Source: a phage. Taken from it: a stretch of DNA of 64,000 bases. How positions within the stretch are numbered: position 1 is the first letter of the stretch; the number at the start of each line of letters is the position of its first letter. Both the position numbers and the translations under genes were made by a program. Under the pieces are notes generated by a model. The model ran no database searches, had not been told where the DNA came from, and saw only the letters and a list, made by a program, of their open reading frames with translations. The DNA is taken from the sequence record PZ402301.1, one strand, 5' to 3'. Below are positions 1-64,000 of the stretch, one piece after another.

Positions 1-2314
<2,314 letters not shown>

Positions 2315-2342
2315 TATTAAAGCATATTAAAGAGGATTAAAA

Positions 2343-4322
2343 ATGACTTTATTATCTCCGGGCATTGAGCTCAAAGAAACTACGGTTCAAAGCACCGTGG
2401 TTAATAACTCTACTGGTACAGCAGCTTTGGCCGGTAAATTCCAGTGGGGTCCTGCTTTTCAGATCAAACAGGTTACAAATGAAGTAGATTTAGTTAATAC
2501 TTTTGGTCAACCTACAGCTGAAACTGCTGACTATTTTATGTCTGCAATGAATTTCTTACAATATGGAAATGATTTGCGAGTTGTGCGTGCTGTCGATAGA
2601 GATACCGCTAAAAACTCATCTCCGATTGCTGGTAATATTGAATACACTATTTCTACCCCAGGTAGTAACTACGCGGTTGGAGATAAAATCACAGTTAAGT
2701 ATGTTTCAGAAGACATTGAAACGGAAGGTAAAATTACCGAAGTAGATGCTGATGGAAAAATTAAGAAAATTAATATTCCTACTGCAAAAATTATCGCTAA
2801 AGCGAAAGAAGTCGGTGAATATCCAGCATTAGGTTCTAACTGGACCGCGGAAATTTCTTCGTCTTCCTCTGGTTTAGCTGCAGTAATAACTCTTGGAAAA
2901 ATTATTACTGATTCCGGTATTTTATTAGCTGAAATTGAAAATGCTGAAGCTGCTATGACAGCTGTTGACTTTCAGACAAATCTCGAAAAATATGGAATTC
3001 CAGGAGTAGTAGCTCTTTATCCAGGCGAGTTGGGCGATAAAATCGAAATTGAAATCGTATCTAAAGCTGACTACGCAAAAGGTGCTTCTGCATTACTCCC
3101 AATTTATCCAGGTGGCGGAACACGCGCATCTACTGCTAAGGCAGTGTTTGGATATGGACCACAAACTGATTCACAATACGCTATTATAGTTCGCCGTAAT
3201 GATGCTATTGTTCAAAGTATTGTTCTTTCAACAAAGCGTGGTGAAAAAGACATTTATGACAGTAACATCTATATTGATGACTTTTTCGCAAAAGGCGGTT
3301 CAGAATATATTTTCGCAACTGCACAAAACTGGCCAGAAGGATTCTCCGGAATTTTAACTCTGTCTGGTGGATTATCGTCAAATGCTGAAGTAACAGCAGG
3401 AGATTTGATGGAAGCCTGGGACTTCTTTGCTGACCGTGAATCTGTTGACGTTCAGTTGTTTATTGCGGGTTCTTGTGCCGGTGAATCTTTAGAAACAGCA
3501 TCTACTGTCCAAAAACACGTCGTTTCAATTGGGGATGCTCGTCAAGATTGCTTAGTATTATGCTCACCACCGCGTGAAACTGTAGTTGGAATTCCTGTAA
3601 CTCGCGCTGTTGATAACTTAGTCAATTGGAGAACTGCAACAGGTTCATACACTGATAATAACTTTAATATCAGTTCAACCTACGCAGCAATTGATGGTAA
3701 CTACAAGTATCAGTATGACAAATATAATGATGTGAATCGTTGGGTTCCATTAGCAGCTGATATTGCTGGTTTATGTGCAAGAACCGATAACGTTTCTCAG
3801 ACTTGGATGTCTCCAGCTGGTTATAATCGTGGTCAGATTCTTAACGTTATTAAACTTGCTATTGAAACTCGCCAAGCTCAGCGTGACCGTTTATATCAAG
3901 AAGCTATCAACCCGGTAACCGGTACAGGTGGTGATGGTTACGTATTGTATGGTGATAAAACAGCTACTTCTGTTCCTTCTCCATTTGATCGTATTAATGT
4001 TCGTCGTCTGTTTAATATGTTGAAAACGAATATCGGACGTAGTTCAAAATATCGTTTGTTCGAATTAAACAACGCGTTTACTCGTTCATCATTCCGCACA
4101 GAAACTGCCCAATACTTACAGGGAATTAAAGCTCTCGGTGGAATTTATGAATATCGTGTAGTTTGCGATACAACAAATAACACTCCGTCAGTAATTGATA
4201 GAAATGAGTTTGTTGCAACATTCTACATCCAACCGGCTAGAAGCATTAACTACATTACCTTGAACTTCGTAGCAACTGCTACAGGTGCAGATTTCGATGA
4301 GTTAACTGGTCTTGCAGGTTAA
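2343..4322 (+). CDS. 18: tail sheath protein gp18
   Basis: 659 aa, same as T4 gp18; gene order 17-18-19. Confidence 0.93.
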   Translation: MTLLSPGIELKETTVQSTVVNNSTGTAALAGKFQWGPAFQIKQVTNEVDLVNTFGQPTAETADYFMSAMNFLQYGNDLRVVRAVDRDTAKNSSPIAGNIEYTISTPGSNYAVGDKITVKYVSEDIETEGKITEVDADGKIKKINIPTAKIIAKAKEVGEYPALGSNWTAEISSSSSGLAAVITLGKIITDSGILLAEIENAEAAMTAVDFQTNLEKYGIPGVVALYPGELGDKIEIEIVSKADYAKGASALLPIYPGGGTRASTAKAVFGYGPQTDSQYAIIVRRNDAIVQSIVLSTKRGEKDIYDSNIYIDDFFAKGGSEYIFATAQNWPEGFSGILTLSGGLSSNAEVTAGDLMEAWDFFADRESVDVQLFIAGSCAGESLETASTVQKHVVSIGDARQDCLVLCSPPRETVVGIPVTRAVDNLVNWRTATGSYTDNNFNISSTYAAIDGNYKYQYDKYNDVNRWVPLAADIAGLCARTDNVSQTWMSPAGYNRGQILNVIKLAIETRQAQRDRLYQEAINPVTGTGGDGYVLYGDKTATSVPSPFDRINVRRLFNMLKTNIGRSSKYRLFELNNAFTRSSFRTETAQYLQGIKALGGIYEYRVVCDTTNNTPSVIDRNEFVATFYIQPARSINYITLNFVATATGADFDELTGLAG

Positions 4323-4338
4323 TACGGTGCATTCTAAA

Positions 4339-4356
4339 GGCCTGTTTCGGCAGGCC
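4339..4356 (+). terminator. intercistronic GC stem-loop after gene 18 (GGCCUG..CAGGCC)
   Basis: 6-bp GC-rich inverted repeat 17 nt after gene 18 stop; no U-run, so more likely attenuator or processing structure than strong terminator. Confidence 0.35.
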
Positions 4357-4357
4357 A

Positions 4358-4365
4358 TATAAATA
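4358..4365 (+). promoter_or_regulatory. late promoter box TATAAATA (distal, gene 19)
   Basis: Exact TATAAATA immediately 3' of the hairpin. Confidence 0.4.
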
Positions 4366-4416
4366 CACTATATCCTTAATTCTTTAATTCTATATGCCCT
4401 AGGTTAAACATAGGGA

Positions 4417-4424
4417 TATAAATA
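4417..4424 (+). promoter_or_regulatory. late promoter box TATAAATA (proximal, gene 19)
   Basis: Exact TATAAATA 15 nt upstream of gene 19 ATG. Confidence 0.5.
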
Positions 4425-4438
4425 CTACAGAGGCTAAT

Positions 4439-4930
4439 ATGTTTGTAGATGATGTAACACGAGCGTTTGAATCTGGTGATTTTGCTCGACCTAACTTATT
4501 CCAAGTAGAAATTTCTTATCTTGGACAAAATTTTACGTTTCAATGTAAAGCCACTGCTTTACCAGCTGGTATTGTAGAAAAAATTCCAGTCGGATTTATG
4601 AACCGTAAAATTAACGTAGCAGGCGATCGTACATTCGATGACTGGACTATTACAGTAATGAATGATGAGGCGCATGATGCACGCCAGAAGTTTGTTGACT
4701 GGCAAAGCATTGCTGCTGGGCAAGGAAACGAAATTACTGGTGGAAAACCAGCAGAGTATAAAAAGAGTGCTATTGTACGCCAATATGCTCGTGACGCTAA
4801 AACTGTAACAAAAGAAGTCGAAATTAAAGGCCTGTGGCCTACTAACGTGGGTGAACTTCAGTTAGATTGGGATTCAAACAATGAAATCCAAACCTTTGAA
4901 GTAACTCTCGCTCTCGATTATTGGGAATAA
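4439..4930 (+). CDS. 19: tail tube protein gp19
   Basis: 163 aa as in T4 gp19; follows sheath gene. Confidence 0.93.
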   Translation: MFVDDVTRAFESGDFARPNLFQVEISYLGQNFTFQCKATALPAGIVEKIPVGFMNRKINVAGDRTFDDWTITVMNDEAHDARQKFVDWQSIAAGQGNEITGGKPAEYKKSAIVRQYARDAKTVTKEVEIKGLWPTNVGELQLDWDSNNEIQTFEVTLALDYWE

Positions 4931-4937
4931 AATGAAT

Positions 4938-4951
4938 GGGGAGAAATCCCC
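4938..4951 (+). other. stem-loop GGGGA-GAAA-UCCCC (GNRA tetraloop) just after gene 19 stop
   Basis: 5-bp GC stem with GAAA loop, 8 nt downstream of gene 19 stop. Confidence 0.4.
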
Positions 4952-4962
4952 ATCCTGCTTAA

Positions 4963-6587
<1,625 letters not shown>

Positions 6588-6588
<1 letters not shown>

Positions 6589-6830
6589 TGGAAGGTTTAA
6601 TTGAAGCTATTAAATCAAACGACCTCGTAGCCGCTCGTAAATTATTTGCTGAAGCCATGGCTGCAAGAACGATTGATTTAATTAAAGAAGAAAAAATCGC
6701 TATCGCTCGTAATTTCTTAATCGAAGGTGAAGAACCTGAAGACGAAGATGATGACGAAGATGGTGATGATAAAGACGACAAAAAAGACAAAGACTCTGAC
6801 GAAGATGACGAAGACGAGGATGATGAATAA
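6588..6830 (+). CDS. 67: prohead core protein gp67 with poly-acidic C-terminal tail
   Basis: 80 aa; C-terminal 33 residues almost entirely D/E/K; start overlaps gene 20 stop (TAATG). Confidence 0.85.
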
Positions 6831-7255
6831 TGCTTCTGATCCCTGAAACTCATGAATTAGTTCTCGAGAATGTCGAAGCACTTATTCCTGAAGCACAGGG
6901 TCGCTTTGACGAATTGTCTTCTGCTTTAAATAAAGACGATATAAATACAATTGTCGAGAATATGCTTGATGATGAAACTGATTTAGCAGTTGCATTAGCT
7001 TCTATTAATGAAAACATGCCGTTAAATGAATTCATTGTTAAGCACGTTTCAGCTCGTGGTGAAATTACACGTACTAAAGATCGCAAAACACGCGAACGTA
7101 ATGCATTTCAAACCACTGGGCTGTCTAAAGCAAAACGTAGACAAATTGCTCGCAAAGCTACCAAAACGAAGATTGCCAATCCAGCAGGTCAATCTCGTGC
7201 TCAGCGTAAGCGTAAAAAAGCTCTTAAACGCCGTAAAGCATTAGGATTAAGCTAA
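6830..7255 (+). CDS. 68: prohead core protein gp68
   Basis: 141 aa, basic C-terminus; position between 67 and 21. Confidence 0.85.
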
Positions 7256-7893
7256 TGAATGAACCCCAATTACTAATTGAAACTTGGGGTCAACCTGGCG
7301 AAATTATTGATGGTGTGCCAATGCTCGAATCCCACGATGGAAAAGACTTAGGTTTAAAACCGGGTTTATACATCGAAGGAATATTCATGCAAGCAGAAGT
7401 CGTCAATAGAAATAAACGTCTTTATCCAAAACGCATATTAGAAAAAGCGGTAAAAGACTATATTAATGAGCAAGTTTTAACTAAACAAGCTCTCGGAGAA
7501 TTAAATCATCCTCCACGCGCTAATGTTGACCCGATGCAAGCCGCTATCATTATAGAAGATATGTGGTGGAAAGGAAATGACGTATACGGACGAGCTCGTG
7601 TTATTGAAGGTGACCACGGTCCTGGAGATAAATTAGCAGCTAATATTCGTGCCGGATGGATTCCAGGAGTTTCTTCTCGTGGATTAGGTTCATTGACTGA
7701 CACAAATAAAGGTTATCGTATCGTAAACGAAGGATTCAAATTAACTGTAGGTGTTGATGCAGTATGGGGTCCAAGTGCTCCAGATGCATGGGTAACTCCT
7801 AAGGAAATTACCGAATCACAGACGGCGGAAGCCGATACAAGTGCCGATGACGCCTATATGGCTCTCGCAGAGGCCATGAAAAAAGCGTTATAA
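7255..7893 (+). CDS. 21: prohead core scaffold and protease gp21
   Basis: 212 aa as T4 gp21; start overlaps gene 68 stop. Confidence 0.92.
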   Translation: MNEPQLLIETWGQPGEIIDGVPMLESHDGKDLGLKPGLYIEGIFMQAEVVNRNKRLYPKRILEKAVKDYINEQVLTKQALGELNHPPRANVDPMQAAIIIEDMWWKGNDVYGRARVIEGDHGPGDKLAANIRAGWIPGVSSRGLGSLTDTNKGYRIVNEGFKLTVGVDAVWGPSAPDAWVTPKEITESQTAEADTSADDAYMALAEAMKKAL

Positions 7894-7896
7894 ATA
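7889..7896 (+). promoter_or_regulatory. late promoter box TATAAATA upstream of gene 22
   Basis: Exact TATAAATA overlapping gene 21 stop codon, 28 nt before gene 22 ATG. Confidence 0.5.
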
Positions 7897-7923
7897 TTAT
7901 TATCTAAACAACAGGACTACAAA

Positions 7924-8733
7924 ATGCTTAAAGAACAACTGATTGCTGAAGCGCAAAAAATTGATGCTTCCGTTGCTCTTGATAGTATTTTCGAATCAGT
8001 TAATATTTCTCCGGAAGCAAAAGAAACTTTCGGCACTGTATTCGAAGCTACCGTCAAGCAGCACGCCGTTAAATTAGCTGAATCTCATATCGCTAAAATT
8101 GCTGAAAAAGCAGAAGAAGAAGTAGAAAAAAATAAAGAAGAAGCCGAAGAAAAAGCTGAGAAGAAAATCGCTGAGCAAGCTTCTAAATTCATCGACCATC
8201 TTGCGAAAGAATGGCTCGCTGAAAATAAATTAGCAGTTGATAAAGGCATCAAAGCCGAACTGTTTGAATCCATGCTTGGTGGATTAAAAGAGCTCTTTGT
8301 TGAACACAACGTTGTTGTTCCAGAAGAATCAGTTGATGTTGTGGCTGAAATGGAAGAAGAGCTGCAAGAACATAAAGAAGAATCAGCTCGTCTGTTCGAA
8401 GAACTCAATAAGCGTGACGCATATATCAATTATGTGCAGCGTGAAGTGGCATTGAGCGAAAGTACTAAAGATCTGACTGAGTCTCAAAAAGAAAAAGTCT
8501 CTGCTCTGGTCGAAGGTATGGATTATTCAGATGAATTCTCAAATAAATTGAGTGCCATCGTAGAAATGGTGAAGAAGTCTAATAAAGATGAAAGCACTAT
8601 TACTGAGGGTATAAATACTCCTGATACTGAAGCAGCCGGACTGAATTTCGTCACTGAAGCTGTAGAAGATAAAGCTGCACCTGGTGCAGAAGATATTGTA
8701 AGTGTATATGCGAAAGTCGCATCTCGTTTCTAA
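7924..8733 (+). CDS. 22: major prohead scaffolding core protein gp22
   Basis: 269 aa, highly acidic and helical composition; T4 gp22 length. Confidence 0.92.
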   Translation: MLKEQLIAEAQKIDASVALDSIFESVNISPEAKETFGTVFEATVKQHAVKLAESHIAKIAEKAEEEVEKNKEEAEEKAEKKIAEQASKFIDHLAKEWLAENKLAVDKGIKAELFESMLGGLKELFVEHNVVVPEESVDVVAEMEEELQEHKEESARLFEELNKRDAYINYVQREVALSESTKDLTESQKEKVSALVEGMDYSDEFSNKLSAIVEMVKKSNKDESTITEGINTPDTEAAGLNFVTEAVEDKAAPGAEDIVSVYAKVASRF

Positions 8734-8751
8734 TTTTAAAGGTTAACACAA

Positions 8752-10317
8752 ATGACTATCAAAACTAAAGCTGAACTTTTGAACAAATGGAAGCCATTAC
8801 TGGAAGGTGAAGGTTTACCGGAAATTGCTAATAGCAAACAAGCGATTATCGCTAAAATCTTTGAAAACCAGGAAAAAGATTTCCAGACAGCTCCAGAGTA
8901 CAAAGACGAAAAAATCGCCCAGGCGTTCGGTTCTTTCTTAACAGAAGCTGAAATCGGTGGTGACCATGGTTACAATGCTACTAACATCGCTGCTGGTCAG
9001 ACTTCTGGCGCAGTAACTCAGATTGGCCCAGCTGTTATGGGTATGGTACGTCGTGCTATTCCTAACCTGATTGCTTTCGATATTTGCGGCGTTCAGCCGA
9101 TGAACAGCCCGACTGGTCAGGTATTCGCACTGCGCGCAGTATATGGTAAAGACCCAATCGCTGCCGGTGCTAAAGAAGCATTCCACCCAATGTATGGTCC
9201 AGATGCAATGTTCTCTGGTCAGGGTGCTGCTAAGAAATTCGCAGCTTTGAAAGCAAGTGATACTCTTGAAGTTGGAACTATTTACACCCACTTCTTCCAG
9301 GACACTGGTACTGTGTATCTGCAAGCTACAGAAGCTAAACAAATTGATTCCACTGCATCTGACGCAGCTAAATTAGATGCTGAAATTAAGAAACAAATGG
9401 AAGCTGGCGTACTGGTAGAAATCGCTGAAGGTATGGCTACTTCTATCGCTGAACTTCAGGAAAGTTTCAATGGTTCTACCGATAATCCATGGAATGAAAT
9501 GGGCTTCCGTATCGATAAACAAGTTATCGAAGCTAAATCTCGTCAGCTGAAAGCTGCTTACTCTATCGAATTAGCACAAGACCTCCGCGCTGTTCACGGT
9601 ATGGATGCTGATGCTGAACTGTCTGGTATTCTGGCTACCGAAATCATGCTGGAAATCAACCGTGAAGTTGTTGATTGGATTAACTACTCAGCTCAGGTTG
9701 GTAAATCTGGTATGACCCTGACTCCGGGTTCTAAAGCTGGTGTATTTGACTTCCAGGATCCGATTGATATTCGTGGTGCTCGCTGGGCGGGTGAATCCTT
9801 TAAAGCTCTGTTGTTCCAGATTGACAAAGAAGCAGTTGAAATTGCTCGTCAGACCGGTCGTGGTGAAGGTAACTTCATTATCGCTTCCCGTAACGTAGTT
9901 AACGTTCTGGCTTCAGTTGATACTGGCATTTCTTATGCTGCACAGGGTCTGGCTACCGGCTTTAACACTGATACTACCAAGTCAGTATTTGCTGGTGTTC
10001 TGGGTGGTAAATACCGTGTATATATCGACCAGTATGCTAAACAGGATTATTTCACTGTAGGTTATAAAGGTCCGAACGAAATGGATGCTGGTATTTACTA
10101 TGCTCCATATGTAGCTCTGACTCCGCTGCGTGGTTCCGATCCGAAGAACTTCCAACCAGTAATGGGATTCAAAACTCGTTACGGTATCGGTATCAACCCA
10201 TTTGCAGAATCCGCTGCTCAGGCTCCGGCTTCTCGCATCCAGAGCGGTATGCCTTCTATTCTGAATAGCCTTGGTAAAAACGCTTACTTCCGCCGTGTAT
10301 ATGTTAAAGGTATCTAA
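8752..10317 (+). CDS. 23: major capsid protein gp23
   Basis: 521 aa as T4 gp23; strongly biased codon usage typical of a highly expressed gene. Confidence 0.95.
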   Translation: MTIKTKAELLNKWKPLLEGEGLPEIANSKQAIIAKIFENQEKDFQTAPEYKDEKIAQAFGSFLTEAEIGGDHGYNATNIAAGQTSGAVTQIGPAVMGMVRRAIPNLIAFDICGVQPMNSPTGQVFALRAVYGKDPIAAGAKEAFHPMYGPDAMFSGQGAAKKFAALKASDTLEVGTIYTHFFQDTGTVYLQATEAKQIDSTASDAAKLDAEIKKQMEAGVLVEIAEGMATSIAELQESFNGSTDNPWNEMGFRIDKQVIEAKSRQLKAAYSIELAQDLRAVHGMDADAELSGILATEIMLEINREVVDWINYSAQVGKSGMTLTPGSKAGVFDFQDPIDIRGARWAGESFKALLFQIDKEAVEIARQTGRGEGNFIIASRNVVNVLASVDTGISYAAQGLATGFNTDTTKSVFAGVLGGKYRVYIDQYAKQDYFTVGYKGPNEMDAGIYYAPYVALTPLRGSDPKNFQPVMGFKTRYGIGINPFAESAAQAPASRIQSGMPSILNSLGKNAYFRRVYVKGI

Positions 10318-10332
10318 TCTTTGACGATTTAA

Positions 10333-10361
10333 GGGACCTTCGGGTCCCTTTAGTTGTTTTT
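10333..10361 (+). terminator. rho-independent terminator after gene 23: GGGACC-UUCG-GGUCCC followed by U-rich tract
   Basis: 6-bp GC stem closing a C(UUCG)G tetraloop 16 nt after gene 23 stop, followed by TTTAGTTGTTTTT. Confidence 0.7.
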
Positions 10362-10365
10362 ATGG

Positions 10366-10373
10366 TATAAATA
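10366..10373 (+). promoter_or_regulatory. late promoter box TATAAATA upstream of gene 24
   Basis: Exact TATAAATA 28 nt upstream of gene 24 ATG. Confidence 0.5.
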
Positions 10374-10400
10374 AATCATATAAACCAAAAGGAAAGCGCA

Positions 10401-11684
10401 ATGGCTAAAATCAACGAACTTCTGCGCGAATCAACCACAACGAATAGCAACTCAATCGGTCGCCCAAATCTCGTTGCTTTGACTCGCGCTACCACTAAAT
10501 TAATATATTCTGACATTGTAGCAACGCAAAGAACTAATCAACCTGTTGCTGCTTTTTATGGTATCAAATACCTTAACCCAGATAACGAATTTACATTTAA
10601 AACTGGTGCTACTTACGCTGGCGAAGCTGGGTACGTAGACCGAGAACAAATCACAGAATTAACAGAAGAGTCTAAATTAACTCTCAATAAAGGCGATTTA
10701 TTCAAATATAATAATATCGTTTATAAAGTATTAGAAGATACACCATTTGCTACCATTGAAGAAAGTGATTTAGAATTAGCTCTTCAGATTGCAATTGTTC
10801 TTTTAAAGGTTCGTCTATTTTCTGATGCTGCAGTAACAAGCAAATTTGAAAGCTCTGATAGCGAAATTGCGGATGCTAGATTCCAGATTAATAAATGGCA
10901 AACCGCTGTTAAATCTCGTAAACTTAAAACTGGCATCACAGTTGAATTAGCACAAGATTTAGAAGCAAATGGATTCGATGCTCCTAATTTCTTGGAAGAT
11001 TTGCTTGCAACTGAAATGGCGGATGAAATCAATAAAGATATTCTACAGTCTTTGATCACAGTATCAAAACGCTATAAAGTTACAGGAATTACTGATACCG
11101 GATTCATTGATTTGAGTTATGCATCTGCACCTGAAGCTGGTCGTTCATTATACCGAATGGTATGTGAAATGGTTTCGCATATCCAAAAAGAATCAACTTA
11201 TACAGCAACGTTCTGTGTTGCTTCAGCTCGTGCTGCCGCGATTCTTGCTGCATCAGGTTGGTTAAAACATAAACCAGAAGATGATAAATATCTTTCACAA
11301 AATGCCTACGGGTTCTTAGCTAATGGTTTACCGCTTTATTGCGATACCAACAGCCCATTAGATTATGTAATCGTCGGCGTAGTAGAAAATATTGGTGAAA
11401 AAGAAATTGTTGGATCAATTTTCTATGCTCCGTATACAGAAGGTCTTGACTTAGATGACCCTGAACATGTAGGTGCATTTAAAGTTGTAGTCGATCCAGA
11501 AAGTTTGCAGCCATCTATCGGTTTATTGGTTAGATATGCTTTATCTGCAAATCCTTACACTGTAGCAAAAGATGAAAAAGAAGCAAGAATAATTGATGGT
11601 GGAGACATGGATAAAATGGCGGGTCGTTCAGATTTGTCTGTTTTATTAGGTGTTAAGCTACCAAAAATTATCGTTGATGAATAA
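10401..11684 (+). CDS. 24: capsid vertex protein gp24
   Basis: 427 aa as T4 gp24; paralog-like relation to gp23 expected. Confidence 0.92.
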   Translation: MAKINELLRESTTTNSNSIGRPNLVALTRATTKLIYSDIVATQRTNQPVAAFYGIKYLNPDNEFTFKTGATYAGEAGYVDREQITELTEESKLTLNKGDLFKYNNIVYKVLEDTPFATIEESDLELALQIAIVLLKVRLFSDAAVTSKFESSDSEIADARFQINKWQTAVKSRKLKTGITVELAQDLEANGFDAPNFLEDLLATEMADEINKDILQSLITVSKRYKVTGITDTGFIDLSYASAPEAGRSLYRMVCEMVSHIQKESTYTATFCVASARAAAILAASGWLKHKPEDDKYLSQNAYGFLANGLPLYCDTNSPLDYVIVGVVENIGEKEIVGSIFYAPYTEGLDLDDPEHVGAFKVVVDPESLQPSIGLLVRYALSANPYTVAKDEKEARIIDGGDMDKMAGRSDLSVLLGVKLPKIIVDE

Positions 11685-11690
11685 AACAAA

Positions 11691-11706
11691 GGGACCTTTC
11701 GGTCCC
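11691..11706. terminator. bidirectional terminator hairpin between convergent genes 24 and rnlB
   Basis: GGGACC-TTTC-GGTCCC lies exactly between the two stop codons (11682-11684 and 11714-11716), with A-run 5' and T-run 3'; reads as GAAA tetraloop on the minus transcript. Confidence 0.65.
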
Positions 11707-11713
11707 TTTTTAT

Positions 11714-12718
11714 TTAACTCACTAATTCAATCCAAGCCGGACGAAGTACATCTTGTACCATTTTAACTAATTCCTTTTTAATCAAAGAAGGATTATCCGC
11801 TTGAGTTAAAGTAATACCTTCACGAGAAGTTTCTTCCAAAATATCTTGAACAGTTAGTCCCATCACCTTTCCAAAATCTTTTGGACCAATTTCGCCAATT
11901 TTAGAAATAACGTTATTTACCCGGTTCAGTGTAACGTAGCAAGCTAAAATTCCCAGCAATTTATTATCAGCTTCTGACAGCTCAACTTTAGCTTTAATAG
12001 GCTTATCAGACTTTTTCTTTTCACTAAATTTAGAGTTCTTGCATTTAATAGCTACACGATTTCCGTTAGGCATCCAAGAAGGATAACAAGGTTTCAATAC
12101 ATAACCTTCAGCGGTAAATACTTCACCTTTTGCTTCGGCATTCCAAACGCATTTATTTGCATCAACTAATCCAGCGTGATCTACCGTAAAATTATAATCC
12201 TGGACGACAGAATCTAAATCATTTGGCAATTTAATAAGTTCTTCAAATTTACCACGACCCAAAAGTGGAGCCATTTTAAATTTGAATGTATTACAGAATG
12301 ATTCCATCATATAATCATCGACATAAGTCACATCACCACTTTCGGTAGTAACAATAATGTCAAATACATAAAAATCTTTATCGCCATAATCGACATTCTT
12401 CTGAATACCAGGCCCAGCGAATTCACCGAAGACTTGATAAGATACAACTGCTGAAGTTTCCATAATATCTTGCACTGCTTTAATGGAATCAGCATAATTC
12501 TTTAAAATAATTTCATACCCAAAGAAATCTTCAGCAGGAAGAATCGGTCCAGTACGTTTAGCACAAGTTGCTTTATCGCGCTCAATAATTAATGAGAAAT
12601 TTGTACCATGAATCTTTTCACGAGCTACCCATTCGCCGCCAGTCAATCCTAAACTATAAAGTTTTTCAATGAATTTAGAATTGTAATGATTTTCAAGACT
12701 GCTATACTTTTTAAACAT
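11714..12718 (-). CDS. rnlB: RNA ligase 2 (Rnl2)
   Basis: 334 aa as T4 Rnl2 (gene 24.1); [17 protein letters not shown]-terminus recalled. Confidence 0.9.
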
Positions 12719-12727
12719 AATTAATCC

Positions 12728-13006
12728 TCAAAATGTAATTTCTAACCAATCACCATCACGCTGATCACTATTGACTTTAAAGCTAAATCCTTCTTTTCTC
12801 AGCCAATCACCAATTTCTTCAGTAATCAATTTATCGCGAGCAGTACAATAATAACTAAAATATGTTTTACCTTGTTCAGCTGCTTTATTAGCAAGTTCCG
12901 AAAAATCTTTAATAAAACACTCTAGTTTAAACTGTTTACTTTTAAGTGCTTTTTCGCGTAATTGATTAGCGAAAGATTCATTTTCATAAAGATCATACTG
13001 TTCCAT
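12728..13006 (-). CDS. 24.2: hypothetical protein (positional 24.2)
   Basis: 92-aa ORF with ATG start, tight spacing to neighbours. Confidence 0.6.
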   Translation of the reverse strand: MEQYDLYENESFANQLREKALKSKQFKLECFIKDFSELANKAAEQGKTYFSYYCTARDKLITEEIGDWLRKEGFSFKVNSDQRDGDWLEITF

Positions 13007-13208
13007 TTTTCACCTTTTTATTAATATGTCTTTTTCTATAGACAACTTTTTCTCGAGTCTCAAATTTATTCTTAGCAGTCATAGCTCGAGCCCATAATAC
13101 AGCCACTTCTTTTGCCTGTAAGTTCAATTCACGAGCAATTTCAATGAATGACTTTCCAGACTCATGGAGCGTAAACACCACAACCTCAGTTCTCATAATC
13201 AATCTCAT
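12993..13208 (-). CDS. 24.3: hypothetical small protein with helix-turn-helix-like segment (positional 24.3)
   Basis: 71-aa ORF, ATG verified; segment SGKSFIEIARELNLQAKEV resembles an HTH; overlaps 24.2 by 14 nt. Confidence 0.55.
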   Translation of the reverse strand: MRLIMRTEVVVFTLHESGKSFIEIARELNLQAKEVAVLWARAMTAKNKFETREKVVYRKRHINKKVKNGTV

Positions 13209-13277
13209 GTTATCGAGTTGGTGCCATTATATACATCGTTTTCTGATTGTGTTTTGTGTGCTTTCAAAATGAAGAAA

Positions 13278-13291
13278 GGGGCCGAAGCCCC
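13278..13291 (-). terminator. GGGGC-UUCG-GCCCC hairpin downstream of hoc on the minus transcript
   Basis: On minus strand reads GGGGCUUCGGCCCC followed by UUUCUUCAUUUU; 6 nt after hoc stop. Confidence 0.55.
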
Positions 13292-13296
13292 TGATA

Positions 13297-14427
13297 TTAT
13301 GGATAGGTATAGATGATACCAGTTTCTAAAGCAGTTTTATGAATGATGTATCCATTACGCGATTCTTGAACATCAACTTCTGGATAGTCTTTCATCATCT
13401 TCTGAAGAGTGTAACGATGCAAGTAGTACTTACTATCTGGGTCGTCAGTTTTCCAGTCTTTACCTTCTTCAGTCATTTTTTGGATTTCATCCATAACCCA
13501 CCAACCGCACCAGATATAAGCTGAAGTACGATGTGGAAGAGGATGAACATAAGGTAATTCACCTTCTGGTTCCGGAGCAACTTTATCAGTCACTTGAACT
13601 TGACCTGTTGTTTTAACTGTTTTACTATCATAGTCAGTTGCTGTAACGACAGCAGTAACTTCAATAGTTTGACTTCCAATAGATGAGGTGTCAACGGTGT
13701 ATACGTTAGTTGACCCTTCTACAGGAGAAGAATCTTTCTTCCACGAGTAAGTAATTTGTGCTGCCTCAGGTGCGCCAGTAACATTAGCAGTAAATGTAGC
13801 CGAAGCATCTTGCTGAACATTAATAGAAGGAGGAGTCAATGTAACCTGTGGATTCATTGTCTTCTTATTAACAGTCAGTGATACTTCATTAGAAGTAACG
13901 CTCAGTGCATCATAATCTGCCGCGGTTACTTGAGCTACACACTTAATTTTTTTAACTCCGCTTGTAGTAGGAGTGTAATTGAATGTAGCACTAGTTGCTT
14001 CGCTCACAGGAGAATCATCTACATGCCACTGATACGTAGCAGATGCACCTGATGGTTGAGAAGCTAAGGCAGCAGTAAATTGAACTGGGGTTCCAATTAC
14101 TCCAGCAGCAGGACTAGCAGGAGTTACAGCTAAGGTAGTTGTCTGTGTCTTATTTTGAACTGTGATAGTTGTAGTAGCTTCTGCTGTTTCAGGTTCAGAT
14201 TCTGCAACTTGATTGGTTGCAACTACTTTAATAGTCTTTTGACCGGCAGGTCCTTTTAGTACATAACTAAAAGTTGCTTCAGCTCCATCTTGTGGAACAT
14301 CATCTACAGTCCAAGCATATGTAATAGGTCCATCTCCAGTTTGACCACTGGGTGTAGCAGTAAACTGCTGAGTCTGATCTATAACTCCAGTAGGTGTTTT
14401 AGGAGTTATATCAACTGTAAAAGCCAT
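13297..14427 (-). CDS. hoc: head outer capsid protein Hoc (Ig-like repeats)
   Basis: 376 aa as T4 Hoc; T/S/V-rich repetitive beta-rich sequence consistent with tandem Ig-like domains. Confidence 0.9.
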   Translation of the reverse strand: MAFTVDITPKTPTGVIDQTQQFTATPSGQTGDGPITYAWTVDDVPQDGAEATFSYVLKGPAGQKTIKVVATNQVAESEPETAEATTTITVQNKTQTTTLAVTPASPAAGVIGTPVQFTAALASQPSGASATYQWHVDDSPVSEATSATFNYTPTTSGVKKIKCVAQVTAADYDALSVTSNEVSLTVNKKTMNPQVTLTPPSINVQQDASATFTANVTGAPEAAQITYSWKKDSSPVEGSTNVYTVDTSSIGSQTIEVTAVVTATDYDSKTVKTTGQVQVTDKVAPEPEGELPYVHPLPHRTSAYIWCGWWVMDEIQKMTEEGKDWKTDDPDSKYYLHRYTLQKMMKDYPEVDVQESRNGYIIHKTALETGIIYTYP

Positions 14428-14436
14428 AAGTTATCC

Positions 14437-15117
14437 TTATTTTAATGTTACGAAAGAAGAGTTGCGTGTTTCACGAATTAGAACTGATCCGTCACGGTTA
14501 ATGTAGTAAATTAAGCTAAATAAAGTTTGGTGTGCCGACGCGTGTTCAAAACTAGTTGGGTGAGATTTCCAATCCGGAGTTTCAGCAATCCACTGGTAAA
14601 TCCACCAAGGAACAGTGCAGAATCCTGGATTTTTTCCAATCAGCTGAAGATTCGGACTAAAGTTTTCCGGAAGAGTAAATACAGACGGCTTTTCAGATTC
14701 AATAATCTCAGCTACGGCCTGCTCGAATTTTTCTTCAACAAAAGGAGTATCTTCAATTAAAACATCGGTATTTTCAGGAATTTTATCCGTTTCTACTACT
14801 TCAATTTTAATGTCAGATTTAACCGGAGAATCAATCAGAAGTGCTGCCTCTGGATTGACTTCTTCATCGTCATATTTTAATCCCTCTGCAGCATCAGCAG
14901 CATTGATTAAGTCTTTAATAGATAACCCATCAGTCTCTGGCATAGGTTCACTAGCGAGCTTCTGGAGGGCTTCTTCAATATCAATAACGATATTATCAAA
15001 AGATTTATTCTTTTTGACCTTTATACCAAACTGTTCAGCATATTCAGCTAATTTAGCCTTAGCTTCTTTATTATCATCAAGAGCCTTCAGCTCTGCAATA
15101 TAATCTTTATCTATCAT
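14437..15117 (-). CDS. inh: Inh, inhibitor of prohead protease
   Basis: 226 aa as T4 Inh; position between hoc and uvsW. Confidence 0.85.
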   Translation of the reverse strand: MIDKDYIAELKALDDNKEAKAKLAEYAEQFGIKVKKNKSFDNIVIDIEEALQKLASEPMPETDGLSIKDLINAADAAEGLKYDDEEVNPEAALLIDSPVKSDIKIEVVETDKIPENTDVLIEDTPFVEEKFEQAVAEIIESEKPSVFTLPENFSPNLQLIGKNPGFCTVPWWIYQWIAETPDWKSHPTSFEHASAHQTLFSLIYYINRDGSVLIRETRNSSFVTLK

Positions 15118-15130
15118 AATATTTCCTCAG

Positions 15131-15138
15131 TATAAATA
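15131..15138 (+). promoter_or_regulatory. late promoter box TATAAATA upstream of uvsW
   Basis: Exact TATAAATA 30 nt upstream of uvsW ATG. Confidence 0.5.
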
Positions 15139-15167
15139 TAGATATATTTATTACATGGTATTTAGAC

Positions 15168-16679
15168 ATGACTGACATTAAAGTACATTTTTATGATTTT
15201 AGTCACGTGAGAATTGATTGTGAAGAAAGTACATTTCATGAACTCCGTGATTTCTTTAGCTTTGAAGCTGATGGGTATCGTTTTAATCCGAAGTACAAAT
15301 ATGGTCACTGGGATGGACGAATCCGTCTTTTAGATTATAATCGCCTTCTTCCGTTTGGCTTAGTCGGGCAAATTAAAAAGTTCTGCGATAACTTTGGCTA
15401 TAAAGCCTGGATTGACCCGCAGATTAACGAAAAAGAAGAATTATCAAGAAAAGATTTTGATGAATGGCTTTCTAAATTAGAAATTTATTCAGGAAATAAA
15501 AGAATTGAACCGCACTGGTATCAAAAAGATGCAGTGTTCGAAGGATTAGTTAATCGTCGTAGAATTCTTAATCTTCCAACATCCGCAGGTAAATCTTTAA
15601 TTCAAGCTTTGCTCGCACGTTATTATTTGGAAAATTATGAAGGTAAAATTCTTATCATTGTTCCAACAACTGCTCTGACAACTCAGATGGCTGATGACTT
15701 TGTTGACTATCGTTTATTCAGTCATGCAATGATAAAGAAAATCGGTGGTGGAGCATCAAAAGATGATAAATATAAAAATGATGCGCCAGTCGTTGTTGGT
15801 ACATGGCAAACTGTAGTAAAACAGCCGAAAGAATGGTTCTCACAGTTTGGAATGATGATGAATGATGAATGCCATCTTGCTACAGGAAAAAGTATTTCAT
15901 CTATCATATCAGGTTTAAATAACTGCATGTTCAAATTCGGTTTGTCTGGTTCATTACGCGATGGCAAAGCCAATATCATGCAGTATGTTGGAATGTTCGG
16001 TGAAATATTTAAGCCAGTAACGACTTCTAAATTAATGGAAGATGGACAAGTAACTGAGTTAAAAATTAATAGTATTTTTCTTCGCTATCCTGATGAGTTC
16101 ACTACTAAATTAAAGGGAAAAACTTACCAAGAAGAAATAAAAATTATTACTGGGCTCAGTAAAAGAAATAAATGGATCGCTAAATTAGCTATTAAACTTG
16201 CACAAAAAGATGAAAACGCTTTTGTCATGTTTAAACACGTATCGCACGGTAAAGCTATTTTCGATTTAATTAAAAATGAATACGATAAAGTTTATTACGT
16301 ATCAGGGGAAGTTGATACCGAAACACGCAACGTAATGAAAACCTTAGCTGAAAACGGTAAAGGAATAATTATAGTAGCTAGTTATGGTGTATTTTCTACT
16401 GGTATTTCAGTTAAAAATCTGCATCACGTTATTTTAGCACACGGTGTTAAATCTAAAATTATTGTATTGCAAACAATAGGTCGCGTATTACGTAAGCATG
16501 GTTCTAAAACAATCGCAACGGTCTGGGACCTCATTGATGATTGCGGTGTTAAGCCAAAATCTGCTAATACGAAAAAGAAATACGTTCATTTGAACTATCT
16601 TTTAAAACACGGCATTGATCGTATTCAGCGCTACGCAGATGAAAAATTTAATTACGTAATGAAAACAGTTAATTTATAA
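15168..16679 (+). CDS. uvsW: UvsW DNA/RNA helicase (SF2)
   Basis: 503 aa; helicase motifs LPTSAGKS (Walker A) and DECH (Walker B); T4 UvsW size. Confidence 0.92.
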   Translation: MTDIKVHFYDFSHVRIDCEESTFHELRDFFSFEADGYRFNPKYKYGHWDGRIRLLDYNRLLPFGLVGQIKKFCDNFGYKAWIDPQINEKEELSRKDFDEWLSKLEIYSGNKRIEPHWYQKDAVFEGLVNRRRILNLPTSAGKSLIQALLARYYLENYEGKILIIVPTTALTTQMADDFVDYRLFSHAMIKKIGGGASKDDKYKNDAPVVVGTWQTVVKQPKEWFSQFGMMMNDECHLATGKSISSIISGLNNCMFKFGLSGSLRDGKANIMQYVGMFGEIFKPVTTSKLMEDGQVTELKINSIFLRYPDEFTTKLKGKTYQEEIKIITGLSKRNKWIAKLAIKLAQKDENAFVMFKHVSHGKAIFDLIKNEYDKVYYVSGEVDTETRNVMKTLAENGKGIIIVASYGVFSTGISVKNLHHVILAHGVKSKIIVLQTIGRVLRKHGSKTIATVWDLIDDCGVKPKSANTKKKYVHLNYLLKHGIDRIQRYADEKFNYVMKTVNL

Positions 16680-16692
16680 GGGCTTCGGCCCT
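16679..16692 (+). other. small C(UUCG)G hairpin overlapping uvsW stop
   Basis: AGGGC-TTCG-GCCCT between uvsW and uvsW.1. Confidence 0.4.
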
Positions 16693-16704
16693 TTGGAGAA
16701 AAAG

Positions 16705-16935
16705 ATGTTACTAGAATTTAAACAATTTCTTTATGAAGCTTCTATTGATGAATTTATGGGTAAAATTGCCTCTTGTCAAACATTAGAAGGTCTAGAAGAA
16801 CTTGAAGCTTATTACAAGAAAAGAGTTAAAGAAACTGAATTAAAAGATACTGATGACATCTCTGTGAGAGATGCTTTGGCAGGAAAAAGAGCTGAATTAG
16901 AAGATTCAGACGATGAAGTAGAAGAAAGCTTTTAA
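16705..16935 (+). CDS. uvsW.1: UvsW.1 small acidic protein
   Basis: ORF-track start 16693 is TTG; ATG at 16705 with GGAG upstream gives 76 aa. Confidence 0.8.
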   Translation: MLLEFKQFLYEASIDEFMGKIASCQTLEGLEELEAYYKKRVKETELKDTDDISVRDALAGKRAELEDSDDEVEESF

Positions 16936-16990
16936 ATTAAAAAAGGCCCAACCAAAAAGGAAGGGCCAAAACTATAGACTAAAGGTCACA

Positions 16991-17158
16991 CTATAGCAAA
17001 AGTTGTGTTTCATTTAATTGTTCTTCCGAACTTTCTGAAACTGGTAGTTCTTTAATGTAATTATAGCAAGGCCCAGGATGTACAGGACCTTTGTCTGTTT
17101 CAACAACCAATGCAGAATCGATTGGAGTTTTACAGACAACACAAATCTTATCTGACAT
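16991..17158 (-). CDS. small 55-aa Cys-containing ORF (possible uvsY.-1 equivalent), below ORF-track cutoff
   Basis: Hand-translated minus-strand ORF MSDKICVVCKTPIDSALVVETDKGPVHPGPCYNYIKELPVSESSEEQLNETQLLL with ATG start, in otherwise uncovered gap between uvsW.1 and uvsY.-2. Confidence 0.4.
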   Translation of the reverse strand: MSDKICVVCKTPIDSALVVETDKGPVHPGPCYNYIKELPVSESSEEQLNETQLLL

Positions 17159-17186
17159 GATTGTCTCCTCTAAATTATATATCTAT

Positions 17187-17411
17187 TTATATAACTCTCA
17201 TATGCATATCAATGCCCATATCTTTAGAATAAAAATATTCATCAAGATATCCGGCAAATTTTCCTTTAATATAAAGTACATCTTCACCGCATGGATGGTC
17301 GGCCAGGATACGAATATCCTGACGCTTGAGATTATACTTTTTCATTAAGAATTGAATTTCCGTTTCAAATTCTTCTTCATAATTAAAAGCATCATCAATG
17401 CTATATTTCAT
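17187..17411 (-). CDS. uvsY.-2: hypothetical protein (positional uvsY.-2)
   Basis: 74-aa ORF ending at uvsY stop-start junction. Confidence 0.6.
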   Translation of the reverse strand: MKYSIDDAFNYEEEFETEIQFLMKKYNLKRQDIRILADHPCGEDVLYIKGKFAGYLDEYFYSKDMGIDMHMRVI

Positions 17412-17824
17412 TATTTTCCAGCCTCAAATGCTCGCATGTCTTGAATATGCTTAATAGCAAATCCGCGTGATTTAATAGCATCAAGAGCTCCGCTACAGAA
17501 ATCTAATAAAATTCCCCAATATTGTAATGAAGTATCAACTTTTAAAACATCCTTATCAGCTGATAGAACTGTCTTCATTTCTGATTTCTCATAACGATCC
17601 ATACTAAATTCATCACCATCTCCTCGTCCCGAGTAGTAGTCTAATTTAGCTTTAAGAGCAACTTTTTTCTGCGCGTCAATTCTAAGCATTTCCTTTTTAA
17701 TACTTGAATGCTTATTGAGCCATTTACTATATAACATTACGTTATTAGCTGCTTCATACTGTAATTTAGTCGAATCTATAAACACATCTTTCTTCAATTC
17801 TTCTTGAAGATCTTCTAATTTCAT
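17411..17824 (-). CDS. uvsY: UvsY recombination mediator
   Basis: 137 aa as T4 UvsY. Confidence 0.9.
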   Translation of the reverse strand: MKLEDLQEELKKDVFIDSTKLQYEAANNVMLYSKWLNKHSSIKKEMLRIDAQKKVALKAKLDYYSGRGDGDEFSMDRYEKSEMKTVLSADKDVLKVDTSLQYWGILLDFCSGALDAIKSRGFAIKHIQDMRAFEAGK

Positions 17825-17890
17825 ATTGTTCTCTATTCAATTGTTATTGGATGGACTTAGATTCATTATACCACGTTTATACGTGAAGCA

Positions 17891-18289
17891 TTATACTCTG
17901 TTACTGGAAGCCAGTTGTAGTTTTATCTGCTCAATATCATCAGGGTTATCGATGACTGAAAAGCGTATTTCTACTATCAGAGTATAATCATCATAAACTG
18001 GTATTACATTAACTGCTAATTTATCAATACGTGGCTCGTAGTTTCTTACTGCGCTTTCAATGTTACGCTCAACAGTATCAGCAGTAAGAGGAGTCATATT
18101 CTCAAAAAGCTGATCAGATAAATCGCATCCAAATTCTGGGTCAAATGGCCTTGACCCTTTCCTGGTTGTAATAATTCCTAAAAGACTATTTTTAATTGAC
18201 CTTAATCCAAGAGATCTGGAAACGTCTTTGTCCCAATCCATTTTCATTTCTGGGTCAATGTCAGAATAAAGCTTATTAATATTTGCCAT
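17891..18289 (-). CDS. 25: baseplate wedge protein gp25
   Basis: 132 aa as T4 gp25; gene order 25-26-51. Confidence 0.9.
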   Translation of the reverse strand: MANINKLYSDIDPEMKMDWDKDVSRSLGLRSIKNSLLGIITTRKGSRPFDPEFGCDLSDQLFENMTPLTADTVERNIESAVRNYEPRIDKLAVNVIPVYDDYTLIVEIRFSVIDNPDDIEQIKLQLASSNRV

Positions 18290-18915
18290 TACAATAGCTC
18301 AAAGAATTCTTTGAGTCCTCTTATTACATGAGCGTGAGATTTTCCACACTCTGGACACTTAATTGGAACAGCCAAATAAACAGTAGGCTTTAAAAGCATA
18401 TCTTTTATAGCTACAATATCTGACTCTGTGATGATAGAATATAAATCTTCCAACTCTTTTTCATTTAAGTCTTCAACTGGAATGCTTTCACCGTTAGCAT
18501 GAATCGTTTCTATACATGATACTATCATGTGGGCTATATTTTTATCATCAAAAATTTTAGGGTAATGGAACTTAATTTTAATGTCACCCAGTGTATACCA
18601 GAGGTCTTCTGGTGCATCTATTTGTGTATGTAATAGATTTATATGGGTTGGTATTTCAGTTCCACAGGTGCACTTCCAGGAGTTTTCGTGATTAACTTCT
18701 CCAAGAGAATGTGCCCATAAATGAATCAATAGTAGTTCTGATTCTTGGCGGTTTAAATCTTTTGCATTTGTGCATTCTTTGATTAGCTTTTTAACGATCT
18801 CTTCTACTGAACCGTTCTTTTTAGCAGTAATAAGTTCTAGATATTCTTTAAGAGTAAATGCGCGACAGTTGATTATTTTAGAACCAACTCTCACATCAAA
18901 TTTGTATTCATACAT
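18289..18915 (-). CDS. 26: baseplate hub assembly protein gp26
   Basis: 208 aa; start overlaps... stop of 26 coincides with start of 25 (1-nt overlap). Confidence 0.88.
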
Positions 18916-18936
18916 ATTTAGCTCCTTTATTTATCA

Positions 18937-18948
18937 TATTTATAAATA
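18937..18948. promoter_or_regulatory. overlapping divergent late promoter boxes for gene 26 (minus) and gene 51 (plus)
   Basis: TATTTATAAATA: minus-strand TATAAATA at 18937-18944 and plus-strand TATAAATA at 18941-18948, in the 50-nt gap between divergent genes. Confidence 0.5.
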
Positions 18949-18965
18949 GAATAAAAGGAGCATCT

Positions 18966-19715
18966 ATGGCAAACATTATTCGTTGTAAATTACCAGATGG
19001 TGTTCATCGTTTTAAACCATTTACGGTAGAAGATTATCGAGATTTTTTGTTAGTTCGAAACGATATAGAACATCGGTCACCACAAGAACAAAAAGAAATA
19101 ATTGCTGATTTAATTGCTGATTATTTTGGAGACTATCCGAAGACTTGGCAACCATTTATATTTTTGCAGGTATTTGTAGGGTCAATAGGTAAAACTAAAG
19201 TACCGGTCACATTTGTATGTCCAAAATGTAAAAAAGAAAAGACAGTTCCATTTGAAATATATCAAAAAGAATTAAAGGAACCTGTTTTTGATGTAGCTAA
19301 TGTTAAAATTAAATTAAAGTTTCCTTCTGAGTTTTATGAAAATAAAGCAAAGATGATTACTGAAAATATTCATTCTGTTCAAGTAGATGAAATGTGGTAT
19401 GATTGGAATGAAATTAGCGAATCAAGTCAAATAGAACTTGTTGATGCCATCGAGATAGAAACATTAGAAAAAATTCTCGATGCAATGAATCCTATTAATT
19501 TAACATTGCATATGTCATGCTGTAATAAGTATGTAAAAAAATACACTGATATAGTAGATGTGTTTAAGCTATTAGTTAACCCAGATGAAATATTTACTTT
19601 TTATCAAATCAATCACACGCTCGTAAAAAGTAATTATAGCTTAAATTCAATAATGAAAATGATTCCTGCTGAGCGCGGATTCGTATTAAAACTGATTGAG
19701 AAGGATAAACAATAA
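18966..19715 (+). CDS. 51: baseplate hub assembly catalyst gp51
   Basis: 249 aa as T4 gp51. Confidence 0.88.
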
Positions 19716-20890
19716 TGAGTATGTTGCAACGCCCAGGATATCCAAATCTCAGCGTTAAATTATTTGATAGCTACGACGCTTGGAGTAATAATAGATTTGT
19801 TGAATTAGCTGCTACTATTACCACATTAACTATGCGGGATTCTCTTTATGGCCGAAATGAAGGAATGCTGCAGTTTTATGATTCTAAAAATATCCATACA
19901 AAAATGGATGGAAATGAAATAATTCAGATTTCTGTAGCTAATGCAAACGATATTAATAATGTTAAAACAAGAATTTATGGATGTAAGCATTTTTCAGTGT
20001 CAGTAGATTCAAAGGGTGATAACATCATTGCTATTGAATTGGGAACTATTCATTCTATAGAAAATCTTAAATTTGGCAGACCGTTTTTCCCTGATGCAGG
20101 TGAATCTATAAAGGAAATGCTTGGCGTCATTTATCAAGACCGCACATTATTAACTCCAGCAATAAATGCTATAAATGCTTATGTTCCTGATATTCCGTGG
20201 ACTAGCACATTTGAAAACTATTTGTCATATGTCAGAGAAGTTGCTCTAGCTGTAGGAAGTGACAAATTTGTATTTGTGTGGCAAGACATCATGGGAGTTA
20301 ACATGATGGACTATGATATGATGATAAATCAAGAACCGTATGCAATGATTGTTGGTGAGCCGTCTTTAATAGGTCAATTCATCCAAGAATTAAAATATCC
20401 ATTAGCATATGATTTCATTTGGTTGACTAAATCGAATCCTCACAAACGTGATCCAATGAAAAACGCTACTATCTATGCGCATTCATTTTTAGATTCTTCA
20501 TTGCCAATGATTACTACAGGAAAGGGCGAAAACTCTATTGTAGTGTCAAGGTCAGGTGCTTATTCTGAAATGACTTATAGGAATGGATATGAAGAAGCTA
20601 TTCGTCTTCAAACTATGGCACAATATGACGGCTATGCTAAATGTTCTACTGTCGGTAATTTTAACTTGACACCTGGTGTTAAAATTATTTTTAATGATAG
20701 TAAAAACCAATTTAAAACAGAATTTTACGTTGATGAAGTTATTCATGAATTATCAAATAATAATTCAGTAACTCATCTATATATGTTCACCAATGCAACG
20801 AAACTGGAAACAATAGACCCAGTTAAGGTTAAAAATGAATTTAAATCTGATACTACCACTGAAGAAAGTAGTTCTTCCAATAAGCAATAA
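19715..20890 (+). CDS. 27: baseplate hub protein gp27
   Basis: 391 aa as T4 gp27. Confidence 0.9.
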
Positions 20891-21368
20891 AGAAGTTTCT
20901 ATTCCTAAAATGGGTCTTAAACATTATAACATTTTAAAAGATGTTAAAGGTCCTGATGAAAATTTAAAACTTCTTATTGATTCTATTTGTCCGAATTTAT
21001 CACCAGCAGAAGTTGATTTCGTTTCTATTCATTTATTGGAATTTAATGGAAAGATTAAATCTCGTAAAGAAATAGATGGTTATACTTATGACATTAATGA
21101 TGTTTATGTATGCCAAAGATTAGAATTTCAATACCAAGGAAATACATTTTATTTTAGACCTCCTGGAAAATTTGAACAATTTTTAACTGTGAGCGATATG
21201 TTATCCAAATGCTTGCTTAAGGTCAATGATGAAGTTAAAGAAATTAATTTTCTTGAGATGCCAGCATTCGTTTTAAAATGGGCAAATGATATTTTTACAA
21301 CTTTAGCAATTCCTGGCCCTAATGGTCCAATAACCGGAATTGGCAATATTATTGGATTATTTGAATGA
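20835..21368 (+). CDS. 28: baseplate hub distal subunit gp28
   Basis: 177 aa; overlaps 3' end of gene 27 by 56 nt in another frame. Confidence 0.85.
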
Positions 21369-23137
21369 AAAAGCCACAAGAAATGCAAACGATGCGTAGA
21401 AAAGTTATTTCAGATAATAAACCAACACAGGAAGCGGCTAAATCCGCTTCTAACACTTTATCTGGACTTAACGATATATCTACGAAATTGGATGATGCTC
21501 AAGCTGCTTCTGAATTAATTGCTCAAACTGTCGAAGAAAAATCGAATGAAATAATTGGAGCAATTGACAATGTAGAAAGCGCAGTGAGTGATACTACTGC
21601 TGGTTCTGAGTTAATTGCTGAAACTGTTGAAATTGGCAATAATATTAATAAAGAAATCGGTGAATCACTCGGGAGCAAATTAGATAAATTAACAAGTTTA
21701 CTAGAGCAAAAAATTCAGACAGCCGGAATTCAACAAACAGGAACTAGTTTAGCCACAGTTGAAAGCGCTATTCCTGTTAAAGTTGTTGAGGACGATACAG
21801 CTGAATCTGTGGGTCCTTTATTACCAGCTCCTGAAGCAGTTAATAATGATCCTGATGCTGATTTTTTCCCTACCCCTCAGCCAGTTGAACCCAAACAAGA
21901 ATCACCAGAAGAAAAACAGAAAAAAGACGCATTTAACTTAAAATTATCTCAAGCTTTAGATAAATTAACAAAGACTGTTGATTTCGGATTTAAGAAATCC
22001 ATTTCAATTACTGATAAAATATCAAGCATGCTATTTAAGTATACCGTCAGTGCTGCTATTGAAGCTGCTAAAATGACTGCAATGATATTGGCTGTTGTTG
22101 TTGGAATAGACCTGTTGATGGTTCATTTCAAATATTGGTCAGATAAATTTTCACAGGCTTGGGATTTGTTTAGTACAGACTTTACTAAATTCTCTAGCGA
22201 AACCGGAACATGGGGTCCTTTATTACAGAGCATCTTTAGTTCTATTGATGAAATTAAAAAATTCTGGGAAGAGGGAGATTGGGGCGGTTTGACGGTAGCT
22301 ATTGTAGAAGGGCTTGGAAAGGTTCTTTATAATTTAGGAGAACTTATTCAGCTTGGAATGGCTAAATTATCTGCGGCAATTCTTCGAGTCATTCCTGGTA
22401 TGAAGGATACTGCTGATGAAGTAGAAGGAAGAGCACTAGAAAATTTCCAAAATTCTACTGGAGCATCTCTCAATAAAGAAGACCAGGAAAAAGTTGCAAA
22501 TTATCAAGATAAACGAATGAACGGAGACCTTGGTCCGATAGCAAAAGGATTAGATAAAATTGCTAATTGGAAAACTCGTGCATCTAACTGGATTCGCGGC
22601 GTTGATAATAAAGAAGCACTAACTACCGACGAAGAACGCACAGCAGAAGAAGAAAAATTAAAGCAACTTTCACCAGAAGAAAGAAAAAATGCTTTAATGA
22701 AGGCTAATGAAGCCCGTGCCGCGATGATTCGTTTTGAAAAATACGCTGATTCGGCTGATATGAGTAAAGACTCAACGGTTAAATCAGTTGAAGCTGCCTA
22801 TGAAGACCTTAAAAAACGGATGGATGACCCGGATTTAAATAATTCACCGGCAGTTAAAAAAGAACTTGCTGCTAGATTTTCTAAAATTGATGCTACTTAT
22901 CAAGAGCTCAAGAAAAATCAGCCTAATGCCAAACCTGAAACTTCTGCTAAATCGCCAGAAGCAAAACAAGTCCAGGTAATAGAAAAGAACAAAGCACAGC
23001 AAGCTCCTGTTCAACAAGCATCTCCTTCGATCAATAATACTAATAATGTTGTTAAGAAAAATACTGTCGTTCATAATATGACACCCGTAACGAGCACGAC
23101 TGCTCCTGGTGTATTTGATGCGACTGGAGTTAATTAA
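21365..23137 (+). CDS. 29: tail length tape-measure protein gp29
   Basis: 590 aa as T4 gp29; long helical/low-complexity regions. Confidence 0.9.
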   Translation: MKKPQEMQTMRRKVISDNKPTQEAAKSASNTLSGLNDISTKLDDAQAASELIAQTVEEKSNEIIGAIDNVESAVSDTTAGSELIAETVEIGNNINKEIGESLGSKLDKLTSLLEQKIQTAGIQQTGTSLATVESAIPVKVVEDDTAESVGPLLPAPEAVNNDPDADFFPTPQPVEPKQESPEEKQKKDAFNLKLSQALDKLTKTVDFGFKKSISITDKISSMLFKYTVSAAIEAAKMTAMILAVVVGIDLLMVHFKYWSDKFSQAWDLFSTDFTKFSSETGTWGPLLQSIFSSIDEIKKFWEEGDWGGLTVAIVEGLGKVLYNLGELIQLGMAKLSAAILRVIPGMKDTADEVEGRALENFQNSTGASLNKEDQEKVANYQDKRMNGDLGPIAKGLDKIANWKTRASNWIRGVDNKEALTTDEERTAEEEKLKQLSPEERKNALMKANEARAAMIRFEKYADSADMSKDSTVKSVEAAYEDLKKRMDDPDLNNSPAVKKELAARFSKIDATYQELKKNQPNAKPETSAKSPEAKQVQVIEKNKAQQAPVQQASPSINNTNNVVKKNTVVHNMTPVTSTTAPGVFDATGVN

Positions 23138-23145
23138 GGAATAAT

Positions 23146-24240
23146 ATGGCAATTGTTAAAGAAATAACTGCTGATTTAATTAAAAAGTCCGGTGAGAAAA
23201 TTTCAGCCGGACAGAGTACTAAATCAGAAGTAACAACTAAAACATACACTGCCCAGTTTCCAACTGGGCGTGCTAGTGGTAATGACACTACAGGGGACTT
23301 CCAGGTAACAGATCTATATAAGAATGGATTATTATTTACTGCATACAATATGTCATCTAGGGATTCTGGAAGTCTTAGATCGATGAGATCTAACTACTCT
23401 TCTTCATCTTCGAGTATTTTACGTACAGCCAGAAACACTATCAGTAATACAGTATCAAAACTGTCAAATGGATTAATATCAGATAATAATTCAGGAACAA
23501 TAAGTAAAGCCCCTGTTGCAAATATTCTTTTACCAAGATCTAAATCCGATGTTGATACATCATCACATAGATTTAATGATGTTCAAGAAAGTCTTATCAG
23601 CAGAGGCGGAGGTACTGCTACTGGTGTGCTAAGTAATATTGCTTCAACTGCAGTATTTGGGGCACTAGAAAGTATAACACAAGGTATAATGGCTGATAAT
23701 AATGAACAGATTTATACGACAGCTAGAAGTATGTATGGCGGTGCTGAGAATAGAACTAAAGTGTTTACATGGGATTTGACTCCACGTTCCACAGAAGATT
23801 TAATGGCTATTATTAATATCTATCAATATTTTAACTATTTTTCTTATGGTGAAACGGGTAAATCTCAATATGCTGCTGAAATAAAGGGGTATTTAGATGA
23901 TTGGTATCGTTCTACGTTAATTGAACCTTTATCTCCGGAAGACGCAGCTAAAAATAAAACACTATTTGAGAAAATGACATCGAGTTTAACTAACGTCCTA
24001 GTAGTTTCAAACCCGACAATTTGGATGGTGAAAAACTTTGGTGCAACATCTAAGTTTGATGGAAAAACGGAAATATTTGGCCCATGCCAAATACAAAGCA
24101 TCAGATTTGATAAAACACCTAATGGTAACTTTAACGGATTAGCTATTGCTCCAAACCTCCCTAGTACATTTACTCTCGAGATTACTATGAGAGAAATTAT
24201 CACGTTAAACCGTGCTTCTTTATATGCGGGGACTTTTTAA
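23146..24240 (+). CDS. 48: baseplate-tail tube initiator gp48
   Basis: 364 aa as T4 gp48. Confidence 0.9.
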   Translation: MAIVKEITADLIKKSGEKISAGQSTKSEVTTKTYTAQFPTGRASGNDTTGDFQVTDLYKNGLLFTAYNMSSRDSGSLRSMRSNYSSSSSSILRTARNTISNTVSKLSNGLISDNNSGTISKAPVANILLPRSKSDVDTSSHRFNDVQESLISRGGGTATGVLSNIASTAVFGALESITQGIMADNNEQIYTTARSMYGGAENRTKVFTWDLTPRSTEDLMAIINIYQYFNYFSYGETGKSQYAAEIKGYLDDWYRSTLIEPLSPEDAAKNKTLFEKMTSSLTNVLVVSNPTIWMVKNFGATSKFDGKTEIFGPCQIQSIRFDKTPNGNFNGLAIAPNLPSTFTLEITMREIITLNRASLYAGTF

Positions 24241-25205
24241 TGTATTCTTTAGAGGAATTTAATAATCAAGCAATAAACGCAGATTTCCAACGTAATAATA
24301 TGTTTAGCTGCGTTTTTGCGACAACTCCATCAACTAAAAGCTCTTCGTTGATAAGTTCAATTAGCAACTTTTCTTATAATAACTTGGGTCTAAATTCAGA
24401 TTGGTTAGGATTGACTCAAGGCGATATTAATCAGGGAATTACCACGCTAATTACTGCTGGCACACAAAAACTGATAAGAAAATCAGGAGTTAGTAAATAT
24501 CTTATTGGTGCCATGAGTCAACGTACAGTTCAAAGTTTATTGGGCTCATTTACAGTTGGTACATATTTAATTGACTTCTTTAATATGGCATATAACTCAT
24601 CTGGATTGATGATATATTCTGTAAAAATGCCAGAGAATAGATTATCCTATGAAACTGACTGGAACTATAATTCTCCTAATATTCGTATAACTGGGAGAGA
24701 ATTAGACCCTTTGGTTATTTCATTTAGAATGGATTCAGAAGCATGTAATTATCGTGCAATGCAAGACTGGGTTAACGCTGTTCAAGACCCAGTAACTGGA
24801 CTGCGCGCTTTGCCACAAGATGTCGAGGCAGACATCCAGGTTAATCTTCATGCTCGTAATGGATTACCTCATACTGCTGTGATGTTCACCGGATGCATTC
24901 CAGTGTCAGTGAGCGCTCCTGAGTTATCATATGATGGAGATAACCAAATAACTACATTTGATGTTACTTTTGCATATAGAGTCATGCAGGCTGGGTCGGT
25001 TGATAGACAAGCTGCGCTTGAGTGGCTTGAATCTGCTGCTATAAATGGCATCCAAAGCGTTCTCGGAAATAGTGGAGGTGTTACTGGACTATCTAATTCG
25101 CTTTCACGACTTAGTAGATTAGGAGGAACTGCGGGAAGCATTTCAAACATTAATACTATGACGGGAATTGTCAACTCGCAAAGTAAAATATTAGGAGCAA
25201 TATAA
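24240..25205 (+). CDS. 54: baseplate-tail tube initiator gp54
   Basis: 321 aa; start overlaps gene 48 stop. Confidence 0.9.
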   Translation: MYSLEEFNNQAINADFQRNNMFSCVFATTPSTKSSSLISSISNFSYNNLGLNSDWLGLTQGDINQGITTLITAGTQKLIRKSGVSKYLIGAMSQRTVQSLLGSFTVGTYLIDFFNMAYNSSGLMIYSVKMPENRLSYETDWNYNSPNIRITGRELDPLVISFRMDSEACNYRAMQDWVNAVQDPVTGLRALPQDVEADIQVNLHARNGLPHTAVMFTGCIPVSVSAPELSYDGDNQITTFDVTFAYRVMQAGSVDRQAALEWLESAAINGIQSVLGNSGGVTGLSNSLSRLSRLGGTAGSISNINTMTGIVNSQSKILGAI

Positions 25206-25209
25206 CAAT

Positions 25210-25227
25210 GGGGACCGAAAGGTCCCC
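25210..25227. terminator. GGGGACC-GAAA-GGUCCCC hairpin between convergent genes 54 and alt.-3
   Basis: 7-bp GC stem with GNRA loop 5 nt after gene 54 stop, followed on plus strand by TATTTTTATTTA. Confidence 0.6.
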
Positions 25228-25233
25228 ATATTT

Positions 25234-25524
25234 TTATTTACGGAATGAAATAAAAGCAGAAACTGAAGCAACTAAACTGTCTTCAATATAAACTTCAATT
25301 TTTACTGGAGCTTCTGACTCAAATTTACCTGTTACTACACCTTGGAAAATACTTTCAGTCTGTTCTGGCTTTGAAAAATTTTCAGAAGGAAAAATTCCGA
25401 ACTTTTTATCTGTTCCAAAAATTTTGATAAATTCATCATAAACTGCTTCATTAAAAGCATTATCAGCAGGAATAACGCCTTCAACTACAAGTTCTTGACC
25501 TAAAAAGCGTAAAGAAGATTTCAT
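25234..25524 (-). CDS. alt.-3: hypothetical protein (positional alt.-3)
   Basis: 96-aa ORF with ATG and GAGGA Shine-Dalgarno; directly downstream of predicted early promoter. Confidence 0.7.
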   Translation of the reverse strand: MKSSLRFLGQELVVEGVIPADNAFNEAVYDEFIKIFGTDKKFGIFPSENFSKPEQTESIFQGVVTGKFESEAPVKIEVYIEDSLVASVSAFISFRK

Positions 25525-25531
25525 TTTGTGT

Positions 25532-25585
25532 TCCTCATGTTATGTCAGTAAGATTATTATAACACAATACGAGGGACTTGTAAAC
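25532..25585 (-). promoter_or_regulatory. early promoter cassette (copy A of 54-bp repeat): GTTTAC -35, 18-nt spacer, TATAAT -10, leader with GAGGA
   Basis: Minus strand reads GTTTACaagtccctcgtattgtgtTATAATaatcttactgacataacatGAGGaacacaaaATG; 51/54 identical to 41303-41356. Confidence 0.6.
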
Positions 25586-27642
25586 TACATCTTGAACTTT
25601 TTAGACATTCCGTTGATGTTAACCAAAGAAGCTAAGATTTGAGAAACTTCGTTTTCCTCTTCTTTTGATTCTTCTACAAGGAATTGATTAAACCCAGCCA
25701 TTGGACGAACTTCACCAGTTTCCATCAGATGATCGCCATCATATACCGATTCTTCTAATTGTTCAGAAGGAGGAACGATTGTACCTTCGATTAAATACTT
25801 GTTATAAGCAGTTTCTTTCATCATGTACGTGCTCACTTTATTAATCTTCAGCAAAATTCCACGTGGTAAAATAACTTCAGCTTCTGACGGAAATCCTGAT
25901 AAATGACCCGGAACGATAACTTTGATTCGCTCAGCTCCTTTAATTACCATACCTACGCTAGTTTCAGCATCTTCATTCGCATAAGCAGAATGACTGCCCA
26001 TATGCATCAAATCTTCTGCGTCAACTGAACCTTCTCCTTCACCAGAAAATACTGCACTGGAATCATCTAGAGCCATATAGTTTTTACCATACTCACCGAA
26101 GATATTTGGTTTAAGCGATGTGGATACGAAGTTCTTAAAATAGAACATTTTATTTTCAATATTATGACGTAAAGTTTTAAAGGTAACTTCTTGGCCACGG
26201 TAAAGCGTAGTTCCTGGAGGAAGAACTGATCCTTTGGCAAAAGCAGAATCCATCGTCTCGATGTGTTTAATAGCTCGTTCCATATATTCTTCACGAGTAG
26301 AATCTGGTTTACCCAAGAGGAACGAGTTCATTTCAACATATGAATCTGCACAATAATCTTCAATTACATCAGACTCAGCTTGAGTTAATCCTTTTGGAGT
26401 TACTTCAGTACTTGCATATTCATACGCTTGAGAAGCAGACTCATTAATCAATTTATAAACGCCATTCATGACAAATTGAACAATAGCTACCTTTTCATCT
26501 GGTGTGGCTTTAGAACCTTTAACTAAATCATTGACAATTTTCTTAATAACATCAAAGCTATTAGAAATATTAATGTCAGCAAGATCGCTTAAAATTTTAT
26601 CAGTTTTATAATCAAAAAATTCTTTATTCTTTAAATATTCTTGAGAACCTTGATATGTTATATCGCTCTGTAATTTAATAGATGGATCACGTAAACGCGC
26701 ATGGGCCAATGCAATATGATTTCGGAAGCTTTCTAGTTCATAATCACTAGATTTAAAACGAGAAGCACTCCTCATACCACCGATAGCTCCTTTGCTGAAG
26801 TTTGAACCAACCTGAATAACGCCGGAGTTCATTGGTCCTTCTGCTTTATATACCGGAACTTTAGATTCAAACTCTTGATATTTCTTAGCAGCGAAGCTAT
26901 CACCCTGAAGTGAAGCATCGACAGTAGAGTATTGAGCTTGTGCTGCTAATCGACGACTAATTTTAGTTTTCTGAATAACAGCTTGATCCGTACGCTTATC
27001 ATTTTCTAGAGCAATAGAAGCGGCAACAGCAACAGCTTTAGGAACAGCATTGCCTGTTTTAACATCTACATAAACATCACCAACCTTTGATTCAACCTTT
27101 GTGAATAACTCAGTTGAAATAGGAGGTACACCTGGAATGTCTTCTAAATTGGCATTTTTACGGTAAACCATAATATATGCATACTTTTTATCATAGTCCC
27201 AGATTTCCTTTAAAAGAACATATCGACCTGCTCCTTTAGTACGTACTAAACGGTCAGCAATAACTTGCATTTGACGAGTTGCACCGTTTGTTTTACTCTT
27301 TAGTACGCGGAATAGGCATGCGTCAATTTTATACTGTTTCATTGTTTGAAGAGCAGTATCAAAAACCGCATTAATGACACCAATTGGATTTCCACCCAAG
27401 TTTTTAAGTTTAACTAATGATAGTTTCTCATTAACACCTATCATTACAATATGCATCATTTTATCGCCTGGCTTAACGTTTTTATTTGTATCACCGCCAG
27501 AGGTGTATGTACAAAATCTAAATCCAGGAAGCACACTTTCTTCACCGGCTTGAATAGCAAAAATTTGAGGGATTTTATGCTTAGGATTTAAATTAACAAC
27601 CGGCGCCGAAGCGCCGTCAAATAATTCTGTAATAAGTTCCAT
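25585..27642 (-). CDS. Alt-like ADP-ribosyltransferase paralog (685 aa)
   Basis: Starts MELITELFD like Alt; N-terminal half closely similar to the adjacent 698-aa gene; C-terminal half has ART-like motifs (LYRGQ, FVSTSL, EAEVILPRG) but diverges. Confidence 0.85.
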   Translation of the reverse strand: MELITELFDGASAPVVNLNPKHKIPQIFAIQAGEESVLPGFRFCTYTSGGDTNKNVKPGDKMMHIVMIGVNEKLSLVKLKNLGGNPIGVINAVFDTALQTMKQYKIDACLFRVLKSKTNGATRQMQVIADRLVRTKGAGRYVLLKEIWDYDKKYAYIMVYRKNANLEDIPGVPPISTELFTKVESKVGDVYVDVKTGNAVPKAVAVAASIALENDKRTDQAVIQKTKISRRLAAQAQYSTVDASLQGDSFAAKKYQEFESKVPVYKAEGPMNSGVIQVGSNFSKGAIGGMRSASRFKSSDYELESFRNHIALAHARLRDPSIKLQSDITYQGSQEYLKNKEFFDYKTDKILSDLADINISNSFDVIKKIVNDLVKGSKATPDEKVAIVQFVMNGVYKLINESASQAYEYASTEVTPKGLTQAESDVIEDYCADSYVEMNSFLLGKPDSTREEYMERAIKHIETMDSAFAKGSVLPPGTTLYRGQEVTFKTLRHNIENKMFYFKNFVSTSLKPNIFGEYGKNYMALDDSSAVFSGEGEGSVDAEDLMHMGSHSAYANEDAETSVGMVIKGAERIKVIVPGHLSGFPSEAEVILPRGILLKINKVSTYMMKETAYNKYLIEGTIVPPSEQLEESVYDGDHLMETGEVRPMAGFNQFLVEESKEEENEVSQILASLVNINGMSKKFKM

Positions 27643-27645
27643 GAT

Positions 27646-29742
27646 TTATCCTTGAACGAACTTGTAAGGCATGTTTGTAATATCTATGCAAGACGCAATA
27701 ATTCCAAGAGATGATTCTACTTTCTGTTTAACATTTGATGAAACAAATGATGCAAAGTCAACTCTGTCTTCTATTTCAATATCACCTGTCATTGCAACTA
27801 CTTCACCAGTTTCCATTAGACGGTCACCGTCATAAATGACTGATTCGGTGAGTTCTTCCGTGGTCATAACTTCAGCTTGAATGAGTTTTGTATTATTAGA
27901 TGTTGTTCCGTCATTATTAGAAGCATCAGTTATTTTATTAACTTTGACCATCAATCCGCGTGGTAGAATAACTTCAGCTTCTGTTGCTATTCCGAGATTT
28001 CCTGGATATACAACATTAACTTTATGAGCTCCATCAATTGCCCATCCTATTTGAACTTTAACGTATTCAGGATTTTCTTTATACGCTCTTATTTCGTTTG
28101 GATTAATAGTTATTCCTTCTTCATTTTTATCAACTGTCAATTCATTACGAGCTTCTGGTTCTAAAAGACCAATACCAGCATGTGTAATTCCAAAACGTCC
28201 AAAAATGATAGGAGTTAAAGAAGTAGATACAAAATTTCTGAAATAGAACACTTTATTTTTAACTAGCGCTTCGTATATAGGAGCAGTCATACTTTGAGCA
28301 CGATAAACTGTAATGCCTTCTGGTATACGGTCACCGTTTTCAAAAGCTGAATCTAAGTTATTTATAGCAGATTCAATTTCTTTTTCACTCATTACATCAT
28401 ATCGTTCTGGATTGTAGCGTCCTAAAAGAAGATTATTGATGTCAGTATATCCTGAACCACAATATTCTCTAATGCCGCGCTTTTGCGATGGAGTATATTT
28501 AGAACCATCACGTGCAATGGTAATATCAATCATTGGACCTGCACCAATTCCAGAAAAGCTATAAATCATTCGTTTGAGGAATTTAGTTTTTGCTGCGTTC
28601 CAGGAATTTTTAGTTATTTCTTCCCAGACTTCATCTGGCTGTCCTTTACGGGTTTTATTATGTTTATCAAGCCAAGTATCTTTATATTCTTCAAAGAATT
28701 TATTAATAGCTGCTGCATACTTCTCTAAACATTTTATTGAAGTAGTTGGTTCATTTTTGATCGCATTAAGAATTACATCTTTAATTTTTTCAGAAACTTC
28801 ATTAACCTCACTTTTTGAAAAGAATTTATAGTCATAGTGAAGTTCATCTGCAGTCCCTTCAGCAATAATTTTTGCTGCCTTAGTTTTAGAAGCTAATGAA
28901 TTAATTCCAAGCTTCATTTCTTCTGCTTCGGGAATTAAAGGAGCTGTAGCAGGTTTATTGAAATTAGCTGCGGTAGATTCATATTTCTGGAATAATTCAC
29001 TTTCAAATCTAGAAGATTCCAATGACTGACTTTGTGCAATTGCTCTACGGGAAATTTTAACTTTAACGATTACAGCTTGGTCAGTGCGTTTATCATTTTC
29101 TTGTGCAATAGATGCTGCAATTGCCTCATTTTTAGTTACTTGAGCTCCAGTATCTTTATTGATATAAACATCGCCGACTTTCGATTCAACTTTAGTAAAG
29201 AGCTCGGTACTAATTTCCGGAACTCCTGGAATGTCTTCTAGTGATACATTTTTGCGATGTATAAGAATATATGCGTACTTTTTATCGTAATCCCAGAGTT
29301 CCTTAAGAAGGACGTATCTGCCACCTGAACGACTGCGGATAAGTCTATCAGCAATAAGTTGAATTTGTCGAGCTTGGCCAGCAGTTTTAGACTTAAGAAT
29401 ACGGAGCATACAGGCATCAATTTTATACTGACGCATCGTCTGCATTGCAACAGTAAAAACTGAATTGATATAATTAATTGGGCTTGGACCGAGACCTTTT
29501 AATTTAGCAATTGAACCTTTAGCAGTTAATGTAAAAGGAACAATATGCATCATTTTATCGCCCATCTTTAAATCGCGATTAGTATCACCTCCAGATGTAT
29601 AGGTACATAAACGAAAGCCTGGTTGTTCAATTGCGTCATCAACATGAACTGAAAAAATTTGCGGTATTTTCTTCTTTGGATTTAAGTTTGTAATCGGAAG
29701 AGTAGTATCTTCGTCAAATAATTCTGTAATGAGTTCCATCAT
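27646..29742 (-). CDS. alt: Alt ADP-ribosyltransferase, packaged internal head protein
   Basis: 698 aa; N-terminus MMELITELFDEDTTLPITNL matches my recall of T4 Alt (true start may be the second ATG at 29739); ART motifs VYRAQ, FVSTSL, EAEVILPRG. Confidence 0.88.
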   Translation of the reverse strand: MMELITELFDEDTTLPITNLNPKKKIPQIFSVHVDDAIEQPGFRLCTYTSGGDTNRDLKMGDKMMHIVPFTLTAKGSIAKLKGLGPSPINYINSVFTVAMQTMRQYKIDACMLRILKSKTAGQARQIQLIADRLIRSRSGGRYVLLKELWDYDKKYAYILIHRKNVSLEDIPGVPEISTELFTKVESKVGDVYINKDTGAQVTKNEAIAASIAQENDKRTDQAVIVKVKISRRAIAQSQSLESSRFESELFQKYESTAANFNKPATAPLIPEAEEMKLGINSLASKTKAAKIIAEGTADELHYDYKFFSKSEVNEVSEKIKDVILNAIKNEPTTSIKCLEKYAAAINKFFEEYKDTWLDKHNKTRKGQPDEVWEEITKNSWNAAKTKFLKRMIYSFSGIGAGPMIDITIARDGSKYTPSQKRGIREYCGSGYTDINNLLLGRYNPERYDVMSEKEIESAINNLDSAFENGDRIPEGITVYRAQSMTAPIYEALVKNKVFYFRNFVSTSLTPIIFGRFGITHAGIGLLEPEARNELTVDKNEEGITINPNEIRAYKENPEYVKVQIGWAIDGAHKVNVVYPGNLGIATEAEVILPRGLMVKVNKITDASNNDGTTSNNTKLIQAEVMTTEELTESVIYDGDRLMETGEVVAMTGDIEIEDRVDFASFVSSNVKQKVESSLGIIASCIDITNMPYKFVQG

Positions 29743-29762
29743 ATCCTCTCTAGTGTTTATTC

Positions 29763-29770
29763 TATTTATA
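29763..29770 (-). promoter_or_regulatory. late promoter box TATAAATA (minus strand) upstream of alt
   Basis: Plus-strand TATTTATA = minus TATAAATA, 21 nt upstream of alt ATG; consistent with Alt being a late virion protein. Confidence 0.5.
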
Positions 29771-29777
29771 AAATTAA

Positions 29778-29791
29778 AGGCCCGAAGGCCT
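29778..29791 (-). other. AGGCC-UUCG-GGCCU hairpin at 3' end of small ORF upstream of alt
   Basis: 5-bp stem, C(UUCG)G tetraloop on the minus transcript, overlaps stop of 29792-29980 ORF. Confidence 0.4.
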
Positions 29792-29980
29792 TTAGTAATC
29801 TAGTGGTAAGAGAGTACGATATATTTCAAACTTTGGTCCTTTTTCATAGGCATCAAATGTTTCTGTAAATTTATTATAAGCATATGCATCTACAAATTCG
29901 AGAATGACTTGTGATACAGAAGTAGAAACATCTCCACCTTCTTTTTGAGCAATGACAATTGTTTCTAAGTAAGCTTTCAT
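29792..29980 (-). CDS. hypothetical small protein between gene 30 and alt
   Basis: 62-aa ORF whose ATG overlaps the gene 30 stop (ATGA), suggesting translational coupling. Confidence 0.6.
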   Translation of the reverse strand: MKAYLETIVIAQKEGGDVSTSVSQVILEFVDAYAYNKFTETFDAYEKGPKFEIYRTLLPLDY

Positions 29981-31440
29981 AGACCAGTTACCTCATGAAA
30001 ATCACCAAATACATCCTCGAATGTATTAGCTTTAGTTTTATCTTCACGTAAACGAATCGCAATTGGAAGAAATAATTTAACGTAATCAGTGCGGCCATCA
30101 GATTTTAACCAACCGTTGCATTCGCACTCTAGAATTTTTCCAATATAATAATTTTGGTTTTCCATAATGCGAGTACGGTCAAGTTCATGCGATTTTACAC
30201 CGGCTTTATCTTTTAAGCCTGAACCAGCATTTACTTTAATTTTTCCACACTCTGATTCAAGAATAAATCCACCCGCTTTAGTAGGGTCTTTACGGTGAGG
30301 ATAAATTCCTACAATTTTTAAATCAACATCAATTACTTCTTTAAATTTATAGAGATTTTTTGAACGAGCATTTTCCCACAATCCATCGGTATTTTTGAGA
30401 ATAATACCTTCAAGACCTTGGTCAATATACTTTTTATAAATTACCTTAGCTTCATCTAGGTTATTTACTACTTGGTTTTCAATTAAAATTACTTTATCAT
30501 ATCCTGATGTCATTTGTTCTAGTTTAGAAAAACGTACATCATATTTTAAACGAAACGCCGGAAGACCGTATATTTCTACCAACGGGACATAATCCCAGAC
30601 CTGAAACTTCATGCATTTGGCTTCTTTTTCTGAAATAGTTCCCTTTAAAGATTTATTAGCGATTCCATTAGAAGCAGTACGAGATTCAGCTACTTCGGCG
30701 AATTCTTTAGCTTTACTAATTTCAGGATAAGCATCAAAAAGAAAATCTAGGCCTTCTGGCTCCTTTTCAACTTGCTCATGGTATACCAATTCGCCATCAA
30801 TTAACACACCTTCTGGATGAATCTGGCGGGCTTCAGCAGTCATTTTGATTAACTCTTCCTTAAGAAGATCTAATCCTAGATATTCATTACCAGCTCGTGA
30901 TAAAAGACGAACATCATCTAATTCATCGCCTCGGACTTCAGCAAAACACCGAGCTCCATCAGCTTTTAACTGCGCAAAGGCTGGAAACTTGATATTCTTA
31001 CTAATGCCTTTTTCATCATAAGAACTTGCCAGCATTTGAGGTTGTTCAGGAATTAAACCTGGCCAAACTTTGTTTGCAATAGATACTGAAGCACCGCATT
31101 CAAGGTCTCGCATCATAACTCGACGCAAAACTTCAACATCATCCTTTTTACCATCGGTGATATATCCAGTTAATTCCTCAATTGCTGCATTGCCAGTTAA
31201 TTTCCGAGTAGCTAACGTGAATTCAATGAAGTCAAGCATATCGGTAATAGTCAACATTCCAAAACTCTGGGTAGCAATACCAGGTTTAGGCCATTTCTTG
31301 ATATAATACTGTAACCCACGAGAATAAGTCAGACGATATACTCGTTTAAGCAATTCATTATCTTTATTCTTTTCAAGAATTGCTTGCTTCTGCTTAGTTG
31401 AACCAATAGATGCTATTTCATTCAGAATTTTAAGAATCAT
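29977..31440 (-). CDS. 30: ATP-dependent DNA ligase gp30
   Basis: 487 aa; near-identical to T4 DNA ligase as I recall it (MILKILNEIASIGSTKQKQAILEKNKDNELLKRVYRLTY...; adenylation lysine motif KADGAR). Confidence 0.97.
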   Translation of the reverse strand: MILKILNEIASIGSTKQKQAILEKNKDNELLKRVYRLTYSRGLQYYIKKWPKPGIATQSFGMLTITDMLDFIEFTLATRKLTGNAAIEELTGYITDGKKDDVEVLRRVMMRDLECGASVSIANKVWPGLIPEQPQMLASSYDEKGISKNIKFPAFAQLKADGARCFAEVRGDELDDVRLLSRAGNEYLGLDLLKEELIKMTAEARQIHPEGVLIDGELVYHEQVEKEPEGLDFLFDAYPEISKAKEFAEVAESRTASNGIANKSLKGTISEKEAKCMKFQVWDYVPLVEIYGLPAFRLKYDVRFSKLEQMTSGYDKVILIENQVVNNLDEAKVIYKKYIDQGLEGIILKNTDGLWENARSKNLYKFKEVIDVDLKIVGIYPHRKDPTKAGGFILESECGKIKVNAGSGLKDKAGVKSHELDRTRIMENQNYYIGKILECECNGWLKSDGRTDYVKLFLPIAIRLREDKTKANTFEDVFGDFHEVTGL

Positions 31441-31706
31441 TACTCATCCTTCAAGGTTTGGTTTACAGCTCTATTATAAATCAATTCATCATTAAGCTCA
31501 GGCAAAGACTTATGATATGTAGTTCTAACTTTATTTCCTTGCATCCAGTGCTTGACGTAAATGAAACCTTGCTCTACACATTTTTTAAAAATTCGTTCGT
31601 CTTTTTGAGCTCGGAATTCTGGATTGCATCTAAAAAATTGATTTACGTGACCGTAATCACGTGTAGTATTACCTTCATTTTCATAAATAGTGTGAACAAC
31701 AAACAT
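31440..31706 (-). CDS. 30.1: hypothetical protein (positional 30.1)
   Basis: 88-aa ORF, ATG verified, abuts gene 30. Confidence 0.65.
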   Translation of the reverse strand: MFVVHTIYENEGNTTRDYGHVNQFFRCNPEFRAQKDERIFKKCVEQGFIYVKHWMQGNKVRTTYHKSLPELNDELIYNRAVNQTLKDE

Positions 31707-32545
31707 TAGAATGCTCCTTGGAAAATATTATCACCACAAGTAGGTCTATTATACAAATACTCTATGCCACCAGGTTTAATATAGTTCCATGTCTGAAACG
31801 GATGTGTCTGATATGGATGATATAGATGATTATAAGGATTAAATCCAGGCGTTCTCCAGGTAGTGTTCCAAGGAAAAGAATCGTTTTTAACCATCTTCTC
31901 AATTAAATCTTTTATAGCTTTTTCACTATCAAAACTTTCTTTATTTTCCTTCGGCGAAAAAAGCTTATTTTCTACATCATTCCATGTATAAACTCGCTGA
32001 GCGGTTTTTGGAATATTGTCACGCTCTCCTCGCGCCATCCAATAAACAGGAACATTTAATATTTCACTCGCATGATCGCAATGGTGAGCGAGATCGTCAA
32101 TGTAACAAATTACGTTATATTTCTCTTTTGCCTTTTTGAACAACTCTTCTTTTGAAGAATCATGACCACACATCATTACTTCTGAGAAGGCACCAGGAAA
32201 AAGAGCATTCAAATTAAATTGACGATTCAACAGAGCGTCAATAGAATCACCTAATGCTGTAACAGCTACAAAATTATAATCTTCTTTTAATTTGTTAATT
32301 ACACACAGGGCATCTTTATACGGAGACAAATAACGAATAAAATCTGAACGATTGTATTTTTCAATTAACTTGACGCCAAGTTCTTCGTCACAATTAAAGA
32401 GTTTACCCGGAGAAATAAATTTCTCATCTTGGATCATTTTTAAAATATGTTCTAATGGAAGATTATATTTCTGAGCAAAATAAGGAAGGCCTGATTGCCA
32501 GCTTAAACATACACCATCAATATCAGTCAAAATAGTTGGCTTCAT
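31706..32545 (-). CDS. 30.2: HAD-like phosphatase/nucleotidase-type protein (positional 30.2)
   Basis: 279 aa; N-terminal ILTDIDGV resembles HAD motif I (DxDG); functional call is inference. Confidence 0.6.
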   Translation of the reverse strand: MKPTILTDIDGVCLSWQSGLPYFAQKYNLPLEHILKMIQDEKFISPGKLFNCDEELGVKLIEKYNRSDFIRYLSPYKDALCVINKLKEDYNFVAVTALGDSIDALLNRQFNLNALFPGAFSEVMMCGHDSSKEELFKKAKEKYNVICYIDDLAHHCDHASEILNVPVYWMARGERDNIPKTAQRVYTWNDVENKLFSPKENKESFDSEKAIKDLIEKMVKNDSFPWNTTWRTPGFNPYNHLYHPYQTHPFQTWNYIKPGGIEYLYNRPTCGDNIFQGAF

Positions 32546-33006
32546 AGAGAGTCTCTTAATAGGTTTAACACATCAATAAATTCAGCTTCGGTTAGTATTG
32601 TATCATCTTTTGTTAGACCACTAGCCATGCTGTGCTTCAAAACTTTTCCTTTCGAGGCTTGTAATGCATCACGAAAGCCCTTGTTTTGGATCGCTGCTTC
32701 AAAATATGCATTTGTGTATAAATCTTTCCACGCTGAGGAGTATCTTGAAAATGGAACTCCGAGCCAGAAGAGGGTCCCACGGTCCTGAGCTCTTGCATAA
32801 GACCTTCCAGCTTGTTGGGCGGCAAGCCCGGATAACCCAAATATACGTCTTTGTTGTTCAACATTTTTCACCTTACACCCTTGGAGGAATCCTTCGAGAC
32901 CTCCAAATTGAATACCATCCATAACGAAAGGCCATTGGGCGAAATTACTTAATGCACATGATGGCCATCTAAAATTGCTTCTTATCTCTAGCTCAGACAT
33001 TTTCAA
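32542..33006 (-). CDS. 30.3: NADAR/YbiA-like (DUF1768) domain protein (positional 30.3)
   Basis: 154 aa; segment ALSNFAQWPFVMDGIQFGGLEGFLQ parallels the YbiA/NADAR core FSNFAAWP..DG....E.YFQ as I recall it. Confidence 0.6.
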   Translation of the reverse strand: MKMSELEIRSNFRWPSCALSNFAQWPFVMDGIQFGGLEGFLQGCKVKNVEQQRRIFGLSGLAAQQAGRSYARAQDRGTLFWLGVPFSRYSSAWKDLYTNAYFEAAIQNKGFRDALQASKGKVLKHSMASGLTKDDTILTEAEFIDVLNLLRDSL

Positions 33007-33199
33007 TACTTATAATTTCAACATCAGCCCAATGACCATAGCAAGGAAGACGAAATTCAACTGGCCAGTTAGGGTCCTTTTCTAATATAATAGACTTAAC
33101 TTGTGGTTCTTCATGTTCATCGGTATACGGACCTTTATACGTTACTTTATATGTGACCTTAATGTACTGAATTCCAAAAATCTTATTAATTATATTCAT
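32993..33199 (-). CDS. 30.3': hypothetical small protein (positional 30.3')
   Basis: 68-aa ORF overlapping 30.3 start by 14 nt. Confidence 0.55.
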   Translation of the reverse strand: MNIINKIFGIQYIKVTYKVTYKGPYTDEHEEPQVKSIILEKDPNWPVEFRLPCYGHWADVEIISIENV

Positions 33200-33393
33200 A
33201 CTAATTCCTTTAATCCATAGATAGGAGATAATTCATCACCCATACGAAGGTCTTCATTTCCATCTACCCAGGAAACAATATAAGCCTCTTTTATTTGAAT
33301 ACCACTCCATTTAAATGGAGGTAGAACCTTAGAAATTAATCCAGGTATACCGACTCCCTTTAATTCAACAGTTTGACCCAAAAAGAATTTCAT
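33196..33393 (-). CDS. 30.4: hypothetical small protein (positional 30.4)
   Basis: 65-aa ORF, 4-nt overlap junctions on both sides. Confidence 0.55.
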   Translation of the reverse strand: MKFFLGQTVELKGVGIPGLISKVLPPFKWSGIQIKEAYIVSWVDGNEDLRMGDELSPIYGLKELV

Positions 33394-33680
33394 TAGAACC
33401 TCATCTGAAAACCATGCGATTTAACATTACCGCCGTCAATATCAGAAATGTTAATTTCACGCGCAATTGAAGGGTCAATGTCAATTTCACGATTGAGTTT
33501 AGCGATAGCTAGAGTATCACGCCCATTTACAGTACGGAACTCTAAAGGGCAGACTGCATTAACATAGTTTTTAATCGATTCACTGGTAGGCTGCAAATGA
33601 GCAGGAAGGTCTTTAGGCGCCTTAGAGAAAACTACTTCGCAAAAATTTTTACGAGTATCAAAATAAGTAGTCATAAACAT
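33393..33680 (-). CDS. 30.5: hypothetical protein (positional 30.5)
   Basis: 95-aa ORF. Confidence 0.55.
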   Translation of the reverse strand: MFMTTYFDTRKNFCEVVFSKAPKDLPAHLQPTSESIKNYVNAVCPLEFRTVNGRDTLAIAKLNREIDIDPSIAREINISDIDGGNVKSHGFQMRF

Positions 33681-33697
33681 AGTATTTTCCTCAGTAA

Positions 33698-33711
33698 GGG
33701 GCCGAAGCCCC
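33698..33711 (-). other. GGGGC-UUCG-GCCCC hairpin between 30.6 and 30.5
   Basis: Same 14-nt hairpin sequence as at 13278-13291; C(UUCG)G loop on the minus transcript. Confidence 0.45.
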
Positions 33712-33720
33712 TATTTTATT

Positions 33721-34098
33721 TTAAATATCAAATTCATTAAGAACTACATCAAAGATCGCTTCAAGATGCTCAGGTTTAGCTCTGTTACTCAGAATATGAC
33801 GAATCCAAGTTTTAACCAGAAGCTTACGATTGACGCCATTCCAGCAAGGATGAGTACCTAAATCGCGTTGACGGAAATCATCATCTAATGCGATTTTAAA
33901 AGAAGAATCTTCTTTCGTGATTGAAACCGTGATGCCATTTTCAAATCGCATATAAACGTAGTTAGGAGTCATATACTGTTCAATTTCGCATACTGATCCA
34001 TTTTGATGTTTCCAAAGGCAGATAGTATCAATAGAACCTGCAATACCGTTAGAAACATATTTACGTTCAAAGTTGATGTAGTTCATTTTATTCTCCAA
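33721..34098 (-). CDS. 30.6: hypothetical protein (positional 30.6)
   Basis: 125-aa ORF. Confidence 0.6.
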   Translation of the reverse strand: MENKMNYINFERKYVSNGIAGSIDTICLWKHQNGSVCEIEQYMTPNYVYMRFENGITVSITKEDSSFKIALDDDFRQRDLGTHPCWNGVNRKLLVKTWIRHILSNRAKPEHLEAIFDVVLNEFDI

Positions 34099-34111
34099 GA
34101 TGTTTAATTGC

Positions 34112-34151
34112 GGTACAGGTATATAATATCATATCCTGTACCAAAGTAAAC
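34112..34151 (-). promoter_or_regulatory. predicted early promoter (GTTTAC -35, 17-nt spacer, TATTAT -10) overlapping an 8-bp inverted repeat GGTACAGG/CCTGTACC
   Basis: Minus strand: tGTTTACtttggtacaggatatgaTATTATatacctgtacc, upstream of 30.6 RBS. Confidence 0.5.
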
Positions 34152-34153
34152 AA

Positions 34154-34486
34154 TTATTTTACTACTTTCCAGTGCTGCATGTCAAGTTTACCAACTTTTT
34201 TCATCTTCTCAATTAAGCGTTCTGCACGTTGGCGAGCTGTAACATAATACCATTCGCCTAATTCATTTTGTTCAATTTTTCCAACGATTACTGTATTCAA
34301 TTCATAAATCCAACCAGTAAAGAAATTATGAACTTGAATTGTAAAGGTGAAATCTGTTCCCATACCTTCTGTTGTTTCTACTTCAATAATATCACCTTCA
34401 ACTGCCATTAAGAACCACATAGTTTCGTTATATTCACCATTGAAACATTTAGCTTTAACCGCAGCGTTCAGATTAATCGTTTTCAT
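34154..34486 (-). CDS. 30.7: hypothetical protein (positional 30.7)
   Basis: 110-aa ORF. Confidence 0.6.
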   Translation of the reverse strand: MKTINLNAAVKAKCFNGEYNETMWFLMAVEGDIIEVETTEGMGTDFTFTIQVHNFFTGWIYELNTVIVGKIEQNELGEWYYVTARQRAERLIEKMKKVGKLDMQHWKVVK

Positions 34487-34564
34487 TTTATTCTCCTTTG
34501 TTTGTGTAAGATAATACTATCACAAAGGAACCATACTGTAAACAACTTTGTGCAATCTTTGGAA

Positions 34565-34591
34565 AATAAAAAAGGACTCCCGAAGGAGTCC
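34565..34591 (-). terminator. rho-independent terminator (minus strand): GGACUCC-UUCG-GGAGUCC followed by U-run
   Basis: 7-bp stem, UUCG loop, then UUUUUUAUUUU on the minus transcript; 6 nt after stop of the small basic ORF. Confidence 0.65.
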
Positions 34592-34596
34592 TCAAC

Positions 34597-34773
34597 TTAT
34601 GCTTTCTGCTTACCAAAACGAGAAGCATCATCTCGAAGAACCGCACGTGCTCGGCGCATGATCTTCTCAACAGTTTGATTGATACGAGAGTTCGACCCAC
34701 GCTTGTAACCAGCGCGTTTAGAATCACCAACTTTCTTTTCAACTGCTTTCTTTGCTTTAGCTTGTTTTGCCAT
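34597..34773 (-). CDS. very basic small protein (58 aa from the internal ATG; ORF-track version is 72 aa to 34815)
   Basis: MAKQAKAKKAVEKKVGDSKRAGYKRGSNSRINQTVEKIMRRARAVLRDDASRFGKQKA, Lys/Arg-rich; start choice uncertain; overlapping 84-aa ORF in another frame judged spurious. Confidence 0.45.
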   Translation of the reverse strand: MAKQAKAKKAVEKKVGDSKRAGYKRGSNSRINQTVEKIMRRARAVLRDDASRFGKQKA

Positions 34774-34967
34774 TATAAATTCTCTTTTAAATGAAAATGC
34801 AGGACTTATTGGCATTGCCTGCGAAAGCCCTCAAGGGGTACTTAGGTTTTGAATATTTACCGACAGGATAACCATAAACCTCGTCAACATTCAAGAGGTA
34901 CACCGTAAAACAAAGTTCGACGGCTCCTCGATTTTAGCTCACACTAAGGCAGTGAATCTCCAATAAA

Positions 34968-35216
34968 TTACTTCAGTGTTACCACAAAGTGACGAACTGC
35001 TTTTCGTGCAGCAGAAGCCAGAGGCTTAGCATATTTAAGTTCATCTTTTTCCTGGAGCTCAGCAGCTAATGCAGTTTGAGCAGGATTCAGATGTTTGAAA
35101 TAACGCAGGATTTCAAGGGCTTCGGCTTCAACATCAATAGATGCGCCATAGTTTTCGTGACCATTATTCCATGCGTTTCGTTGCAGTTCAAGAGCGTGTT
35201 GTAATTGTTTAATCAT
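34968..35216 (-). CDS. rIII: rIII lysis inhibition accessory protein
   Basis: 82 aa as T4 rIII; position next to gene 31. Confidence 0.85.
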   Translation of the reverse strand: MIKQLQHALELQRNAWNNGHENYGASIDVEAEALEILRYFKHLNPAQTALAAELQEKDELKYAKPLASAARKAVRHFVVTLK

Positions 35217-35355
35217 TTAAAAATTCTCGTTAGAGATTAAAACTCGGTAGTCACGTTCTTCTGAATTTCATCTTCTTTCGACAGATCTCTCAGTTGTAGA
35301 CTACCACGTAGAATTGTTCGGTTAACTTATTATTCCGACACCCAATTCATATTAT

Positions 35356-35363
35356 TATTTATA
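35356..35363 (-). promoter_or_regulatory. late promoter box TATAAATA (minus strand) upstream of rIII
   Basis: Plus-strand TATTTATA at 35356-35363, just 3' of gene 31 stop on the minus strand. Confidence 0.4.
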
Positions 35364-35699
35364 TCACTTATAAAGACACGGAATAGCTTTATAGTGACAA
35401 GTAACGAATTTTTGTTTAATTTCTTTTGGCTGCTTAAGACCCAGAGCTACAAAAGGATGTGGAACGTTTCGAATTTGACCAACTGGAAGAGAAGTCAAAT
35501 CACCAACTTCACAGAAACCTTCAGGAACATCAGGACCAACAGAGTGAACTACACACAGTTCAGGAACTTCACCTTGAACACGTTTACCGATAATAAGTCC
35601 TGATTCTGTAACTTCTTCATCACCGGCTTGTGCAGGTTCAGAAACTAAAATAACGTATTCACCGACAGCACGAATTGGTAGCTGTTGTACTTCAGACAT
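35364..35699 (-). CDS. 31: gp31 co-chaperonin (GroES analogue for capsid folding)
   Basis: 111 aa as T4 gp31; [18 protein letters not shown]... GroES-like fold motifs. Confidence 0.9.
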
Positions 35700-35755
35700 C
35701 GTTTTTCCTTTTTGTTAACAGATGAATTAATAATAACAAATAATTCTTAAAGCAT

Positions 35756-36064
35756 TTATTTACCAATAAATTGAAGTAAATGCTCAACTTTCATGCCATT
35801 AACGGAAATCAATTTGTCAATAGAAAAACCTCGCCATGCACCGAGCTCAACATCAAATACCGGAATCATATCAGTAGATTCTTTCCGAGTAGATTCAGTC
35901 AATTTACCGGTTTGCATAGTTGGCATAAAGTCAGCATCACGAGTGCCTTTCATAGTACGAATAGTACCATCAGACTTTTCAAAAACCACGTTTGAAATAC
36001 CCATGGACAATTTAGTTTTCAAAATTTCACGAATTGCTACTTTCTGTTCAGTTGTCAGTTTCAT
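35756..36064 (-). CDS. 31.1: hypothetical protein (positional 31.1)
   Basis: 102-aa ORF. Confidence 0.6.
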   Translation of the reverse strand: MKLTTEQKVAIREILKTKLSMGISNVVFEKSDGTIRTMKGTRDADFMPTMQTGKLTESTRKESTDMIPVFDVELGAWRGFSIDKLISVNGMKVEHLLQFIGK

Positions 36065-36301
36065 TTATTTACCTATTACAGTTTTAATATGAGTTGTTCC
36101 ACGTTCTTTAAGAGTGGAAAGCAATTTTTGGCATTTTTCTAAATCAGATTTCCAACTATACGGTCTATCAATACAAACCCATTCTGACTTATAATACTGC
36201 TTCCATTTAGAGAAAAAATATTTCTTATACTCTACAGCAAATGAAATGTTCTCATTAGAATAAGAACTAATTGCTGTGAGCTGTACCAAACGAAATTTCA
36301 T
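36065..36301 (-). CDS. 31.2: hypothetical protein (positional 31.2)
   Basis: 78-aa ORF. Confidence 0.55.
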   Translation of the reverse strand: MKFRLVQLTAISSYSNENISFAVEYKKYFFSKWKQYYKSEWVCIDRPYSWKSDLEKCQKLLSTLKERGTTHIKTVIGK

Positions 36302-36882
36302 TATTCACCACAGAATTCGTTGATATTTTCCCAATTTAACTTATTCAAGTTTTTCTTAGGAACATTAAACACTTCAATACCCGCATTTCGCAGAATATCA
36401 TCCCAGCCAGGTTTATTTTTATCGTATGTTTCGCAATAAACCAACTTTTTAATTCCAGATTGAGCTATCGCTTTTGCACAATCTGGGCAAGGAGAAAGTG
36501 TTACATACATAGTAGCACCTTCAATTGAAGAACCATTTCGCGCAGCAAACAAAATCGCATTTAGTTCAGCATGAATTTCATTTTTAGACGACCATTCAGA
36601 GTGAGCACTACGGTGTTCTTTCGCCAAAACAAAACGATCAGTTGAACCAAACGATACACATTCGGGCTTATGTCCTTGAATGATAGTATGTTTAGGTTTA
36701 TTCAACAACCAACCTTGCTCAGCAGCATAATCACAACAGTTCACACCACCTGCCGGAGAACCGTTATATCCGGTAGAAATAATACGTCCATTCTTTTCAA
36801 TTACTGCTCCTACCTTCCAGGAGCAACATTTTGATTCTTGTGATACTAAATATGCAATTTGAAGTACTGTACTCGCTTTCAT
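36301..36882 (-). CDS. cd: dCMP deaminase
   Basis: 193 aa as T4 Cd; zinc-binding cytidine/dCMP deaminase motifs HAE...PCPDC present. Confidence 0.93.
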   Translation of the reverse strand: MKASTVLQIAYLVSQESKCCSWKVGAVIEKNGRIISTGYNGSPAGGVNCCDYAAEQGWLLNKPKHTIIQGHKPECVSFGSTDRFVLAKEHRSAHSEWSSKNEIHAELNAILFAARNGSSIEGATMYVTLSPCPDCAKAIAQSGIKKLVYCETYDKNKPGWDDILRNAGIEVFNVPKKNLNKLNWENINEFCGE

Positions 36883-37217
36883 TTCATAATCACCAGATAA
36901 GCAGATTTAGCAGTTTCAACACGATAAATTTCGTGACGAAGTTTAGTTATACTTTTAATAACAGAACTAATTATATTCTGCCCATCTTTAAAGCGGTTTT
37001 TCTTATCAATAAAAATTGCACCAGCCATCTTTTTGTGAAGCTCAACTGGATACTTCGTCACAATAATAGCATCATACACAGAAGGATGAATACTATTCAC
37101 TAGAGTATCGTTCATCAAAGTTATTCTAATGAACTGTGCTGTTTCAGAATCAAGCGCTCTATGATCGCCAGTATCATTTTCAAGACAATTATCAATTATA
37201 TCAGTTAAATTCATCAT
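36879..37217 (-). CDS. cd.1: hypothetical protein (positional cd.1)
   Basis: 112-aa ORF with 4-nt overlap to cd. Confidence 0.55.
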   Translation of the reverse strand: MMNLTDIIDNCLENDTGDHRALDSETAQFIRITLMNDTLVNSIHPSVYDAIIVTKYPVELHKKMAGAIFIDKKNRFKDGQNIISSVIKSITKLRHEIYRVETAKSAYLVIMK

Positions 37218-37450
37218 AGTACGCCATACACCCTTTGTGCTTCAACTAATCCATCAAAATCCAGTTTAAGATGTGTTATTTGGTCACCATCACCTGGATT
37301 CACAATTACTAATACTGAACGAGGAGTTTCGGTAATAACACGAACCGATGTTTCTGGAAATCGTTCAGAAACCTTATTTACCAATTCCTGAGCAAATAGT
37401 TTAACTTTTTCTTGGAATTCTTTAACAGTAATTGGTTTTTCACTTAGCAT
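37214..37450 (-). CDS. cd.2: hypothetical protein (positional cd.2)
   Basis: 78-aa ORF. Confidence 0.55.
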   Translation of the reverse strand: MLSEKPITVKEFQEKVKLFAQELVNKVSERFPETSVRVITETPRSVLVIVNPGDGDQITHLKLDFDGLVEAQRVYGVL

Positions 37451-37971
37451 GTTGATCCTAGCTCCTTACTTTCAACGTTTTTAACTAATTTGACAGAAAC
37501 TAATTCAGCATCTCGGGTAATCATTACCGGACCTTCTTCATACTCTTCAAGATATTCTAGAGCTTTCTTTTTAGCTTCTTCCTTCGTATCAGTTTGAGCA
37601 TAGATATAGAACATACAACCAGTAATACCTACTACTTTCCACTTAATTTCTTTATCAGCTTTAATTTCAAATTTACTTGTAGAATCATCTTTTTGAACTT
37701 CTTCGAAAAAAGAATATTCTAACATATAAGCAATTGAAAATAACGGGCTAACTTTATAGGATTCACCCATTACATCAACAGCTTTATACCAACAATCATC
37801 AATTTCACGTTTAATGCTAATAACATTTTTCGCAGGATCTATTTTTACTTTAAATGAATTTTCCCCAATAAACTGGGCAATTCGTTTATTAGCCCCGCAA
37901 GTTTCATTAAAAATATCTTTATATCCAGCTTTAAAGCGATAAACCTTATCTTCTTCAAACCATTCGCTCAT
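37444..37971 (-). CDS. cd.3: hypothetical protein (positional cd.3)
   Basis: 175-aa ORF. Confidence 0.6.
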   Translation of the reverse strand: MSEWFEEDKVYRFKAGYKDIFNETCGANKRIAQFIGENSFKVKIDPAKNVISIKREIDDCWYKAVDVMGESYKVSPLFSIAYMLEYSFFEEVQKDDSTSKFEIKADKEIKWKVVGITGCMFYIYAQTDTKEEAKKKALEYLEEYEEGPVMITRDAELVSVKLVKNVESKELGSTC

Positions 37972-37991
37972 TTCAATTTCCTCATTTGTTT

Positions 37992-38021
37992 TGGTAGAGC
38001 TATAATATCACAACTCTACCG
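37992..38021 (-). promoter_or_regulatory. predicted early promoter (GTTTAC -35, 18-nt spacer, TATTAT -10) overlapping inverted repeat GGTAGAG/CTCTACC
   Basis: Minus strand: aGTTTACtttacggtagagttgtgaTATTATagctctacc upstream of cd.3. Confidence 0.45.
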
Positions 38022-38033
38022 TAAAGTAAACTA

Positions 38034-38309
38034 TTAAATTGCTTTGAATTCTGATGTCTGTGATTCAAAGCGAATATCGCCTTTTATGACTAGCTCAGCG
38101 TCAAGACCGAATACGACAATAATATGAGCAGAACCTGGATACAGAGTAATTGCAATAGAATCCACCTGGTCTGGAAGCAAAGTATTCAATACATGAGTCA
38201 CTTGAGCATGAATTCGAAGCTCAGCTGCATTATCAAGCTTTTCAAACATATTATTAGCGATAATTTGGCTAAACACTACTTCTACGATTTTAGAATAAGT
38301 CGGAAACAT
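38034..38309 (-). CDS. cd.4: hypothetical protein (positional cd.4)
   Basis: 91-aa ORF. Confidence 0.55.
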   Translation of the reverse strand: MFPTYSKIVEVVFSQIIANNMFEKLDNAAELRIHAQVTHVLNTLLPDQVDSIAITLYPGSAHIIVVFGLDAELVIKGDIRFESQTSEFKAI

Positions 38310-38311
38310 AT

Positions 38312-38512
38312 TTACCTCACATAATTTTCTTCAAGCCAATCAATAACATCCAACGCATTATCAAAAGTTGAACCATCTACTATGTCTTCTGTTTCATAAT
38401 CAAGAATATCTAAGTCTATTCTTCCATCAACAATAGGCCATAAACAAAATAGATATTTCTTTTCTTTTTCAATTTTATCACAAAGTTGATAAATCTTTTC
38501 TATGTTATTCAT
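38312..38512 (-). CDS. cd.5: hypothetical protein (positional cd.5)
   Basis: 66-aa ORF. Confidence 0.5.
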   Translation of the reverse strand: MNNIEKIYQLCDKIEKEKKYLFCLWPIVDGRIDLDILDYETEDIVDGSTFDNALDVIDWLEENYVR

Positions 38513-38701
38513 AAGTTTTCCATGGTAAAGGCAGTTTAGTTTTCTTTACTGTTAGTTCAACATCAGGATTCTTTTCCCTTAATTTAAGGCATTCCTCCCA
38601 AGCTCTGATTTCACTAGTGAATACACAAAATTGTCCATTACTAGTACCAACTAAACCACTATTTACAATAATAATAGCCCAAGTTTCATGATGTAAAGCC
38701 A

Positions 38702-38702
<1 letters not shown>
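38505..38702 (-). CDS. hypothetical small protein downstream of pseT
   Basis: 65-aa ORF; start overlaps pseT stop region. Confidence 0.5.
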
Positions 38703-39927
<1,225 letters not shown>

Positions 39928-39930
39928 TTA

Positions 39931-40161
39931 TTATTTCTCAACCAATGATTGAATATAATCATGTAGGTCTTTAGATGCTTTACCCCACTTATTTTGGTAT
40001 TCATTTTTAAGATTAGCACGTGATTGAGCTAATAAAACATCATTAGTTGGAGGTAAAGATTCTAACCGCTGAATCTGGCGTCCGTAAATCATTGCAGCCA
40101 TCTCGGATTCATAAATCAATCCTTTGAGATGTTCAAATTGATGCCATGAAATCATTTGCAT
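39931..40161 (-). CDS. hypothetical small protein
   Basis: 76-aa ORF. Confidence 0.5.
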   Translation of the reverse strand: MQMISWHQFEHLKGLIYESEMAAMIYGRQIQRLESLPPTNDVLLAQSRANLKNEYQNKWGKASKDLHDYIQSLVEK

Positions 40162-40451
40162 TTATCCTCTTTTAACTCTTGGCGATAATAACATATCATA
40201 GTTTTCTGATCATGTACATATCGTTTTACATCATTAAGCCAAATACGAAATTCCTGGGAATCTTCGAATGGCATACCGACCCAAGCTTTACCATCGATAA
40301 CTTTAACTTGCCAAGATAGTTTAGCTTCATCATATGACTTTATCTGCACAGGCCAATTAGGATGAACTGTTTCTTTCTTTACTTCTAGAGGATTTGTCGA
40401 ACAACCAACTAGAAGACCAATAGATAATATTACTGCTGATAGTTTAATCAT
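40152..40451 (-). CDS. pseT.2: outer-membrane lipoprotein, predicted o-spanin (Rz1 equivalent)
   Basis: 99 aa; N-terminal signal peptide with lipobox LLVGC; ATG overlaps stop of the upstream i-spanin-like gene (ATGA); naming from recall that T4 spanins are PseT.3/PseT.2. Confidence 0.6.
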   Translation of the reverse strand: MIKLSAVILSIGLLVGCSTNPLEVKKETVHPNWPVQIKSYDEAKLSWQVKVIDGKAWVGMPFEDSQEFRIWLNDVKRYVHDQKTMICYYRQELKEDKCK

Positions 40452-40801
40452 TTAGAAAGGTCCTGGATGTCTTCTGCGAACTTGTTGAAGGAGTTGTTGA
40501 TTTGTTTTTCAACCAATCCTGGCTTATGAGCCACCACATCCGCCTTCTTTGCATCTTTGCGCAGTTTTTCATTTTCACGCTCAATAGCAGCAATTGCCTC
40601 ACGATTTTTATTATTCATCGCATCAATATAATTATACTGAATTCGCAAATTATCTAATGCTAAAGCGTTTTCATTGGATGTTTTTGTAATTTCAGTAACC
40701 GATGTTTCTAATCTTTCTACCTTATTTTTTAAAATAATAGATGTTCCGCCAAATGCTATCACAAGTAATAGCAAGCCTGCTGTCGTATTACTTAATTGCA
40801 T
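40448..40801 (-). CDS. pseT.3: inner-membrane protein with periplasmic coiled coil, predicted i-spanin (Rz equivalent)
   Basis: 117 aa; N-terminal hydrophobic anchor AGLLLLVIAFGGTSIIL followed by heptad-like charged helix. Confidence 0.6.
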   Translation of the reverse strand: MQLSNTTAGLLLLVIAFGGTSIILKNKVERLETSVTEITKTSNENALALDNLRIQYNYIDAMNNKNREAIAAIERENEKLRKDAKKADVVAHKPGLVEKQINNSFNKFAEDIQDLSK

Positions 40802-41298
40802 AAAGTTTTAATAACCTCTACAATATCGTCTTGAGAAAGACCGTTAATTAAAATATGATGTTCAGCCGGAGATTTAGAAATTTTAAAGCATGCCTCAACA
40901 TCTTCTGCCATATCTGATGCACTACGATTTGGATTACTAATTCCAAGACGATGTTTTCCCGTCAAAGGATTAACGATGATGTAGCATTTACAGTTATTGA
41001 TATGAACATTAGGTTGAGTCTGATTAATGAACACATCACAATCATATTTCGCAAGCTGATTTTCTAAAAAGACTTTCATCTCCTCAACCGCATCAGGAAG
41101 CATATCACGGGCTTGCTCAAGACGACGATTTCGATATTCTTTAATAGTCGTTTTCCGCTTGACTTGCTTAGCTAAATCTTTCTTAAGATCGGTGATATAT
41201 CCAACTCGACGATTTCCTTTAAATACAGAAATCCCATCTGTAGTATCACCGTATGCTTCAACGACCATTTCAGTAGTAATAAGCTGTAAATCCATCAT
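40792..41298 (-). CDS. alc: Alc, inhibitor of host transcription on cytosine-containing DNA
   Basis: 168 aa (167 from second ATG) matching T4 Alc size and position between pseT cluster and rnlA. Confidence 0.8.
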   Translation of the reverse strand: MMDLQLITTEMVVEAYGDTTDGISVFKGNRRVGYITDLKKDLAKQVKRKTTIKEYRNRRLEQARDMLPDAVEEMKVFLENQLAKYDCDVFINQTQPNVHINNCKCYIIVNPLTGKHRLGISNPNRSASDMAEDVEACFKISKSPAEHHILINGLSQDDIVEVIKTLCN

Positions 41299-41302
41299 AA
41301 AG

Positions 41303-41356
41303 TCCTCATGTTATGTCAGTAAGACTACTATAACACAACACGAGGGACTTGTAAAC
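41303..41356 (-). promoter_or_regulatory. early promoter cassette (copy B of 54-bp repeat) upstream of alc
   Basis: 51/54 nt identical to 25532-25585; GTTTAC -35 at 41351-41356, -10 TATAGT, leader GAGGA. Confidence 0.55.
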
Positions 41357-41359
41357 AGC

Positions 41360-42947
<1,588 letters not shown>

Positions 42948-42955
42948 AATAAAAT

Positions 42956-42969
42956 GGGCCTTGCGGCCC
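42956..42969 (-). other. GGGCC-GCAA-GGCCC hairpin between nrdB stop and denA start
   Basis: GNRA-loop hairpin on the minus transcript sitting between a GGAG and the denA ATG; may modulate denA translation. Confidence 0.45.
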
Positions 42970-42974
42970 ACTCC

Positions 42975-44144
42975 TTAAAAATATTTTTTAAAACTCATCA
43001 TAACTTTATCATCAACATCATTATCAATCTGTGCTACAAGGTAAGATGACAGTTCTACTTCTTGCGGTGCAGATTGAACATTATCAGAATTAAGATATTC
43101 ACGAATCCAAGGATACGGATGTTTAACCGGAGCATCAGTAATTGGGCATGGAAGACCGCACTGTTTCATACGAGATACAGTTAAGTAATCAATAAAGCTC
43201 CACATGCTATTTGTATTTAATCCAGGAACATCGCCATCTTTAAATAAATGAACTGCCCAATCTTTTTCTTGGCGGTTAACTTCCATGAAAATATCAACTG
43301 CTTCTTGTTCACATTCTTGAGCAATTTTAACCCATTCATCACCATCAGTGCCAAGTTGAAGTTGACGAATAATATATTGGGTGCCTTTAAGGTGAAGCTG
43401 CTCATCACGTGCAATGAACTTCATAATCTTGGCATTACCTTCCATGATTTCCATGTTCTTATGGAAGTTAAAGGTACATGCGAAAGATACATAAAAACGA
43501 ATAGCTTCCAGTGCATTGATTACATGAAGGCAAAGATAAAGAGATTTCATTAGTGCTTGTTTAGTACATTCAACAACTTTGCCTAACTCTTCTTTGCGAA
43601 ATCCTTCTGATAAAATTCCTTCATAATCTTCAACCGCATTCTGATATTCACGAGTCTTAACTAGAACATCATCGTAATAGCGACCAATGGACTCGGCACG
43701 TTTCATAATAGCTTTATCTAATACAATCTCATCAAATACCTTTGACGGATCAGTATAAAGATTTCGCATGATATGGGTATATGAACGGCTGTGAATAGTT
43801 TCACTAAAAGTCCATGTAGCAACCCATGTATCAAGACTTGGGTCTGAAATTAACGACATAAGTACAGCAGACGGTGCACGACCCTGAATGCTATCTAGAA
43901 GTGATTGATACTTCAAGTTATTAGTAAAAATATCTTGCTGATACTGAGGAAGCTTGTTAAATTGCGCAGCATCCATCATTAAGTTTACTTCTTCAGGACG
44001 CCAGAAAAATGATAATTGCTTTTCGGTTAAATCTTCAAAAACTTTATGGCGTTGAATATCATAACGCGCAATACCAAGACCTGAACCGAAGAACATAGGT
44101 TCTTTTAAAACATCAACTGGATTTGTATTAAAAACTGTGCTCAT
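42975..44144 (-). CDS. nrdB: ribonucleotide reductase small subunit NrdB (uninterrupted)
   Basis: 389-aa continuous ORF; N-terminus ...LKEPMFFG...RYD...QLSFFWRPEEV as in class Ia R2; no intron interruption. Confidence 0.93.
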   Translation of the reverse strand: MSTVFNTNPVDVLKEPMFFGSGLGIARYDIQRHKVFEDLTEKQLSFFWRPEEVNLMMDAAQFNKLPQYQQDIFTNNLKYQSLLDSIQGRAPSAVLMSLISDPSLDTWVATWTFSETIHSRSYTHIMRNLYTDPSKVFDEIVLDKAIMKRAESIGRYYDDVLVKTREYQNAVEDYEGILSEGFRKEELGKVVECTKQALMKSLYLCLHVINALEAIRFYVSFACTFNFHKNMEIMEGNAKIMKFIARDEQLHLKGTQYIIRQLQLGTDGDEWVKIAQECEQEAVDIFMEVNRQEKDWAVHLFKDGDVPGLNTNSMWSFIDYLTVSRMKQCGLPCPITDAPVKHPYPWIREYLNSDNVQSAPQEVELSSYLVAQIDNDVDDKVMMSFKKYF

Positions 44145-44195
44145 AAATTTTCCGCTTAGTTAATAGATAGTGACTCGTCCGTGAGTCAAATTATA

Positions 44196-46460
44196 TCATA
44201 ATTTACAGGATGAACAATCTTCAGCTTTTGGAGTTTCTATTTCATAATCATCAGTACCAGAACCGTCACGGGTATTATGATAATAGAAATTTTTTCCGCC
44301 AAAATACCAAAAATACAAAAGGTCATCAATCATTACAGACATTGGAACCTTTCCTTTTGGAAAAATCTGCGGGTCATAATATGTATTCGCTGAAGCTGAT
44401 TGACATACCCATTTCAGCATAATAGCTACCTGCGTAAGATAAGGTTTATTTCCTTTCTTAGCTAATTTCCATGTATAATCATATAGGTCTATGTTATGCT
44501 CAATATTGGGCACGACTTGATTAAAGGAACCCTCTTTTGATTCTTTAACAGAGACTGGTCCACGTGGAGGCTCGATACCGTTTGTACTGTTAGAAACTTG
44601 GGAAGATGACTCACATGGCATAAGTGCTGATAATGTGCTATTACGGATGCCAAAGAGCTTAAGGTCTTCCCGCAGCGACGACCAGTCACAAACGTATTTT
44701 GGAGCTGCGATTTGGTCAATCTTTTTATTGTACCAGTCGATAGGTAATTCGCCTCGAGACCAACGAGTGTCTGAATAATATTCGCAAGGTCCTTTTTCTT
44801 TTGCGAGCTTAATGGATGCTTTAATGAGTCCATACTGTAATCTCTCAAATAGTTCATGTGTTAAATCGTTAGCATCTTCATAAGAAGCAAAATTACTTGC
44901 CAGCCAAGCTGCATAGTTAGTAACACCGACGCCAAGGTTTCGACGCTTTTTAGCTTTTTCTGCTTCAGGAACTGGATATCCTTGGTAATCCAAAAGATTA
45001 TCAAGAGCGCGTACTTGAACTTCTGCTAATTCATTAATTTTATCTTGGTCTTGCCAATCGAAGTTATCCAACACAAATGCAGATAACGTACACAATCCAA
45101 TTTCAGCATCAGGACCATTCACGTCATTTGTTGGAATAGCAATTTCACAACACAAGTTGCTCTGACGAATAGGTGCCTTTTCACGAATAAATGGAGTATA
45201 GTTATTCGTATTATCAATGAACTGTACATAAATCCTTGCTGTTCCTGATCGTTCAGTCATGAGCAATTCAAACAGTTCACGGGCTTTAATACGCTTTTTG
45301 CGAATATTAGGGTCTTTTTCTGCGGCTTCGTACAATTCACGGAAACGGTCTTGGTCTTTAAAATAAGAATAATAAAGCTCGCCACCCATTTCGTGTGGAC
45401 TGAACAAAGTAATGTAGTCGTTCTTTCCAAAACGTTCCATCATCAAATCATTCAGTTGAACGCCATAATCCATATGACGGATACGGTTTTCTTCTACACC
45501 TTTGTTATTTTTCAAAACGAGAAGATTTTCAACTTCCAAATGCCAAATAGGATAATAAGCAGTAGCAGCGCCGCCACGAATTCCACCCTGTGAACATGAT
45601 TTAACAGCAGTCTGAAAATGTTTCCAAAAAGGAATAACACCAGTATGACGCACTTCACCTGTGCCAATCTTAGAACCTTCGGCACGAATCATACCAACGT
45701 TAATACCAATTCCAGCGCGTTTGGAGATATATTCAACAATTGAAGCGGAAGCTTTGTTAATAGACTTCAGCGAATCACCTGCTTCAATAACAACACATGA
45801 ACTAAACTGTCGAGTTGGAGTACGGCAACCAGCCATAATAGGAGTTGGTAATGAAATCTGTCGAGTAGATACTGCTTCATAAAAACGAATAACATGTTTT
45901 AATCTATCAACAGGTTCATCTTGATGCAATGCCATTCCAATAGTCATAAATGCAAACTGCGGAGTTTCATAAATTTGACCAGTGGTTTTATCTTTAACGA
46001 GATATTTTTCTTTTAATTGCATCGCCCCGGAATAAGTAAATTCCATATCCCGCTCGTGCTTAATTTTTGATTCTAAAAATGTAATTTCTTCTGCAGAATA
46101 TTTTGACAACAATTCAGGGTCGTATTTACCTTCATTTACACAGTAAGAAATATGGTCAATAAATGAACGTGGTTCATACTGACCGTAAACATGCTTACGA
46201 AGAGCAAACATTAAACAGCGTGCAGCTACGTATTGATAATCAGGCTCTTCAACTGAAATAGAATTCGCAGCAGCCTTAATTACAATAGTCTGAATGTCAT
46301 CAGTTGTCATTCCATCACGGAGATATGATTTAATATTTTCATATAATTCATAAGGATCTACAGATGTTCCTTCAGCTGCCCAAGATAAAACTTTAATAAT
46401 TTTTTGTGGGTCAAAGCTCTGAGAAACACCACTACTTTTGATAACATTAATTAATTGCAT
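44196..46460 (-). CDS. nrdA: ribonucleotide reductase large subunit NrdA
   Basis: 754 aa as T4 NrdA; ATP-cone at N-terminus and C-terminal CxxC tail. Confidence 0.95.
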   Translation of the reverse strand: MQLINVIKSSGVSQSFDPQKIIKVLSWAAEGTSVDPYELYENIKSYLRDGMTTDDIQTIVIKAAANSISVEEPDYQYVAARCLMFALRKHVYGQYEPRSFIDHISYCVNEGKYDPELLSKYSAEEITFLESKIKHERDMEFTYSGAMQLKEKYLVKDKTTGQIYETPQFAFMTIGMALHQDEPVDRLKHVIRFYEAVSTRQISLPTPIMAGCRTPTRQFSSCVVIEAGDSLKSINKASASIVEYISKRAGIGINVGMIRAEGSKIGTGEVRHTGVIPFWKHFQTAVKSCSQGGIRGGAATAYYPIWHLEVENLLVLKNNKGVEENRIRHMDYGVQLNDLMMERFGKNDYITLFSPHEMGGELYYSYFKDQDRFRELYEAAEKDPNIRKKRIKARELFELLMTERSGTARIYVQFIDNTNNYTPFIREKAPIRQSNLCCEIAIPTNDVNGPDAEIGLCTLSAFVLDNFDWQDQDKINELAEVQVRALDNLLDYQGYPVPEAEKAKKRRNLGVGVTNYAAWLASNFASYEDANDLTHELFERLQYGLIKASIKLAKEKGPCEYYSDTRWSRGELPIDWYNKKIDQIAAPKYVCDWSSLREDLKLFGIRNSTLSALMPCESSSQVSNSTNGIEPPRGPVSVKESKEGSFNQVVPNIEHNIDLYDYTWKLAKKGNKPYLTQVAIMLKWVCQSASANTYYDPQIFPKGKVPMSVMIDDLLYFWYFGGKNFYYHNTRDGSGTDDYEIETPKAEDCSSCKL

Positions 46461-46777
46461 AAGTCCTCAACTTGAAAATCGTCTTTAAACAATCGGTTAA
46501 CTATATGAGCTATTATATCACCATGACACGGCTTTGGTTTACATGTGCATCCTAGCCTCATTCCACGTAAAGGCTCTAAATGTGCTTTAGTTATTTCTCC
46601 GGATTTAATTCGACGTATAAAATCTTTTTTGAATAATTCAATGGCAGCCTCCCGGCTGCCAGCATCTTTACCGACGTAATTTCCCCAAAATGTACCACGG
46701 TGAATATTAACATCAAAGTCGGATTTATATTTATTCACTACCCGGCATAGACGGCCCGCGTGGTAATAATTCGTCAT
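46451..46777 (-). CDS. nrdA.1: hypothetical protein (positional nrdA.1)
   Basis: 108-aa ORF with ATG; overlaps nrdA start by 10 nt. Confidence 0.6.
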
Positions 46778-47006
46778 ATTGTTTTTCCGTTAAAACAGTA
46801 ATATCATAATAACAATCAGAAGAAGTTTTAACTGTAGAAATTTTATTATCAAAATACTCACGAGTCATTTTATGAGTATAATATTTTTTGCCATAAATGA
46901 TAATAGGCTGTTCTGGTCCTGGAACTTCTAACTCGCTTGGATTAGGAAGTGTAAAAAGAACGACACCAGAAGTATCCTTAAATCGTAAAATCATATATCC
47001 TCTCAA
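46731..47006 (-). CDS. nrdA.2: hypothetical protein (positional nrdA.2)
   Basis: 91-aa ORF overlapping nrdA.1 by 47 nt in another frame. Confidence 0.55.
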
Positions 47007-47017
47007 TTAAATTAAAA

Positions 47018-47878
47018 TTACACCGCCATCTTTCCTTTCAAGACACCGTGGGACTGATAATCTTTGAGAACGAAATCCCGTGCTGTCATATATTCAGTTA
47101 ACCAATACATTTGAGTTTCAGTATCGCATTGACTGAATCCATTAGGCCAATTAATACTGAGTTTGCATAGATCCATAGGAGTTCTATTTAATATCTCTTT
47201 GCATTGCTCAATATGGTTAGAATAAATGTGTGTATTACCACCCGAGAATACCAAATCGCCCGGAACTAGTTCACACATGTCAGCAACAATATGCAAAAGA
47301 GCAGCATAACTCGCGATGTTAAATGGAAGACCGAGGAAAACATCTACCGAACGTTGATACCATTGGAGGTCAAGGTATCCGTTACGCACATTAAACTGAT
47401 AGAACATATGACAAGGAGGTAATGCCATCTGCTTGAGTTCAGCTGGATTCCATGCCGACACAATTTGACGCCTATCGTTGGGAAATGTTTTAATACGATT
47501 AACAACTTCTACAATTTGATCTACACCACCAAAATCACGCCACTGTTTTCCGTAAATTGGACCAAGTTCACCGCTATGATAACCTAAGTCTTTGGCCTGG
47601 TTTTCGTAGTTTTCATCCCAAATTGTTTTTCCTGCAATTAAAGATCCATGAGTACGTTGACGTAAATCATTTACGTTAGTACTTCCTGATAAGAACCACA
47701 ATAACTCAGAAATACATGCATTCCAGGCGAGCTTCTTAGTCGTTACTGCAGGAAAACCTTTAGTTAAATCCCAGCGTAATTTAGTACCGAACAAAGCAAT
47801 TGTTCCTGTGCCTGTTCGGTCATCAGTTTCATAGCCATTTTCAAAAATGTCTTTAATTAAATCTTGGTATTGTTTCAT
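47018..47878 (-). CDS. td: thymidylate synthase (uninterrupted)
   Basis: 286-aa continuous ORF with ThyA active-site region ...ALPPCHMFYQF...; no intron. Confidence 0.95.
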   Translation of the reverse strand: MKQYQDLIKDIFENGYETDDRTGTGTIALFGTKLRWDLTKGFPAVTTKKLAWNACISELLWFLSGSTNVNDLRQRTHGSLIAGKTIWDENYENQAKDLGYHSGELGPIYGKQWRDFGGVDQIVEVVNRIKTFPNDRRQIVSAWNPAELKQMALPPCHMFYQFNVRNGYLDLQWYQRSVDVFLGLPFNIASYAALLHIVADMCELVPGDLVFSGGNTHIYSNHIEQCKEILNRTPMDLCKLSINWPNGFSQCDTETQMYWLTEYMTARDFVLKDYQSHGVLKGKMAV

Positions 47879-47922
47879 TTAGTACCTTATATAAATTATA
47901 ATACATTTTATGAAGCTAATAA

Positions 47923-48282
47923 TCAATACGGTTTAGCATCAAATTTTCTTTCGATTTCAGGAGTGAAATATAATTCTTTACCACGTTTGGAAAAACGACC
48001 AATAATATGATAATTATTCTCATCAAACGTGATATTACCAATATCCATAGCTTTCAACCAAATATCGATATTTCTATCTAGTTTTATATCAAAATTCCAA
48101 TACGGAGAACTATTACCAAAAATACTACAAGCGGATTCAGTGAAACAACTGCTATAAATCTTGCCTTTAGGAACTACTAATTGATAGACGCCTTTAATAA
48201 ACTGAGGACCCTGCCATTTTGGTTGTTTCGCGTCTTTTTCTAATAGAATAGGGTAATAATTAAAATTCATATTTTCCGCCAC
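47923..48282 (-). CDS. hypothetical protein inserted between frd and td
   Basis: 119-aa ORF with no recognisable motif, filling a 412-bp gap between frd stop and td start. Confidence 0.55.
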   Translation of the reverse strand: MAENMNFNYYPILLEKDAKQPKWQGPQFIKGVYQLVVPKGKIYSSCFTESACSIFGNSSPYWNFDIKLDRNIDIWLKAMDIGNITFDENNYHIIGRFSKRGKELYFTPEIERKFDAKPY

Positions 48283-48290
48283 GTGTTATT

Positions 48291-49117
<827 letters not shown>

Positions 49118-49125
49118 ATTATCTC

Positions 49126-49461
49126 CTAATATAAAGGATCGGGAACATATCCACTGGCTTTAATCATTTTGATTAACGTTAGCAGTCCTTTATTAACTGC
49201 TTGTGAGATTTCATTAAAAACTTCATCACTAAAAAGTTCTAACACTCCCTTCTGAACTTTTAATTTACAACCAACAATTTCGTCATCGCCTATAGTAAAT
49301 TCGTTTCCGCCAATTCCACCGAAAAACTTAATTACACCAGTTAACTGTGTTCCACGAGAATATGGGTCGTGTGATAAAGTAATATGAGTCACCCCAGGTA
49401 CAGTTTTAAATTGGCAGCGAATGTTTACTTGTGAAATTCCAGTTACGTGAATGTCAGACAT
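49126..49461 (-). CDS. frd.2: hypothetical protein (positional frd.2)
   Basis: 111-aa ORF. Confidence 0.55.
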   Translation of the reverse strand: MSDIHVTGISQVNIRCQFKTVPGVTHITLSHDPYSRGTQLTGVIKFFGGIGGNEFTIGDDEIVGCKLKVQKGVLELFSDEVFNEISQAVNKGLLTLIKMIKASGYVPDPLY

Positions 49462-49471
49462 AATATTTTCC

Positions 49472-49714
49472 TCAAACAGACTTTTTCACAATTTTCCAAT
49501 CAGCTTTAAACTGTTCAACGTCAGAATGGTAAATCCAGAATCCTGCGCTTTCTCCATCCTCATAAAGAGGGCATCCATCACATTCATCTTCCCATCCCAT
49601 ATCACGTAAAAGATGTTCAGCTTTTTCAACGAGTTCAGAATCTTTACCGATGATATTAAAATACCATTTACCTTTAACTTCTGAATCTTTGATGCTCTGA
49701 CGTTGTAATCTCAT
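49472..49714 (-). CDS. frd.3: hypothetical protein (positional frd.3)
   Basis: 80-aa ORF. Confidence 0.55.
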   Translation of the reverse strand: MRLQRQSIKDSEVKGKWYFNIIGKDSELVEKAEHLLRDMGWEDECDGCPLYEDGESAGFWIYHSDVEQFKADWKIVKKSV

Positions 49715-49768
49715 TTTATTCTCCTTAGTTGATAGGGTAATAGTATCATACTACTACCCTTCTGTAAA

Positions 49769-50134
49769 CTACTTTTTGAAAGTTTTTCGCAAAAGTTCAA
49801 TGATTTCATCTACATTGTTTTCGTCTACAATGCAGTGAATTTTTGTTACGCCAGAAACCTTGTCTTTGACTTCATCTTCTTCAGAAGTCGATTCTTTATA
49901 CTCGCGAAAACAATGAAATTCGTCTTCACAGACGTTGAAGTAAAAATGCTTTCCATTTGCGCATTCAATGTGTTTTATTACTCTAAATCCATCAGCAAAG
50001 AAAGCTTCTTTAACTTCAAACCATCCGCCATTATCTCGAATAGCTTTAACTATTGATGAATTAGAACGCGGGCGATAATTAATAAATGTATCAATAAGTC
50101 TTGGAACAAGTTCATATTTTCTACCAATATACAT
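49769..50134 (-). CDS. hypothetical protein
   Basis: 121-aa ORF with several Cys/His (HIECANGKHFYFNVCEDEFHCF). Confidence 0.5.
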   Translation of the reverse strand: MYIGRKYELVPRLIDTFINYRPRSNSSIVKAIRDNGGWFEVKEAFFADGFRVIKHIECANGKHFYFNVCEDEFHCFREYKESTSEEDEVKDKVSGVTKIHCIVDENNVDEIIELLRKTFKK

Positions 50135-50178
50135 TGTGTTTTCCTCATTTTAATAGGGGCTTGATAGCCCCTTAATAA

Positions 50179-50406
50179 TTACTGCTCAATAAATCCTGTG
50201 TAAAATTCTACATCTTCAGCATCCATACCGTCACAATATTCATTAACCATAAATTGTTTAAGACGATTTAAAGGACCTTCAATAACAACTGAAACATTGC
50301 AATTGGGGTCATTTAGTGCGCTTGTAATACGGAGTTCAGGATAACGATTACGAATAATTTCTTCAATATATTCAAAATCAACAACATCAATATCAATTTT
50401 AGCCAT
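50179..50406 (-). CDS. hypothetical small protein
   Basis: ORF-track 118-aa version would read through the gene 32 terminator; internal ATG at 50406 with AAGAGGA SD gives 75 aa. Confidence 0.5.
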
Positions 50407-50514
50407 GTTATTTTCCTCTTTAATCATCATCAGCAGTATTGCCGATAGTTGTATAGTACCACAGTATGCTTTGGTTGTAAACCGTTTTGTGAAAAAATTT
50501 TTGAAATAAAAAAA

Positions 50515-50533
50515 GGGGACCTCTAGGGTCCCC
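50515..50533 (-). terminator. rho-independent terminator after gene 32 (minus strand)
   Basis: GGGGACC..GGUCCCC stem followed by UUUUUUAUUUCAAAAAUUUUUU on the minus transcript, 22 nt after gene 32 stop. Confidence 0.65.
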
Positions 50534-50555
50534 AATTAATTAGTAATATAATCTA

Positions 50556-51464
50556 TTAAAGGTCATTCAAAAGGTCATCCAGGTCCGTGTCATCAGCACT
50601 AGATGAACTGCCAGAGCTTGAGCTCATAAAATCATCTTCAGTTTTTGTTTTGAAGTCATCAACATTAAATGCATCCAAATCATCAGCAACTTTATCGGCT
50701 TTCTTAGCAGCAGTCGCTGCGGCACCACCCATAGCAGCAGTTCCCATAACTTGACTGAACTTAGTGCTCAGTTCTTCAAACGATTTGAATTTATCTTTAG
50801 AAGTCATTTCAGAAAGGTCAACCATTTGTTCGAACAGTTCTTTCTGGAAAGATTCATCATCAATGTTTGGAATCGCAGATTGATTCAGGAATTTAGATTC
50901 GTCGTAGTTACTAAAACCAGAAACTTGTTTAACTTTCAGTACAAAGTTAGTACCTTCCCACGGACAAGTTACATCAACCGGAGTTTCACCCATTTCAACA
51001 TCAACTGCAATCATTGCATTGATTTTATCCCAGATTTTCTTACCGAAACGGTATTTAAATACTTTACCTTCATTTTCTGGAGCGGCTGGGTCTTTTACTA
51101 CAAGAATGTTAGCCCAGTAAGAAGTTTTACGTTTAACAAGACCGTATTCTTTATTGTCAGTGTTGTACAAATCATTTTTACTGATGTACTGACATACTGG
51201 GCAAGAATCGTAATCACCGTGGGTAGATGAACAGTTTTCAATATACCATTTACCATTTTTCTTGAAACCGTGATTTACAAGAATTGCGAATGGTGCTTGT
51301 TCATCATTTTTAGACGGAAGAAAACGAATTACTGCTTGACCGTTACCCGCATTGTCGAGTTTCAGTTTCCACTCGCCTTTATCTTCAGAAGAAAAACCAC
51401 CTTTATTTCCAGCCAGTTTAGCCATTTGTGCAGCGAGTTCAGCAGTAGATTTACGTTTAAACAT
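50556..51464 (-). CDS. 32: single-stranded DNA-binding protein gp32
   Basis: 302 aa; N-terminal [17 protein letters not shown] and acidic C-terminal tail ...[22 protein letters not shown] as T4 gp32. Confidence 0.96.
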
Positions 51465-51547
51465 TTTTATTTCCTTTTTAATTTAATTAACAGTTGGTGC
51501 TATGACGATGTATGACCTCATAGCTGGTCAGTGAGATAATTATAATC
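51465..51547 (-). promoter_or_regulatory. gene 32 leader: autoregulatory translational operator (structured region plus unstructured A/U-rich tract)
   Basis: Minus-strand leader ends ...UUAAAUUAAAAAGGAAAUAAAAAUG, preceded by GC-containing region CUAUGAGGUCAUACAUCGUCAUAGCAC capable of hairpin/pseudoknot, matching the known architecture of the T4 gene 32 operator. Confidence 0.55.
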
Positions 51548-51555
51548 TATTTATA
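51548..51555 (-). promoter_or_regulatory. late promoter box TATAAATA (minus strand) upstream of gene 32
   Basis: Plus-strand TATTTATA at 51548-51555. Confidence 0.45.
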
Positions 51556-51563
51556 ATAAGCAA

Positions 51564-52217
51564 TTAGTACTTACAAGATTTCACAGTTTCAATAAAAACA
51601 CTTTTAGCTTTCTGCGAATCAATATTTAAAATTTTTCTATAAGCCTTTAACTTTATAGAATAATTATTCCAGACTAAATTATCAGTCTGTTCATCATGTT
51701 TATCGATTATATTTAAAAACGAATCAAGCAAGATAAACGTCTCAAACGAAATTATATTCGATTGAAGTAGTTTAAAAATATAACTTGATTGAACTTTTGG
51801 ATTATACTCAAAGATTTCTTTAAAAGCAGAAACTTCAACTTTTTTACTAAAATAATAAATGTTGCGAATATCTTCTTCAAACTTAAATTTAATTTGCTTT
51901 AAGCGTCCGATATATTCACGATAAAACACAAGTGCATCAGCGTCAGAGATGTCACCAATCCAAGCATCTTGGTTAGCAACAAGATTGCTTATAAAGATTA
52001 AAGCAAGTTCCTTTAATTTATATTTTTCTGATAACTTCTGGAAAAAATACTTATCCCTTCGCTTTTGATAAGCGGCATCAGACACCCGCATGCACCAATT
52101 ATACTTAATTACATCATACTTTCCATTCATATGTTGTTTTATCATTAAGTATAATTTATAAACTGATTTACCATCAATGTATCTTTCACCACCAGCAGGC
52201 ATGCGGAGTTTAATCAT
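51564..52217 (-). CDS. 59: helicase loader gp59
   Basis: 217 aa as T4 gp59. Confidence 0.9.
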   Translation of the reverse strand: MIKLRMPAGGERYIDGKSVYKLYLMIKQHMNGKYDVIKYNWCMRVSDAAYQKRRDKYFFQKLSEKYKLKELALIFISNLVANQDAWIGDISDADALVFYREYIGRLKQIKFKFEEDIRNIYYFSKKVEVSAFKEIFEYNPKVQSSYIFKLLQSNIISFETFILLDSFLNIIDKHDEQTDNLVWNNYSIKLKAYRKILNIDSQKAKSVFIETVKSCKY

Positions 52218-52552
52218 AATAGAAAATCTAATGTATTAGTTTTTTCACAACGAACAACAGAAGGACGTAAAAGATTTTCGTCAATAGCTTCTGACTGAAT
52301 TTTTTCAATTATACCCGAAGGAATAAATTTAGCAAATTGAGTTTCAGGAATAGAATTTTCTTCCAAGAATGCTGTTGTAGCTTCAAGATAACTCATTCCA
52401 AACTCTTCTACCATTTTTTCAATAATAAATCCATTTTCTTGGCGGTCAAGAAGCTTTGCAATTTCATCCTTTTCTTTCTTAATTGAAAGTTCTTTTTCTG
52501 AAAGACCGGTCTCATCGACCGGACGAATATCATTTAGAGAAAACTGTGTCAT
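52214..52552 (-). CDS. 33: late transcription co-activator gp33
   Basis: ORF-track start 52561 is TTG; ATG at 52552 gives 112 aa (MTQFSLNDIRP...) as T4 gp33. Confidence 0.85.
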   Translation of the reverse strand: MTQFSLNDIRPVDETGLSEKELSIKKEKDEIAKLLDRQENGFIIEKMVEEFGMSYLEATTAFLEENSIPETQFAKFIPSGIIEKIQSEAIDENLLRPSVVRCEKTNTLDFLL

Positions 52553-52799
52553 AAAGTTCAACTACCTCTTCAGTTTCAGCTTCAAACACATCACGGTTAT
52601 CTTTATGATACAAAGCTAACAGACGATTAAACATCTTGCCATCAACGCCAAGTTCATCTTTGGCACGAATTCGAATGTCTTTAATCAATTCATTATAACC
52701 GGAAATTTTCAGTTTATGATCAGATGCTTCTTTGATAAATTTAGCTAAGTCTTCGCCATGGATAGCTTCATCAAATTCAACCATTTCTTTTTTAGCCAT
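52530..52799 (-). CDS. dsbA: double-stranded DNA-binding protein DsbA (late transcription enhancer)
   Basis: 89 aa as T4 DsbA; overlaps gene 33 start by 23 nt. Confidence 0.8.
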   Translation of the reverse strand: MAKKEMVEFDEAIHGEDLAKFIKEASDHKLKISGYNELIKDIRIRAKDELGVDGKMFNRLLALYHKDNRDVFEAETEEVVELYDTVFSK

Positions 52800-52807
52800 T
52801 ATTCACC

Positions 52808-53725
52808 TCAAAATTCATTAATGCTATTAGTTAATTTAGAAAGACCCGCTTTTACAAAATATGAATAAATTTTGCCACGCGGTGGTAATTTATATGAATT
52901 ATAGTAATTCACAATGTTTGAAGCAATATTATCAGGAATATAATCAAAATCAATTAGAACTAAATTTTCTTTATACCGATTATATTCAGATTCAGTGAGA
53001 AGCACCTTAGCTTGCTCACGGTCATTAGCAATAGCTTCAACAATAGAAGTTTTCATTGAAGGAGTTCGTTCACCTTCAACTCTGGTAAACCAAAAGTCAG
53101 ATCGTACTTTAACTGAAGCGACGTTATCCTTTTTATCACCCTTAAGAATTTTAGTCATGCAGTCAATTTCAGCAGAACCGCTTTTAATTTTAACCCATTT
53201 CTTGTGCATCGGTGACCATTGCTTAACATTTGGATACTTATGAAGTTGGGTAAAGTCACCATCCGATGAAATGATTAAAATCTTATGTCCTTCTAAAGAA
53301 AACTTTTTAACAAGAACAGCAATGTGATCATCTGCTTCATACTTATCAATATCCATAACAATGTATGGCATATAAGCTTTCAATTCATCTATAACTTTAT
53401 GACTGGATTCAAAATAACCTTCCCAGTCCCAAGTAGATTCTTCTCGTGCTTTTCCGCGGTTTTTCTTATAATAATAAGCGAAATCACGACGCCAGTATCC
53501 AGATTTCGCGTTATCAATACACAATACAATTTTAGTGTATCCAAGAGTTTTTGCTTTTTTGACATTAAACTTAATTGAGTTCAATATCAAATGACGAACC
53601 ATTGATAAATTAATTTTTTCTTTATCTGGGAAGTTTACCAAAGCAGTTGAAAGCGCAATTTGACTAAAGTCAATTAAGCAAATTCCTTCTTTGTAATCTT
53701 CATCCAGCATCATTTCTAAATCCAT
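52808..53725 (-). CDS. rnh: RNase H / 5'-3' exonuclease (FEN family)
   Basis: ORF-track start 53740 is TTG; ATG at 53725 gives 305 aa (MDLEMMLDEDYKEG...) as T4 RNase H. Confidence 0.92.
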   Translation of the reverse strand: MDLEMMLDEDYKEGICLIDFSQIALSTALVNFPDKEKINLSMVRHLILNSIKFNVKKAKTLGYTKIVLCIDNAKSGYWRRDFAYYYKKNRGKAREESTWDWEGYFESSHKVIDELKAYMPYIVMDIDKYEADDHIAVLVKKFSLEGHKILIISSDGDFTQLHKYPNVKQWSPMHKKWVKIKSGSAEIDCMTKILKGDKKDNVASVKVRSDFWFTRVEGERTPSMKTSIVEAIANDREQAKVLLTESEYNRYKENLVLIDFDYIPDNIASNIVNYYNSYKLPPRGKIYSYFVKAGLSKLTNSINEF

Positions 53726-53754
53726 ATGAACCTCGTTCAATTAGTGAGATTTCT

Positions 53755-53784
53755 ATTATATACCATCCGAATCTTAAAGTAAAC
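53755..53784 (-). promoter_or_regulatory. predicted early promoter for rnh (GTTTAC -35, TATAAT -10)
   Basis: Minus strand GTTTACtttaagattcggatggtaTATAATagaa ending about 30 nt upstream of rnh ATG. Confidence 0.5.
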
Positions 53785-53787
53785 AAG

Positions 53788-53795
53788 TATAAATA
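53788..53795 (+). promoter_or_regulatory. late promoter box TATAAATA upstream of gene 34
   Basis: Exact TATAAATA 35 nt upstream of gene 34 ATG; divergent from rnh promoter. Confidence 0.5.
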
Positions 53796-53829
53796 CTTAT
53801 TATTGAAAACACAATAGGAGCCCGGGAGA

Positions 53830-56800
53830 ATGGCCGAGATTAAAAGAAAGTTCAGAGCAGAAGACGGTCTGGACGCAGGTGGCGATAAAATAATCAACGT
53901 AGCTTTAGCTGATCGTACCGTAGGAACTGACGGTGTCAACGTTGATTACTTAATTCAAGAAAACACAGTTCAACAATACGATCCAACTCGTGGATATTTA
54001 AAAGATTTTGTAATCATTTATGATAACCGCTTTTGGGCTGCTATAAATGATATTCCAAAACCAGCAGGAGCTTTTAATAGCGTACGCTGGAGAGCATTAC
54101 GTACTGATGCTAATTGGACAACTGTTTCATCAGGACCTTATCAATTAAAGTCAGGCGAATCAATTTCAGTTGATACTGCAGCTGGTAATGACATTACATT
54201 TACTTTACCATCTTCCCCAATTGATGGAGATACTATCGTTCTCCAAGACATTGGAGGAAAACCTGGTGTTAACCAAGTTTTAATTACCGCTCCGGTGCAA
54301 AGCATTGTAAATTTTAGAGGTCAGCAAGTACGATCAGTACTAATGACTCATCCAAAATCGCAGATAGTTTTAATTTTTAGTAATCGTCTGTGGCAAATGT
54401 ATGTTGCTGATTATAGCAGAGAAGCTGCAGTTGTAACACCGGCAAGTCTTTATCAGGCGCAATCTAACGATTTTATTGTACGCAGATTTACTTCCGCTGC
54501 GCCGATTAATATTAAACTTCCGAGATTCGCTAATCATGGCGATATTATTAATTTCGTCGATTTAGATAAACTAAATCCACTTTATCATACAATTGTTACT
54601 ACATACGATGAAACTACTTCAATACAAGAAGATGGAACTCATTCCATTGAAGGTCGTACATCGATTGATGGTTTCTTGATGTATGATGATAATGAAAAAT
54701 TGTGGAGATTGTTTGACGGGGATAGTAAAGCACGTTTACGTATTATAACAACTAATTCTAGTATTCGTCCAAATGAAGAAGTTATGGTATTTGGAGCGAA
54801 TAACGGAACAACCCAAACAATTGAACTTCAGCTTCCAACTGATATTTCTATTGGTGATACTGTTAAAATTTCCATGAATTACATGAGAAAAGGCCAAACA
54901 GTTAAAATCAAAGCTGCTGGTGAAGATAAAATTGCTTCTTCAGTTCAATTGCTGCAATTCCCAAAACGTTCAGAGTATCCGCCTGAAACTAAATGGGTGA
55001 CTGTTCAAGAATTAGTTTTTAACGGCGAAACTAATTATGTTCCAGTTTTACAGCTTGCTTATATAGAAGATTCTGATGGAAAATACTGGGTTGTACAACA
55101 AAACGTTCCAACTGTAGAAAGAGTTGATTCTTTAAATAATTCTACTAGAGCAAGATTAGGCGTAATTGCTTTAGCTACACAAGCTCAAGCTAATGTCGAT
55201 TTAGAAAATTCTCCGCAAAAAGAATTAGCAATTACCCCAGAAACATTAGCTAACCGTACTGCTACAGAAACTCGTAGAGGTATCGCAAGAATAGCAACTA
55301 CTGCCCAAGTGAACCAGGATACTACATTCTCTTTTGCTGATGATATTATCATCACTCCTAAAAAGCTGAATGAAAGAACTGCTACAGAAACTCGCAGAGG
55401 TGTTGCTGAAATTGCGACGCAGCAAGAAACTAACGCAGGTACTGATGATACTACAATCATCACTCCTAAAAAGCTTCAAGCTCGTCAAGGTTCTGAATCA
55501 TTATCTGGTATTGTAACCTTTGTATCTACTGCAGGAGCTACTCCAGCTTCTAGTCGTGAATTAAATGGTACAAACGTTTATAATAAAAACACTAATAATT
55601 TAGTTGTTTCGCCTAAAGCTTTGGATCAGTATAAAGCTACTCCAACGCAACAAGGTGCAGTAATTTTAGCAGTTGAAAGTGAAGTAATTGCTGGACAAAG
55701 CCAAGAAGGATGGGCAAATGCGGTTGTAACGCCAGAAACGTTACATAAAAAGACATCGACTGATGCAAGAATTGGTTTAATTGAAATTGCTACGCAAAGT
55801 GAAGTTAATACAGGAACTGATTATACTCGTGCAGTCACTCCTAAAACTTTAAATGACCGTAAAGCAACTGAAAGTTTAAGTGGTATAGCTGAAATTGCTA
55901 CGCAAGTTGAATTCGACGCAGGCGTCGACGATACTCGTATCTCTACACCATTAAAAATTAAAACCAGATTTAATAGTACTGATCGTACTTCTGTTGTTGC
56001 TCTATCTGGATTAGTTGAATCAGGAACTCTCTGGGACCATTATACCCTTAATATTCTTGAAGCAAATGAGACACAACGTGGTACACTTCGTGTGGCTACG
56101 CAAGTTGAAGCTGCTACAGGAACATTAGATAATGTTTTAATAACTCCTAAAAAGCTTTTAGGTACTAAATCTACTGAAGCACAGGAAGGCGTTATTAAAG
56201 TTGCAACTCAGTCTGAAACTGTAGCTGGAACGTCAGCAAATACTGCTGTATCTCCAAAAAATTTAAAATGGATTGTGCAGAGTGAACCTACTTGGGCAGC
56301 TACTACTCTGGTAAGAGGTTTTGTTAAAACTTCATCTGGTTCAATTACATTCGTTGGTAATGATACGGTTGGTTCAACGCAGTCATTAGACTTGTACGAG
56401 AAAAATAGCTATGCGGTATCACCATATGAATTAAACCGTGTATTAGCAAATTATTTGCCGTTAAAAGCAAAAGCTGTAGATAGTAATTTACTGGATGGTC
56501 TAGATTCATCTCAGTTCATTCGTAGGGATATTGCGCAGACGGTTAATGGTTCACTAACCTTAACACAACAAACGAATCTGAGTGCCCCTCTTGTATCATC
56601 TAGTACTGCTACGTTCGGTGGATCAGTTTCAGCAAATAGTACACTAACTATTTCTAATACTGGAACAGCGACTCGTCTGATTTTTGAGAAAGGACCTCAA
56701 ACTGGAACGAACCCAGCGCAGACGATGACTGTCAAAGTGTGGGGGAATCAATTTAGCGGGGAATCAGATACAACACGTTCTACTGTATTTGAAGTTAGTG

Positions 56801-57699
56801 ATGAAACGTCTAGTCACTTTTATTCTCAGCGCAATAAAGCTGGTAATATAACATTTAATATCAATGGCACAGTAACACCGATAAATGTGAATGCTTCAGG
56901 AACATTGAATGCGAATGGCGTTGCAACATTCGGTAGTTCAGTTACTGCTAATGGCGAATTTATCAGTAAATCGTCGAATGCTTTTAGGGCAATAAACGGT
57001 GATTACGGATTCTTTATTCGTAATGATGGTGCTAACACCTATTTTATGCTTACTGCATCTGGTGATCAGACTGGTGGGTTTAATGGATTACGTCCATTAT
57101 CAATTAATAATCAATCTGGTCAGGTTACAATTGGTGAAAGCTTAATTATTGCCAAAGGTGCTACTATAACTTCAGGTGGTTTAACTGTCAACTCGAGAAT
57201 TCGTTCTCAGGGTACTAAAACCTCTGATTTATATACCCGTGCGCCAACATCTGATACTGTAGGATTCTGGTCAATCGATATTAATGATTCAGCCACTTAT
57301 AACCAGTTCCCGGGTTATTTTGAAATGGTTGAAAAAACTAATGAAGTGACTGGGCTTCCATACTTAGAACGTGGTGAAGAGGTTAAATCTCCTGGTACGC
57401 TGACTCAATTTGGTAACACACTCGATTCGCTTTACCAAGATTGGATTACTTATCCAACGACCCCAGAAGCGCGCACCACTCGCTGGACGCGTACATGGCA
57501 GAAAACCAAAAACTCTTGGTCAAGTTTTGTTCAGGTATTTGATGGGGGTAACCCTCCTCAGCCATCTGATATTGGTGCTTTACCATCTGATAATGCTATA
57601 ATGGGGAATCTTACTATTCGTGATTTCTTACGAATTGGTAATGTTCGTATTATTCCTGACCCAGTGAATAAAACGGTTAAATTTGAATGGGTTGAATAA
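53830..57699 (+). CDS. 34: long tail fibre proximal subunit gp34
   Basis: 1289 aa as T4 gp34; internal repeated motifs (TETRRG.A.IAT). Confidence 0.95.
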   Translation: MAEIKRKFRAEDGLDAGGDKIINVALADRTVGTDGVNVDYLIQENTVQQYDPTRGYLKDFVIIYDNRFWAAINDIPKPAGAFNSVRWRALRTDANWTTVSSGPYQLKSGESISVDTAAGNDITFTLPSSPIDGDTIVLQDIGGKPGVNQVLITAPVQSIVNFRGQQVRSVLMTHPKSQIVLIFSNRLWQMYVADYSREAAVVTPASLYQAQSNDFIVRRFTSAAPINIKLPRFANHGDIINFVDLDKLNPLYHTIVTTYDETTSIQEDGTHSIEGRTSIDGFLMYDDNEKLWRLFDGDSKARLRIITTNSSIRPNEEVMVFGANNGTTQTIELQLPTDISIGDTVKISMNYMRKGQTVKIKAAGEDKIASSVQLLQFPKRSEYPPETKWVTVQELVFNGETNYVPVLQLAYIEDSDGKYWVVQQNVPTVERVDSLNNSTRARLGVIALATQAQANVDLENSPQKELAITPETLANRTATETRRGIARIATTAQVNQDTTFSFADDIIITPKKLNERTATETRRGVAEIATQQETNAGTDDTTIITPKKLQARQGSESLSGIVTFVSTAGATPASSRELNGTNVYNKNTNNLVVSPKALDQYKATPTQQGAVILAVESEVIAGQSQEGWANAVVTPETLHKKTSTDARIGLIEIATQSEVNTGTDYTRAVTPKTLNDRKATESLSGIAEIATQVEFDAGVDDTRISTPLKIKTRFNSTDRTSVVALSGLVESGTLWDHYTLNILEANETQRGTLRVATQVEAATGTLDNVLITPKKLLGTKSTEAQEGVIKVATQSETVAGTSANTAVSPKNLKWIVQSEPTWAATTLVRGFVKTSSGSITFVGNDTVGSTQSLDLYEKNSYAVSPYELNRVLANYLPLKAKAVDSNLLDGLDSSQFIRRDIAQTVNGSLTLTQQTNLSAPLVSSSTATFGGSVSANSTLTISNTGTATRLIFEKGPQTGTNPAQTMTVKVWGNQFSGESDTTRSTVFEVSDETSSHFYSQRNKAGNITFNINGTVTPINVNASGTLNANGVATFGSSVTANGEFISKSSNAFRAINGDYGFFIRNDGANTYFMLTASGDQTGGFNGLRPLSINNQSGQVTIGESLIIAKGATITSGGLTVNSRIRSQGTKTSDLYTRAPTSDTVGFWSIDINDSATYNQFPGYFEMVEKTNEVTGLPYLERGEEVKSPGTLTQFGNTLDSLYQDWITYPTTPEARTTRWTRTWQKTKNSWSSFVQVFDGGNPPQPSDIGALPSDNAIMGNLTIRDFLRIGNVRIIPDPVNKTVKFEWVE
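55231..55480 (+). repeat. imperfect tandem repeat (about 120 bp period) inside gene 34
   Basis: ACTGCTACAGAAACTCG(T/C)AGAGG at 55258 and 55378; ATCACTCCTAAAAAGCT at 55351 and 55459; encodes repeated ...TPKKL.ERTATETRRG.A.IAT... motif. Confidence 0.7.
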
Positions 57700-57707
57700 G
57701 AGGTATT

Positions 57708-58823
57708 ATGGAAAAATTTATGGCAGAGTTTGGACAAGGATATGTCCAAACGCCATTTTTATCGGAAAGCAATTCAGTAAGATATAAAATAAGCATAGCG
57801 GGTTCTTGCCCGCTTTCTACAGCAGGACCATATGTCAAATTTCAGGATAATCCTATCGGAAGCCAAGCATTTAATACAGGTCTTCATTTAAGAGTTTTTG
57901 ACCCTTCTACAGGAGCATTAGTTGATAGTAAGTCATATGCTTTTTCGACTTCAAATGATACTACATCAGCTGCTTTTGTTGGTTTCATGAACTCTTTGAC
58001 GAATAATAGACTTGTTGCTATATTAACTAGTGGAAAGGTTAATTTTCCTCCTGAGGTAGTATCTTGGCTAAGAGCCACAGGAACGTCTGCTTTTCCATCT
58101 GATTCTATATTGTCAAGATTTGACGTATCATATGCTGCTTTTTACACTTCTTCTAAAAGAGCTATTGCATTAGAACATGTTAAATTAAGCAATAGAAAAA
58201 GCACAGATGATTATCAAACTATTTTAGATGTTGTATTTGATAGTTTAGAAGACGTTGGAGCTACAGGATTTCCTAAAAGAACATATGAAAGCGTTGAGCA
58301 ATTTATGTCAGCGGTTGGTGGAACTAATAACGAAATTGCACGTTTACCAACTTCATCCGCGATAAGTAAATTATCTGATTATAATTTAATTCCTGGCGAT
58401 GTTCTTTATCTTAAAGCACAGTTATATGCTGATGCCGATTTACTTGCGCTTGGAACTACAAATATATCTATCCGTTTTTATGATGAATCGAATGGATATA
58501 TTTCTTCAACACATGCTGAGTTTACTGGACAAGCTGGGTCATGGGAATTAAAGGAAGATTATGTAGTTATTCCAGAAAACGCAGTAGGATTTACAATATA
58601 TGCACAAAGAACTGCTCAAGCTGGTCAAGGCGGCATGAGAAATTTAAGCTTTTCTGAAGTATCAAGAAATGGCGGAATTTCAAAACCTGCTGAATTTGGC
58701 GTCAATGGTATTCGAGTTAATTATGTCTGTGAATCTGCTTCACCTCCGGATATAATGGTACTTCCTACGCAAGCATCGTCTAAAACTGGTAAAGTGTTTG
58801 GGCAAGAATTTAGAGAAGTTTAA
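57708..58823 (+). CDS. 35: long tail fibre hinge connector gp35
   Basis: 371 aa; position between 34 and 36. Confidence 0.9.
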   Translation: MEKFMAEFGQGYVQTPFLSESNSVRYKISIAGSCPLSTAGPYVKFQDNPIGSQAFNTGLHLRVFDPSTGALVDSKSYAFSTSNDTTSAAFVGFMNSLTNNRLVAILTSGKVNFPPEVVSWLRATGTSAFPSDSILSRFDVSYAAFYTSSKRAIALEHVKLSNRKSTDDYQTILDVVFDSLEDVGATGFPKRTYESVEQFMSAVGGTNNEIARLPTSSAISKLSDYNLIPGDVLYLKAQLYADADLLALGTTNISIRFYDESNGYISSTHAEFTGQAGSWELKEDYVVIPENAVGFTIYAQRTAQAGQGGMRNLSFSEVSRNGGISKPAEFGVNGIRVNYVCESASPPDIMVLPTQASSKTGKVFGQEFREV

Positions 58824-58828
58824 ATTGA

Positions 58829-58855
58829 GGGAGCCTTCGGGTTCCCTTTTTCTTT
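58829..58855 (+). terminator. rho-independent terminator after gene 35: GGGAGCC-UUCG-GGUUCCC plus U-run
   Basis: 7-bp stem (one G-U pair), UUCG loop, followed by TTTTTCTTT, 6 nt after gene 35 stop. Confidence 0.65.
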
Positions 58856-58862
58856 ATAAATA
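58855..58862 (+). promoter_or_regulatory. late promoter box TATAAATA upstream of gene 36
   Basis: Exact TATAAATA 24 nt upstream of gene 36 ATG. Confidence 0.5.
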
Positions 58863-58885
58863 CTATTAAAATAAAGGGGCATATA

Positions 58886-59542
58886 ATGGCTGATTTAAAA
58901 GTAGGTTCAACAACTGGAGGCTCTGTCATTTGGCATCAAGGAAATTTTCCATTGAATCCAGCCGGTGACGATGTACTCTATAAATCATTTAAAATATATT
59001 CAGAATATAATAAACCACAAGCTACTGATAACGATTTCGTTTCTAAAGCTAATGGTGGTACGTATTTAAATAAAGTAATTTTTAATAAAGGAATGACTGT
59101 TCCTGGTGCAGGGTCAGGTGACAATGGTATTTTTGCTGGTCCTGGTGATAATGCCACGTATGATACTACAAATATGGATATTGTTTCGTGGTATGGTATT
59201 GGTTTTAAATCATCACAAGGAACAGCAGGTAGAACTGTAGTAATTAACACGCGAAATGGAGATATTAGCTCAAAGGGTGTAATTGAAGCATCACAAATAC
59301 GCGCAGCTTCATTATCTCCAGTAAATAATTATGACCTTACACGGAAAGATTATGTTGATGGAGCAATAAATATTGTTACAGCAAACGCAAACTCTAGGGT
59401 ATTACGCTCTGGAGATACTATGACAGGAAATTTAACTGCGCCAAACCTTTTTTCACAGAATCCTGCATCTCAACCCTCACATGTTCCACGATTTGATCAA
59501 ATTGTTATTAAGGATTCTGTTCAAGATTTCGGCTATTATTAA
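58886..59542 (+). CDS. 36: long tail fibre distal connector gp36
   Basis: 218 aa; position between 35 and 37. Confidence 0.9.
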   Translation: MADLKVGSTTGGSVIWHQGNFPLNPAGDDVLYKSFKIYSEYNKPQATDNDFVSKANGGTYLNKVIFNKGMTVPGAGSGDNGIFAGPGDNATYDTTNMDIVSWYGIGFKSSQGTAGRTVVINTRNGDISSKGVIEASQIRAASLSPVNNYDLTRKDYVDGAINIVTANANSRVLRSGDTMTGNLTAPNLFSQNPASQPSHVPRFDQIVIKDSVQDFGYY

Positions 59543-59550
59543 GAGGACTT

Positions 59551-62500
59551 ATGGCTACTTTAAAACAAATACAATTTAAAAGAAGCAAAACTGCAGGAGC
59601 ACGTCCTGCCGCTTCAGTATTAGCCGAAGGTGAATTGGCTATAAACTTAAAAGACCGCGTACTTTTTACTAAAGATGACCAAGGAAATATCATTGATCTT
59701 GGTTTTGCTAAAGGCGGTAGCATTGACGGGAATGTTATTCATATAGGAAACTATAATCAAACTGGTGATTATACTTTAAATGGTACCTTCACTCAAACCG
59801 GTGATTTCAATTTAACTGGTATTGCTCGAGTAACTCGCGATATTATTGCCGCCGGGCAGATTATGACTGAGGGTGGAGAACTTATTACAAAAAGTTCAGG
59901 TACATCGCATGTTCGTTTTTTCGATGGCAATAGCCGCGAACGTGGAATCATTTATGCCCCGGCTAATGATGGATTAACTACGCAAGTAGTTAATATCCGC
60001 GTTCAAGACTACGCCGCTGGTGATGAAAGCACCTATGCATTTTCAGGCAGTGGCCTATTTACTTCACCTGAAGTATCAGCATGGAAATCTATTTCATCTC
60101 CACAAATTCTGACCGATAAAGTTATTACAAATGGGAAGAAGACAGGCGATTATGATATCTATTCATTAGCAAATAACACTCCGTTGGCAGAAAGCGAAAC
60201 GGCTATTAACCACCTCCGTGTTATGCGAAATGCCGTAGGATCTGGTATATTCCATGAAGTTAAAGATAACGACGGGATAACCTGGTACGCCGGTGACGGG
60301 TTAGATGCCTATCTTTGGTCGTTTACCTGGTCCGGTGGATTGAAAGCAGGCCATTCTATTTCTATAGGTCTTCCGGGCGGCTCTAAAGGATATTCTGAAT
60401 TAGGGACTGCTTCAATTGCTCTTGGTGATAATGATACCGGATTTAAATGGCATCAGGACGGATATTTTCATACAGTAAACAACGGAACAAGAACTTTCAT
60501 TTACGGTCCTGCGGAAACACAAAGCCTTAGAAAAATGGTTATGGGTTATTCTCCGGATGGGATTCTTATGACAACGCCACCGACAGAAAACTATGCATTA
60601 GCCACTGTTGTTACTTATCATGATAATAACGCGTATGGCGACGGTCAGACTCTTTTAGGTTATTATCAAGGCGGTAATTATCATCACTATTTCCGTGGTA
60701 AAGGTACTACAAACATTAATACTCACGGCGGTTTGTTAGTTACTCCCGGTAATATTGACGTTATTGGTGGTTCTGTTAATATTGATGGTAGTAATAATGC
60801 TTCTACGCTGATGTTTAGAGGTAACACAACTGGTAGCAGTTCAGTTGATAATATGACAATTTCTGTATGGGGTAATACGTTTACTAATCCTAGTGTAGGT
60901 AATCGTAAAAATGTCATGGAAATTTCTGACGCAACTAGCTGGATGAGTTATATTCAAAGACTTACTACCGGTGAAGTAGAAATGAACGTCAATGGTTCAT
61001 TTGAATCATCCGGTGTTACTGCTGGAAATAGAGGAGTTCACACAACAGGCGAAATTTCATCTGGAGCAGTGAATGCGCTTCGCATTTGGAATGCAGATTA
61101 TGGAGCCATTTTTAGACGTTCAGAAGGCAGTCTTCATATTATTCCAACTGCTTACGGTGAAGGTAAACATGGCGATATCGGTCCACTTCGCCCGTTTAGT
61201 ATGGCTTTAGATACTGGTAAAGTTACTATTCCAGATTTACAATCAAGTTACAATACGTTCGCAGCAAACGGCTATATTAAATTTACTGGTCACGGTGCAG
61301 GCGCTGGTGGTTATGATATTCAGTATGTTCAAGCAGCTCCTATTTTCCAGGAAATTGATGATGATGCTATAAGCAAATATTATCCTATTGTTAAACAGAA
61401 GTTTTTAAACAGTAAAGCGGTTTGGTCTTTAGGTACTGAAATTAATTCGGGTACATTTGTTTTACACCATATCAAAGAAGATGGATCACAAGGCCATACG
61501 TCTCGTTTTAATCAAGACGGTACTGTTAACTTCCCGGATAACGTTCAGGTCGGTGGTGGTGAAGCTACTATTGCTCGAAATGGTAATATCTGGTCTGATA
61601 TTTGGAAACCGTTTACTTCTGCCGGTGATACTACAAATATTCGCGATGCTATTGCGACTCGTGTTTCGAAAGAAGGCGACACGATGACCGGTAAATTGAC
61701 TTTATCGGCAGGCAATGATGCTCTTGTTTTAACTGCAGGCGTGGGTGCTTCATCGCACATCCGTAGTGATGTAGGTGGTACAGGTAACTGGTATATAGGC
61801 AAAGGCGGCGGCGATAATGGTCTAGGTTTTTACAGTTACATTACACAAGGCGGTGTATACATAACAAATAACGGCGAAATATCGCTTTCTCCTCAAGGTC
61901 AAGGAACATTTAATTTTAATAGAGACCGCCTTCATATAAACGGTACACAGTGGACTGCGCACCAAGCTGGCGATTGGGCAAACCAATGGCGACAAGAAGC
62001 GCCGATATTTGTAGATTTTGGCTACGTCGGCAATGACTGCTATTATCCTATTATTAAAGGAAAATCTGTTATTACGAATGAAGGATACGTATCTGGTGTT
62101 GATTTCGGTATGCGCCGTATCACTAACCAATGGGCTCAGGCTATTATCCGTGTTGGTAACCAGGAAAATGCTAGCGATCCGCAAGCTATCTTCGAATTCC
62201 ACCATAATGGAAACATGTACGTTCCTGACATGGTTAAAGCTGGAGTAAGAATATCAGCTGGTGGAGGTGACCCTGCATGGACAGGCGCATGTGTTGTTAT
62301 TGGTGATAATGACACTGGGTTAGTTCATGGCGGTGACGGTCGTATTAACATGGTTGCAAATGGAATGCATATTGCTTCATGGTCGTCCGCTTACCATCTC
62401 CATGAAGGTCTTTGGGATACCACTGGTGCTTTGTGGACTGAACAAGGAAGAGCTATTATTTCTTTTGGTCATTTAGTCCAACAAAGCGATGCCTATTCCA

Positions 62501-62862
62501 CATTTGTCCGCGATGTTTATGTCCGTTCTGATATTCGTGTTAAAAAAGACCTTGTTAAATTTGAAAATGCTTCTGAGAAGCTTTCTAAAATTAACGGTTA
62601 CACTTATATGCAGAAGCGAGGCCTAGATGAAGAAGGAAATCAGAAATGGGAACCTAACGCCGGTTTGATAGCTCAAGAAGTTCAAGCTATTTTACCTGAA
62701 TTAGTTGAAGGTGACCCTGATGGTGAAGCTTTACTTCGTTTGAACTATAACGGTGTAATTGGTTTAAATACAGCTGCAATCAATGAGCATACTGCAGAAA
62801 TTGCAGAACTTAAATCAGAAATCGAAGAACTTAAAGCATTAGTTAAATCATTGTTAAAATAA
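59551..62862 (+). CDS. 37: long tail fibre distal subunit gp37 with C-terminal intramolecular chaperone/autoprotease module
   Basis: 1103 aa; N-terminal region as in T4 gp37; C-terminal about 110 aa (SDIRVKKD...[15 protein letters not shown]...coiled coil) resemble self-cleaving chaperone domains of phage fibres. Confidence 0.92.
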
Positions 62863-62866
62863 TAAG

Positions 62867-62882
62867 AGGGGCTTCGGCCCCT
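62867..62882 (+). other. AGGGGC-UUCG-GCCCCU hairpin between gene 37 stop and gene 38 RBS
   Basis: 6-bp GC stem with UUCG tetraloop 5 nt after gene 37 stop; no strong U-run, overlaps the region immediately 5' of the gene 38 start. Confidence 0.45.
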
Positions 62883-62893
62883 TGGGGGTTTAT

Positions 62894-63670
62894 ATGGCAG
62901 TAACAGGACCGTGGGTAGGATCGTCTGCAGTAGTTAATACAGGACAAAATTGGATGGGTGGCGCGGCCCAACGATTAAGAATGGGCATTCCGTTTTGGAT
63001 GAGTAATATGATAGGTCGATCTGTTGAAATAATTCACACGCTTGGAGCAGACCATAACTTCAATGGTCAATGGTTCCGAGATAGATGTTTTGAGGCAGGT
63101 AGTGCACCTATAGTGTTTAATATCACCGGAGATTTAGTATCATATTCTAAAGATGTTCCTTTATTCTTCATGTACGGAGATACACCAAATGAATATGTTC
63201 AACTGAATATACACGGTGTAACGATGTATGGCCGTGGCGGGAATGGCGGTAGCAATAGTCCTGGCTCAGCTGGAGGTCATTGTATTCAAAATGATATTGG
63301 TGGGAGACTAAGAATTAATAATGGCGGAGCTATTGCTGGCGGCGGTGGCGGCGGCGGTGGCGGATATTATTCTCCTTTTTCACAAATGAGATTGACATTT
63401 GGCGGTGGTGGCGGTCGTCCGTTTGGCGCGCCGGGCGGATCTATTGATATGCAATCAGGAGCAACTGCCGGTACTATTTCTGCGCCTGGCGCAGGGTCTG
63501 TGAACGGTATCTATAGCGGCGGGTCTGGTGGTGAAGTTGGCTCCGCAGGAGGTAGATGTAATATTCGTGGTCAAGGATATGAATACGATGGCGGAGCTGC
63601 TGGTTATGCCGTCATAGGGTCTACGCCAACGTGGCAAAACGTTGGAGCAATATATGGTCCAAGAGTATAA
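62894..63670 (+). CDS. 38: gp38 receptor-recognising adhesin (T2-type, glycine-rich motifs)
   Basis: ORF-track start 62882 is TTG; ATG at 62894 gives 258 aa with multiple glycine-rich motifs ([52 protein letters not shown]) separated by variable segments. Confidence 0.85.
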
Positions 63671-63700
63671 TTTGAATAAATATCCTTAAAAGGAGGGTCT

Positions 63701-64000
63701 ATGGCAGCACCTAGAATATCATTTTCGCCCTCTGATATTCTGTTGGGTGTTCTAGATCGCTTGTTCAAAGATAACGCTACCGGGAAAGTTCTTGCTTCCC
63801 GGGTAGCTGTCGTAATTCTTTTGTTTATAATGGCGATTGTTTGGTATAGGGGAGATAGTTTCTTTGAGTACTATAAGCAATCAAAGTATGAAACATACAG
63901 TGAAATTATTGAAAAGGAAAGAAATGCACGCTTTGAATCTGTCGCCCTGGAACAACTCCAGATAGTTCATATATCATCTGAGGCAGACTTTAGTGCGGTA
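63701..64000 (+). CDS. t: holin t (5' partial, continues beyond window)
   Basis: ATG at 63701 preceded by AGGAGGG; translation MAAPRISFSPSDILLGVLDRLFKDNATGKVLASRVAVVILLFIMAIVWYRGDSFFEYY... matches T4 holin N-terminus including the single TMD. Confidence 0.9.
   Translation, partial: MAAPRISFSPSDILLGVLDRLFKDNATGKVLASRVAVVILLFIMAIVWYRGDSFFEYYKQSKYETYSEIIEKERNARFESVALEQLQIVHISSEADFSAV

Follow-up and report, generated by a model that had tools for sequence, protein, structure and literature searches.

It was in hairpins of the T4 type that the UUCG tetraloop was first seen to be exceptionally stable, and the class is now textbook material. Tuerk et al. (1988, PNAS 85:1364), as relayed in a later article (PMC8948821), reported that CUUCGG hairpins are abundant in the intergenic regions of T4 and that they stop reverse transcriptase. 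Work from the Gold laboratory in 2020 added that in T4 more than half of the sense-strand copies of CTTCGG, and none of the antisense copies, have complementary bases on either side (PMC7165471), and T4 terminators have been described as a GC stem, a loop of 4 nt and poly(U) (PMC2988022). The hairpins analysed here carry the same motif in the same genome family, are likewise mostly intergenic and restricted to the sense strand, and differ in nothing essential from those of T4.

Split ribosome-binding sites were reportedly described for T4 genes 38 and 25 by Nivinskas et al. in 1999 and by Malys and Nivinskas in 2009. Experiments at these two genes show that the effective spacing falls from 22 nt to 5 nt at gene 38 and from 27 nt to 11 nt at gene 25 (PMC3014915).

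We examined a 64,000-nucleotide stretch of phage DNA (PZ402301.1; the window), in which an original prediction, made from the letters alone, had picked out a family of GC-rich stems closing UUCG or GNRA loops at gene boundaries. It is highly probable that they belong to the extra-stable C(UUCG)G and GNRA tetraloop hairpins of T4-type phage mRNAs, lying between genes, acting in RNA and falling into four anatomical groups. T4 itself has identical or orthologous hairpins at the 18–19 and 19–20 junctions, after gene 23, between the convergent genes 24 and rnlB, and at hoc–24.3, alt.1–alt, 30.9–30.8, nrdB–denA, 35–36 and 37–38. Given these hairpins and the abundance and sense bias already published for T4, what the original prediction found is correct but amounts to rediscovering, in a new isolate, a feature already known from T4. 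The sole part that may be new is a conserved, proposed split ribosome-binding site combined with a terminator between nrdB and denA, which would at best add one more member to a known kind.

Results

The window is a T4-like genome segment

The window is a Tequatrovirus segment that runs from gene 16 to gene t and comes from a close relative of T4, with which it is syntenic. BLAST comparison of three large pieces of the window with phage genomes returned 98–99% identity over the full length to phages EO1, vB_EcoM_Nami and EcNP1, with identity of only about 94–97% at the tail-fibre end. Annotation was transferred from Nami and T4 and combined with our own map of open reading frames, giving 85 genes and an intergenic share of 3.8%; the T4 RefSeq record carries no terminator or promoter features. 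The plus strand encodes 16-17-18-19-20-67-68-21-22-23-24, after which rnlB-24.2-24.3-hoc-inh lie on the minus strand and uvsW-uvsW.1 on the plus strand. Genes uvsY.-2 through 26 are again on the minus strand and 51 through 54 on the plus strand. A long minus-strand block begins with alt.-3, a paralogue of alt, alt, alt.1, 30, 30.1–30.9, rIII, 31 and cd, and continues with pseT, alc, rnlA, denA, nrdB, nrdA, td, frd, 32, 59, 33, dsbA and rnh; the window ends on the plus strand with 34-35-36-37-38-t.

Stable tetraloop hairpins are enriched between genes

All 11 hairpins of the original prediction exist where it had placed them. Folding of the intergenic regions, which it had proposed as a check, placed each folded hairpin within both the minimum-free-energy (MFE) and the centroid structure of its spacer (RNAfold). 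Comparable hairpins that it had left out occur at 27601-27616, 46642-46661, 50155-50172 and 50515-50533.

To set a chance baseline, we generated 200 dinucleotide-preserving shuffles of the window. The window contains 118 perfect tetraloop hairpins with stems of 5 bp or more, which is not unusual, and 16 with at least four G-C pairs, where the shuffles contain 2.3 ± 1.5. UUCG or CGAA loops number 8 against 0.01 in the shuffles, and there are 5 loops of GNRA or complementary type, against 0.13; a chance origin is rejected by these counts. Twelve of the 16 GC-rich tetraloop hairpins fall in intergenic DNA, a 3.8% share of the window's length (binomial p = 1e-14). Hairpins of -8.8 kcal/mol or better occupy the transcribed strand in 18 of the 35 intergenic gaps that measure 20 nt or more, and none of the three divergent, promoter-bearing gaps has one. 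The C(UUCG)G hairpins have nearest-neighbour energies of -8.8 to -14.9 kcal/mol, and we expect that the loop, capping a short G-rich 5' arm and a C-rich 3' arm, would nucleate fast and very stable folding. Folding z-scores of the intergenic regions are modest (-1.0 to -4.0) because dinucleotide shuffles preserve GC blocks, and we therefore relied on the genome-wide hairpin counts instead. Comparing the entire window with Rfam at gathering thresholds returned no family, the hairpins being too small for curated families.

Strictly defined, C(UUCG)G hairpins begin at 10331, 13277, 16678, 27601, 29775, 33697, 34572, 58827 and 62866. GNRA loops are found in the hairpins at 4936 (GAAA, plus strand), 25208 (GAAA, plus), 11688 (GAAA, minus), 42955 (GCAA, minus) and 46642 (GGGA, minus). 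The stem at 4339-4356, which had been counted among the C(UUCG)G hairpins, does not belong there: its UUCG is closed by U·G, or equivalently it forms a UUUCGG hexaloop, and it is a near-member only.

Strand asymmetry and covariation point to RNA

CTTCGG or CCGAAG occurs 31 times in the window, placing CUUCGG on the sense strand 14 times and on the antisense strand 17 times. When a hexamer was scored as a hairpin if at least three further Watson-Crick pairs flanked it, 8 of the 14 sense copies and 0 of the 17 antisense copies qualified (Fisher p = 4e-4), bearing out the claim that the transcribed strand always yields the UUCG form; the sense count becomes 9 of 14 if the G·U stem at 58835 is included. 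The stems at 4339 and 58827 contain U·G or G·U pairs that turn into A·C mismatches on the opposite strand.

For comparison we drew on contigs of T4-like phages, taking about 120 loci in the neighbourhood of gp24, gp19, nrdB, DNA ligase, gp35 and UvsW. The termini of the neighbouring proteins, matched across phages, served to delimit each orthologous junction, and its hairpin of greatest stability was kept. At same-strand junctions, which yielded 81 distinct hairpins, UUCG outnumbers CGAA by 41 to 1 and GNRA its complement by 13 to 1, a sense bias of 54:2 for stable loops. G·U pairs are also more frequent in the sense orientation (32 versus 17), a count that the detection method biases and to which we give little weight.

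Among these relatives the position of the hairpin is conserved and its stem varies by compensatory changes. The stem after gene 23, which is AAGGGACC/GGUCCCUU in the window, appears elsewhere as AAGGAGCC/GGCUCCUU, GGGAGCC/GGCUCCC, AUGGGAGAC/GUCUCCCAU and AAAAGGCAACC/GGUUGCCUUUU. In alignments loop-anchored on the best hairpin, an arrangement that inflates the percentage paired and cannot create changes on both sides, 99% of cells are paired at 23–24 with 6 of 8 pairs altered on both sides (13 distinct orthologues), and 95.6% are paired at nrdB–denA with 4 of 6 pairs so altered. At both junctions the pairing collapses when the partner is shifted by one column. Orthologous hairpins still persist where the flanking proteins are down to 56–80% identity. 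Separately, loop inversions recur between near-identical phages, and loops differing by a single base occur as UUUG and UUAG in relatives and as UUCA in T4.

Strand-specific loops at same-strand junctions and compensatory stem changes argue, on this sequence evidence, that selection acts on RNA and not on DNA. Together with the sense-only G·U pairs, they uphold the original reading of the hairpins as RNA elements at gene boundaries. Action in DNA, through cruciforms, protein-binding palindromes or hot spots of recombination or homing, would lead one to expect strand symmetry, and is hardly credible given the 41:1 ratio of UUCG to CGAA, the restriction of CUUCGG hairpins to the sense strand, the G·U pairs that read as A·C mismatches on the other strand, and the conservation of pairing without conservation of stem sequence. 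What such a view has in its favour is that perfect GC-rich inverted repeats are able to extrude, that loop inversions between relatives imply occasional hairpin formation in DNA, and that mobile genes adjoin some of the hairpins, as segD does after the T4 gene 23 hairpin.

Hairpins followed by a U-tract resemble intrinsic terminators

A terminator was called on the transcribed strand where a run of 8 nt containing 5 or more U began 0–2 nt past a GC-rich stem-loop. The scan returned 10331, 11688 and 25208 (each of the latter two on both strands), 13277, 29775, 34572, 50515 and 58827, together with the intragenic hairpin at 27601; all but the last match the GC stem, 4-nt loop and U-tract of E. 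coli and T4 intrinsic terminators. The expectation that only some hairpins would be followed by U-runs was correct, since 10331, 11688, 13277, 25208, 29775, 34572 and 58827 pass the scan and 4339, 4936, 16678, 33697 and 62866 fail it.

The hairpin between genes 23 and 24 (10331..10350, plus strand; predicted at 10333-10348) follows the major capsid gene 23 and is terminator-like. It reads AAGGGACC UUCG GGUCCCUU and then UAGUUGUUUUU, with an energy of -13.3 kcal/mol and z = -3.2; its stem has GGGACC where that of T4 has GGGAACC. Relatives keep the U-rich tail UUGUUGUUU with the hairpin, and TATAAATA, the late promoter of gene 24, comes 15 nt downstream. Judged from these features, its likeliest role is that of a partial terminator, presumably of limited efficiency, that would free gene 24 from coupling to the highly abundant gene 23 message.

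Five further junctions share this anatomy. Between hoc and 24.3 (13277..13292, minus strand), AGGGGC UUCG GCCCCU is followed by UUCUUCAUUUU; this terminator-like hairpin contains the first copy of a repeated 14-mer, and UUCG is the loop in 7 of its 15 distinct orthologous hairpins. The alt.1–alt hairpin (29775..29794, minus), UAAAGGCC UUCG GGCCUUUA, overlaps the alt.1 stop codon and is identical in T4; its U-rich tail continues into a late promoter, TATAAATA, 4 nt downstream. Also identical in T4 is the 30.9–30.8 terminator (34572..34593, minus), GAGGACUCC UUCG GGAGUCCUU and then UUUUAUUUU, which reaches -14.9 kcal/mol. The gene 32 terminator, between 32 and frd.3 (50515..50533, minus), consists of GGGGACC CUAGA GGUCCCC and then UUUUUUUAUU, and more distant relatives have a UUCG loop at this position. 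Between genes 35 and 36 (58827..58848, plus; -14.6 kcal/mol), GAGGGAGCC UUCG GGUUCCCUU precedes UUUCUUU, with a late promoter TATAAATA 6 nt past the stem. The G·U pair of this stem is valid on the plus-strand (sense) RNA only, and 4 of the 5 distinct orthologues have UUCG.

We regard these hairpins at 23–24, hoc–24.3, alt.1–alt, 30.9–30.8, 32–frd.3 and 35–36 as a first group, probably rho-independent terminators of partial efficiency. The late-promoter consensus TATAAATA lies on the same strand 1–24 nt after the hairpins at 4339, 4936, 10331, 29775 and 58827. Where a terminator precedes it, a highly expressed gene would end its own transcript and the next gene would restart, a stop-then-restart arrangement between late genes; the terminal hairpin would presumably also shield the 3' end from exonucleases.

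Two hairpins lie within coding sequence. The one in the alt paralogue (27601..27616, minus), CGGCGC UUCG GCGCCG followed by GUUGUUAAUU, covers codons 9–14 of the full-length paralogue and is conserved in close relatives and absent from alt proper. The other, inside nrdA.1 (46642-46661, minus), has a GGGA loop.

Convergent junctions carry probable bidirectional terminators with other loops

Where genes 24 and rnlB converge, a bidirectional terminator (11688..11709, both strands) has the form AAAGGGACC UUUC/GAAA GGUCCCUUU, with a U-tract on each strand. The loop of this hairpin, predicted at 11691, reads UUUC on the plus strand and GAAA on the minus strand, and both strands are transcribed here because the genes converge. 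Relatives have GAAA, UUUC, GCGA, UCAC, UUAC, GUAA or AAU at this position. The second such terminator, between 54 and alt.-3 (25208..25229, both strands), is AUGGGGACC GAAA/UUUC GGUCCCCAU, with -17.2 and -16.3 kcal/mol on the two strands; in the 98%-identical phage Nami its loop is inverted, with UUUC on the plus strand. Across the two junctions the loops comprise GAAA/UUUC, GCGA, UCAC, UUAC, GUAA and the 3-nt forms AAU/AUU and UAU/AUA, and UUCG occurs at neither in any phage compared. We propose that this second group terminates transcription both ways, with GNRA-type or near-palindromic loops.

A third group precedes start signals instead of U-tracts

Six hairpins lack a U-tract on the transcribed strand, in which they differ from intrinsic terminators: at 4339, 4936, 16678, 33697, 50155 and 62866 the first 8 nt past the stem contain one to three U. 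At 18–19 (4339..4356, plus; -11.3 kcal/mol), GGCCUG and CAGGCC enclose U UUCG G, three U fall in the first 8 nt, and the late promoter TATAAATA begins 1 nt past the stem. This hairpin is identical in T4, and relatives keep a hairpin abutting (T)ATAAATA with other stems and loops, even at 56–65% gp19 identity. At 19–20 (4936..4953, plus), AUGGGGA GAAA UCCCCAU has a GNRA loop and is likewise identical in T4; a U-tract is present on the antisense strand only, and TATAAATA follows 24 nt downstream.

The remaining four stand before a ribosome-binding site. The hairpin between uvsW and uvsW.1 (16678..16693, plus; -8.8 kcal/mol), AAGGGC UUCG GCCCUU, overlaps the uvsW stop codon and leads, with no U-tract, directly into U-GGAG-N6-AUG. 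It is confined to close relatives and missing in more distant ones, and is therefore dispensable. At 30.7–30.6 (33697..33712, minus), AGGGGC UUCG GCCCCU contains the second copy of the 14-mer, lacks a sense U-tract and is followed 4 nt downstream by the Shine-Dalgarno (SD) sequence GAGG; T4 has UUCA in place of the UUCG loop. The stem at this junction in relatives is GGAGGC/GCCUCC or GGGGC, the loop UUCG or GAAA, and the hairpin always abuts UGAGGAAAA; U(0-4)GAGGAAAA follows the stem. Between frd.3 and frd.2 (50155..50172, minus), AGGGGCU AUCA AGCCCCU has no U-tract, and an SD, GAGG, lies 8 nt downstream. Finally, the 37–38 hairpin (62866..62883, plus; -12.5 kcal/mol), GAGGGGC UUCG GCCCCUU, contains the third copy of the 14-mer and is followed by GGGGG-UUUAU-AUG; in relatives GGAGG follows the hairpin.

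Each of these six hairpins thus has a stop codon on its 5' side and an SD or late promoter as the next signal on its 3' side. From that position, their most likely roles would be to block 3' exonucleases once the RNA has been processed or read through, and to insulate the adjacent SD, holding it unpaired. REP-type and other 3'-stabilising hairpins of bacterial mRNAs offer a parallel in anatomy, as stable stem-loops just after stop codons in polycistronic transcripts, although the hairpins of the window are much shorter, single and capped by special tetraloops. Roles in processing and stability are plausible on this sequence evidence; they, like the role proposed below for the denA hairpin, are suggested by anatomy and analogy.

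Might all of the hairpins simply be terminators, canonical or weak, with no separate role in translation or stability? The stems and loops of hairpins with and without a U-tract are indistinguishable, T4 mobE and segF provide documented cases of weak terminators inside genes (PMC2988022), and the core of the denA hairpin described below is followed by AUUUUAUU and annotated as a terminator in several GenBank records. We nevertheless consider this unlikely: in five of the hairpins the 8 nt that follow the stem contain no more than 3 U, and destabilising the orthologous hairpin of T4 gene 38 lowers translation initiation (PMC3014915). Moreover, what relatives conserve after the U-poor stems is an SD (30.7–30.6, 37–38) or a late promoter (18–19), not a U-run.

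Less probable still is that the hairpins without a U-tract are decaying or neutral remnants of terminators, or by-products of a mutational process acting on palindromes, and have no present function. The absence of the uvsW–uvsW.1 hairpin from more distant relatives would fit such decay, as would the single-base loop variants UUUG, UUAG and, in T4, UUCA, and the flips of loop orientation between close relatives. Neutral palindromes would not, however, keep a strand-specific loop, and the orthologues persist with compensatory changes and a 54:2 sense bias between flanking proteins only 56–80% identical. We retain for this group the barrier and insulator roles as the favoured, if provisional, reading.

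The repeated 14-mer looks like a convergent solution

The 14-mer GGGGCCGAAGCCCC or its complement had been said to occur four times. It has three copies, at 13278-13291, 33698-33711 and 62868-62881, all sharing the 16-mer AGGGGCTTCGGCCCCT; the count of four holds for a 12-mer, as 16679-16692 reads AGGGCTTCGGCCCT and shares just the 12-nt core GGGCTTCGGCCC. We rejected mobility or copying as the origin of the 14-mer, since its three copies sit in unrelated flanking sequence and the GGGGC-UUCG-GCCCC stem arises independently at other junctions in other phages, including nrdB–denA in four of the loci from relatives (L039, L049, L050 and L056). From its distribution, the repeat looks like a preferred solution reached convergently.

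A hairpin may bridge a split denA ribosome-binding site

The element between nrdB and denA (42951..42974, minus strand; core hairpin 42955-42970) reads UAA (the nrdB stop)-GGAG-U-GGGCC GCAA GGCCC-AUUUUAUU-AUG (the denA start). The energy of the hairpin is -10.7 (core) to -15.4 kcal/mol, with z = -4.0, and the distance from SD to AUG is 23 nt in linear sequence and about 7 nt with the hairpin folded. T4 has the identical junction, and so does T2 (100% identity). That a hairpin separates GGAG from the denA start had been offered as an example, and the case proves stronger than stated: all 22 distinct relatives keep the order of a UAAGGA-type SD overlapping the nrdB stop, a hairpin, 8–10 U-rich nt and AUG. 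The loop is UUCG in 11 of the 16 distinct hairpins among denA orthologues, and the purine-poor stretch between hairpin and AUG contains no SD in any of the 22 distinct orthologues.

We defined a split ribosome-binding site by an SD more than about 15 nt from the start, a stable bridging hairpin that restores a spacing of 5–11 nt, and the lack of a canonical SD. The denA site has all three features and, like those of T4 genes 38 and 25, combines a distant SD with a conserved bridging tetraloop hairpin; it differs from them in the terminator-like, U-rich tail of its hairpin and in an SD that overlaps the nrdB stop codon. Our literature search on denA found no description of a split ribosome-binding site. 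The gene 38 case itself is not reproduced in the window. In T4 proper, a UUCG hairpin lies between the GGAG and AUG of gene 38 with the published 22-nt spacing, and the site fits the definition. The window has a T2-type gene 38, whose hairpin, predicted at 62867, does lie 5' of the gene but upstream of a canonical purine run, GGGGG, 5 nt before AUG, rather than between SD and AUG, so that the definition does not apply there.

As the sole member of the fourth group, the denA hairpin would act as a split ribosome-binding site by shortening the 23 nt between the only SD and the AUG to about 7 nt, and its U-rich tail could also terminate a part of the transcripts. The 42955 core was not called by the terminator scan even though AUUUUAUU follows it, because the maximal stem uses up the U residues. 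Some GenBank records label the hairpin a terminator. In the MFE fold of the T4-type sequence, GGAG also pairs with UUUU through G·U, an extension that relatives do not conserve and that would, if formed, weakly mask the denA SD rather than present it.

We tentatively propose a dual element, a reading we hold to be possible though somewhat less than even in likelihood. Some transcripts would terminate at the hairpin just before the denA AUG, making it a partial nrdB terminator, and in read-through RNA the same hairpin would bridge the AUG to the sole SD, which overlaps the nrdB stop; it may in addition shield GGAG from cleavage by RegB. Reinitiation after termination of nrdB translation is an alternative to the split site. 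The start of denA bears on the proposal as well. The T4 RefSeq record places it at a GTG inside the 5' arm of the hairpin, giving 144 aa, and this upstream start is not conserved; the accepted form of the protein begins MKEI, as in the crystallised EndoII construct, which has 136 aa (PDB 2WSH).

Discussion

The feature described here is the T4 hairpin family as it appears in a new isolate, and its parts call for different degrees of confidence. The presence of the hairpins, their enrichment over chance, their placement between genes, their strand asymmetry, their covariation and the presence or absence of a U-tract are properties of the sequences themselves. Efficient termination, stabilisation and enhancement of translation are what we infer from them.

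Should the dual element between nrdB and denA be real, EndoII output would be pegged at a low, constant proportion of that of NrdB, and the annotation of T4 denA from a GTG would be wrong. More generally, the hairpins mark transcript ends and gene boundaries, and they account for the existence of several intergenic spacers. They also serve as a warning of errors in sequencing or annotation within GC hairpins, of which the fused uvsW open reading frame in the T4 reference genome and the T4 denA GTG start are examples. For T4 specialists, the points of interest are a universally conserved split ribosome-binding site that may operate at denA, bidirectional terminators free of UUCG, and loop orientations that have flipped repeatedly among near-identical phages.

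Loop orientation on conserved stems

Comparison of the window with related phages revealed 10 cases in which close relatives share an identical hairpin stem and carry loops that are exact reverse complements of one another. Among them are the bidirectional convergent terminators 24><rnlB (11688-11709) and 54><alt.-3 (25208-25229), which both alternate between GAAA and TTTC loops; at the latter, the window carries GAAA, whereas Nami, a 98%-identical phage, carries TTTC. The hoc|24.3 hairpin similarly appears with either a TTCG or a CGAA loop among close relatives. The relative pairs exhibiting such flips, denoted by locus, are L009/L004, L008/L006, L103/L105, L002/L070, L115/L117, L104/L118, and L114/L099. 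Reverse-complementary loops on the same stem suggest recurrent, hairpin-mediated inversion of the loop via template switching.

Hairpins and the T4 reference

Differences between the T4 RefSeq and the window fall exactly within GC hairpins (L121:2150-2300 and L121:10715-10742 in the T4 reference, compared with 16678-16693 and 25208-25229). Relative to the window, the reference lacks a GG in the uvsW|uvsW.1 hairpin, leading to a fused uvsW ORF of 587 aa, and a CC in the 3′ arm of 54><alt.-3. The hairpins themselves are the probable source of both gaps, through band compression on old sequencing gels. Both the T4 RefSeq (NC_000866, 137951) and a mechanical call in the window (42947-42971, − strand) start denA at a GTG within the 5′ arm of the nrdB|denA hairpin, yielding 144 aa; the construct of PDB 2WSH and conservation in relatives support a downstream ATG (136 aa) as the true start.

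Arm composition and antisense U-tracts

Sense-strand hairpins have G-rich, SD-like 5′ arms throughout (e.g., 10331, 42951, 58827, and 62866), with the motifs AAGGG, GAGG, and GGAG, and AAGGAG in relatives. Their 3′ arms are C/U-rich, and this polarity is identical at every junction; it may reflect terminator composition alone. The arms strikingly resemble SD and anti-SD sequences. Two hairpins without a sense-strand U-tract, at 4934-4955 and 33697-33712, carry a good antisense U-tract (on the − and + strand, respectively), AUUUUAUU in both, and could serve as stops for antisense transcription.

Hairpins within genes and at early promoters

Codons 9-14 of the full-length alt paralogue contain a perfect hairpin of the C(UUCG)G type (27601-27616, − strand), with the sequence CGGCGC UUCG GCGCCG followed by GUUGUUAAUU; it encodes DGASAPV where Alt has a DEDTTLPI segment. 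Close relatives share this hairpin, which is similar to the terminators described near the 5′ ends of the T4 genes mobE and segF, within their coding regions (PMC2988022). A strong GNRA-loop hairpin, UGGCAGCC GGGA GGCUGCCA (46642-46661, − strand; −15.9 kcal/mol), is located within nrdA.1; the start of nrdA follows about 180 nt downstream.

Three of the eight − strand early promoters of the GTTTAC type sit within long hairpins (37993-38020, 49734-49760, and about 34110-34150). These have 12-bp stems of about −15 kcal/mol that covary among relatives, with the −10 element occupying the loop and 3′ arm. Their G·U pairs are valid on the sense RNA only, and folding would be confined to read-through transcripts. 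They are outside the tetraloop family.

Insertions downstream of gene 23

Several relatives (L116, L105, L104, L119, and L026-L028) harbor a 350-560 nt insert at the 23|24 junction, directly 3′ of the gene 23 hairpin. T4 carries the homing-endonuclease gene segD at the same place, downstream of this hairpin (L120:10511-11324). Mobile genes have repeatedly inserted at the position marked by the gene 23 terminator.

Follow-up and report, generated by a model that had tools for sequence, protein, structure and literature searches.

Two tandem Alt-type ADP-ribosyltransferase paralogues in a phage genome and the deletion origin of T4 alt.-1/alt.-2

Why does a phage carry two full-length Alt-type ADP-ribosyltransferase (ART) genes side by side, and would both proteins act on the same host targets? 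ADP-ribosylation of RNA polymerase alpha at Arg265 and of other host proteins is a trait of the T4 Alt family. We analysed such a gene pair, upstream Alt1 and downstream Alt2, in a 64,000-nucleotide stretch of phage DNA (sequence record PZ402301.1; hereafter the window). Paralogues or duplications of alt have been noted in RB49, 44RR and T4 (PMC1524935), and a 2026 paper on paralogous Alt-like proteins of ~43% identity proposed functional divergence after duplication (PMC13600099). The tandem pair is present in ~400 phage records, among them T2 (YP_010073850) and T6 (AXN58232), whose arrangement of 697 plus 685 aa is identical to that of the window; 6phi13/SHFML-11 and JS10 likewise have a second Alt-like gene, the closest records are ~97–98% identical to the window pair, RefSeq labels both genes "Alt-like", and nothing essential distinguishes the window. 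With the pair annotated in T2, T6 and hundreds more records and the divergence idea in print, the novelty implied by a preliminary description of this locus was overstated. New here are the deletion origin of the T4 remnant, selection on Alt2, synteny with JS10, a cassette swap in Alt1, natural fusion genes and a difference in the ARTT loop.

Results

Organization and expression signals of the gene pair

The preliminary description placed two minus-strand ORFs of 685 and 698 aa 3 nt apart, and we verified both ORFs and the spacer (junction TAA-ATC-ATG; Table 1). Read from its first ATG, the Alt1 ORF spans 27646..29742(-), encodes 698 aa and begins MMELITELF; translation likely starts at the second ATG at 29739, giving 697 aa, because the T4 Alt annotation begins at the second ATG, and a GAGG sequence lies 6 nt 5′ of this codon. 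The late box reported before the 698-aa copy was located as an exact match to TATAAATA at 29770-29763(-), 23 nt from the Alt1 start codon, and is kept at the equivalent position in T4, T2, T6 and loci L005 and L007 (six loci including the window), so that the late transcription expected of the T4 Alt family is found at the level of a sequence motif. In T4, alt is a late gene (PMC9697503). Directly before Alt2 there is no late box of its own, and the Alt2 Shine-Dalgarno is formed by the last Alt1 codons CAA GGA and the TAA stop (27646-27648). The two genes are most likely co-transcribed late from the TATAAATA box, and the position of this Shine-Dalgarno inside the end of Alt1, together with the 3-nt spacer, makes translational coupling probable. 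The hairpin within the Alt2 coding sequence, which also forms in the minimum-free-energy fold, occurs in T6, T2 and the T4 remnant and is absent from L007, JS10 and the hybrid genes described below; it is a possible attenuator or mRNA-stability element. Just past the Alt2 stop, a promoter with 11 of 12 matches to the consensus delimits the late alt unit on its 3′ side.

Table 1. Features of the Alt1–Alt2 locus, with coordinates in the window
Feature	Coordinates	Strand	Details
UUCG-loop hairpin, terminator-like	29775..29794	(-)	Ends alt.1 unit just 5′ of late promoter; terminator scan
T4-type late promoter box TATAAATA	29763..29770	(-)	5′ of Alt1; exact match
Alt1, upstream gene	27646..29739	(-)	T2/T6-type allele of T4 alt; 697 aa + stop
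Alt1 N-terminal propeptide MELITE	29722..29739	(-)	Predicted gp21 cleavage after E6; identical to T4 Alt
Alt1 N-domain, aa 7-238	29026..29721	(-)	PF26846 Tevenvirinae_ADPRT; basic, pI 9.5
Alt1 central helical region, aa 239-415	28495..29025	(-)	All-helical in AlphaFold2 model
Alt1 ART domain, aa 416-632	27844..28494	(-)	R480 28300-28302; S505-T-S507 28219-28227
Alt1 ART domain motifs	27973-27981; 27844-27852	(-)	E587-A-E589; L-T-E632
Alt1 C-terminal propeptide, aa 633-697	27649..27843	(-)	Acidic, predicted disordered
Alt2, downstream gene	25585..27642	(-)	Full-length form of T4 alt.-1/alt.-2; 685 aa + stop, intact ORF
Alt2 N-terminal propeptide MELITE	27625..27642	(-)	Predicted gp21 cleavage after E6; identical to Alt1, T4 Alt
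Alt2 N-domain, aa 7-238	26929..27624	(-)	PF26846; basic, pI 9.7
Hairpin in Alt2 codons 10-15	27601..27616	(-)	GC-only 6-bp stem + UUCG tetraloop; terminator scan
Alt2 segment missing in T4	25605..27303	(-)	~1.7 kb; 9-bp near-repeat CTAAA(G/A)AGT at 27295-27303 and 25596-25604
Alt2 central helical region, aa 239-415	26398..26928	(-)	All-helical in AlphaFold2 model, pLDDT 77-92
Alt2 ART domain, aa 416-631	25750..26397	(-)	R482 26197-26199; S507-T-S509 26116-26124
Alt2 ART domain motifs	25876-25884; 25750-25758	(-)	E587-A-E589; L-E-E631; F583 in ARTT turn 1
Alt2 C-terminal propeptide, aa 632-685	25588..25749	(-)	Acidic, predicted disordered; conserved YDGD-x-LMETGE
Sigma-70/T4-early-type promoter	25556..25584	(-)	Before alt.-3; TTTACA, 17 nt, TATAAT, with TG

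Alt1 and Alt2 have the architecture of T4 Alt

The assignment of both genes to the Alt type was borne out by end-to-end matches to phrog_802 (E 4e-272 and 6e-255) and by the order of PF26846 followed by PF03496 that characterizes the T4 Alt family. PF03496 (ADPrib_exo_Tox) scores above the Pfam gathering score in both proteins (E 3e-37 for Alt1, 2e-20 for Alt2), and PF26846 is on record for database clusters 98–99% identical to Alt1/Alt2 and for neighbouring genes; this N-domain family is restricted to the N-terminus of Alt-like proteins from T4-like phages. T4 Alt itself (gpAlt, NP_049811; 682 aa) occupies the same slot between alt.1/ligase and alt.-3/gene 54 and shares with the window proteins the late box, four-part architecture, MELITE, the C-terminal L-x-E, the R / S-T-S / E-x-E motifs, PF26846 plus PF03496 and PHROG 802, although Alt2 is 41% identical to it overall and 34% in the ART domain.

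Each window protein comprises the predicted propeptide MELITE, a basic N-domain of ~230 residues specific to T-even-type phages, a helical middle with an ART domain, and an acidic C-terminal propeptide of ~55–65 residues that would begin directly after an L-x-E site. The Alt1 N-domain has a predicted alpha/beta fold (pLDDT ~70–88) and shares 99% identity with T4 and 68% with Alt2. Both proteins begin MELITE, as stated in the preliminary description; the prohead-protease site proposed there as L-x-E reads I-T-E6 and fits [L/I]-x-E. Cleavage of T4 Alt by gp21 at ITE-6 and LTE-619 has been mapped by mass spectrometry (PMC5694885), and alignment to T4 predicts sites at ITE-6 in both proteins, LTE-632 in Alt1 and LEE-631 in Alt2, with P1 Glu invariant at both sites in a 21-sequence alignment. 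Model confidence drops at the predicted C-terminal site, with pLDDT <50 from residue 629 on in Alt2 and from residue 644 on in Alt1. T4 Alt ends in a 63-residue C-terminal propeptide (PMC5694885), to which that of Alt1 aligns, and Alt2 residues Y634, D635, G636, D637, E641, G643 and E644 are invariant in the 21-sequence alignment. A propeptide acting as a capsid-targeting signal in T4 has been demonstrated for IPIII, not Alt (PMC9026906). By homology to T4 Alt, both window proteins would enter the prohead core, gp21 would trim both ends to yield proteins of ~70 and ~69 kDa, and both would leave the head with the DNA to modify host proteins by ADP-ribosylation at the very start of infection.

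Catalytic motifs place both proteins in the R-S-E group

All reported motifs were located, including the N-terminal CTYTSGGDTN, RYVLLKE.WDYDKKYAYI and EDIPGVP.ISTELFTKVESKVGDVY and the catalytic VYRAQ/LYRGQ, FVSTSL and EAEVILPRG; the 685-aa copy, checked for loss of the catalytic Arg/Ser/Glu, retains these residues. Alt2 positions R482, S507, S509, E587 and E589 are invariant in the 21-sequence alignment, which spans several subfamilies. In P0183, a distant family member, Lys replaces the catalytic Arg. The ART fold with Arg, S-T-S and (Q/E)-x-E is that of the R-S-E (C3/iota-like) group: phmmer aligns the YR and ExE motifs with the catalytic Arg and the ExE motif in CdtA and iota Ia, and Foldseek matches the Alt1 ART domain to Vis, CDTa and iota at E ~3e-7. 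E-x-E is the signature of arginine-specific R-S-E members, and the ART domains of Alt1 and Alt2 would be of this C3/iota, arginine-specific type.

Fold and catalytic triad motifs match the C3 / iota-CDTa-C2-VIP2 / Vis group at 15–25% identity, but the Alt proteins have a long acidic insert after S-T-S and would be delivered packaged in the phage head, neither secreted nor carried in by a B-component. We rejected a binary clostridial-type toxin (iota Ia, CDTa, C2I, VIP2), whose N-terminal inactive ART-like adaptor, the docking domain for a pore-forming B component, is lacking here. T4 ModA and ModB are early, non-packaged enzymes. They have only the ART catalytic core in common with Alt1 and Alt2, including an aligned E-Q-E / E-x-E, and are ~200 aa proteins from a different genome region without the N-domain, helical region or propeptides; the 685- and 697-aa lengths, extra domains and late promoter rule out a ModA/ModB-type early ART.

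The duplication is old and the two lineages differ in the ARTT loop

Alt1 and Alt2 align by BLASTP with E = 2e-158 and 41% identity overall. The close similarity described for the N-terminal ~220 residues corresponds to 68% identity over residues 1-238, and the catalytic halves are diverged as described, with 14% identity in the central region and 35% in the ART domain, far from near-identical; the C-terminal tails are 42% identical. The central region of Alt1 shares 32% identity with T4 and 68% with the upstream copy of JS10, and that of Alt2 is 43–58% identical to other downstream-clade copies. ART domains group by gene position, with 57–72% identity between downstream copies and 32–38% between upstream and downstream copies. 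JS10 (Dhakavirus) and one divergent contig carry the tandem pair in the same order with a 3-nt spacer, and since synonymous sites of the N-domains are saturated and the pair is syntenic in another genus, sequence comparison dates the Alt1/Alt2 duplication as old. At turn 1 of the substrate-recognition (ARTT) loop, three residues before ExE, every downstream-type sequence has F or Y (F583 in Alt2), resembling the Tyr of CDTa in a phmmer alignment, and the upstream type has a non-aromatic I, P or Q (Ile in Alt1, Pro in T4 Alt). The canonical aromatic ARTT-loop residue is thus confined to the downstream clade, and these loop differences suggest different substrates.

Alt1 carries an exchanged cassette

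Alt1 is 70% identical to T4 Alt with a mosaic structure, in which 97–99% nucleotide identity is confined to aa 1-240 and 641-697. Because identity between aa 240 and 641 falls to 44–71% with saturated synonymous sites between these near-identical flanks, the middle of Alt1 is a replaced cassette. Over residues 241-600 Alt1 shares 98% identity with T6 and 97% with T2, and the Alt1 ART domain is 93% identical to the JS10 upstream copy in amino acids (84–94% in nucleotides) and 65% to T4; it is a swapped, horizontally exchanged catalytic domain of T2/T6 type. The earlier idea of a duplicated effector holds with a restriction: the Alt1/Alt2 duplication is old, and the catalytic part of Alt1 came by horizontal exchange and not by simple divergence.

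T4 alt.-1/alt.-2 are a remnant of Alt2

Whether T4 has a second full-length copy had been left open; it does not, and keeps only a deleted stump. By blastn, the T4 alt.-1/alt.-2 region (NP_049810 / NP_049809) matches the window in two segments that overlap on a 9-bp repeat: the first 348 nt of Alt2 are shared at 97% nucleotide identity, and its final 20 nt together with the downstream spacer at 95%. T4 has an additional 1-nt deletion in an A-run of the Alt2 remnant that shifts the frame, and the PHROG families of alt.-1 and alt.-2 match Alt2 residues 1-56 and 62-117 (2e-40, 3e-38). The T4-type deletion junction is common to 90 phage records and was absent from the window in the blastn comparison. 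The T4 GenBank note describes alt.-1/alt.-2 as an 'old duplication of the first part of gene alt', and the T6 record describes the full second gene as an 'apparent insertion in alt.-2'. Contrary to both notes, these comparisons indicate that alt.-1/alt.-2 arose from Alt2 through a ~1.7-kb internal deletion and a 1-nt frameshift and do not represent a partial duplication, and that Alt2 was lost by deletion in the T4 lineage.

Alt2 is conserved and recombines with Alt1

Approximately 397 phage records match Alt2 at ≥95% amino-acid identity. Relative to T6, Alt2 has 87 synonymous and 20 nonsynonymous differences, and dN/dS is 0.06 for Alt2 and 0.04 for Alt1; Alt2 is under strong purifying selection. 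At least five independent genes fuse an Alt1 N-terminus to an Alt2 C-terminus, two of them in cultured phages (ECML-134, PST), with crossovers at residues 43-54, 98-102, 102-110, 147-158, 174-192 and 212-224. The Alt2 N-domain is thus the recombination substrate for Alt1::Alt2 fusions, and the existence of natural fusions in ECML-134 and PST shows that the N-modules are interchangeable.

Discussion

We favor, at a probability of roughly 0.7, the reading that Alt1 and Alt2 are two old T4 Alt paralogues, both late, packaged and injected ARTs with most likely different or overlapping targets. Different or overlapping targets are most likely because Alt2 departs from Alt1 in its ARTT loop, in the insert that follows S-T-S and in its helical region. 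Several observations count against this reading: the strong GC hairpin, located 26 nt inside the Alt2 coding region, could limit expression; Alt2 is dispensable, at least for laboratory hosts, since T4 and ~90 related records have lost it; and one Alt suffices for viability in the fusion phages, which retain only an Alt2-type catalytic half. The same losses, the single gene of the fusion phages and the architecture, catalytic motifs and E-x-E arginine signature common to both proteins would fit Alt2 as a redundant spare that shares Alt1 targets and is kept just for dosage or as recombination material. We consider this unlikely, as the ART domains are only ~35% and the helical regions 14% identical, the lineages stay distinct and syntenic across genera, ARTT turn 1 differs systematically between them, and strong purifying selection acts separately on each copy, a pattern of selection unexpected for mere redundancy.

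Alt2 might instead be an active ART that is not injected and acts late, within the cell that produces the phage, on proteins of the host or the phage, in keeping with its place in a late transcription unit, an early-in-gene hairpin that might allow separate regulation, and a literature in which we found no virion proteomics report placing a second Alt copy in virions. This appears quite improbable given that Alt2 keeps the propeptide, N-domain, both gp21 sites and conserved C-terminal propeptide of a packaged protein (PMC5694885), that its N-module is naturally replaceable by that of Alt1, and that its N-domain family is confined to the N-terminal part of Alt-like proteins in T4-like phages. 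We give hardly any credence to Alt2 as a decaying pseudogene or catalytically dead copy: the T4 version is frameshifted and internally deleted and P0183 has Lys for the catalytic Arg, but the window ORF is uninterrupted with complete catalytic residues and a dN/dS of 0.06, the gene is intact in ~397 records, and the missing T4-type junction likewise contradicts a gene remnant.

The locus belongs to an ordinary, known gene family, and its evolutionary story is modest. Under the favored reading of two old paralogues, Alt1 is the T2/T6 allele of alt with its ART domain an exchangeable cassette, and Alt2 represents a separate conserved lineage, most likely modifying different or overlapping host proteins.

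Organization of the tandem alt locus

The 64,000-nt stretch comes from a T4-like Tequatrovirus genome; its two alt-type genes lie between alt.-3 and alt.1, with gp29, gp48 and gp54, in this order, before alt.-3 and DNA ligase after alt.1. ORF calls bear out the preliminary description of two tandem minus-strand reading frames separated by 3 nt, here named Alt1 (upstream, a T2/T6-type allele of T4 alt) and Alt2 (downstream). The Alt1 frame opens with ATG-ATG, and because the second ATG lies 6 nt from a GAGG and the start of T4 Alt is annotated at this second ATG, Alt1 is likely a 697-aa protein starting MELITELF. As previously noted, a late box lies upstream of Alt1; six loci share it, and T4 alt belongs to the late genes (PMC9697503). 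Aligned pairwise, the two proteins are related (E = 2e-158) yet only 41% identical overall, and all the motifs quoted in the preliminary description were found when the sequences of both genes were checked. The adjacent alt.1 product matches Pfam PF24647 'Phage_blade' (E 2e-29), and alt.1 and the end of the ligase gene overlap by 4 nt. At the other end of the locus, gene 54 and alt.-3 are separated by a stem-loop with the appearance of a bidirectional terminator serving the two converging units.

Coordinates of features at the tandem alt locus (positions in the window unless another locus is named)
Feature	Coordinates	Strand	Description
Stem-loop	25208-25229	both	9-bp stem, GAAA loop, T-runs on either side
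alt.-3	25234-25524		DUF5498
Sigma-70/T4-early-type promoter	25556-25584	minus	TTTACA, 17 nt, TG-n-TATAAT; 11/12 positions
Alt2, downstream alt-type ORF	25585-27642	minus	685 aa
Alt2 N-domain	26929-27624	minus	
Hairpin	27601-27616	minus	GC-only six-bp stem, UUCG tetraloop; Alt2 codons 10-15
Alt2 ribosome-binding site	27643-27654	minus	last Alt1 sense codons and stop, CAA GG(A/G) TAA
Equivalent site, L007	4320-4350		CAA GG(A/G) TAA
Equivalent site, L008	4982-5012		CAA GG(A/G) TAA
Alt1, upstream alt-type ORF	27646-29742	minus	698 aa from first ATG
Alt1 region compared with L008 2913-4997	27844-28494		JS10, EU863409
Second TATAAATA	28359-28366	minus	inside Alt1 coding sequence, ~720 nt upstream of Alt2 start
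Alt1 N-domain	29026-29721	minus	
Late box TATAAATA	29770-29763	minus	
alt.1	29792-29980	minus	62 aa

Alt1 and Alt2 share the catalytic features of ADP-ribosyltransferases

Pfam ADPrib_exo_Tox matched both proteins above threshold (E 3e-37 and 2e-20), PHROG 802 "Alt-like RNA polymerase ADP-ribosyltransferase" matched each from end to end, and the database clusters of both also carry the N-terminal domain annotation PF26846 (Tevenvirinae_ADPRT); an NCBIfam search returned no match for either. In phmmer comparisons with PDB chains, Alt1 TVYRAQ pairs with TVYRRS, which holds the catalytic Arg of CdtA and iota Ia, and GIATEAEVILPRG pairs with GYAGEYEVLLNHG, including the E-x-E motif. A search of PDB chains with the Alt2 sequence gave no match at E ≤ 0.01. 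Loss of the catalytic Arg, Ser or Glu would have argued against a functional second copy; residues R482, S507, S509, E587 and E589 (Alt2 numbering) are all present in Alt2 and are invariant in a 21-sequence alignment drawn from several subfamilies. ModA and ModB differ from both proteins in global alignment, with meaningful correspondence in the ExE region only.

The N-domain defines a narrow family of just 69 clusters among 1.84 billion proteins. We found no support for this domain as an inactive ART-like adaptor of the kind known from binary toxins, and general use of the domain to deliver payloads of many types is likewise unsupported, given the few clusters and the member scan that follows. 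Among 10 atypical or shorter family members scanned with Pfam, seven matched PF03496 above threshold and three had no match (P0183, P0184 and P0186). P0186 is a 221-aa fragment. The distant member P0183 (485 aa) resembles a degenerate ART: its ART domain is shortened, and the catalytic Arg is replaced by Lys (LYK). P0184 (541 aa), also distant, retains the N-domain with no recognizable ART domain or Pfam match, and so may carry a different payload. The truncated family protein P0122 has a partial, sub-threshold PF03496 match.

Reference T4 appears to retain a deletion remnant of the second gene

In T4 two small ORFs, alt.-1 and alt.-2, follow alt (682 aa), and GenBank describes them as an old duplication of its first part. 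The alt.-1/alt.-2 DNA instead aligns with the window Alt2, at 97% identity over the first 348 nt of that gene, and the PHROG families assigned to alt.-1 and alt.-2 hit Alt2 (residues 1-56 and 62-117) much more strongly than Alt1. Within the T4 stretch an A-run has lost 1 nt, and further on a 9-bp near-repeat, CTAAAGAGT and CTAAAAAGT, marks a jump beyond which the sequence resumes in the last 20 nt of Alt2. An 81-nt probe spanning this junction matches in one piece in 90 phage records and in separate pieces in ~380. The match to Alt2, the jump at a near-repeat and the probe result together indicate that T4 is a deletion derivative, with ~1.7 kb less than the full-length gene, and we infer that alt.-1/alt.-2 are the remnant of a full-length second gene. 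The earlier question of whether reference T4 carries a second full-length copy is thus settled in the negative. T2 and T6 encode an intact pair of 697 and 685 aa, and the T6 annotation "apparent insertion in alt.-2" is the same difference viewed from the T4 side.

Outside T4 the second gene is widespread, with intact Alt2 in ~397 phage records at ≥95% amino-acid identity. Window and T6 Alt2 differ by 87 synonymous and 20 nonsynonymous changes (dN/dS 0.06), compared with a dN/dS of 0.04 for Alt1 in the same pair of phages. These counts mark Alt2 as a protein-coding gene under constraint, not a duplicate in decay.

Expression and processing signals of Alt2

The Alt2 Shine-Dalgarno sequence lies inside the last codons of Alt1, which suggests translational coupling of the two genes. 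Equivalent ribosome-binding sites occur in L008, the alt locus of Dhakavirus JS10, and in L007, a further compared locus with a downstream copy, and the stop-NNN-ATG spacing is kept across genera and likewise before the T4 stump. A second TATAAATA within Alt1 was considered as a conserved promoter for Alt2 and rejected: it occurs in the T2/T6 allele only (it is missing from T4, L007 and JS10) and may for this reason be fortuitous. T2, T6 and the T4 alt.-1 stump share the hairpin near the Alt2 start; the downstream copies of JS10 and L007 and the fusion genes lack it. The hairpin forms locally in fold prediction, although the surrounding 111-nt region as a whole is not significant (z = -1.25), and its possible roles are transcription termination, attenuation and mRNA stabilization. 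Directly after the Alt2 stop codon, a strong, near-consensus sigma-70/T4-early-type promoter precedes alt.-3; T4 Alt.-3 mutants with a C-terminal extension are reported to escape the CmdTAC defense system (PMC11618068).

Mass spectrometry has shown that T4 Alt is trimmed at both ends, by six residues at ITE-6 and by 63 at LTE-619; its mature form of 68.2 kDa occurs at ~40 copies per head (PMC5694885, PMC9026906). MELITE opens both window proteins, and T4 ELTE|S aligns with Alt1 ELTE|S (E632) and Alt2 QLEE|S (E631). The P1 Glu of both sites and a downstream YDGD-x-LMETGE block are invariant in the 21-sequence alignment, and structure-model confidence drops sharply from residue 629 of Alt2 and residue 644 of Alt1. 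At the sequence level these features support predicted processing of Alt2 by the prohead protease gp21. The predicted mature masses of 70.2 kDa (Alt1) and 69.1 kDa (Alt2) are nearly equal, so Alt1 and Alt2 would run together on gels. Searches of the literature for virion proteomics, biochemistry or other experimental work on the second Alt protein found nothing. The N-domains are strongly basic (pI 9.5-9.7) and the ART domains and C-terminal propeptides acidic (pI 4.2-5.0); taken whole, the full-length precursors come out acidic and the predicted mature forms near neutral to basic.

Cassette exchange and natural fusions

The two N-domains share 56-75% protein identity, a likeness that recent gene conversion might explain. 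Synonymous sites are saturated between them (pS 0.54-0.80, with dN ~0.25), which rules out this explanation and attributes N-domain conservation to selection. The same tandem pair, with the same order and TAA-NNN-ATG junction, occurs in JS10 and in a divergent metagenomic contig. Across these loci N-domains group by genome (65-68% identity within a genome versus 42-47% between genera), implying an older homogenization relative to JS10, whereas helical and ART parts group by gene position (57-72% downstream-downstream versus 32-38% upstream-downstream).

Alt1 DNA is 97-99% identical to T4 alt over aa 1-240 and 641-697, and identity falls to 44-71%, with saturated synonymous sites, between aa 240 and 641. 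A divergent middle between near-identical ends indicates a replaced cassette, which is the T2/T6 allele (98% and 97% identical). The Alt1 ART domain is also 93% identical to that of the JS10 upstream gene. Over aa 421-630 nucleotide identity between these genes is 84-94% (63-90% at third positions), compared with 41-64% in the flanking N-domain and C-terminal propeptide, which indicates that the catalytic domain passed between genera fairly recently. Across everything outside the ART part, DNA identity of the two genes is ~41-80%. Exchange between genera appears to involve the catalytic domain only, with the C-terminal protease site as its right-hand boundary.

Several database proteins join an Alt1-type N-terminus to an Alt2-type body, with crossovers at Alt2 residues 43-54, 102-110, 174-192 and 212-224, and the contigs encoding them have one gene between alt.1 and alt.-3. 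Assembly artefacts were rejected as their source: the longest exact match between Alt1 and Alt2 is 23 nt, and the cultured phages ECML-134 (crossover 147-158) and PST (98-102) have the same single fusion-gene layout. The set indicates that the pair has collapsed at least five times by unequal crossing-over within the N-domain, and the N-modules of Alt1 and Alt2 would accordingly seem functionally interchangeable.

Alt2 as a candidate second injected effector

Both proteins keep E-x-E, the arginine-specific signature of the ART group. The position three residues before this motif, aligned with a Tyr in CdtA, is F or Y in all downstream-type sequences (GFPSEAE, EYPEEAE and similar) and I, P or Q in the upstream type (GIATEAE; T4 APSNEME). 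Alt1 and Alt2 show essentially no relationship in the helical region or in the insert that follows S-T-S. These differences in the ARTT loop, insert and helical region fit distinct substrate recognition. We tentatively propose, with a probability of about 0.4, that Alt2 serves as a further injected effector acting on host targets of its own, among them possibly host defense or toxin proteins, in the way that Alt is reported to target MazF.

The tandem pair is an ordinary member of a known and already annotated gene family. A 2006 paper already recorded tandem alt paralogues (PMC1524935), in many genomes both genes bear the RefSeq label "Alt-like RNA polymerase ADP-ribosyltransferase", and a 2026 genome paper described two Alt-like paralogues of 43% identity and proposed functional divergence and an expanded target range (PMC13600099). 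As a proposal, the interpretation of a duplicated, possibly diverged injected effector is reasonable, and it is already in the literature. Our analysis adds the reading of T4 alt.-1/alt.-2 as a deletion remnant, evidence from selection and synteny, cassette exchange and natural fusions.

Nearly all knowledge of injected phage ADP-ribosyltransferases derives from T4, itself apparently a deletion variant at the alt locus, while most sequenced Tequatroviruses, including T2 and T6, are predicted to encode a second well-conserved Alt-type enzyme. Cassette exchange and natural fusions show that the N- and C-terminal frame tolerates different payloads, a property relevant to protein delivery with T4-type heads. 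If Alt2 has its own targets, it could add to differences among T-even phages in host takeover or defense sensitivity, and the two proteins would form a natural pair for mapping how the ARTT loop, the post-S-T-S insert and the helical region direct ART substrate choice. With Alt2 lost from laboratory T4, the standard model of T-even host takeover would then miss one component of T2, T6 and most wild relatives, and alt would be a polymorphic-effector locus in which a lineage-specific delivery frame of N-domain and two propeptides stays fixed while ART cassettes are swapped between genera and reshuffled through unequal crossing-over.

Follow-up and report, generated by a model that had tools for sequence, protein, structure and literature searches.

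The window analyzed here, a 64-kb stretch of phage DNA, belongs to a Tequatrovirus and is 97-99% identical to many T4 relatives. It contains two copies of a 54-bp sequence that lie 15.7 kb apart on the same strand (25532-25585 and 41303-41356) and agree at 51 of 54 positions. Copy A precedes a homolog of alt.-3, and copy B precedes alc. The genes and repeats at the two loci are as follows.

25234..25524, minus strand: alt.-3 homolog, 96 aa, Pfam DUF5498, downstream of copy A
25532..25585, minus strand: copy A (alt.-3 locus), putative early promoter, leader, and Shine-Dalgarno sequence (SD)
25585..27642, minus strand: alt paralog, directly upstream of copy A
40792..41298, minus strand: alc, 168 aa, Pfam ALC, downstream of copy B
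41303..41356, minus strand: copy B (alc locus), same sequence as the Tequatrovirus consensus and the T4 alc copy
41360..42520, minus strand: rnlA, directly upstream of copy B (a mechanical open reading frame whose start is possibly too far upstream)

The initial annotation had described a nearly identical same-strand pair placed 5' of two minus-strand gene starts. The gene assignments confirm the placement, and the pairing itself is upheld by pairwise identity, by dinucleotide-preserving shuffles of the window, none of which yields a match to the repeat, and by blastn-short, which found no third copy over the 64 kb. Read on the coding strand, the repeat runs in both copies from the G of GTTTAC to the A of GAGGA, and blastn-short shows a sharp loss of identity at either side of each. 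The 40 nt upstream of GTTTAC are unrelated between the copies, homology beginning exactly at this motif. At the alt.-3 locus, that first G is also the G of the TAG stop codon of the alt paralog; at the alc locus, the rnlA stop codon lies 3 nt before the repeat. All three differences are an A in copy A and a G in copy B, at cassette positions 18, 29, and 32 (window 25568/41339, 25557/41328, and 25554/41325); copy A departs from the Tequatrovirus consensus by the derived changes G18A, G29A, and G32A. T4 has the same pair, upstream of alt.-3 and alc, with identity at 53/54 positions.

Could two strong early promoters of separate origins simply have converged on the same sequence? The extended consensus is common to T4 early promoters (PMC2988021), and unrelated early promoters in the window, which served as the baseline, are already 53-75% identical in gapped alignment. 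These ordinary promoters, however, share the consensus only, whereas the pair shares spacer and leader as well, with 94-100% identity over 54 nt that includes nonconsensus positions, and the two copies are identical in many genomes. The identity also ends abruptly, and the same two loci are only about 72% alike in sister genera (RB69 and JS98). Convergence is thus exceedingly improbable, and we rejected it on the sharp homology boundaries and the identity at nonconsensus positions.

The neighborhood of copy A has features of its own. Two full-length alt paralogs stand in tandem on the minus strand (25585..27642 and 27646..29742; 685 and 698 aa), both ADPrib_exo_Tox proteins. JS98, AR1, and G28 have the same tandem pair; RB69 has a single alt, and T4 has one alt plus alt.-1/alt.-2, which a note in the T4 record attributes to an old duplication of the initial part of alt. 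KKFKM* is the C-terminal end both of the window alt paralog and, still, of the gene that precedes the T4 copy. Copy A had been said to abut the duplicated alt locus. It does adjoin an alt paralog, but the junction of the duplicates (27642/27646) is about 2 kb off. Between the convergent alt.-3 and gene 54 lies a perfect 9-bp G+C-rich palindrome with T-runs on both strands (25208-25229), a bidirectional terminator-like site.

What does the repeat encode? A consensus scan recovers the promoter and SD elements that had been proposed for it (GTTTAC at -35, TATAAT or TATAGT at -10, and a GAGGA SD), which can be placed as follows.

25579..25584, minus strand: -35 TTTACA (within GTTTACA), copy A, from the consensus scan
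25556..25564, minus strand: extended -10 TGT plus TATAAT, copy A, from the consensus scan
25549, minus strand: predicted transcription start, copy A; an A, 7 nt past the -10 (spacing rule)
25532..25536, minus strand: SD GAGGA of alt.-3, 7 nt before the ATG (start codon 25524..25522)
41350..41355, minus strand: -35 TTTACA, copy B, from the consensus scan
41327..41335, minus strand: extended -10 TGT plus TATAGT, copy B, from the consensus scan
41320, minus strand: predicted transcription start, copy B (spacing rule)
41303..41307, minus strand: SD GAGGA of alc, 4 nt before the ATG (start codon 41298..41296)

Copy A reads TTTACA-17-TATAAT, matching the consensus at 11/12 positions, and copy B reads TTTACA-17-TATAGT, matching at 10/12; each has TG at the extended -10. 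The substitution G29A in copy A thus converts TATAGT to a perfect TATAAT. The predicted start is the A at cassette position 37 in both copies. The late TATAAATA box is not present in the cassette, and the promoter is of the sigma-70 early type. It shares with the T4 Pe promoters the -35, TGn, and -10 elements of their UP/-35/TGn/-10 architecture, as well as early genes downstream (Hinton 2010, PMC2988021). To judge by its sequence, then, the cassette is a strong early promoter of the T4 type. The T4 GenBank and RefSeq records annotate no promoter feature at either locus, and our literature search found neither a genome-wide map of T4 transcription starts nor a paper on alt.-3.

The initial annotation also mentioned a short inverted repeat. 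An inverted repeat is indeed there, but it is not short: folded as RNA, the consensus forms a hairpin of 18 bp that occupies 42 of the 54 nt, with a dG of -22.0 kcal/mol and a z score of -5.4 (0/200 shuffles are as stable). Positions 12-25 pair with 53-40 and positions 28-31 with 39-36, leaving a bulge at 26-27 and a loop at 32-35. In the window, the hairpins are placed as follows.

41304..41345, minus strand: hairpin, copy B; 18 bp including 3 G-U pairs, dG -22.0, z -5.4
41345..41332, minus strand: 5' arm, copy B (promoter spacer plus TG)
41317..41304, minus strand: 3' arm, copy B (leader plus the GAGG of the SD)
41329..41326 with 41321..41318, minus strand: apical stem, copy B, closing the loop 41325..41322
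25533..25574, minus strand: hairpin, copy A, same register; dG -14.2, z -3.0

The hairpin of copy A is weaker because of A-C mismatches at positions 18 and 29. In this structure, the 5' arm carries an anti-SD sequence and the 3' arm runs to the GAGG of the SD. The -10 hexamer (positions 25-30) extends from the upper end of the main stem through the bulge into the apical stem, and the predicted start is at the apex; an RNA begun at position 37 is nearly unstructured (0 to -1.8 kcal/mol). The Tequatrovirus sense strand folds far more stably than the antisense strand (-22.0 versus -12.8) because of the three G-U pairs, which points to a structure of the coding-strand RNA rather than a palindrome in DNA. 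Neither cassette qualifies as an intrinsic (Rho-independent) terminator, and no U-tract follows the stem, the sequences there being ACACAAAAUG and CUUUAUGAUG. Rfam 15 at gathering score gave zero families in the whole window.

The 3' arm also contains an AUG (CAUGAGGA) that opens a mini-ORF of five codons, MRNTK* or MRTL*, on the minus strand (25538..25521 and 41309..41295). Its UGA overlaps the main start codon (AUGA) at both loci, an overlap kept although the sequence past GAGGA is unrelated between them. The same arrangement occurs in Winklervirus LC53 and not in JS98, KP17, AS6, or Bragavirus. It is probably coincidental.

Is the hairpin conserved beyond Tequatrovirus? Of the ten other lineages examined, nine keep the rnlA-alc junction, with a gap of about 60 nt; Acinetobacter phage Ac42 instead has pseT.2 upstream of alc. 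The hairpin layout recurs upstream of alc in Dhaka-, Gelderland-, Karam-, Jiaoda-, Braga-, and Winklervirus (z -3.8 to -5.7). In all six genera, the bases directly following GTTTACA can pair with the SD region of alc, and the loop holds the -10 and the start. The arms themselves differ by genus, for example UCUCCGUUUAGUU/AACUAAACGGAGA, UCCUCAUCAG/CUGAUGAGGA, and AACCUCUCAUUUUUA/UUGAAAAUGAGAGGUU. Covariation was counted on stems anchored at the base, because a MAFFT alignment of the alc regions of the seven genera left the stems out of register. Across the first 10 stem pairs, 69 of 70 cells are paired, and 9 of the 10 columns show changes on both sides; none of 10000 column shuffles reaches 69/70, and registers slid by 1-3 nt pair 29-34 cells. 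The hairpin at alc has therefore been kept, with covariation, as the arms diverged. Two exceptions were seen: it is missing in RB69 (z -0.2), and in Kanagawavirus PEi26 it ends short of the SD. If the structure acts on translation as proposed below, such a gate would therefore be dispensable in some lineages.

In T4 infection, Alc is responsible for the shutoff of host transcription. We favor the reading that the repeat is a complete regulatory module of alc, probably one in which an early promoter sits inside an SD-sequestering hairpin that would block translation of read-through RNA. The sequence elements, the hairpin, and its covarying conservation at alc can be observed directly, and from them we infer the start site and the effect on translation. 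No terminator-like site was called between rnlA or alt and its cassette, so upstream transcripts should read through. An RNA coming from rnlA, or from alt, would hold both arms, and its SD would be locked in the 18-bp helix of about -22 kcal/mol and go untranslated. An RNA made from the cassette's own promoter would start near the apex of the hairpin, have the 3' arm only, and be open to ribosomes. Since the internal promoter is early, translation would be limited to the immediate-early burst, and synthesis of Alc would thereby be confined to it.

Predicted SD accessibility follows this scheme at alc. The probability that the SD is unpaired is 0.00-0.06 in a 245-nt read-through context (eight loci) and 0.48-0.77 for transcripts from the predicted +1 in seven of the eight hairpin-bearing phages. 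For the alt.-3 copy, the predicted values for long and short transcripts are 0.23/0.19 in the window and 0.13/0.32 in T4, a contrast that is weak or absent. In published T4 data, alc and alt.-3 have early RNA and early protein, rnlA has early RNA and late protein, and alt.-1/alt.-2, just upstream of alt.-3, have middle RNA. This timing of alc, alt.-3, rnlA, and alt.-1/alt.-2 is consistent with the gate model.

Early promoters enclosed by hairpins are also found elsewhere in the window. Minus-strand GTTTAC motifs at 34151 (upstream of ORF 33721..34098, 30.7-like), 38031 (upstream of ORF 37444..37971), and 49769 have the hairpins GGTACAGG...CCTGTACC (z -4.9), GGTAGAG...CTCTACC (z -4.2), and GGGTAGTAGTA...TACTATTACCC (z -3.6), respectively. 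In all three, the arms flank the -10 and end before the SD, and the sense strand is more stable than the antisense strand. Hairpins enclosing early promoters may thus be a more general feature, or have a more general role, in the phage. A second, weaker SD-sequestering layout is present at minus-strand GTTTAC 34543 (upstream of ORF 34154..34486, 30.8-like), where the spacer UUCCUUUGU pairs with the SD-containing ACAAAGGAG (dG -12.1, z -2.1).

Might a selected hairpin have some main role other than gating translation? It could serve RNA processing (e.g., by RNase III), stability or attenuation at the 3' end of rnlA or alt, or a function at the DNA level, where extrusion of a cruciform or hairpin would affect promoter melting or recombination. 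The SD would then lie in the 3' arm merely because the intergenic space is short. Several observations fit this alternative: the three significant promoter hairpins described above leave their SDs free, as does the Kanagawavirus hairpin at alc; stems outside Tequatrovirus are almost all Watson-Crick, so that both strands fold about equally; and intergenic stem-loops of T4-like phages can terminate transcription (PMC2839356, PMC4122927). It does not readily explain why, in seven genera, the 3' arm stops exactly on the SD and the anti-SD follows directly after GTTTACA. Termination is further disfavored by the lack of both a U-tract and a terminator-like call, and an action on DNA is disfavored by the 9 kcal/mol that three G-U pairs add to the Tequatrovirus sense RNA relative to the antisense, the other promoter hairpins likewise favoring RNA over DNA in being more stable on the sense strand. 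We regard a nongating role as unlikely, though far from negligible, and retain the translational gate as the preferred reading.

The alt.-3 locus looks quite different in other genera. The alt.-3 promoters of RB69, JS98, Marfavirus, Moonvirus, and two Kanagawaviruses contain GTTTAC and have no significant structure (z -1.6 to +0.8), showing a spacer hairpin of 5-6 bp only. In RB69 and JS98, the identity of about 72% between the alc and alt.-3 loci falls inside the 53-75% range of unrelated early promoters. This spacer hairpin, CCACA-AGGA-YGTGG or TCCACATGGAAGTGGA, is common to the alt.-3 promoters of several genera (JS98 at about 9942-10000, Marfavirus and Moonvirus at about 190-250 of the extracted sequences). 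The presence of the alc layout in seven genera and its absence at alt.-3 in five other genera point to copying of the alc module to alt.-3 in Tequatrovirus. By these comparisons, the module is ancestral at alc, and the Tequatrovirus lineage gained a copy of it at alt.-3 while the flanking genes stayed put. In the Tequatrovirus ancestor, it replaced an unrelated early promoter of alt.-3, probably via ectopic recombination at the shared GTTTACA/ACATGAGGA ends.

A swap in the opposite direction may have occurred in Mosigvirus, where an alt.-3-type promoter may have replaced the alc module of RB69 with loss of the gate. The identity of the RB69 alc promoter is 67.8% to the alt.-3 set versus 62.0% to the alc set, a weak difference in which one value is an artifact of end trimming. 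In the extracted RB69 sequences, the alc promoter (upstream region, about 26015-26080) has a small spacer hairpin typical of alt.-3 promoters (ACACC-AAGGAA-GGTGT), and it has the leader ATCAACAACA(Y)GAGGA in common with the RB69 alt.-3 promoter (upstream region, about 13252-13310).

How many copies does a genome carry? A search with the 54-mer gave 999 places in 500 Tequatrovirus records, with exactly two places in 499 of the 500. These population figures come from an annotated phage collection, which was used because exact-pattern scans elsewhere gave too few stretches (IMG/VR, 9; a metagenome collection, 8). Phage vB_EcoM-G28 alone has three places, owing to a 351-bp tandem duplication (19658-20062 of the extracted sequence) that contains the 3' end of rnlA, the cassette, and the first 148 nt of alc. 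As its junction lies within the coding sequence of alc and rnlA, the cassette is a passenger there. In VR7 (Gaprivervirus), a partial duplicate of the 5' end of alc lies between rnlA and alc (110-343 of the extracted sequence), and a terminator-like hairpin, AAAAAGGGG...CCCCTTCTTT, follows rnlA. The rnlA-alc junction seems prone to local duplication, VR7 and G28 being unrelated phages.

The copy number bears on the suggestion, made in the initial annotation, that the repeat resembles the mobile promoter-early stem-loop (PeSL) cassettes, recombination between copies of which would shuffle genes among T4-type genomes. PeSLs are multicopy elements of hyperplastic regions, where they flank ORFans and indels; each combines an AT-rich tract with a strong promoter that is preceded by a G/C-rich terminator stem-loop and followed by an SD and a start codon (Arbiol 2010, PMC2839356; Comeau 2014, PMC4122927). 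The likeness is real: here, too, a compact intergenic unit joins a stem-loop and an early promoter of the PST/T4 PeSL type (TTTACW-N17-TAYWAT) to an SD and a start codon, and promoter regions serve as substrates of recombination, one having evidently been replaced by the other. The alt region upstream of copy A also varies in paralog content. Several features argue against membership nonetheless. (i) Two copies per complete genome mean that there is no dispersed family, and the sole extra copy comes from a tandem duplication in G28 that is local and has its breakpoints inside coding sequence. (ii) There is no terminator stem-loop upstream, the only significant stem-loop being the one that encloses the -10, the start site, and the SD; nor is a conserved AT-rich tract part of the repeat, since homology starts at the -35 box. 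(iii) Both junctions lie between conserved genes, not ORFans, and the flanking genes are unchanged in most of the other genera examined. Comparison of the alt-alt.-3 and rnlA-alc adjacencies across genera revealed no synteny breakpoint at the cassette, adjacency being conserved in Tequatro-, Mosig-, Dhaka-, Gelderland-, Karam-, Jiaoda-, Braga-, Kanagawa-, Winkler-, Marfa-, and Moonvirus. (iv) A crossover between these direct repeats would delete 15.7 kb, including genes 30 and 31. The cassette is not associated with gene gain, loss, or exchange, and we consider PeSL-type mobility improbable. Two checks proposed along with the idea, a genome-wide search for further copies and a comparison with related phages, went against it.

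If the copies do not shuffle genes, do they exchange sequence with each other? The commonest sequence is the same at both loci, GTTTACAAGTCCCTCGTGTTGTGTTATAGTAGTCTTACTGACATAACATGAGGA (18 copies sampled per locus). Diversity in the sampled genomes is lowest in the arms (0.00-0.015), against 0.018-0.042 in the coding flanks and about 0.11 in the -10 and loop. G32A occurs in 9 of 18 sampled copies at alt.-3 and 4 of 18 at alc, and at alc in 37 of the 500 records. The linked haplotype 29A+32A is present in 29/500 records at alt.-3 and 5/500 at alc. Two of four phages carrying this haplotype at alc, G28 and PP01, have it at alt.-3 too, against a background of about 6%. The same derived haplotype at both loci suggests occasional ectopic gene conversion over the 54 bp; alternatively, the common variants may reflect recurrent G-to-A mutation, or close kinship of G28 and PP01. 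The direct repeat is about as long as is reportedly enough for T4 recombination (Singer et al. 1982, as relayed in PMC2839356), and haplotypes common to the two loci fit conversion. Unlike that short-homology recombination, what we infer here is nonreciprocal transfer only, and neither deletions nor duplications across the 15.7 kb, the products of a crossover, were seen. The earlier view of the repeat as a candidate recombination substrate thus survives in part, for transfer between loci and not for gene shuffling. Near-identity of the copies would be kept by layered constraint (promoter, pairing, and SD) together with this occasional conversion.

The two loci tolerate change to different degrees. 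At alc, the dG is -20.4 or lower in 18/18 sampled copies. Six of seven variants in the first alc sample (15 copies) are neutral or stabilizing: G16A makes a G-U pair A-U, T27C is in the bulge, and the remaining ones are in the loop. One copy of the larger sample also carries G40T, yet keeps a dG of -21.2. Copies at alt.-3 range up to -14.2, the value of window copy A, which is the weakest hairpin sampled there, and include the destabilizing changes G18A (+6.2), C12A (+3.2), C42T (+1.9), and G29A (+1.6). Copy A itself is a decayed variant, with a better -10 and a weaker hairpin. From the weak contrast in predicted accessibility and the tolerated destabilizing variants, the gate seems to be important at alc and relaxed at its new alt.-3 site.

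The closest parallel lies in the T4 genes e, soc, 49, and I-TevI, whose SDs are hidden in long transcripts and whose internal-promoter transcripts are translated (Uzan and Miller 2010, PMC3014915). As in those genes, the SD of the cassette is predicted to lie in a helix of RNA initiated upstream, the promoter is within the structure so that its own RNA lacks the 5' arm, and the structure is kept in relatives (seven genera, with RB69 and PEi26 as exceptions). Two differences stand out. The internal promoter of e, soc, 49, and I-TevI is late and delays translation, whereas that of the cassette is of the sigma-70 early type, giving the opposite timing; and the cassette module has been duplicated whole at a second gene, its translational effect being predicted here. 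On balance, we think that the cassette probably belongs to this kind of control, the same mode working with the opposite timing. Two reviews (PMC3014915 and PMC2988021) do not name alc among the structure-gated genes and offer no explanation for the confinement of Alc synthesis to the first minutes. Although control of this sort by an alc hairpin is absent from both, the cassette sequence has been public since T4 was sequenced, and an earlier description may exist.

What, then, does the repeat mean for T4-like phages? Annotators should treat it neither as a mobile element nor as a hotspot of rearrangement. For Alc, a conserved hairpin with its own early promoter offers a simple, testable mechanism of timing, and it would carry the classic T4 principle of a promoter within an SD-sequestering hairpin beyond late-only expression to early-only expression. 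Taken together, the two loci would be a clean example, provided by nature, of regulatory rewiring through short-homology conversion, in which the same 54-bp module sits on two unrelated genes, strongly constrained at one and drifting at the other. More speculatively, it is conceivable, if doubtful, that modules of promoter plus translational gate are exchanged in either direction between unlinked T4-like early genes by ectopic gene conversion, with the genes themselves unmoved. If this is true, the timing of Alc synthesis would differ between genera, and the alc hairpin would be a conserved, early-only counterpart to the late-only gates of e, soc, 49, and I-TevI.

Follow-up and report, generated by a model that had tools for sequence, protein, structure and literature searches.

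Gene 30.3 of a T4-like phage as a predicted adfN orthologue that would counter DarTG1 defense through guanine ADP-ribose removal

Gene 30.3 of bacteriophage T4 encodes a NADAR-fold DNA ADP-ribosylglycohydrolase, renamed AdfN, that is needed for T4 resistance to the DarTG1 defense system (PMC11825919, Nat Commun 2025). Using crosses of RB69 with T2 and T4, Johannesman et al. (2025) located DarTG1 resistance in 30.3, found that deletion of adfN makes T4 sensitive to DarTG1, and found that AdfN expression is sufficient to rescue RB69; by deletion, complementation, and the RB69 x T2/T4 crosses, DarTG1 resistance during infection has been demonstrated for the T4 and T2 alleles (PMC11825919). Purified AdfN-T4 strips ADP-ribose from DarT1-modified DNA, but the purified E36A variant leaves the DNA signal for ADP-ribose undiminished in vitro, and E36A gives partial rescue of RB69 (PMC11825919). 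AdfN-T4 is also weakened by K43A, and the allele of RB69, in which a frameshift removes the C-terminal helix, gives no protection (PMC11825919). With respect to substrates, purified T4 gp30.3 hydrolyzes guanosine-ADPr, not thymidine-ADPr, in vitro (Toxins 2024, PMC11125620), the substrates listed for phage NADARs include G-ADPr and not C-ADPr (2026 Toxins paper, PMC12945103), and Schuller et al. (2023) reported that NADARs reverse the guanine ADP-ribosylation made by DarT1 (PMC11543638). Phage NADARs were classified by De Souza and Aravind, a classification given here as it is cited in PMC11125620 and PMC11543638.

Protection by AdfN depends on context. Uninfected Escherichia coli was not rescued from DarT1 by AdfN-T4, infections by T5 and Bas25 were barely helped, and the authors suspected that AdfN requires a further T-even factor (PMC11825919). 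Because AdfN-T4 performs poorly outside T-even infection, a picture of a free-standing antitoxin is incomplete, and a T-even-specific factor would also be needed.

Other described proteins share either the purpose or the fold of AdfN. AdfA (T4 gp61.2) and AdfB (ICP1) likewise defeat DarTG defense, but both are small proteins with no enzymatic activity and seem to inhibit DarT by interacting with it, whereas AdfN acts on the product and shows no stable DarT1 binding (PMC11825919). The NADAR domains of DarG1 antitoxins (the BC4488 family, including the Geobacter lovleyi NADAR of PDB entry 8bat and the E. coli C7 NADAR) are linked to darT1. E. coli YbiA (PF08719, NADAR/DUF1768; PDB 2b3w) is encoded in an operon under LexA control together with dinG, rhlE, and ybiB (PMC11125620), neighbors that were also observed here. 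A residue on the last beta-strand separates these clades, being His in phage NADARs, Glu in the YbiA family, and Asp in DarG1 (PMC11125620, PMC11543638).

The window analyzed here, a 64,000-nucleotide stretch of phage DNA (sequence record PZ402301.1), came from a Tequatrovirus (T4-like phage). The 4-kb stretch around 30.3 was 97 to 98% identical to many Tequatrovirus genomes, and the window kept the T4 map order of gene 54, alt, 30, 30.1 to 30.9, rIII, 31, cd, and pseT. Two ORFs within this order lacked a T4 counterpart at the same place and any Pfam match: a 175-aa ORF between cd.2 and cd.3 (positions 37444 to 37971, minus strand; phrog_3710, unknown function) and a 106-aa ORF between pseT and pseT.1 (39607 to 39927, minus strand; phrog_2364, unknown function).

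A sequence-only reading of the window had placed a 154-aa protein at positions 32542 to 33006. The ORF exists on the minus strand, and its start was corrected. The 154-aa form begins at a TTG at 33006, which adds 2 residues relative to an ATG at 33000. This ATG, two codons past the TTG, is the start in the T4 annotation of 30.3 and yields 152 aa, it overlaps the stop codon of 30.4 (ATGTCTGA), and only numbering from 33000 puts a Glu at the published position 36 (E36) and a Lys at position 43 (K43); for these reasons it was taken as the start. The preferred gene 30.3 (adfN) coding sequence thus covers 32542 to 33000 on the minus strand, with 152 codons and a TGA stop. It sits in a leftward gene run common to T4 (30.4, 30.3, 30.2, 30.1, and ligase) with overlapping start and stop codons, including the overlap of the 30.3 stop with the 30.2 start (ATGA). 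A second ATG-started ORF of 75 aa lies inside 30.3 in another reading frame (32637 to 32864, minus strand); it corresponds to the 30.3' annotated in T4 as "internal translation in a different reading frame," and its PHROG match is phrog_14037, with an E value of 4e-42.

Compared with T4 gp30.3 (NP_049816), the predicted protein had the same length and was identical at 149 of 152 residues (98%). Thirteen codons differed, 10 of them synonymously, and the three substitutions (P89S, E93D, and I125M) all fell outside the columns that were invariant in a 90-member alignment of the gp30.3 family. Purifying selection on the gene would be expected to give such a pattern of codon changes. A pseudogene or a truncated allele like that of RB69 was considered and rejected, since 30.3 was full length, had no frameshift relative to T4, and carried 10 synonymous versus 3 non-synonymous changes. 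Position between 30.4 and 30.2, the overlapping codons, the counterparts of E36, K43, and H123, and an intact C-terminal helix were likewise shared with AdfN of T4 (PF08010; phage NADAR clade). On this sequence evidence, the ORF at 32542 to 33000 is the orthologue of T4 gene 30.3, the gene named adfN (anti-DarT factor NADAR) in the literature.

The relationship to NADAR proteins could be traced from the sequence in several ways. A core motif similar to that of YbiA/NADAR (DUF1768) proteins, pointed out in the sequence-only reading, was indeed present at aa 16 to 40 counted from the ATG (ALSNFAQWPFVMDGIQFGGLEGFLQ; 32881 to 32955, minus strand), comprising the first beta-hairpin together with the beginning of the catalytic helix, and the YbiA consensus given in that reading was accurate. 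The motif matched the YbiA core pattern SNFA.WP...DG......E.F.Q..K, with YbiA residues 29 to 52 as its counterpart. In pairwise BLASTP of the 30.3 protein against E. coli YbiA, LSNFAQWPFVMDGIQFGGLEGFLQGCK paired with FSNFAAWPIKVDGKTWPTSEHYFQAQK at an E value of 8e-6. The similarity of this motif to YbiA is genuine at the level of sequence and exceeds chance.

Searches with the single protein returned less. When the 30.3 protein alone was scanned against Pfam with hmmscan, PF08010 (Phage_30_3) was matched at 232.5 bits against a gathering cutoff of 36 (E value of 1.6e-69, profile positions 1 to 138 of 138) and was the only family returned, with PF08719 absent even at E values up to 10. Single-sequence phmmer of the protein against PDB sequences and an NCBIfam scan were also without a match. 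The link to NADAR proteins appeared at the level of families: 35 of the 90 gp30.3-family homologues individually matched PF08719 (best E value of 1.5e-7), an HMM of the gp30.3 family matched E. coli YbiA (PDB 2b3w) over the same motif stretch with an E value of 0.0058 against all PDB sequences, and hhalign of the gp30.3 family alignment against a 60-member YbiA-family alignment gave 97.4% probability with an E value of 1.2e-11 over 125 columns. JGI also names several metagenomic 30.3 homologues "YbiA (DUF1768 family)." The PF08719 profile search that had been proposed as a check would therefore mislead as a false negative if applied to the single protein, but the link it was meant to detect stood at the family and profile level. 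Because the single 30.3 protein lacked both a PF08719 and a PDB match, its assignment to the NADAR proteins depends on profile comparisons and on the fold, by which we regard it as an established member of the NADAR superfamily (YbiA fold; PF08719 and relatives).

Structure prediction, also proposed as a check, gave a modeled YbiA fold. AlphaFold2 run on the single 30.3 sequence was unusable (pLDDT of 35.6), and the model was taken from a run on the 90-sequence alignment; it contained the alpha-helical core flanked by two small beta-sheets that defines the YbiA fold. The expected catalytic residues could be located in it and in the alignments, with the SNF motif, Glu36 on the first core helix, and Lys43 seven residues later all present. 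P13, A16, L17, S18, N19, F20, F25, E36, G37, F38, and Q40 were invariant in all 90 family members. Alignment with hhalign paired S18-N19-F20 with YbiA S30-N31-F32, D28-G29 with D40-G41, E36 with E48, Q40 with Q52, and K43 with K55, and both families showed little or no variation at these paired residues (S-N-F, D-G, E, Q, and K). The predicted catalytic glutamate, Glu36, is encoded by GAA at 32893 to 32895 (minus strand). Lys43, predicted to contact ADP-ribose, is encoded by AAG at 32872 to 32874 (minus strand) and was at least 90% conserved, while its partner K55 was invariant in the YbiA family. A C-terminal alpha-helix was modeled intact at aa 138 to 151 (32548 to 32589, minus strand).

The last beta-strand (aa 120 to 123 in the model) assigned the protein to a clade. 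It ended in His123 (CAC at 32632 to 32634, minus strand), which was invariant in the 90 homologues and marks the phage NADAR clade. The hhalign comparison paired H123 with YbiA H126 and left a gap opposite E125, the Glu that was invariant in the 60 YbiA-family sequences, while published work treats the phage His as equivalent to that Glu, a one-column discrepancy. By the hhalign pairing, the conserved last-strand Glu of the YbiA family proper was unmatched in 30.3, with His in the next column. The PF08010 score above the gathering threshold, the last-strand His123, and the full-length C-terminal helix together placed 30.3 in the phage NADAR clade with AdfN.

This clade assignment bears on whether 30.3 could instead be a housekeeping N-glycosidase of the YbiA type, with riboflavin-pathway intermediates as its substrates. 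YbiA, which unlike window 30.3 has a role in the metabolism of riboflavin intermediates, was among the nearest structural and sequence matches of the protein, but the identity was only about 18 to 20% over the fold, the last-strand Glu of the YbiA family was replaced by His, no riboflavin genes lay near 30.3, and protection is directed specifically at DarTG1 (PMC11825919). We consider such a housekeeping role extremely improbable.

Comparison with DarG1 antitoxins also showed clear differences. DarG1 NADARs are linked to darT1, whereas 30.3 is an orphan: its neighbors were 30.4 and 30.2, as in T4, and none of the flanking ORFs that were scanned matched a DarT-type family. DarG1 NADARs have Asp on the last strand where 30.3 has His123, and the 219-aa protein of 8bat contrasts with the core-only, 152-aa 30.3 protein, which lacks the N-terminal extension. 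The adjacent darT1, last-strand Asp, and N-terminal extension that characterize DarG1 antitoxins were thus all absent from 30.3. AdfN-T4 also differs from the DarG1 antitoxin in giving uninfected cells no protection from DarT1.

A mechanism for the gene can be proposed from work on its T4 counterpart. In a host carrying the DarTG1 toxin-antitoxin defense, infection would release DarT1, which would ADP-ribosylate guanines of the phage DNA and block replication. AdfN would then hydrolyze the guanine-ribose bond, freeing ADP-ribose and leaving the DNA unmodified again, and the phage would escape. In this scheme AdfN would be a copy of the DarG1 antitoxin that the phage carries as an orphan, in the form of a 152-aa single-domain N-glycosidase with a NADAR fold. 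Window 30.3 is very probably the orthologue of T4 adfN in this functional sense as well, an N-glycosidase repairing DarT1-made guanine ADP-ribosylation in phage DNA and so countering DarTG1. Enzymatic repair of DarT1-modified guanines is the most likely mechanism for the window gene because it is established for the T4 orthologue, and we infer that the window allele, with its three substitutions off conserved positions, would behave like T4 AdfN. The suggestion, made from the letters of the DNA, of a counter-defense against DarT-type DNA ADP-ribosylation therefore finds support in what has been demonstrated for the 98%-identical T4 protein (PMC11825919, PMC11125620).

The poor performance of AdfN as an antitoxin outside T-even infection could also be taken to mean that its main substrates are soluble ADP-ribose derivatives (immune signals, toxins, or RNA-repair by-products) or ADP-ribosylated RNA, with the anti-DarT1 effect being secondary. 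Iyer et al. are cited in favor of this view, and NADARs of all families remove G-ADPr from RNA in vitro (PMC12945103). However, T4 without adfN is sensitive to DarTG1, the purified enzyme clears ADP-ribose from DarT1-modified DNA (PMC11825919), and no soluble substrate has been demonstrated for the phage NADAR clade, leaving such main substrates unlikely and repair of DarT1-modified phage DNA the preferred function.

Gene order offered a further line of argument, as the sequence-only reading had drawn attention to two ADP-ribosyltransferases (ARTs) about 3 kb away. Both genes are real. Two Alt-type ARTs matching PF03496 lie at 25585 to 27642 and 27646 to 29742, both on the minus strand, with E values of 2e-20 and 3e-37. 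They are located 2.8 to 7 kb downstream of 30.3 on the same strand, with the nearer one ending 2.8 kb away and with ligase and three other genes in between. The use of this proximity as evidence for function did not hold, as it reflects a conserved order in close T4 relatives. Co-location of NADARs and ARTs in T4-like phages is already in print, along with their joint early expression (PMC9503650). A T4-like metagenomic contig with a 58%-identical homologue retained the order 30.3, 30.2, 30.1, ligase, and alt. In Klebsiella phage KP15 (Slopekvirus), 30.3, 30.2, and ligase were present with no annotated ART within 5 kb, and no ART was found within about 7 kb in six phage contexts outside the Straboviridae that carried 36 to 42%-identical homologues. 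An association of alt with the family as a whole was rejected on these grounds, the linkage being restricted to close T4 relatives, and it looks like inherited gene order rather than functional coupling.

Nearness to alt had implied that AdfN might reverse or limit ADP-ribosylation by the phage's own Alt and Mod transferases. The same-strand position of the two ARTs and the early expression that T4-like NADARs share with them would fit such a role, but the described targets of Alt are host proteins, for instance the alpha subunit of RNA polymerase (PMC9503650), while NADARs have been shown to cleave base-ribose bonds on guanine. The published target of AdfN is the product of host DarT1 activity rather than of phage ARTs, and the alt linkage, interrupted by ligase and three other genes, is confined to close relatives of T4. 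Action on the phage's own modifications is therefore very unlikely, and host DarT1 is retained as the adversary of choice.

The ART genes and the contexts of distant homologues provided separate observations. The two full-length Alt-type proteins of the window (685 and 698 aa) are arranged in tandem and are 41% identical to each other. T4 has one alt and short remnants of a second copy, alt.-1 and alt.-2, so the window phage retains an intact second paralogue. On two large non-T4 phage contigs, the neighbors within a few kb of a 30.3 homologue were a Nudix hydrolase and a Thg1-like gene (contig L005, 10115 to 10879 and 11308 to 12294, both minus strand) and a ribose-phosphate pyrophosphokinase-like gene (contig L007, 60 to 1022, plus strand). 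These neighbors hint at contexts of NAD/ADP-ribose or nucleotide metabolism, not at ART contexts.

The gene immediately downstream, 30.2 (279 aa; 31706 to 32545, minus strand), was considered as a source of the T-even factor. Its product has motifs resembling those of HAD phosphatases, with TDIDGV near the N terminus and YIDD around residue 148, colinear with the motifs of the PseT phosphatase domain. Family searches with gp30.2 found nothing in Pfam or NCBIfam and nothing meaningful in PDB; a weak PHROG match to polynucleotide kinase was obtained (E value of 0.0021), and a few GenBank records name it "putative phosphatase" or "HAD-like hydrolase." Gene 30.2 occurred in 1453 phage records compared to 1511 for 30.3, with near-identical counts by genus. 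The genes just downstream of distant 30.3 homologues were tried as 30.2 homologues and rejected (BLASTP E values of 18 and 3.3). Because the pairing is confined to the Straboviridae, the co-distribution of the two genes may be mere vertical inheritance. The gp30.2 protein is a possible but unlikely candidate for the T-even partner of AdfN, in which case the pair could form a two-step module for ADP-ribose removal and disposal.

Annotation has not kept pace with these findings. In a sample of 30 GenBank records from the 1,511 with a 30.3 homologue, nearly all label 30.3 "hypothetical protein," while isolated records use "NADAR domain containing protein" or "YbiA-like." Routine scanning against Pfam does not reveal that 30.3 is related to NADAR proteins, because PF08010 and PF08719 are separate models, which leaves room for better annotation pipelines. 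Reports from 2012 to 2026 had already described the gene family together with the NADAR fold, the action on guanine-ADP-ribose, and the counter-defense against DarTG1; the window contributes one further intact adfN allele and little else that is new.

Follow-up and report, generated by a model that had tools for sequence, protein, structure and literature searches.

The window analyzed here, a 64,000-nt stretch of phage DNA (PZ402301.1), belongs to a Tequatrovirus by sequence comparison and shows ∼98% identity to phages EO1 and WL-3. Its early genes lie on the minus strand, the coding strand in what follows. Two intergenic cassettes, sites 1 and 2, are our main subject, and the 6-kb stretch round both is 96–98% identical to many Tequatrovirus genomes (EO1, WL-3, IME339 and others). 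Comparison with annotated relatives and with T4 shows that site 1 separates gene 30.8 from gene 30.7 and that site 2 comes directly after cd.3. Site 2 corresponds to the T4 early promoter Pe133295, named in the T4 record. Both cassettes are identical in the T4 sequence. The intergenic spaces measure 67 nt (site 1) and 62 nt (site 2), and in each the -35 element begins 2 nt past the stop codon of the upstream gene. Coordinates are given in Table 1.

Table 1. Features of sites 1 and 2 and of further early-promoter cassettes in the window
Feature	Position	Strand	Remarks
Gene 30.8 ORF	34154-34486	minus	TAA stop 2 nt before site-1 -35
Site-1 -35, GTTTAC	34146-34151	minus	identical in T4
Site-1 stem-loop, arms GGTACAGG (34142-34135) and CCTGTACC (34119-34112)	34111-34143	minus	RNA 14 bp, one bulged A, loop AUAU
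Site-1 extended -10, TGaTATTAT (hexamer 34123-34128)	34123-34131	minus	17-nt spacer from GTTTAC
Predicted transcription start, site 1	34114-34116	minus	∼7 nt past -10, inside 3' arm; from the σ70 spacing rule
SD GGAG (34096-34093) and ATG (34086-34084) of gene 30.7	34084-34096	minus	gp30.7 homologue
cd.3	38034-38309	minus	TAA stop 2 nt before site-2 -35
Site-2 -35, GTTTAC (Pe133295)	38026-38031	minus	
Site-2 stem-loop, arms GGTAGAG (38020-38014) and CTCTACC (37999-37993)	37993-38020	minus	RNA 12 bp including 3 G·U, loop AUAU
Site-2 extended -10, TGaTATTAT (hexamer 38002-38007)	38002-38010	minus	18-nt spacer
SD GAGG (37983-37980) and ATG (37971-37969) of 175-aa ORF	37969-37983	minus	
175-aa ORF	37444-37971	minus	ORF213 of Yersinia phage PST; absent from T4
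Cassette before gene 30.8, promoter start 34543; 3' arm ACAAAGGA contains SD	34493-34543	minus	-12.1 kcal/mol, z = -2.6
Early promoter, -10 within 14-bp hairpin (AGGGTAGTAG.../...TACCCT)	49731-49769	minus	-16.2 kcal/mol, z = -4.1
Early promoter, long hairpin enclosing -10 and reaching SD	41300-41356	minus	-24.4 kcal/mol, z = -5.4
Paralogue of the 41356 cassette (3 mismatches over ∼52 nt), different gene behind	25530-25585	minus	-15.2 kcal/mol, z = -4.3

Predicted promoters and the inverted repeats around them

Both sites carry the elements of the T4 early consensus (GTTTAC, a 17–18-nt spacer, TGn, TAttAT and an AT-rich upstream region), the AT content upstream being 0.70 at site 1 and 0.63 at site 2 when measured in the T4 copies. 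By this match, sites 1 and 2 are predicted T4-type early promoters of the σ70 type, with transcription predicted to start at ∼34116 and ∼37995, respectively. The distance from the -10 element to the SD/ATG is 26 nt at site 1 and 18 nt at site 2. A mirror-image promoter on the plus strand (GTTTAA-N16-TAATAT, 34102–34129) was set aside for its poor hexamers and spacing. This weak promoter-like site arises from extension of the palindrome to TGTTTA/TAAACA and is probably meaningless.

A sequence-only reading of the window had located inverted repeats at 34112–34142 (site 1) and 37993–38020 (site 2) and had placed the -10 element of a σ70-type promoter within each. Those coordinates proved exact, and both TATTAT hexamers do lie between the arms. 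On the plus strand, the site-1 arms are GGTACAGG (34112–34119) and CCTGTACC (34135–34142), separated by 15 nt, and the site-2 arms are GGTAGAG (37993–37999) and CTCTACC (38014–38020), separated by 14 nt. The same reading put the stems at 7–8 bp. Perfect arms of that size are present, but the stems predicted for RNA are longer, at 14 and 12 bp, and are capped by a 4-nt loop. Since most of the supposed loop is itself paired in RNA, the -10 element is divided between the apical loop and the upper stem, one half in each.

The computed RNA folds are stable (-16.1 kcal/mol, z = -5.9 for site 1; -16.3 kcal/mol, z = -5.4 for site 2), and at neither site was any of 200 dinucleotide shuffles as stable. 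When 110-nt read-through contexts were folded in silico, the hairpin was kept and the SD remained unpaired at both sites; the earlier suggestion that read-through RNA would fold immediately ahead of the following ribosome-binding site is thus borne out by the predicted hairpins. RNA beginning at the predicted start is unstructured, with computed energies of 0 kcal/mol (site 1) and -1.4 kcal/mol (site 2). As single-stranded DNA the hairpins are weak, at -8.4 kcal/mol for site 1 and -5.0 kcal/mol for site 2, the latter with a 12–14-nt loop. A search of the whole window against Rfam 15 at the gathering score returned no matches.

Spread and conservation of the arrangement

The window contains eight minus-strand promoter candidates with a perfect GTTTAC, for which the repeat lengths are 5, 3, 6, 6, 7, 8, 8 and 6. 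In six of the eight, then, the -10 element is spanned by a repeat that reaches 6 bp or more. The background, calculated with the same search geometry at any position of the window, is 0.11 for perfect repeats of at least 6 bp, 0.034 for at least 7 bp and 0.012 for at least 8 bp, giving a binomial P value of ∼1e-4, or ∼5e-4 when two paralogous cassettes are counted once. A scan of 150 kb of the T4 genome, covering 34 high-confidence early promoters, found a hairpin with z < -2 enclosing the -10 element in 19 of them (mean z = -2.8), the ipII, ipIII and ipI cassettes (65413, 65799 and 73939) included. The promoter-in-hairpin arrangement is systematic and genome-wide among early promoters, and it is non-random.

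This genome-wide spread had been overlooked in the sequence-only reading, as had the published name and model of the feature, PeSL. Two of the window cassettes, at 41300–41356 and 25530–25585, are direct repeats 15.8 kb apart and stand before the unlike reading frames MDLQLITTEM... and MKSSLRFLGQ....

The enclosing hairpins fall into two classes. Those of the first are short and end at about +1 to +9; they include sites 1 and 2 as well as T4 20612, 65799, 66498 and 73939, which by map position lie before genes 41, ipIII, e and 57B. Hairpins of the second class are long, and the SD of the following gene serves as their 3' arm, as at 34493–34530 in the window (gene 30.8) and at T4 62797 (regB), 65413 (ipII) and 8218 (dexA). 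A pyrimidine-rich arm in the spacer pairs with the downstream SD at window 34493–34543 and at T4 62797, 65413, 8218, 53943 and 166807. By analogy with genes e and soc, read-through RNA of this SD-pairing subclass would be translationally masked and locally initiated RNA would be free, the same logic being applied at early promoters.

Early promoters that lack such a hairpin frequently carry either a strong one ∼60 nt upstream or a small one in the interval from -35 to -10. A conserved leader, TACTATacaactatcaactactgatacgga, follows the -10 element in several of these non-enclosed promoters (window ∼50420–50482, minus strand; T4 27080, 55384, 70696, 163673 and 167086). It contains a 5-bp hairpin, UAUCA/UGAUA, that would be 5'-terminal in RNA initiated at that same promoter.

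Conservation was assessed in fourteen related loci from viral metagenome contigs. The site-1 arms are conserved in 14/14 of these, while there is divergence, indels included, in the loop and above all in the 3' flank. Across nine aligned sequences, among them a chimeric copy from phage TuIa, 97% of arm cells at site 1 pair. The single arm substitution (locus L030) produces a G·U pair, and in the TuIa copy six of eight positions pair, three of them by G·U. All four one-sided changes give G·U, which is wobble-compatible on the sense strand only. No double-sided change occurs at site 1 in the aligned sequences; the case there is one of conservation alone.

Site 2 behaves differently, in that four loci carry GGTAGGAC/GTCCTACC instead of the T4-type GGTAGAG/CTCTACC and one locus carries GGTGGAGT/ACTCTACC, with three pairs changed on both sides in a compensatory manner. 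Here 83% of cells are paired, compared to ≤64% when the partners are slid, and the observed covariation score was reached by 17 of 500 shuffles. In five loci (L033 and L036–L039) the site-2 hairpin is lost or a hairpin in the -35/-10 spacer is found instead. Its absence from some lineages indicates that the hairpin is useful rather than indispensable. Taken at the level of sequence, the compensatory and G·U-only changes indicate that pairing within a single strand is under selection.

Proposed role of the hairpins and alternative readings

Our preferred reading, to which we give a probability of roughly 0.6, is that both sites are T4-type early promoters in composite PeSL-like cassettes, where the hairpin would form an intercistronic barrier in RNA and the cassette would also be a gene-exchange junction. 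Host σ70 RNA polymerase would use GTTTAC, TGn and TATTAT and would start ∼7 nt past the -10 element. As this predicted start lies inside the 3' arm, locally initiated mRNA would be free of the hairpin, with an open leader and an accessible SD. Transcripts from upstream early promoters, by contrast, would contain both arms and fold into a 12–14-bp hairpin, positioned a few nt past the upstream stop codon and 10–15 nt before the next SD. Upstream of site 1 the closest early promoter is at 34543, and upstream of site 2 it is at 41356. The terminator scan found no terminator-like site between these promoters and the respective hairpins, and read-through RNA should therefore reach both. We infer that the hairpin acts at the RNA level as an intercistronic barrier, one that would protect or define the 3' end of the upstream message (30.8 or cd.3) and mark read-through transcripts. 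Pausing at the hairpin is possible; classical intrinsic termination is probably not its function.

The hairpin would overlap the promoter because promoter and ribosome-binding site together fill the whole intergenic space of 62–67 nt. Such compaction would mean that the overlap arises where the gap from stop codon to -35 is short; the median gaps, 3 nt versus 13.5 nt, amount to no more than a trend (P = 0.29). The conserved cassette would in addition double as a junction at which homologous recombination adds, removes or exchanges small neighboring genes.

Several comparisons bear on whether the pairing matters in RNA. Among the T4 cassettes, sense RNA is more stable than antisense (z = -2.8 versus -1.5, P = 3e-5). 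Internal G·U pairs number 28 in sense and 5 in antisense, or 20 versus 11 once pairs from the TGnTAnnnT core are removed (P = 0.13). Since the G·U asymmetry comes mostly from that core, it lends weak support to an RNA-level role and does not prove one. Stronger support is provided by the sister class in which a spacer arm is complementary to the SD, as such complementarity makes sense only in RNA.

The PeSL authors' own view is that the stem-loops are true terminators or attenuators, which would halt incoming read-through and leave each small gene to be transcribed from its own promoter only. In their work, a phi1 PeSL stem-loop cut lacZ expression about as much as rrnB T1 (PMC2839356). In the SA20RB record both sites bear the label 'terminator' on the strength of WebGeSTer and TransTermHP calls. 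Among other depositors, site 1 is entered as a 'terminator' and site 2 as a 'terminator' overlapping an early promoter. In addition, a fresh promoter start comes directly after each hairpin. Automatic tools, in other words, call the same bases both 'terminator' and 'promoter', a point of some importance for annotation. However, no U-tract follows the hairpin at either site, the tails being GCAAUUAAAC and AAAACAAAUG, and terminator activity of the phi1 type is for this reason not expected at sites 1 and 2. In T4, all 19 hairpins that enclose a -10 element have at most four T among the 9 nt that follow. A consensus terminator scan passed over both sites, yet called a UUCG terminator at 34572–34593, 400 nt away. 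T4 early and delayed-early expression, moreover, relies on long read-through transcripts (PMC2988021). We consider it unlikely that the stem-loops terminate transcription. The element at 34572–34593 (minus strand) is a canonical intrinsic terminator, GAGGACTCC-TTCG-GGAGTCCTT followed by TTTTATTTT, and lies just upstream of the 30.8 promoter, an example of how a genuine terminator appears in this part of the window.

A second alternative is that the inverted repeats act as DNA, with the hairpin, a cruciform or the conserved cassette serving as a recombination site (PeSL exchange, mini-circles) and no RNA role at all. Several observations link the cassettes with gene exchange. ORF213, the 175-aa ORF, stands directly behind the site-2 cassette in the window and in PST; in T4, which lacks this ORF, cd.2 is joined to an identical cassette immediately past the SD. 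The 30.7 promoter of TuIa is chimeric, its 5' half resembling the ipII cassette and its 3' half being that of the 30.7 cassette. TuIa has a separate canonical terminator as well. A motB-like cassette (GGGAGCA...TGCTCC) is found before three different genes in related phages. For RB49 and phi1, formation of mini-circles is demonstrated in the experiments described in PMC2839356, and the near-identical cassettes 41356 and 25585 of the window are direct repeats of the kind proposed as substrates for PeSL-mediated deletion or mini-circles. The association with insertion, deletion or replacement of genes is thus seen at site 2 (ORF213) and, indirectly, at site 1 through the chimeric TuIa cassette. 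None of this calls for complementary arms, however, as the conserved promoter core suffices for homologous recombination. The hairpins are weak as DNA (-5 to -8 kcal/mol), central spacers of 14–15 nt disfavor cruciform extrusion, the compensatory and G·U-only changes suggest selection for pairing in one strand, and SD pairing in the sister cassettes would have meaning only in RNA. We regard a purely DNA-level role as quite improbable.

Several further observations concern these junctions. Chimeric early promoters are present in L003 (TuIa, AJ621579) at 78–125 and in L034 at ∼3597–3650, with an ipII-like 5' half (CTCCTGTAGG) and a 30.7-like 3' half (ACTTGTACC), which suggests crossovers inside the promoter core. 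The 175-aa ORF at 37444–37971 (minus strand) overlaps the start of cd.2. Another ORF that is absent from T4, of 106 aa at 39607–39927 (minus strand), corresponds by position to PST ORF218. In many phages BLAST homology starts exactly at GTTTAC, as though site 1 were a recombination breakpoint; we rejected this lead, as related loci carry a divergent 30.8 homologue upstream.

In the T4 record (NC_000866), the 14 nt between the site-2 arms (133300–133313, equivalent to window 38000–38013) are flagged 'inverted complement of previously reported sequence'. Queries with inverted-loop versions of the two sites against the phage collection yielded no inverted copy among 461 and 476 matching records; the best full-length identities, 93.9% and 95.7%, were to the normal orientation. 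Loop inversion as a switch was accordingly rejected, and the flag looks like an old sequencing or cloning artifact caused by the palindrome.

The complementarity could also lack function, arising incidentally from the partial self-complementarity of the T4 -10 consensus (uGUGAUAUUAUa) together with descent of the cassettes from one duplicated ancestor. The upper stems are indeed made of consensus promoter bases, which largely explain the G·U asymmetry, several cassettes are clear paralogues (in the window; T4 123093 and 136336), and the site-2 hairpin is missing in some lineages. Against this, the lower arms, which are GC-rich, form no part of the consensus and vary from one cassette to another but are still complementary, the z-scores were measured against dinucleotide shuffles of the same bases, site 2 shows double-sided changes, and the site-1 arms are invariant beside positions that diverge. 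These data make an absence of function distinctly unlikely.

The protein-binding DNA palindrome raised in the sequence-only reading would, in a more specific form, be an operator through which a dimeric protein of phage or host shuts the early promoter off. This is the least probable reading of all: we know of no candidate repressor, and the arms vary from promoter to promoter (GGTACAGG, GGTAGAG, AGGGTA, GACAAGACTA, TCCTAGAATTGTGA and others), which leaves no common operator. Perfect arms do flank the -10 element, those of site 1 are strictly conserved, and the idea is attractive because two reviews call early-promoter shut-off unexplained (PMC2988021, PMC3014915), but ∼20 cassettes share no arm or half-site sequence, the arms of site 2 covary and its DNA hairpin is weak, spacers range from 8 to >25 nt, and ∼15 of the 34 T4 early promoters have no repeat, yet all are shut off. 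We judge an operator to be very improbable.

A bolder conjecture is that the hairpins constitute a genome-wide code that labels early mRNAs by their start, read-through copies being structured and, in about half of the cassettes, having a sequestered SD, with neither feature in locally initiated copies. Under such a code, how each small early gene is translated and how fast its message decays would depend on its own promoter, and the hairpins would form part of the rapid early shut-down. We think it unlikely that this conjecture is right.

More broadly, these T-even early promoters appear as composites that fit a promoter, an RNA structure and a recombination junction into ∼60 nt. In phage engineering, altering the promoter spacer will alter the RNA hairpin too. 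In terms of genome evolution, the cassettes are swap points for the small accessory genes of T4-like phages.

Comparison with known systems

Intrinsic terminators resemble sites 1 and 2 in that a cistron ends with a stable hairpin containing GC pairs; unlike them, both sites lack a U-tract, and transcription is predicted to restart inside the hairpin. In E. coli REP elements and in the hairpins at T7 RNase III sites, stem-loops located after a stop codon can block 3'-exonucleases and give cistron-specific stability. The position after the stop codon is shared with the hairpins described here, whereas overlap with a promoter is not a feature of those stabilizers, and a stabilizing role at sites 1 and 2 is putative. 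Early promoters of phage N4 contain a DNA hairpin that the virion RNA polymerase recognizes on extruded DNA. There, too, promoter and inverted repeat coincide, but T4 early promoters are standard duplex σ70 promoters. Closer to the present locus, Truncaite and co-workers (2006, Virology 344:378) reportedly found a conserved stem-loop and early promoters in the same 30.x regulatory region, and the TuIa record from that work annotates stem-loops.

Translational control by a promoter inside a hairpin is established for T4 e, soc and I-TevI (PMC3014915). As in those genes, the promoter lies within the 5' half of the hairpin, with upstream-initiated RNA folded and local RNA not. Their promoters are late or middle, however, and their hairpins sequester the SD or AUG, whereas the SD is unpaired at sites 1 and 2. 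Sequestration of the e type is present in neighboring cassettes (34493–34530; T4 regB and ipII).

The flanks of T-even ip genes carry elements that combine a T4 early promoter with a stem-loop and are described as AT-richer, weaker and variable in size (Repoila et al. 1994, as summarized in PMC2839356). The present sites are likewise based on T4 early promoters, but in that summary the elements are described at ip loci only.

The closest match is PeSL. In the sections of Arbiol et al. (2010; PMC2839356) that define it, the PeSL of phi1 and RB49 consists of an AT-rich region, a σ70-type promoter, a stem-loop, an SD and a start codon. The subclass met most often in these phages has its stem-loop either in the -35/-10 interval or across the -10 itself. 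The experiments reported there demonstrate promoter activity, strong termination by one phi1 stem-loop and the mini-circles mentioned above. Comeau et al. (2014; PMC4122927), in the portion on PST and T4, extended PeSLs to these phages with the consensus TTTACW-N17-TAYWAT, to which site 2 conforms exactly; site 1 has N16 in that register. Differences remain: the stems shown for phi1 and RB49 are runs of G and C (GGGG...CCCC), whereas those here have arms of mixed sequence and an upper stem of AU and GU pairs, and the PST stem-loops in the drawings of PMC4122927 lie just upstream of the promoter, not round the -10. Matched on the class features given in those sections, both sites are instances of the described PeSL-type element and are not new. 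They share with it promoter, stem-loop, SD and start codon in one intergenic cassette, the link with small variable ORFs, and the character of a repeated motif, with six cassettes in the window and 19 in T4.
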